16,968 nucleotides of DNA from an uncultured bacterium (GCA_964619725.1 CAZUFC010000161.1:1-16968), one strand, 5' to 3'. Counted from the stretch's first letter, positions 1-16,968 are shown. The notes: a model not told the origin generated them from the letters alone. Made by a program: numbers and translations.

Positions 1-75
1 TTATGCCGATTTGCAATGCAAGAAAATCACACTTTTTCAATAGATTGTGACATTCATGTCAGGAGTTCAGAATTT

Positions 76-98
76 GTAAACCATGTTTGATCAGTCCC
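76..98 (+). repeat. Right end (TIR) of the same MITE family; upstream body not homologous to the short copies
   Basis: GTAAACCATGTTTGATCAGTCCC contains the perfect 13-bp TIR (86-98) and resembles GTAACCACGGTTTGATCAGTCCC of copy E. Confidence 0.7.
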
Positions 99-337
99 AA
101 CCCATCTGAGTTGAGATGAAGCGCTAAACAGTCTAAATTACCCGGCCAGTTTCTTTCTCGCTTTTTGTATCCGGTTAGGGGAGAATAATGACGCCATAAT
201 CGAAAGATTCCAAGCTTTATCCCTATACCGGTATCGAATATCAAAGTTTCATCCGCCTGACGCTGGAAATGTCCCTCAAGTCCTTTTTACAATATATGGC
301 CTTTCCGCCCTGTCCGAACGAAAAAATGAAAAGTCTC

Positions 338-392
338 GGAAATGATCAAACTGCTGAATCATAACCTCAAAATTCCTGTTTCGAGCGATGCC
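338..392 (-). repeat. Degenerate MITE-family remnant
   Basis: TAACCTCAAAA...TTTCGAGCGATGCC aligns with the left end of copy B (TAACCTCAAAA...TTTTGATCAATGCC). GGAAATGATCAAA at 338-350 matches the TIR at 11/13. Confidence 0.45.
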
Positions 393-715
393 TAATTTCA
401 AACATTCCTGCATTTTTATTCAAAAAAAGTTCGCCTTTCTTTTTCTTGAAATCAGCGGTGAAATTTTACAGAATTATATTTGGAAATTATCGATTATTCG
501 ATAAAATCCAAAGGAGATATGCCCATCGGTTCAATTCAAGTATACTTTTACGGTAAGGAAGCGCCGCCGAAAAGCTTCAAAATTCGGCCCAGGCAATATG
601 AACCACGGCATACTGAAAGAACACAATGATTTTCTTCACGGCAAGAGAATCGTCCTGCGGCGGCTGGAAGCAGCGTAAAGAATTCTGCCATGATGTAAGT
701 TAAGAGGTTCACCCG

Positions 716-3025
716 GTGAAAGCACGCATTTACCCGACCATAATGATTATGGGATTCAGCGGACTGGTTGCCGAGATACTTGTCCTCAGGGAACTTATGA
801 TCGTTTTTTCAGGGAACGAGTTCTCTATAGGCATTATTCTGGCCAACTGGCTCATTCTTGAAGCCTTCGGAAGCTTCTGCCTCGGCAGGAAGGCAGAGAA
901 ACCCCGAAACAGGCTTGAGATATTTGCGGTCATCACTATACTTTTTTCCCTGTCTTTACCCCTTGCAGTTCTTATGACGCGCATTCTGAAAAGAGTCATC
1001 GGCGTTTCCATCGGCGAAGGCATTGGATTTCTGCCCATGTTCTATACTTCATTTCTCATACTTTTGCCGGTGAGTGTGCTTCACGGAGCATTATTTACTT
1101 TCAGTTGCAGAATATTTTCCATGTTTTCCAGCGAGGACGAAACCTCGGCAGGCAGGGTATATGTGTATGAAACGGCGGGTACGATAGTCGGCGGAATTGT
1201 GTGCACCTGGTTCCTGATTCCCTATCTGAATACTTTTCAGGCATCCTTGTGGCTCGCCGTATTGAACTTTGCGGTATGCTTCGTTTTGCTGGCCCCTTAC
1301 TGGAAAACCGGAATGTTTCAAAGAGCAATGATGGTTTCCTTGAGCGCACTTATTTTATTTGCCGGTTATTTGTTTCTCGGCGGGTATGCGCACAGGCTGC
1401 ATGAATACTCAATTAAAGCGCAATGGAAGAACCAGAACGTCGTTCATTACCAGAACTCCCAATACGGCAATATCTGCGTCCTGGAAAACCAGGGTCAATA
1501 CATATTCTTTCTGGATGGAATTGCAAGCATCATTACGCCGATTCCGGATATACCTTTTGTTGAAGAATACGTCCATCTCCCGCTTCTTGCCCACCCGGAA
1601 CCCGCAAGACTCCTGATTTTGAGCGGCGGAGCAGGCGGCGTTATTTCTGAAGCGTTGAAACACCCGTCGATAGGCACAATCGAATATTCAGAACTTGATC
1701 CGCTGCTTCTGGACCTGTTGAGAAAATTCTCCACGCCGCTTTCCGAATCTGAGTTGAATGATGGAAGAGTAAAGATAAGAAATATTGACGGCCGACTGCT
1801 GCTAAAAACTACGCCCAACAAATACGATGCGATACTGGTAGGTATTCGGGAGCCGTCCAATCTACAGGCGAACAGGTTCTTCACTAAGGAGTTCTTCGCC
1901 CTGGCGAGAGAGAAACTGAATGACGACGGCATACTGACGCTGGCGCTGCCCGGTTCCCTGACCTACTCGAATGAAGAATTGAAGAACCTGAACAGTTGTA
2001 TTTTCAACACGCTGAAAAGAGTCTTTTCTCATATTAGAGTAATCCCCGGCGAAGGCAATAATCTTTTTCTCGCATCGGACTCCAGGGAAATATCAGAGAT
2101 AGACAGAGAACAGGTTATAGATAGACTGAATCATCGGAACCTTGAAACAGAAGTCGTCATTCCCTGGCGTATCGAGAATAAATTGCATCGAGGATGGCGG
2201 GACTGGTTTTCACGTTTTATTGAAGGAAGCAGTCAGAAGATCAATTCTGATTTCAAACCCATGGGACTGTTCTACAGCATCTCTCACTGGAATTCATTGT
2301 TTGCTGTTTCACTTCGCGGGCTTTTCAAACTGCTTGAAAAGATAGACTTGAAGATCATTGCCGTTCCGCTTGCTGTTCTGCTGTTCCTCCATTTCTTCCT
2401 GCGACCGAAAAAAAAACGATTATTCGGGACAGGCATACCCCTGTCAATCATCACGACAGGCTTTGCCGGAATGATATTCGACCTTATGTTGATTTTCGCA
2501 TTTCAGGCGATCTATGGATACGTATTCTCATGGATCGGACTTCTTGTGGCATTCTTCATGGCAGGGGCGGCTTGCGGGGCAATATTGACGACAAGGGTTG
2601 CAGCACGGACGAGAGACTGTCTCAGGTTATATAAAAGAATTGAACTGGCAATTGTCGTCTGGTCTTTTGGATGGCCGCTCATATTTCTCGCCGTCCATTC
2701 CTCGCCAGGCTCTCCAAGAGCATTTTTTCTTTCCAAGATGCTGTTTTTGATCATCTCCCTCATTTGCGGCCTTCTGGTGGGCGCTCAGTTCCCTCCGGCA
2801 AACAAGATATACCTGGAGAACCGCGCCGGCGTGAGCAGGACGGCCGGATTGCTTTACGCTTCGGACCTCCTGGGCGGGTGGTTAGGAGGAATTGCAGGCG
2901 CTGTTGCTCTTCTGCCTGTTCTGGGTTTTATCGGTACCGGCATAACAGTGGGAATGCTGAAATTGACAAGCTTCATCATCATGGCCGCCGGACCCGGACG
3001 GTATCCGGCAGGAGGTAAAACATGA
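716..3025 (+). CDS. Fused membrane protein / spermidine-synthase-like (class I SAM-binding fold) protein, 'fused MFS/spermidine synthase' type; probably not an active aminopropyltransferase
   Basis: 769-aa ORF with GTG start. Hydrophobic blocks at both ends (GFSGLVAEIL..., TGFAGMIFDL..., LYASDLLGG) flank a soluble domain with SpeE-like motifs SQYGNI, EEYVHLPLLAHPEP, LILSGGAGG, YSELDP, IDGR, YDAILVG and NRFFTKEFF. Confidence 0.85.
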   Translation: MKARIYPTIMIMGFSGLVAEILVLRELMIVFSGNEFSIGIILANWLILEAFGSFCLGRKAEKPRNRLEIFAVITILFSLSLPLAVLMTRILKRVIGVSIGEGIGFLPMFYTSFLILLPVSVLHGALFTFSCRIFSMFSSEDETSAGRVYVYETAGTIVGGIVCTWFLIPYLNTFQASLWLAVLNFAVCFVLLAPYWKTGMFQRAMMVSLSALILFAGYLFLGGYAHRLHEYSIKAQWKNQNVVHYQNSQYGNICVLENQGQYIFFLDGIASIITPIPDIPFVEEYVHLPLLAHPEPARLLILSGGAGGVISEALKHPSIGTIEYSELDPLLLDLLRKFSTPLSESELNDGRVKIRNIDGRLLLKTTPNKYDAILVGIREPSNLQANRFFTKEFFALAREKLNDDGILTLALPGSLTYSNEELKNLNSCIFNTLKRVFSHIRVIPGEGNNLFLASDSREISEIDREQVIDRLNHRNLETEVVIPWRIENKLHRGWRDWFSRFIEGSSQKINSDFKPMGLFYSISHWNSLFAVSLRGLFKLLEKIDLKIIAVPLAVLLFLHFFLRPKKKRLFGTGIPLSIITTGFAGMIFDLMLIFAFQAIYGYVFSWIGLLVAFFMAGAACGAILTTRVAARTRDCLRLYKRIELAIVVWSFGWPLIFLAVHSSPGSPRAFFLSKMLFLIISLICGLLVGAQFPPANKIYLENRAGVSRTAGLLYASDLLGGWLGGIAGAVALLPVLGFIGTGITVGMLKLTSFIIMAAGPGRYPAGGKT
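3010..3016 (+). promoter_or_regulatory. Shine-Dalgarno for the radical SAM gene; the ATGA start/stop overlap at 3022-3025 indicates translational coupling
   Basis: AGGAGGT lies 5 nt before ATG 3022. The upstream TGA stop (3023-3025) overlaps that ATG. Confidence 0.8.
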
Positions 3026-4122
3026 AAGATTATTTTCTAAAGAAATTTACAAGGAGAGATTTCCTGAAGGACGCGTCCAGACTGATTCTGGCAGCCGGTC
3101 TGCCTTCAATCTTCCTCGGATGCACCGTTAAAGAAGCGTCCGGAAATGAAACAAACGGCGCAGTCGAAAAAAACGGCAAGTCAACCCCAAGTTTTGTGCC
3201 GGCCTATCTGAAGCTTCACAAAACAGGTGAACTAAAAAAGCGGGTAAAGGAGCTCTGGGATATTATGGAAGCCTGCACCCTCTGTCCGAGGCAATGCAAC
3301 GTGAATCGCCTTGAAGGAGAGAAGGGTTTCTGCGGCGCTCCGGGCACAAAACTTTTCGTTTCAGCCTCTCATGCCCATTTCGGCGAAGAACGGCCGCTCG
3401 TTGGAAAAGGCGGTTCGGGAACGATCTTTCTCACTCATTGCAACCTGGGGTGCGTATTCTGTCAGAACTGGCAAATAAGCCGGCTCGGCATGGGCGAAAA
3501 AAACAGCATAGATGAACTGGCCGGCAAGATGCTTAGACTGCAAAAGTTGGGCTGTCACAATATAAATCTCGTAACCCCCACCCATTACTCCGCACATATC
3601 CTTAAGGCGCTTGACAAAGCAGCAGAAAAGGGGCTGCGGCTGCCGGTCGTTTACAACACTTCCGGCTGGGAGCGCCTGGAGATAGTCAAGCTCCTGGATG
3701 GAATAGTTGATGTCTACCTGCCTGATTTCAAATATTGGGACAGCGATATGTCGGATAAATATTCATCCGGAGCGGAAAGTTATCCTGACGCAACAAAACA
3801 GGCAATACTTGAGATGCATCGTCAGGTCGGTACGGCAAGTCCCGCGGAAGACGGCATTATCCGTAGAGGAATGATGATCAGACATCTGGTTATGCCGAAT
3901 AATACGGCAGGGTCCGAAAAGATAATGGAGTGGATTGCGGAAAATCTGCCGAAAGACACTTATGTCAACGTGATGGCGCAGTACAATCCGGCCTATAAAG
4001 CATTCGATTATCCGGATATATCAAGAAGAATTACTACCGCAGAATACAAAAAGGTAGTTAACAGTGCAAAGAAAGCCGGACTCACGAATCTCGACGTCCA
4101 GGCTTATTGGTGGTTGAAATGA
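3022..4122 (+). CDS. PflX-like radical SAM protein (pyruvate formate lyase activating enzyme-related) with an N-terminal twin-arginine lipoprotein-type signal
   Basis: CxxxCxxC motif CNLGCVFC (3439-3462), extra CTLCPRQC...GFC cluster, and motifs HFGEE, GSGTIF, GCHNINLVTPTH, YLPDFKY and IRHLVMP typical of PflX. N-terminus is TRRDFLK + hydrophobic stretch + FLGC. Confidence 0.88.
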   Translation: MKDYFLKKFTRRDFLKDASRLILAAGLPSIFLGCTVKEASGNETNGAVEKNGKSTPSFVPAYLKLHKTGELKKRVKELWDIMEACTLCPRQCNVNRLEGEKGFCGAPGTKLFVSASHAHFGEERPLVGKGGSGTIFLTHCNLGCVFCQNWQISRLGMGEKNSIDELAGKMLRLQKLGCHNINLVTPTHYSAHILKALDKAAEKGLRLPVVYNTSGWERLEIVKLLDGIVDVYLPDFKYWDSDMSDKYSSGAESYPDATKQAILEMHRQVGTASPAEDGIIRRGMMIRHLVMPNNTAGSEKIMEWIAENLPKDTYVNVMAQYNPAYKAFDYPDISRRITTAEYKKVVNSAKKAGLTNLDVQAYWWLK

Positions 4123-4239
4123 CAGACGCAGTTCATCCTCCGCCTTCATCATTACTCGTCTTCTCTGGATAGGCAATTCAGGGAATGATCAGACACAAAA
4201 ACATTAAAAAAGAAATTGAACTGCGGAATGGAGGAGCCC

Positions 4240-5085
4240 ATGTCAGTTGAAAACACACATCTCCTCGCCTACCTGACCTGGGACCGCGTGGCGCCCTGGA
4301 AAGTGATGGCGATGAAAGACCCGAACAAAAGGCTGTTTCCCTTTGCCTATGGATCGAGACAACGTATCTACTTCAAGAGGGCAATGGCAGGCGCCGTGCT
4401 TTGGGTGGCGACAGTCCCGCGTCTCGAAGTGGGAAAGAAGAGTGAGAGTAAAGGAAAGCAGGTGAAGAACTTCATTGCTATGCCGCCGACCCTGGTGGCC
4501 CGTCTAAAGATCAAAGCCTTCCTGTGTGAGCGATACGACTGTTTCAGGCAAGGGACTGGCCAGGAAGCCCGGAATCCCGGTGTCGCTGCTCTGCTGAAGC
4601 AATGGGGAGCGGTGGCGACCGCACGAGAGGAGGGCAGCGTGTTTTACGGGCCCAATGACGCGACGGGTTTCCTGAACAGCCTTGTCTTCCACAGCGCAAA
4701 GAAAGCGACAAGCCTGAAGCCGGATGAGAATCTTACCGAAAGCGAGCGATACATGAGCTATGCCTACAAACTCCAGAGTATTCGCCGCATCAATGTGGCC
4801 GAATCAAGTGGACGCTTTGACCTTGGTTCCTCGAATGTGCTGGGACAACAATCGGAACGGACCGTCTTCCTGAGTTACGTCCATAACGATAGTAGGAATT
4901 ACCCAGCGGAACTGGCGTGCGAACTCCAGAAACAAGGATGGAATCCGTGGTTCGACAGTCTGTCCATGCCCGGATACCGCACGTCAAGCTCCTTGCGAAG
5001 CTCCATCGGGAATAAGGAACGCACTCGAAGACTCGCAGGACTTATTGGCGCACCTTTGCGATTTTTCCCGAAAGTAGAGATATGA
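4240..5085 (+). CDS. Unknown N-terminal domain fused to a TIR domain that is cut short by a TGA; possible pseudogene
   Basis: ATG 4240 follows GGAGGAG (4230-4236) and is a better start than TTG 4216. RTVFLSYVHND...LACELQKQGWNPWFD (from 4858) is a classic TIR betaA-alphaA-betaB start, but only about 75 aa of TIR precede the stop. Confidence 0.65.
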   Translation: MSVENTHLLAYLTWDRVAPWKVMAMKDPNKRLFPFAYGSRQRIYFKRAMAGAVLWVATVPRLEVGKKSESKGKQVKNFIAMPPTLVARLKIKAFLCERYDCFRQGTGQEARNPGVAALLKQWGAVATAREEGSVFYGPNDATGFLNSLVFHSAKKATSLKPDENLTESERYMSYAYKLQSIRRINVAESSGRFDLGSSNVLGQQSERTVFLSYVHNDSRNYPAELACELQKQGWNPWFDSLSMPGYRTSSSLRSSIGNKERTRRLAGLIGAPLRFFPKVEI

Positions 5086-5126
5086 ACGGGCTTATCAACC
5101 GGATACTTTAAGGGTTGCTACGAGAA

Positions 5127-5687
5127 ATGGCAAAACGAGAATCTTGGAATCGGCGGAGTGCGCGTTGGAATCCCTTCTTTGTGTCTCTAGTTTGCGCAGC
5201 ACTCATCGTACTGAACTATCGGCGGGAACGTTGGCTCTATATTTTTCCCCTGGTCGTCTTGGGAAGCCATGCGACATCAGCCTTCGTTTTCTGGATGATT
5301 CGTCTGAGTAAGACCCGCAGTGAAGCATGGCGAAAAGCAGTCATTTCATTCGGGGTCGTATCGCAAGTTTTCGGTTTCGCTGGTCTTGCAAGCCTGGTTG
5401 TAATGCTGATCGACCTGATCATAATGCCCGGCCGGCTATCTGAACGCTTTGGCGAACCTGATGGGAAATTCTGGGTTCTATGGGCCTGGACCGCCATCGA
5501 GATCATTCATGCACATGTGTACAAAATCACCTTCGGTAAGCGCGATACGTTGGAATATGTCTTGAGGGAGCGTTGCTGGGCGGATGCAGCATGGCCGCTG
5601 GGGGGCGCCATCGGCCGGCAAATCAGCAAAGTCCGTCAGCAGCATGCCTCAGGATCGTGCGACACGCATCGCCCAGGAGGGGAATAA
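5127..5687 (+). CDS. Hypothetical integral membrane protein (about 4 TM helices)
   Basis: ORF with hydrophobic segments FFVSLVCAALIVL, LYIFPLVVLG...AFVFWMI, AVISFGVV...LVVMLIDLIIM and FWVLWAWTAIEII. Start could be ATG 5127 or TTG 5115. Confidence 0.6.
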   Translation: MAKRESWNRRSARWNPFFVSLVCAALIVLNYRRERWLYIFPLVVLGSHATSAFVFWMIRLSKTRSEAWRKAVISFGVVSQVFGFAGLASLVVMLIDLIIMPGRLSERFGEPDGKFWVLWAWTAIEIIHAHVYKITFGKRDTLEYVLRERCWADAAWPLGGAIGRQISKVRQQHASGSCDTHRPGGE

Positions 5688-5798
5688 ACCTGCCGGAGCG
5701 ACCGTCCGCAGGTTATTCCCGGAGCGTTCTGAAGAAGGATGCAGAAATGTGCAAGTCGATCCAAAACGCTGCCATATCGAACATCTTCACCGAAATTC

Positions 5799-5947
5799 GG
5801 AATTGATCATAAAAGCGTCTTTTGATGTTACAATTCGAGCGAATCTTCTGTCATTTTGTTTCGATTTCGACCCCGATACCGACCCCGAATACTGTAGCAA
5901 ACTGTCAAAAATTTTGAAAGAAGTATAACTCAGGTTTGATCAGTCCG
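5799..5947 (+). mobile_element. MITE copy A (149 bp, 5 hexamer units) with a perfect 8-bp target-site duplication
   Basis: Ends are GGAATTGATCATA and TTTGATCAGTCCG. CGAAATTC flanks both sides (5791-5798 and 5948-5955). The body is colinear with copies at 10510 and 16696. Confidence 0.85.
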
Positions 5948-5975
5948 CGAAATTCTTATCATCCTTCTCATCGAT

Positions 5976-7868
5976 TCAGGGCATCCAGACCAGTTCAGCC
6001 CACACTGCCCAATGGTCGGAATACATTCTCATATCCTCGATTCTGTACGCGTCGTTTCCCATACACCTGCGTCTTCGAATTCTGCGGCATTCCACCCGGC
6101 GGCCGTCCGCTGTGAACATGGAGCGATCGACCTGTGCATCTCGCACCTGGATTGATGGGGAGACGAGAATAAAGTCGATCATCTGGTTATGATGGTCTCC
6201 CGGGTAATAGGTGTTGACGGTGGTATATTCATGGGGGAGATTCTCGGGGTGAATGCGCCGGTAAGCGTTTTCCATGCCCAGATTCGTGGTGAGATTAACA
6301 AAAAGGGGATTGTATTGATTTTCTTCAGGGCGTCCTGCCTGCTGTCCGAAGTTGAGATCGCCCATAACGATAACAGGGTCCTGTTGCCTGCTTCGATTCG
6401 CTATCATCTCTTCTAAAAGTTGTGCATTACCCCGTTTTTCACAGTCATCCTTTCCCCCGATATGTACGTTGTAAACATAAAAAGACCGGTTGGTCGCCAG
6501 GTCTTGGAAACGTACCCACAGGATAATGCGATCGGAATGATCGCGTGAGCCGGTGGAGATGTAGGTATCTGAGCAGCCGCCCCGTTCCCTTCTTTGCCGG
6601 TGACTGATGGTTTGCCAACCACGCTCCGTTTCTGCCAGGCGGTTTGTCGCATAAAGAATAGCCAGACCTTCGTGCGGGTTCCAGACCGCAGGACCGCCTC
6701 TTTCCCGGGCATAGAATCCATAATGTGAAAGATAATTGTCTTTCATGTCCTGGAGCATGTTTCCCTCAACTTCCTGCATAGCGATAATATCCGGCATGAT
6801 GCCCCGCTCCCGGTCGATGATCATATCCCGAAGCCGCGCCGCCCTTTCACCCCAGGTGTTCGGAGAATCATCCTCGTCCACGCGGATATTCACCGTCATT
6901 ACATGCAGTGGAATCGGATATCCGGGAAGAGCTGTCTGGCGGCAACGTATCTGGTTTTCTTCCTCGGCATCAATATAAAATATGATTAAATTGTTTTCAA
7001 AACTCACAAGCGCAGGACTGAAGGCCGAGTTGATACGGGGCAGACGGCCGTGCAATATCCAGCCTTTTCCGTTATAGGATGCCATCCAGATAGACTTGGA
7101 AGCCCGTCTGCGCCACCGGGAAAAATCGCTCAATCCGTTTCCGGCGTATATGCCGTAATAACGGCGTGGGTTCTTATCTTTAAAGGCCAATACAATCTTA
7201 TTATCATGCGCTGTAAGAGCAGGCCGGCCAGCGCCCTCTGCGCCGTGTAACTCAATCGGTTCGGTCCAGGTCAACCGGTCAGGCCCTTCCGTGCGGTCCA
7301 AATATTGACGGGTCGCTTTGACTTTATCTTCCGGGTCGATGAATACCAGCGCCTGATGCCCGTTCTCTGCAGCTTCCCATCTGGCTAATGCCGGCGCCGT
7401 CCGTGTGGTTGCCCCTGGAATGACGCGATCAGCATCACGGCGATTATGGTAAAAATACCAGATACGATTATCCCGGTCCCTTCCTTTGTGCGCTGCCAGC
7501 GAACCGCTCATAGCCGGTCCTTTCGATGTCTGCACATTGGCTGCATATCCATGACCGCGCCAGCGGCCGCGGCTGTCCATTGATGCGAGCCAGATCAGGG
7601 GATTGTTGTGCCCCTTGAAACTTAAATAAAGACGGTTGTTGAATACGGCTAGTTCTGGACTGCTGTCCGTGCGCATTTGAACAGGTCCCGGTTCCGGTAA
7701 ATTACAGGACAATGGCTGAACATCCCAGCTTGACGGATTAAAAGGATCATCTGACGAAGCAAGGTGTATAAGACCGGTATTTCCGGGTTCCTTGTAAGCC
7801 ACATAAATCCGGTTCCGAAAGACTGCCGCAGCCGGCGCCCTGTCGGATGACGCGTTTGGAATAGTCAT
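5976..7868 (-). CDS. Beta-propeller (lectin-like repeat) plus endonuclease/exonuclease/phosphatase (EEP) domain protein
   Basis: About six N-terminal repeats of the form S-x-PALAVFNNRLYLAFK. C-terminal EEP motifs VMTVNIR, PDIIAMQEV, YNVH, VMGDLN, IDFIL and YSDHWAV are all present. GAAAGGGA lies upstream as a candidate RBS. Confidence 0.85.
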   Translation of the reverse strand: MTIPNASSDRAPAAAVFRNRIYVAYKEPGNTGLIHLASSDDPFNPSSWDVQPLSCNLPEPGPVQMRTDSSPELAVFNNRLYLSFKGHNNPLIWLASMDSRGRWRGHGYAANVQTSKGPAMSGSLAAHKGRDRDNRIWYFYHNRRDADRVIPGATTRTAPALARWEAAENGHQALVFIDPEDKVKATRQYLDRTEGPDRLTWTEPIELHGAEGAGRPALTAHDNKIVLAFKDKNPRRYYGIYAGNGLSDFSRWRRRASKSIWMASYNGKGWILHGRLPRINSAFSPALVSFENNLIIFYIDAEEENQIRCRQTALPGYPIPLHVMTVNIRVDEDDSPNTWGERAARLRDMIIDRERGIMPDIIAMQEVEGNMLQDMKDNYLSHYGFYARERGGPAVWNPHEGLAILYATNRLAETERGWQTISHRQRRERGGCSDTYISTGSRDHSDRIILWVRFQDLATNRSFYVYNVHIGGKDDCEKRGNAQLLEEMIANRSRQQDPVIVMGDLNFGQQAGRPEENQYNPLFVNLTTNLGMENAYRRIHPENLPHEYTTVNTYYPGDHHNQMIDFILVSPSIQVRDAQVDRSMFTADGRRVECRRIRRRRCMGNDAYRIEDMRMYSDHWAVWAELVWMP

Positions 7869-7967
7869 GGAAAATCCCTTTCTGTCAGGATGAAAATCGG
7901 TAGATGGATATTCAATTCCACAGAATTGAAGTCGTTAACATGTGAAAAAGAAATCCTTCCTGCCGCC

Positions 7968-7996
7968 AAATTAAAATGTAGCGCAAGAAAAGTCAA
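7968..7996 (-). promoter_or_regulatory. Candidate sigma70 promoter for the EEP gene
   Basis: Minus strand reads TTGACT-N17-TAATTT, about 100 nt upstream of ATG 7868. Confidence 0.35.
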
Positions 7997-8030
7997 TATT
8001 AGCCTCAAATCGCTGTGTAAAGGCCTATTC

Positions 8031-8145
8031 ATCGGCATCGGTATCGGTATCGGGGTCGGCATCGCAATCGGCATCGAAATCGAAACAAAATGATGAGATA
8101 TTCTTTAGAAATGTAACCTCAAAAGAGGCATTTTTGATCAATGCC
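8031..8145 (-). mobile_element. MITE copy B: left half only (left TIR, body and 9 hexamer units)
   Basis: Minus strand reads GGCATTGATCAAAAATGCCTCTTTTGAGGTTACATTTC...TCATTTTGTTTCGATTTCGATGCCGATTGCGAT..., nearly identical to the start of copy C. Similarity ends after the hexamer tract at 8031-8084. Confidence 0.8.
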
Positions 8146-8284
8146 GAAAAATACATTTTTATAATCTGAGTTTAAAGGCATTTCTTTTTTGCTTGGAATC
8201 AGCTCTGAAATTTTATAAAAGTCGTTTTCAAGAGCCTACTTTTATGGAATCAGAGCCTGTCAGTCGATATTTCTCAAAGATAAT

Positions 8285-10405
8285 TTAATGAGAAGATAGG
8301 TGTTTCCGCGGATTCGGGAGTTGAGCTCCGAGCGTTACGGTTAATATGACGATCAGTAGAGCGATTCCGGCGGCGTCTGAAGCGGGTACGGCGGCGGGTG
8401 TGGGTATGGTAGTAGGAGTCGGAGCAGGTGTAGGCGTGGTTGACGGTCTTAATCTAACGGTGCGGAAACCTATGGTGTGATCGCTGTATTGGGGTGAAAT
8501 GGAGTTTCTGAAAGCAGAGCGACAAATCATGGGAACATCGAACCAGCAGCCGCCGCGATAGATTTTATCCATGCCGGATTCGGGACCGGCGGGATCGACG
8601 ACAGGGCCCGGAGGATATGAGTCTAGCCAGTCCCAGACCCATTCCCATATATTTCCGTGCATATCATGCAGCAGCCAGTTGTTTTCCTGTTTCTGCATGA
8701 CGTCATGCGTTTGATCATCGGAATTGATCGTGTACCAGGCCAGGGGTGAGAGGTTGGCGTCGTATTCGTAGCAGGAGAGGTTGTCCAGTCCGTTGTTATA
8801 GGCAGTAGTTGTTCCGGCGCGACAAGCATATTCCCATTCTGATTCTGTAGGCAGCCGGTAACCCCCGGCATCCGTTTTCCAGTAGACTGTTCCTTCGGTC
8901 ACGGGGGGAATCCCGTCAAAGACCGTAGTGAATTCTGCATCTTCGTAATAACAGGGAGTTAAACTTTCGTTTTGGCTTATTCTGTTGCAGTAGATCACGG
9001 CATCATACCAGGTGATTCTCTCCACCGGTCTGTTATTGCCGGGAAAATAAGAAGGATTGTTTCCGAAGACGGACTGCCATTCAGCCTGCGTAACCTCGCA
9101 TTTTTTCATAAAAAAATCATTAGTCAGTATAACTTCATGAAGCGTTTCATTGTCGACGCGACACATCTCATCAACAGGTGAACCCATCATGTATTCGCCG
9201 GCGGGAATAATGACGTATCCTTCCGGCGTATAAGGCGTTTTTGTCGGAGTGGGAGAAGGTGAAGCCGATGTCGGCGCGGATGAAGGGGTGAATGTGGGCG
9301 TCGGCAGAGCGGCCTGCCATTGCAGGAAGGGATAATCAGCGCCCTCGTAAACGGCCCAGACAGCGCTGAAGTCCCACTGATCCAGCGGCGGATGGGCGCT
9401 GAAGTAAAAATAATCCGGTTCAGTATTGCTTGGATTAACTCCTGTGCAATCTGCTGTTCCCCCGTATTCGCTGACTCCGGCGCATTCCGTTTGCGTGGAT
9501 ATGTAGACATCCCAGCAGCAATTTGATACTAGCGCCCAGTTCCTGCCGATGATGCCGCCGGCCTGATTCGTGCTCCCCGTTATGGCGGACGCTGCGAAAC
9601 AGTTGTTAATCGAGGAATCATAATAGGACTGTCCTGCTATTCCCCCGATTCCATTCGCGCTTTCGTCGACGGTTACGCTTCCGATAGCGTAACAATCGGT
9701 TATTGTTCCCACGTTTTGACCTGTAAAACCGCCGAACGCCTGGCCTCCGCCTGCGGTTAAATCAACGTCTGCGTAACAATCGTTTATCGTGCCGTTGTTA
9801 ATCCCTGCCAGGCCGCCTGCGTAATTTCCAAAAAGGAGCAGAGAGAGTTCATCTGACGATCTCACGTCGCCTGTTACAAAACAATTGGAAATCGTTCCCC
9901 CATGACCGAAATCGCTTCTGCCGACCAAACCGCCGACATGGCTTCCGCCGGATATGTCGACGTCCGTCAGACCGACTCGACTGATCGTCGGGTCATGAAC
10001 AGAACCGAATAAACCTATGTCCTGTCTCGGCGCATGTATCCAAATGTATCCGTTCCATTCAGAATGCGTTCGATTGATATAAAGGTCCGATATGACGTGC
10101 TCGCCGCCGTCGAATACCCCGGTAAAACTGGCCGTGCTGGAATGACCGATCGGATCGAATCCCCGGTATTCTTCCCAGGTAATGTCCCAGTTCCAACCTG
10201 TGGTTTCAGAGCAATCAATATCGTTCATCAGCTCATAACAAGCCGACAGATCGTCCTCCATCTCCTGTAATTGAACGCATGACGTGATCTGGTAAGGATC
10301 CGACGGCGTGCCTGAACCTTCGCCGCTGAACGAAAGCGCCCTGAATGACGCTGATGCCGTAAAAATACATAATAAAATGACGGTTGAAATGCCTCTCATG
10401 GTCAA
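8285..10405 (-). CDS. Secreted surface protein: GLUG-repeat beta-helix, PT linker, FGE-sulfatase-fold (SUMF1/EgtB/PvdO family) domain, PT linker and C-terminal sorting tail
   Basis: Signal peptide; GSGTPSDPYQIT and VGGLVG/AGGLAG/IGGIAG repeats; FGE motifs IPAGEYMMGS, EVTQAEW, PVERITWYDA, YRLPTESEWEYACRAG, DMHGNIWEW and GFR; tail VPASDAAG + hydrophobic helix + RK. AAGGAGGT lies 5 nt before TTG 10405 (alternative start ATG 10399). Confidence 0.88.
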   Translation of the reverse strand: MTMRGISTVILLCIFTASASFRALSFSGEGSGTPSDPYQITSCVQLQEMEDDLSACYELMNDIDCSETTGWNWDITWEEYRGFDPIGHSSTASFTGVFDGGEHVISDLYINRTHSEWNGYIWIHAPRQDIGLFGSVHDPTISRVGLTDVDISGGSHVGGLVGRSDFGHGGTISNCFVTGDVRSSDELSLLLFGNYAGGLAGINNGTINDCYADVDLTAGGGQAFGGFTGQNVGTITDCYAIGSVTVDESANGIGGIAGQSYYDSSINNCFAASAITGSTNQAGGIIGRNWALVSNCCWDVYISTQTECAGVSEYGGTADCTGVNPSNTEPDYFYFSAHPPLDQWDFSAVWAVYEGADYPFLQWQAALPTPTFTPSSAPTSASPSPTPTKTPYTPEGYVIIPAGEYMMGSPVDEMCRVDNETLHEVILTNDFFMKKCEVTQAEWQSVFGNNPSYFPGNNRPVERITWYDAVIYCNRISQNESLTPCYYEDAEFTTVFDGIPPVTEGTVYWKTDAGGYRLPTESEWEYACRAGTTTAYNNGLDNLSCYEYDANLSPLAWYTINSDDQTHDVMQKQENNWLLHDMHGNIWEWVWDWLDSYPPGPVVDPAGPESGMDKIYRGGCWFDVPMICRSAFRNSISPQYSDHTIGFRTVRLRPSTTPTPAPTPTTIPTPAAVPASDAAGIALLIVILTVTLGAQLPNPRKHLSSH

Positions 10406-10509
10406 CGTTAACCTCCTTATTCAGAATATGTTTTAAGCTTTGTTAATTTGCGATTATGCTGAGCAGACAACAGCAATTTTTTTCTCTCCTACATCACTTT
10501 GCTACATCC

Positions 10510-10652
10510 GGCATTGATCAAAAATGCGTCTTTTGAGGTTACAATTCGACAGAATATTTCATCATTTCGTTTCGATTGCGATCCCGATCCCGATTACTGA
10601 AAAAAACTGTCAAACATCTTGAAAGAAGTGTAACCACGGTTTTATCAGTCCC
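10510..10652 (+). mobile_element. MITE copy C (143 bp, 4 hexamer units) with a decayed TSD
   Basis: Ends are GGCATTGATCAAA and TTTTATCAGTCCC. Flanks CTACATCC and CTGAATCC match at 6/8. Colinear with copies A and E. Confidence 0.85.
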
Positions 10653-10666
10653 CTGAATCCTTATGC

Positions 10667-10727
10667 AAAAAAGACATGCAACCCCTCATCGTTGCCTTCG
10701 TCTGATCTGTCCCTTCTTTTGCATGTC
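10667..10727 (-). terminator. Possible intrinsic terminator for the beta-helix gene
   Basis: Minus strand has GACATGCAA...TTGCATGTC (9-bp stem, long structured loop) followed immediately by TTTTTT, 50 nt after the stop at 10777. The loop is unusually long. Confidence 0.3.
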
Positions 10728-10776
10728 CTGATGTTAACGTTTCTTTAATGTTCGCTGTGCAGCCCATGCTTCTTAA

Positions 10777-12378
10777 TTAAATCCTGGACTTCCGAAAATG
10801 TATAATACCGCTGAAAACAAGCATAAGAAAAATAAGAGCGCAAGATGAAAATGCAGGAACGGTCCGTGCGGGAGGATTAAAATAGTGCGCGCCCATATCA
10901 ACCTGTCCTGTATCTCTGTCGCCGAACGTATGCGTCGTTAAATCGCTCATGCAAATGTCGCCTTCCGGCATGGAGCAGGAAATGTTTTCGGCTAGGTCAT
11001 TGCCTGCGTTCAAACAGGGGCTGAAAGGTTCAGGTCCGTTTTCAGATTGGTACAAGTAATAATCTCCGTCAACTCCTCCAAGAAACGATGGATTCGCGTC
11101 TATCATTCCGTCGCCCCAATTCAGAGTGCATGACGGTTCGGTATAGGCGCCGCTTAATCCGCCCTCGACATTGCTGTAACTTATAGAAAGCTCAGTCACG
11201 TAACCGTATCGTTCTTTTATGCCGATTTCGTTTCCCTGGGCTGCAGAATTGCCCCACAAGATACAATTGATGATGTTGGGGTTCGAGTCGGTGACGCTGC
11301 CTACTCCGCCGGCGATATCAGCGGCAGAGTTACCCGTTAGCGTACAGTTAATTATGGCGGGAAGTCCCTGGTACATGAAGATACCGCCACCGTCGCCTCC
11401 TGATGTGTTTTCGAAAATGCAACAGTTTATAATTTCAGGAGAGGCGCCGGAACAGTGTATTCCTCCGGACCACCCTGTAGCGTAGTTTCCAAAAATAGAA
11501 CAGTTGAAGATCGTCGTATTATCCGAGGAGTAGTCTGCGATGCCGCCGCCGCAGCAGGATACCCAGTTTCCGGTTATGGTGCAATCTCTTATGAGAAGCG
11601 AAACGCCATTGGAGTCGATCCCTCCTCCCCAACCTTCGTATGCGCTGTTGCCGGTTATGGTGCAATGGCTTATCACGGGCCTGGTCTTACACATTTCCTC
11701 CGCACCCGCTATTCCTCCTCCCGATACGCTCGTGTTGTTCGATACCGTGCAATTATAGAGCACGGCCGAACCTGCTATGCATACGCCGCCGCCGATCCCA
11801 GCTTCATTCTCCGTTATAATGCTGTCGGTTATCAGGCAGGTATCCGTGCAATAGATTCCGCCGCCGACAGAATAATCATGATCCCTGTTTTCCGAAATGA
11901 TACAGTTTATCATCTTCGTGGAACCGCCGCAGTATGCCGCTCCGCCCAGTCCGCTTGAAGAAAACAATGTGTTGTCTGTAATTGTGCAGTTGTCGATGGT
12001 CGGCGAAGAAATCGAAAATATGCCCGCGCCGTTTTCGTCGACTCCTGATAGATAACCGTTTTTTATTGTGAAACCTCGAAGTACGGCCGCCTCGTCCTCA
12101 CCGCTTTGAAAAATAAAACCCCGTCCGCCGTTTTCACAATCTATTACGCAATCGGCAGGGCCGCTTTCAGACTCGACCACGATGGATTTTCCCCCGTAAT
12201 CCAGGTTACGGTTGTTCCCTCCACTATAAGTTCCATCGGCAACCAGTACGGTATCCCCGGATAATGCAGCATCTATCGCCTCCCGGATGCTGCCGTACGT
12301 CCCCGGGACATGAAGCACATCTGCATTCGCCGTCGCTAAAAACGACGACAAAACCAGCAAAATAAATATTTTTCCCAT
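10777..12378 (-). CDS. Secreted right-handed parallel beta-helix (pectin-lyase-like / Pmp-type GGGI repeat) surface protein with a C-terminal sorting tail
   Basis: Signal peptide ending ANA|D; VPGTYGSIREAIDAA...GDTVLVADGTY; many NCTITGN...GGGI repeats; SPCLNAG and VDMGAHY; tail VPAFS + hydrophobic helix + RKSR. RBS AAGGAGGAG at 12381-12389. Confidence 0.88.
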   Translation of the reverse strand: MGKIFILLVLSSFLATANADVLHVPGTYGSIREAIDAALSGDTVLVADGTYSGGNNRNLDYGGKSIVVESESGPADCVIDCENGGRGFIFQSGEDEAAVLRGFTIKNGYLSGVDENGAGIFSISSPTIDNCTITDNTLFSSSGLGGAAYCGGSTKMINCIISENRDHDYSVGGGIYCTDTCLITDSIITENEAGIGGGVCIAGSAVLYNCTVSNNTSVSGGGIAGAEEMCKTRPVISHCTITGNSAYEGWGGGIDSNGVSLLIRDCTITGNWVSCCGGGIADYSSDNTTIFNCSIFGNYATGWSGGIHCSGASPEIINCCIFENTSGGDGGGIFMYQGLPAIINCTLTGNSAADIAGGVGSVTDSNPNIINCILWGNSAAQGNEIGIKERYGYVTELSISYSNVEGGLSGAYTEPSCTLNWGDGMIDANPSFLGGVDGDYYLYQSENGPEPFSPCLNAGNDLAENISCSMPEGDICMSDLTTHTFGDRDTGQVDMGAHYFNPPARTVPAFSSCALIFLMLVFSGIIHFRKSRI

Positions 12379-12511
12379 GACTCCTCCTTCATTAAATTAA
12401 TGTCCATTCAGATTCCATTGTTTTTTTAACTGCTTTGATTTAATAAGTCAAATTTAGGCCCTAACCGGAACGGAAGCACGTTTTAATATTGCTCCTCCCA
12501 TATTAATTTCA

Positions 12512-12894
12512 GGGACTTACCAGACCGGGGTTACACTTCTTTCAAAACTTTTTACAGTTTGTTCAGTAATCGGTATAGGAATCGGGGTCGGGGTTGTTAT
12601 GTTTCGCGGCCAATGGCTGAAAAAATCCATTCCGGTTGCAGGATAACCGGCAGAAGTCCTGCAGGTTTCCAAACGATTACCTCGTGTTAAAATTTGAATT
12701 TGATGTATAGAACCGAAAAGCGAAACAGAACGCAACCCTGAGTCAGACAAGATAAATGAAAGCTATGTAGGACCGCAGTAACCGCCCGTTTTGGCGGATA
12801 TAACAGCGCAATGGAAAAGCAGAGCTGTTCGGAAATACTCCGAATCAAGCAAGCAAAAATTTCAACCTCGAAATGTGAAGGGTTAATCAATGCC
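12512..12894 (-). mobile_element. MITE copy D: right half clear (12512-12598); probably a longer 383-bp variant ending at a diverged left end at 12894
   Basis: + strand GGGACTTACCAGACCGGGGTTACACTTCTTTCAAAA...CAGTAATCGGTATAGGAATCGGGGTCGGG is the reverse complement of the MITE right half. AACCTC-N25 ending TTAATCAATGCC (12864-12894) has the same spacing as the left end of copy B. Confidence 0.65.
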
Positions 12895-13077
12895 GTAAAT
12901 CCGGTAAAATTACCCCCATGTCATTTCGCTCCTGGCTTGAAAAAAGAGCCGGCGTTTTATAGAATTTTACCTTGAGAGAGCAGCTAATACGCGATAACGA
13001 CTAAAAGGAGGTATCGTGATGAAAACTGAAACCGCAGAGCTTGTCCAGCATCGAAATTTGAATGGGGAATCAAGTTT

Positions 13078-13938
13078 ATGGACAAGCGATATTTAACGGT
13101 TTTACTGCTGACGCTGCTCGTTTGTTTTCTTTTCGCCTTTTGTTTTTATCTGTTCTGGTACAACGGGGATCGAATCACGAACTGCAGAAGCTACAAAGAC
13201 AGCAGCATCAGAGCCTATGTAAAAAAGACCCTGCCACTCGTCGGAGGATACGTTCTGACGATATTTGAAAAACAAATTACCGCGTCAGGAGAAAGATTGC
13301 GAAAGTATAAGTATGACATAGACTTCTTTTCGGGCATGGGTCGACTGATCAGTCTGGGATTCTTTCCGGATGAAGATAATTTTATGCTCAGGCACAAACT
13401 ACCGTCCGATAAACCGTTGCATTACAGAGTGAAATTTTATGATAAATCGGGACTTGTTCTGGAATTGCCCGAAGTGCTGTGGGGTGACTGGAGCTTGTAC
13501 GATGCGCAGCATGTGATTTTCAACGAAAAGGCGCATTGGGGGCATTATTTTTTCTGCGGCGCTCATGTTTCATTCAGAATGTCGAAAATACTGGTTTTAA
13601 ATATTCCCGAAGAAGATATTCCGGCCGGCTGGCGGGCAGCAGTGAAAAACAATTTTTGCAGACCGGCGACTCCGACCGCCGAAGCCTCGAAAGTGGGTGG
13701 TTATGAAGTTTACAATTATCTGATTTTAAACGGTTTACCCATCAATTTGCTGGATAATTACGTCAGGGGCGGCGGATATTACGAAATGCTGCACGATCGT
13801 CTTACACTGGAAGGTTTCCGGTTGGATGTGCAATTCCCGGGAGAATACGATTCCGACAGGAGAAAAATGGAGGCTCATGTTTTCGAGTTAATCCCGGGAG
13901 CGACCCTTATTCCAAAGACCATACATTGCTGTAATTGA
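13078..13938 (+). CDS. Hypothetical protein with an N-terminal membrane anchor
   Basis: 286-aa ORF starting MDKRY followed by a ~21-aa hydrophobic segment. No recognised domain. Lies directly upstream of, and co-oriented with, the FGE-fold gene. Confidence 0.65.
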   Translation: MDKRYLTVLLLTLLVCFLFAFCFYLFWYNGDRITNCRSYKDSSIRAYVKKTLPLVGGYVLTIFEKQITASGERLRKYKYDIDFFSGMGRLISLGFFPDEDNFMLRHKLPSDKPLHYRVKFYDKSGLVLELPEVLWGDWSLYDAQHVIFNEKAHWGHYFFCGAHVSFRMSKILVLNIPEEDIPAGWRAAVKNNFCRPATPTAEASKVGGYEVYNYLILNGLPINLLDNYVRGGGYYEMLHDRLTLEGFRLDVQFPGEYDSDRRKMEAHVFELIPGATLIPKTIHCCN

Positions 13939-14013
13939 GACGTTACGATGAATAGTCATCATTGCGCATATTTATCTGGTGAAAAAGGAAACGATTACGA
14001 ATCAGCGAGCGGA

Positions 14014-16722
14014 ATGAAGTACAGGTTGCCGCTAACGCTGCTGCTGTACCTGTACGCCGGACTCTTTATTATTCTTCAACTTTCAACTGCTTCACGGCAA
14101 TTCCCGATTACCCCGCAGAAGGACGTTTTTCATAAAAGCAAATCCTCAATGGAATCGAATGCCGATGTAAAAATTACATCTTCCATGGAGCGCTCCGGGG
14201 AATCTTATCAGGCCGAACGAAATCCAGGCGTAAGGATTACGAAGCCAATGGCGGGCAGCATAATTGAGGCTGAATTTTTGGAAGTGAAATTGAGCGGAAA
14301 TGCAAAGAAAGGAGAAATAAGCAAGTATCGTTGCGCCGTCAATGATCCGGATAAGTACAGAGAGGCGACCGGTAATGTTTTTTACTTCATTGTTCCGGAC
14401 GGAAATCTTAAAATATACGCTCAAGTCGTCGACGAGAGCGGCAATTCTTCAGATTGGGTCATGACGGAAATTGATTTTCTGCATGACGGCGCGCTGCGCA
14501 ATGCATACACGCTTAATTCCATCGATTATCAAATGGTGGAGATCAAACCCGGCGAATTCTGCATGGGCGTCGCCGGCCATCGTCGTCCGGTAAGATTAAC
14601 GAAATCCTTCTACATAGGTTCTAAGGAAGTGACTTGTCGTCAATGGATTAAGGTTATGGGGCGGAAGCCCTATCCTGTCAGGGGTGACGATTATCCGATT
14701 GTCAACGTAAGCTGGTTACAGGCGTTGACATTTTGCAATAAACTGACGGAAGCGGAAGGATTAAAGCCCTATTATTATATACTGGGCGATTATGTTGATT
14801 TTGATCCCTCTGCTGATGGGTATCGTCTTCCCACTCAACACGAATGGGAACATGCCTGTCGCGCTGGAAACACAATGATTTTACGTCAGGAAGATTGGGA
14901 AAACCGGAAACCTCAATGCGGAAATTGCGTTGATCGTTCATCAGACGACGAAGCAGGGGAGAATGTTCAATCAGATGAAAGAGCTGAAATAATGCCGGTC
15001 GGATCATTCAGGCCGAATTCCTGGGGACTGTTCGACATGCGGGGAAATGTGGAGGAATGGTGCTGGGGAATGGATGACATGACATATATGGACGTAACGG
15101 CATACAATCCATGTCCCGTGAAAATCGATCCTGATGAGCCGGCCAAAGGAAAACGAAGCCTCAGAAAAGGCGGAAGCTTCCGTGCAGCAGATTATTATAA
15201 CGAACCTTGTGCGCGTGAAAAGCCTTCTGACATCCATTACTATAGTCCAAGCCTGGGATTTCGAATTGCCGGATCAATTATTAACGGAGGCGATTCAGAA
15301 CCGTCCCCGGAAGGAACGAAAAAAGCGCTGATACCGGAGATACAATCAGGGATTACGCCTGAAGGTATAAGACCGACTCTGGAATTCGTGAAGACGCCGG
15401 CTGCCAGACTGAACTTGAGAGAATCGCAATGCATCGAATTCAGGTACAAAGGCTACAGTCCCAGGGGTATGGCGGATTACAGACGGCGTATGGACGACGG
15501 AAGAATAGTGGAAACAATGCGTTCAATCGTCCAATTCAGCAACCTGGAAACCGGGGATCACATCTTTTCAGTAACGGGACAGGACAGCGCCGGCGTTTAT
15601 TCCAGGCCGATATCTTTTCATTTCAGTATATTCAACGCTCCTCCCGAAGCGATAATAATCAGGCCGGAAAAGAACCAGTTCGTTGAAGACGTCAGGCTGG
15701 AAGTAACAGTTTCCGGAATCGACGACGGCAATAAAATCGCAGCCTACAGATGCGCCCTTAATACGATGGAAGTCTATACGGAACAATCCACCGGAGTTTT
15801 TCATTTTAAGGCAGAAGATGGAGACAACGCCGTTTACGCTCAGGTCATAGACGATGCCGGGAACGAATCGCCGTGGACGTCATGCCGTATCAGGTTCAAA
15901 AATGCCGGGACCCCCGGCGGAATACATACGATCAGGTCAATAGTCTACGAAATGGCGAGGATCGATCCCGGTAAGTTTTTAATGGGCAGTCCGCCGGAAG
16001 AAACAGACAGGATGGCTGACGAGAAACAACACATGGTCGCCGTTACAACGCCTTTTTATATGGGAGTGACCGAGGTCGCGCAAGCTCAATGGATGACCAT
16101 TATGGAGGACAATCCGAGTTTTTTTGTAAAAGAGGAATATCCTGTGGACAGCGTGAGTTGGTCGAATGCCGTGAAATTCTGCAACAAACTTTCGGAAATA
16201 GAAGGACTGATTCCAGTCTATTCCATCTCCAGGGATAAAGTAATCTGGAACCAAAACGCCGACGGTTACAGACTTCCTACGGAGGCTGAATGGGAGTATT
16301 CCTGCCGCGCCGGCTCCAGCACAAAGTTCTGCTTCGGCGACGCGGAGAAAAAACTTCACAAATACGGAAATTACTGCAGCAAATCATGCGAATACAGATG
16401 GAAAAAAACAGAGTATGACGATGCGTATTACGGCGTATCTCCAGTTAAATCTTTCAAGCCGAACAAATGGGGACTGTTCGACATGCACGGAAACGTATGG
16501 GAATGGTGCTGGGATTGGAAAGGCCCCTATCCGTCCGGACCGGCTTCCGATCCCGTCGGCCCGCCGAAAGGTTTTTTCCGCATCAGAAGAGGAGGCAGTT
16601 GGTTCAACATGCCTGAACACTGTAGATCAGCATTTCGAGGAAGCCTGAAACCTGACGCCAGGTATTACATTCAAGGATTCCGCCTGGCAAAAAACGGGAC
16701 TGATCAAAAAAGCCTCTTTTGA
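14014..16722 (+). CDS. Exported protein with a tandem duplication of (Ig-like domain + FGE-sulfatase-fold domain), separated by a further Ig/Y_Y_Y-like domain
   Basis: The ORF opens at 13948, but ATG 14014 gives a proper signal/anchor (MKYRLPLTLLLYLYAGLFIIL). Two FGE domains (YRLPTQHEWEHACRAG/DMRGNVEEW and YRLPTEAEWEYSCRAG/DMHGNVWEW) are each preceded by a YRCA-N...YAQV-D--GN-S-W module. Confidence 0.85.
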   Translation: MKYRLPLTLLLYLYAGLFIILQLSTASRQFPITPQKDVFHKSKSSMESNADVKITSSMERSGESYQAERNPGVRITKPMAGSIIEAEFLEVKLSGNAKKGEISKYRCAVNDPDKYREATGNVFYFIVPDGNLKIYAQVVDESGNSSDWVMTEIDFLHDGALRNAYTLNSIDYQMVEIKPGEFCMGVAGHRRPVRLTKSFYIGSKEVTCRQWIKVMGRKPYPVRGDDYPIVNVSWLQALTFCNKLTEAEGLKPYYYILGDYVDFDPSADGYRLPTQHEWEHACRAGNTMILRQEDWENRKPQCGNCVDRSSDDEAGENVQSDERAEIMPVGSFRPNSWGLFDMRGNVEEWCWGMDDMTYMDVTAYNPCPVKIDPDEPAKGKRSLRKGGSFRAADYYNEPCAREKPSDIHYYSPSLGFRIAGSIINGGDSEPSPEGTKKALIPEIQSGITPEGIRPTLEFVKTPAARLNLRESQCIEFRYKGYSPRGMADYRRRMDDGRIVETMRSIVQFSNLETGDHIFSVTGQDSAGVYSRPISFHFSIFNAPPEAIIIRPEKNQFVEDVRLEVTVSGIDDGNKIAAYRCALNTMEVYTEQSTGVFHFKAEDGDNAVYAQVIDDAGNESPWTSCRIRFKNAGTPGGIHTIRSIVYEMARIDPGKFLMGSPPEETDRMADEKQHMVAVTTPFYMGVTEVAQAQWMTIMEDNPSFFVKEEYPVDSVSWSNAVKFCNKLSEIEGLIPVYSISRDKVIWNQNADGYRLPTEAEWEYSCRAGSSTKFCFGDAEKKLHKYGNYCSKSCEYRWKKTEYDDAYYGVSPVKSFKPNKWGLFDMHGNVWEWCWDWKGPYPSGPASDPVGPPKGFFRIRRGGSWFNMPEHCRSAFRGSLKPDARYYIQGFRLAKNGTDQKSLF

Positions 16723-16880
16723 GGCTACAATTCGAGAGAATTGTCTGTCATTTTGTGTCGATTTTGATCATGATTGCGATACCGATACCGATTGCGATAC
16801 CGACCCCAACCCCGATACCGATTACTGAAAAAAAATGTCAAACGTTTTGAAAGAAGTGTAACCACGGTTTGATCAGTCCC
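16696..16880 (+). mobile_element. MITE copy E (185 bp, 11 hexamer units) with perfect 13-bp TIRs
   Basis: GGGACTGATCAAA (16696-16708) and TTTGATCAGTCCC (16868-16880). Hexamer tract at 16757-16822. No TSD (flanks CAAAAAAC and CATTTTTT). Confidence 0.9.
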
Positions 16881-16968
16881 CATTTTTTACGCCTTTTATA
16901 CTTGCTTTTGATGTTCGTGTCTTTCCGGCAAGCGTGCTTAACAATCCCTGCCCGCCGTGGCTATCATT

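Follow-up and report, generated by a model that had tools for sequence, protein, structure and literature searches.

Does the radical SAM chemistry encoded at this locus, a chemistry thought to be limited to the interior of the cell, run outside the inner membrane? The question is raised by two overlapping genes of an uncultured bacterium (GCA_964619725.1), one for a polytopic membrane protein with a domain of the spermidine synthase (SpeE) fold (P0001, the partner) and one for a PflX-type radical SAM enzyme with a twin-arginine (RR) leader (P0002), which lie in a stretch of 16,968 nucleotides (CAZUFC010000161.1:1-16968, hereafter the window). A preliminary description of this DNA had placed the enzyme outside the membrane, with the membrane protein as its partner, and its sequence statements all hold at the positions given. 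On the evidence assembled below, we put at about one half the probability that the two genes form a self-contained module, mobile by horizontal transfer, whose SAM-dependent chemistry takes place at the outside of the cytoplasmic membrane.

The gene pair and its conservation

The features of the locus are collected in Table 1. P0001 is of the type named "fused MFS/spermidine synthase" (NF037959, 51.2 bits against a cut-off of 40, residues 39-442), and its start position matches that of 22 orthologues. P0002 matches Radical_SAM (PF04055) over residues 135-248 (43.8 bits, cut-off 29.5); at least 8000 homologues were scored, which at JGI bear the name "putative pyruvate formate lyase activating enzyme", and we take the group to be the uncharacterised PflX-like enzymes of COG1313. 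The motif formed by Cys85, Cys88, Cys92 and Cys104, probably a second (auxiliary) Fe-S site, also occurs in leaderless relatives and in those with an RR-less leader. No solved structure of a P0002 relative was found by sequence search, and the literature search returned no paper describing the two-gene unit.

Table 1. Coordinates of the features discussed, counted from the first nucleotide of the window
Feature	Position	Strand	Basis and remarks
AAGAGG, Shine-Dalgarno-like	702..707	+	8 nt 5' of the P0001 GTG; read from sequence
Polytopic membrane protein gene (P0001)	716..3025	+	ORF, GTG start, 769 aa, hydrophobic
P0001 residues 1-223, TM1-7	716..1384	+	Hydropathy and K/R counts; TM1-6 are repeat 1
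P0001 residues 224-541, soluble SpeE-fold (class I SAM-binding-type) domain	1385..2338	+	Predicted outside the cytoplasm
Motif I, S303-G-G-A306-G-G308	1622..1639	+	Ala at the acid of GxG(D/E)G; 1iy9 alignment
Gly376 at the first Asp of D-S-T-(D/E)-P	1841..1843	+	1iy9 alignment; invariant in 23 orthologues
P0001 residues 545-562, TM8	2348..2401	+	Single helix back to the cytoplasmic side, then K/R-rich loop
P0001 residues 563-769, TM9-14 (repeat 2)	2402..3022	+	Hydropathy and internal repeat
AGGAGG, Shine-Dalgarno	3010..3015	+	6 nt 5' of the P0002 ATG, within the 3' end of P0001
ATGA start/stop overlap, translational coupling	3022..3025	+	P0002 ATG 3022-3024, P0001 TGA 3023-3025
PflX-type radical SAM enzyme gene (P0002)	3022..4122	+	ORF, 366 aa
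P0002 residues 1-34, twin-arginine leader	3022..3123	+	T10-R11-R12-D-F-L-K16, uncharged L21-G33, Cys34
P0002 residues 35-57, low-complexity linker	3124..3192	+	Length differs between homologues
In-frame GTG (Val59), alternative leaderless start, rejected	3196..3198	+	Without Shine-Dalgarno
Cys85-x2-Cys88-x3-Cys92...Cys104	3274..3333	+	Four Cys invariant in 44 sequences
Radical SAM [4Fe-4S] motif, Cys140-x3-Cys144-x2-Cys147	3439..3462	+	Invariant in 44 sequences

The two genes are conserved neighbours, as the preliminary description had presumed. A search seeded with the membrane protein gave 59 metagenome loci that could be assessed (partner identity 49% or higher, near-duplicates included); at 57 of them the enzyme lies directly downstream of the partner, in the same gene order, with a start/stop overlap or short gaps, and across at least eight phyla. 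Most related loci have between the two genes a gap of -1 to roughly 140 nt, and in 88 pair loci no gene besides these two was conserved. Among 201 genomes sampled from one order, ten hold the partner at E <= 1e-100, and nine of these ten partners stand immediately upstream of a leader-bearing enzyme. Within the genome set the partner is adjacent at 24 RR loci, one locus with a remnant, five RR-less loci and one leaderless locus, the last being the single case among 21 leaderless enzymes. Across 64 loci, the more alike two enzymes are, the more alike are their partners (correlation of pairwise identities, r = 0.82; Mantel 0 of 999), and phyla are intermixed in the enzyme tree. One branch of a tree of 80 enzymes (SH-aLRT 93) separates 58 sequences that are leader-bearing, cut or masked from 22 leaderless ones without a partner; by this topology, the leader-bearing enzymes share one origin.

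Leader-bearing enzymes also exist on their own. The partner is absent at 21 of the 46 RR-bearing loci of the genome set and from all 11 further leader-bearing enzymes retrieved from the one-order sample; on a complete Zixibacteria chromosome, all that is left of it is a remnant of 83 residues, besides a 28% paralogue. As the partner is dispensable for so many leader-bearing relatives, a general role in supplying them with SAM cannot hold. In favour of the module reading, the immediate neighbour of the partner-less Tat-leader enzyme at four loci (L071, L073, L198, and L201) is an ordinary MFS_1 gene. Against it, a distant partner paralogue of 700 aa is nearly as frequent in genomes without a leader-bearing enzyme (8 of 11) as in those with one (10-11 of 11). 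The solitary enzymes, as well as the partner paralogues that the majority of the order-sample genomes contain, would fit two genes that are functionally independent and are transferred together on account of tight packing and a shared, export-related expression, not of a common pathway. We regard such independence as highly improbable, given the arrangement kept at 57 of the 59 loci, the co-varying identities, and the fact that distant paralogues of both families adjoin again, with partner paralogues of 45% (L175) and 28% (L193) identity lying next to leader-bearing AmrS-like radical SAM genes.

The leader of the enzyme and the Tat machinery

The N-terminus of P0002 reads MKDYFLKKFTRRDFLK, continues with 13 uncharged residues (L21-G33) and Cys34, and leads into a low-complexity linker of 23 residues; in some Anaerolineales versions the linker has Pro/Thr-rich repeats. 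Tat substrates follow the consensus S/T-R-R-x-F-L-K with a moderately hydrophobic stretch after it, and both elements are present in P0002, whose most hydrophobic 12-residue segment falls in the usual range of the RR group (mean hydropathy 1.91). All 120 sequences compared (P0002 and its 119 best homologues, 67-80% identical) have the arginine pair, and 106 of them an [ST]RRxFLK-like string, while R11 and R12 are invariant in an alignment of 44 sequences; as judged from these alignments, conservation of the RR leader is far above chance. Translation could in principle begin at the GTG of Val59, leaving the "leader" untranslated and the product an ordinary cytoplasmic PflX enzyme, and this codon does coincide exactly with the start position of leaderless relatives. 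However, it has no Shine-Dalgarno sequence, whereas a perfect AGGAGG precedes the ATG, and across phyla the codons of the leader vary synonymously while its amino acids are conserved, which makes a start at Val59 hardly credible. Together with the ATGA overlap, these observations place the true start upstream of the signal, where the preliminary description had it.

The same description read P0002 as a Tat-exported lipoprotein, a claim of which the first part gains support from the conserved leader and the second does not extend to the family. Bacterial lipoproteins have a lipobox, [LVI][ASTVI][GAS]C, where the signal ends. F-L-G-C34 matches a loose PROSITE-type lipobox pattern and not a strict one, and a lipobox-like cysteine is found in 50 of the 120 sequences by the loose pattern and in 5 by the strict one. 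Lgt and LspA are encoded in the same genome as P0002. By these patterns, lipidation would be a feature of P0002 and not of its family.

Presence of the Tat translocase was compared with the type of leader. The genome of P0002 itself encodes TatC (251.9 bits, contig C54). Among genomes with an RR-leader enzyme, TatC was detected in 9 of 10 (that of P0002, 5/5, and 3/4), but in only 1 of the 5 in which the leader is RR-less and more hydrophobic (Fisher p = 0.017, computed over relatives that are not independent of each other). The RR leader is thus conserved and also co-varies with TatC, in line with the Tat export proposed earlier. Hydropathy reaches 2.15-3.45 in the RR-less leaders compared with 1.91 +/- 0.25 (maximum 2.50) in 120 RR leaders, a gap of the kind that sets Sec-type apart from Tat-type signals. 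With or without the RR pair, all leaders have a charge distribution that predicts an N-in/C-out orientation.

The RR-less enzymes nevertheless lend weight to an alternative. They retain all seven cysteines, four of their five genomes lack a detectable TatC, and we know of no Fe-S enzyme that is exported by Sec, so that these enzymes may sit at the cytoplasmic face of the membrane; if they do, perhaps all enzymes of the family do likewise. The hydrophobic N-terminus would then serve to anchor the enzyme or recruit it to the partner, catalysis would proceed inside, and the arginine pair would be a relic, comparable to the vestigial Tat motif of NarG. Besides the five partner-linked enzymes with RR-less leaders, this arrangement is favoured by the partner-linked enzyme of L040, which has no leader whatsoever in a genome with TatC, and by cell physiology, as radical SAM enzymes require SAM and a low-potential donor, and SAM and reductants are on the cytoplasmic side. 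Still, a relic would be expected neither to hold T-R-R-x-F-L-K in 106 and the RR pair in all of 120 sequences nor to track the presence of TatC; the predicted N-in/C-out orientation of all leaders runs counter to it, 13 uncharged residues are too few to anchor a protein stably, and the soluble domain of the partner is predicted on the opposite side. We therefore consider a cytoplasmic tether unlikely.

Predicted topology and probable ligand of the membrane partner

The topology of P0001 was predicted by the positive-inside rule from hydropathy and K/R counts averaged over 23 orthologues. Loops 55-67, 129-150, 565-574, 628-637, and 693-719 hold on average 2.1-3.8 K/R each (2.6 in loop 565-574), and loops 31-37, 172-175, 599-603, and 663-666 about none. 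Residues 515-537 stay below the helix threshold in the hydropathy profile, and there is one helix only between the soluble domain and the K/R-rich loop 565-574. TM7 would lead the chain outward. P0001 is accordingly predicted to have 14 helices, with its soluble domain facing outward. Residues 2-172 align with residues 565-738 (24% identity, E 4e-6), which suggests that the SpeE-fold domain, flanked by two extra helices, is inserted in a 6+6 scaffold; at the level of sequence, hydropathy profile and internal repeat both fit two parallel six-helix repeats. The membrane halves matched no Pfam family, and no MFS family (MFS_1 included) appeared even at E <= 10.

The central domain had been described as SpeE-like. 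As regards the fold this is borne out, since Spermine_synth (PF01564) matches residues 284-443 with 87.2 bits (cut-off 22.9) and 25 solved structures of spermidine synthases or aminopropyltransferases could be aligned with the domain, at best with E 1.4e-22 (e.g., 1iy9). The adenosyl-binding motifs are kept as well: G305, G307, G308, E326, D358, and D371 are invariant in the 23 orthologues. As regards the chemistry the term overstates the case, because both acids that define aminopropyltransferases are replaced, the one in motif I by A306 (at least 90% conserved in the 23 orthologues) and the first Asp of D-S-T-(D/E)-P, catalytic in spermidine synthases, by Gly376. P0001 also scores under the equivalog cut-offs of PRK03612 (174.8 vs. 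472), PRK00811 (110.8 vs. 260), and TIGR00417 (107.6 vs. 249.55), and the motif-I acid is missing in 13 of 13 membrane-fused relatives examined and kept in three soluble SpeE-like genes. Judged by these residues, the SpeE-fold domain cannot be an aminopropyltransferase; with the motif-I acid gone, its ligand would more likely be SAM than decarboxylated SAM.

An outward SAM-binding domain might supply nothing to the enzyme and instead act upon it. The partner would then be a methyltransferase similar to NHMT, the N-terminal histidine methyltransferase of fungi, and the exported enzyme its substrate, modified, for example, once the leader has been cleaved. NHMT methylates the new N-terminus of secreted proteins (bioRxiv 10.1101/2022.10.03.510680), and a module of exactly two co-diverging genes with no third conserved one would suit such a relationship. 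Against it, the residues that follow the leader (Cys34 and the linker) are poorly conserved, so that no conserved target site is visible, and many leader-bearing enzymes have no partner; the enzyme as client of the partner seems to us distinctly unlikely.

Proposed mechanism and comparison with known systems

If the pair does work on the outer face, the radical SAM enzyme would fold and gain its Fe-S clusters in the cytoplasm before the Tat pathway exports it by means of its T-R-R-x-F-L-K leader. A lipidated Cys34 would probably hold it at the membrane in this genome; in other lineages, signal peptidase may cleave the leader, or the leader may stay on uncleaved. The partner would be built of two parallel six-helix repeats, as in MFS-type transporters, with the two extra helices holding outside a SpeE-fold domain that may still bind an adenosyl ligand. 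Its membrane domain may carry SAM, or else a substrate or product, across the membrane, and the two proteins would share a substrate, in the envelope or outside the cell, that the module does not encode. The export of SAM and the return of 5'-deoxyadenosine, both put forward for the partner in the preliminary description, are conjectural. Export, outward orientation, physical or functional cooperation, supply of SAM and the electron donor are all points that we infer from sequence. More tentative still, and something we would sooner doubt than assert, is that this is the first radical SAM family to work outside the cytoplasm, with SAM delivered to the outer face and presented there by a membrane protein dedicated to this task. 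If true, anaerobic bacteria of many phyla would export SAM and send low-potential electrons to the periplasm, and radical chemistry would be applied to envelope or extracellular substrates.

P0002 shares with PflA and PflX-like enzymes the radical SAM core and the Cx3Cx2C motif, and gives weak matches to PFL activating enzyme and NrdG models. Nevertheless, it falls far under the equivalog cut-offs (PFL activating enzyme TIGR02493, 15.5 vs. 231.75; TIGR02495, 26.9 vs. 131.15) and differs from these enzymes in its extra N-terminal four-Cys motif and its Tat leader; no glycyl-radical enzyme gene was found near P0002. The best NCBIfam match is AmrS (AmmeMemoRadiSam, TIGR04337), but with 34.7 bits against a cut-off of 220, and neither AMMECR1 nor Memo turned up in a Pfam search of the window. 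Rieske proteins and hydrogenase small subunits are Tat-exported or Tat-anchored Fe-S proteins which, like P0002, carry an S/T-R-R-x-F-L-K leader but, unlike P0002, are not radical SAM enzymes; we know of no radical SAM enzyme among the Tat-exported Fe-S proteins, and the literature search found no report of one.

P0001 has the fold and the adenosyl-binding motifs in common with SpeE, including the membrane-bound PRK03612 type, whereas the motif-I Asp/Glu of SpeE, which excludes the carboxylate of SAM, is A306 in P0001. By analogy, its SpeE-fold domain resembles most that of the fungal NHMT (AN4663), a likeness drawn from the published description of that protein. According to this source, NHMT is an ER-resident protein of 558 aa in which a 7-helix domain is followed by one annotated as spermidine synthase; it methylates secreted proteins at their new N-terminus, working on the exoplasmic side, cannot do without its membrane region, and has Ile at the acid of GxG(D/E)G, the position where spermidine synthases as a rule have Asp or Glu (bioRxiv 10.1101/2022.10.03.510680). 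Both proteins combine a multi-helix domain with a SpeE-fold domain whose motif I is non-acidic, and the SAM-binding Glu that NHMT keeps has its counterpart in the invariant E326. They differ in that NHMT is eukaryotic and has 7 helices, while P0001 is bacterial, with 14 predicted helices, a central SpeE-fold domain and a radical SAM enzyme as its neighbour.

The two-gene module and its surroundings

The module consists of a gene for a polytopic membrane protein (P0001, the partner) followed by one for a PflX-type radical SAM enzyme (P0002), and the preliminary description of this pair was correct as to the open reading frames, the ATGA overlap, the enzyme leader, and the SpeE-type domain of the partner. 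In P0001, residues 284-443 were matched by Pfam Spermine_synth (87 bits); the protein was also matched by the NCBIfam model 'fused MFS/spermidine synthase' (51.2 bits vs. a cut-off of 40), and scored far under all spermidine synthase equivalog cut-offs. P0002 was matched by Pfam Radical_SAM (43.8 bits), with the models for AmrS (the AmmeMemoRadiSam radical SAM enzyme), NrdG, and PFL-AE reaching sub-threshold scores only, and carries a Cx3Cx2C motif (C140/C144/C147) as well as a second invariant four-cysteine motif (C85/C88/C92/C104). A sequence search of P0002 against the PDB found no solved structure, and the Protein Atlas search returned own-family clusters only.

Features of the window and of related loci (L numbers) discussed in the text
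Sequence	Feature	Position	Strand	Description
Window	P0001 gene	716-3025	+	GTG start, AAGAGG 8 nt upstream; 769-aa hydrophobic protein
Window	AGGAGG		+	6 nt before the P0002 ATG; read from sequence
Window	ATGA overlap	3022-3025	+	P0002 ATG with P0001 TGA; read from sequence
Window	P0002 gene	3022-4122	+	366-aa protein
Window	289-aa ORF	4216-5085	+	directly downstream of the module; weak C-terminal TIR-like match
Window	190-aa ORF	5115-5687	+	weak 8xMP membrane-protein match
Window	large protein	8285-10405	-	predicted surface/exported
Window	large protein	10777-12378	-	predicted surface/exported
Window	large protein	13948-16722	+	predicted surface/exported
L150	stranded Tat leader	about 3110-3400		membrane gene, then leader with lipobox, no enzyme
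L019	partner remnant	4732-4980		83 C-terminal residues, before intact enzyme
L175	three enzymes, one membrane gene	1837-7961		45% partner
L193	enzyme with partner paralogue	1640-5021		28% partner
L071	MFS_1 gene	6080-7315		Treponema
L073	MFS_1 gene	4605-5858		Treponema
L198	MFS_1 gene	3998-5194		overlapping, upstream
L201	MFS_1 gene	1570-2841

The Rfam scan of the whole window detected no riboswitch or other RNA family, the promoter and terminator scan gave nothing convincing, the composition profile had no island signature, and PADLOC returned weak fold-level matches only. The 289-aa ORF matched Pfam TIR_2 at 23.3 bits (below the cut-off of 28) and PADLOC PDC-S66 (E 1e-5); judging by such matches, it could form a small defence-type pair with the 190-aa ORF, and neither is conserved beside the module elsewhere. 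Among the three large proteins, one has GLUG repeats and an FGE-sulfatase domain, one is beta-helix/NosD-like, and one (924 aa) has two FGE-sulfatase (GldK-like) regions.

Conservation, spread, and limits of the partnership

The two genes proved to be conserved neighbours elsewhere. Among 80 metagenome loci retrieved with the membrane protein, 59 were assessable with a partner ≥ 49% identical, and in 57 of these (near-identical loci counted) the enzyme lies directly downstream, with a twin-arginine (RR) leader in 55, an RK leader in one, and an RR-less anchor in another; one of the exceptions (L150) retains a stranded Tat leader. Where the partner was < 49% identical, the enzyme was present in 1/10 assessable metagenome loci. 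In the 80 genome loci retrieved with the enzyme and sorted by leader class, the partner is adjacent in 24 of the 46 with an RR leader (plus one, L019, with an 83-residue remnant only), in none of one with a degenerate RR leader, in all five with an RR-less hydrophobic leader, and in one of the 21 without a leader (L040, partner downstream); among the seven with a cut or masked N-terminus, the partner adjoins the masked one (L056), and the other six begin at a contig edge and are not assessable. Within an order sample of 201 genomes, taken around a Desulfobacterales hit, a PflX-like gene occurs in 151 and the partner (E ≤ 1e-100) in 10, nine of which have it immediately upstream of a leader-bearing enzyme.

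Between the two proteins, pairwise identities are correlated (r = 0.82 over 64 loci, Mantel 0 of 999), and Chloroflexota, Thermodesulfobacteriota, Nitrospirota, Spirochaetota, Thermotogota, Zixibacteria, and others are intermingled on the enzyme tree, which shows that the pair moves as a unit. None of the other genomes in the window's small phylum (14 genomes) has the orthologue. A third conserved gene was sought in 88 pair loci and rejected, the only recurrent extra 'ORF' being an antisense shadow within the enzyme gene. Two loci hold decay products of the module, namely the stranded leader of L150 and the remnant in L019, a complete Zixibacteria chromosome.

The partnership has its limits. 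The partner is missing from 21 of the 46 RR-bearing genome loci and from all 11 further leader-bearing enzymes fetched from the order sample (all RR), the partner-linked enzyme of L040 has no leader at all, and the complete Zixibacteria chromosome holds, besides the partner remnant, a 28% paralogue only. The idea that leader-bearing enzymes are generally linked to any distant partner paralogue was rejected, as a distant 700-aa paralogue is about equally common in genomes without such an enzyme (8 of 11 controls) and with one (10-11 of 11). Because many leader-bearing enzymes do without the partner, proteins of the P0001 type cannot be the general SAM supplier of exported PflX enzymes, and the suggestion that the partner binds or exports SAM is narrowed to at most a supplier, or co-enzyme, of this enzyme subclade.

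Distant partner paralogues also adjoin leader-bearing, AmrS-like radical SAM genes: L175 has an enzyme with an S-R-R leader upstream of the membrane gene and two hydrophobic-anchor enzymes downstream, and the enzyme of L193 has a T-R-K-E-F-L-K leader. Four loci (L071, L073, L198, and L201), which represent three unrelated kinds, have an ordinary MFS_1 gene directly beside a partner-less Tat-leader enzyme, with tatC located 1.3 kb away on the other strand in L073. These are leads that the exported enzyme may tend to travel with a transporter-like protein. Two Acidobacteriota loci (L061 and L067) have a gene for a UbiD-family decarboxylase upstream of the leader-bearing enzyme, in divergent orientation. 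In the window's own genome (L002, contig C12) and in one genome from its phylum (L008), a leaderless PflX paralogue (49% identical) comes after genes for a SAM hydroxide adenosyltransferase (SAM_HAT/DUF62) and a TPR protein; the three may form a conserved cytoplasmic set in which PflX enzymes are tied to SAM cleavage.

The enzyme leader and the Tat system

P0002 begins with the string T10-R-R-D-F-L-K16, a 13-residue uncharged stretch, and F-L-G-C34, followed by a low-complexity linker; the conserved core begins near residue 58. In a set made up of P0002 and its 119 best homologues, 67-80% identical and drawn from many phyla, the RR pair is kept in 120/120 and an [ST]RRxFLK-like string in 106/120, and both R11 and R12 are invariant across a 44-sequence alignment, so the twin-arginine leader described for P0002 is conserved. 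A start downstream of the signal, at the in-frame GTG (Val59), was ruled out because the leader is kept at the protein level; this codon is also without a Shine-Dalgarno sequence. The lipoprotein claim is limited to P0002 at most: as the window's own genome encodes Lgt and LspA, lipidation of this protein is plausible, but the lipobox cysteine is not conserved (loose pattern 50/120, strict pattern 5/120) and lipidation is not a trait of the enzyme family.

The type of leader was compared with the presence of TatC, which the window's own genome encodes. TatC was found in 5/5 genomes of one set with an RR-bearing enzyme and in 3/4 of another, and in only 1/5 genomes (two Thermotogaceae, two spirochaetes, and one PVC-group bacterium) where the partner-linked enzyme has an RR-less leader; with the own genome counted, this gives 9/10 vs. 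1/5 (Fisher p = 0.017), a value that overstates the link because the genomes include relatives and unassessed MAGs. The Thermotoga maritima control genome has Lgt and no TatC. Sec-type signals are more hydrophobic than Tat-type signals, and the best 12-residue Kyte-Doolittle mean is 2.15-3.45 in the RR-less leaders, higher than in the RR leaders (1.91 ± 0.25, maximum 2.50, n = 120). The 'KRR' before one Thermotogaceae leader (L036) was dismissed as a twin-arginine motif, as it corresponds to the Shine-Dalgarno sequence and translation begins at the GTG that follows. In a maximum-likelihood tree built from 80 enzyme cores, a branch with SH-aLRT 93 parts 22 leaderless, partner-less enzymes from all others, and replacement of RR by a hydrophobic leader occurred about three times. 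We read the leader as a functional Tat signal that was probably remodelled where Tat is missing.

The membrane partner and proposed joint action outside the membrane

The mean hydropathy of 23 orthologues resolves seven helices, a soluble domain (224-541), one helix (545-562), and six further helices, and residues 2-172 of P0001 align with 565-738 (24% identity, E 4e-6); from this profile and alignment, the scaffold appears to be two parallel six-helix repeats, with the extra helices TM7 and TM8 flanking the soluble domain. Averages of 2.1-3.8 K/R per loop were found in the short loops 55-67, 129-150, 565-574, 628-637, and 693-719, and almost none in the alternate ones, so that by the positive-inside rule the soluble domain is predicted to lie outside. 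A Pfam search with both membrane halves and the C-terminal extension of the domain gave no match and no MFS model, for which reason 'MFS-like' refers here to architecture only.

The label 'SpeE-like' holds for the fold but not for all of the motifs. An alignment with Bacillus subtilis SpeE (1iy9) located the glycine-rich loop, E326, D358, and D371, all of them invariant among the 23 orthologues. Where SpeE has the acid of GxG(D/E)G, P0001 has Ala306, and the first acid of D-S-T-(D/E)-P gives way to an invariant Gly376. The motif-I acid is missing in 13/13 membrane-fused relatives examined and kept in three soluble SpeE-like genes. The own genome encodes at least five further membrane-fused SpeE-like paralogues (contigs C66, C69, C82, C285, and C201; open frames of 534-898 aa, 25-31% identical), none sharing a contig with a PflX-like gene.

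The gene pair and the conserved leader are real. Their most likely meaning, to which we give a probability of about one half, is a mobile two-gene module of a Tat-exported PflX-type radical SAM protein, probably lipid-anchored in the window's genome, and a 14-helix partner whose putative SAM-type, non-aminopropyltransferase domain would face outward. In anaerobes, both would work together on the outer side of the cytoplasmic membrane, and their substrate would be encoded elsewhere than in the module. Confidence is held at this level mainly because all seven cysteines are kept in the RR-less enzymes, though 4/5 of their genomes show no TatC, so that an Fe-S enzyme would there have to mature after Sec export. 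Radical SAM enzymes are regarded as cytoplasmic because they require SAM and a strong reductant, a view that would be challenged by an invariant, TatC-tracking leader and a linked membrane protein with an outward SAM-type domain. A literature survey, mostly at the level of search results, retrieved no publication dealing with export of a radical SAM enzyme, with PflX function, or with bacterial membrane-fused SpeE-like proteins, and passages from PMC10924467, its preprint, PMC13020158, and bioRxiv 10.64898/2026.07.15.738315 had no bearing on the matter. The module also opens a first route to the function of two families that are very large and uncharacterised, namely the PflX-like enzymes and the proteins named 'fused MFS/spermidine synthase'.

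The closest characterised analogue of P0001, compared from its published description, is the fungal N-terminal histidine methyltransferase NHMT (bioRxiv 10.1101/2022.10.03.510680). As described there, NHMT combines a seven-helix domain with one auto-annotated as a spermidine synthase, has Ile at the motif position along with the SAM-binding Glu, resides in the ER, methylates secreted proteins, and loses its function without the membrane region. P0001 resembles it in the multi-helix membrane part, the SpeE-type domain, the non-acidic motif-I residue, and the kept Glu (E326). This precedent suggests that the domain of P0001 is a SAM-dependent transferase that faces outward, not a polyamine synthase. 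It likewise suggests that the family named 'fused MFS/spermidine synthase' consists of bacterial equivalents of this fungal ER methyltransferase and not of polyamine synthases; their current automatic names are therefore probably wrong.
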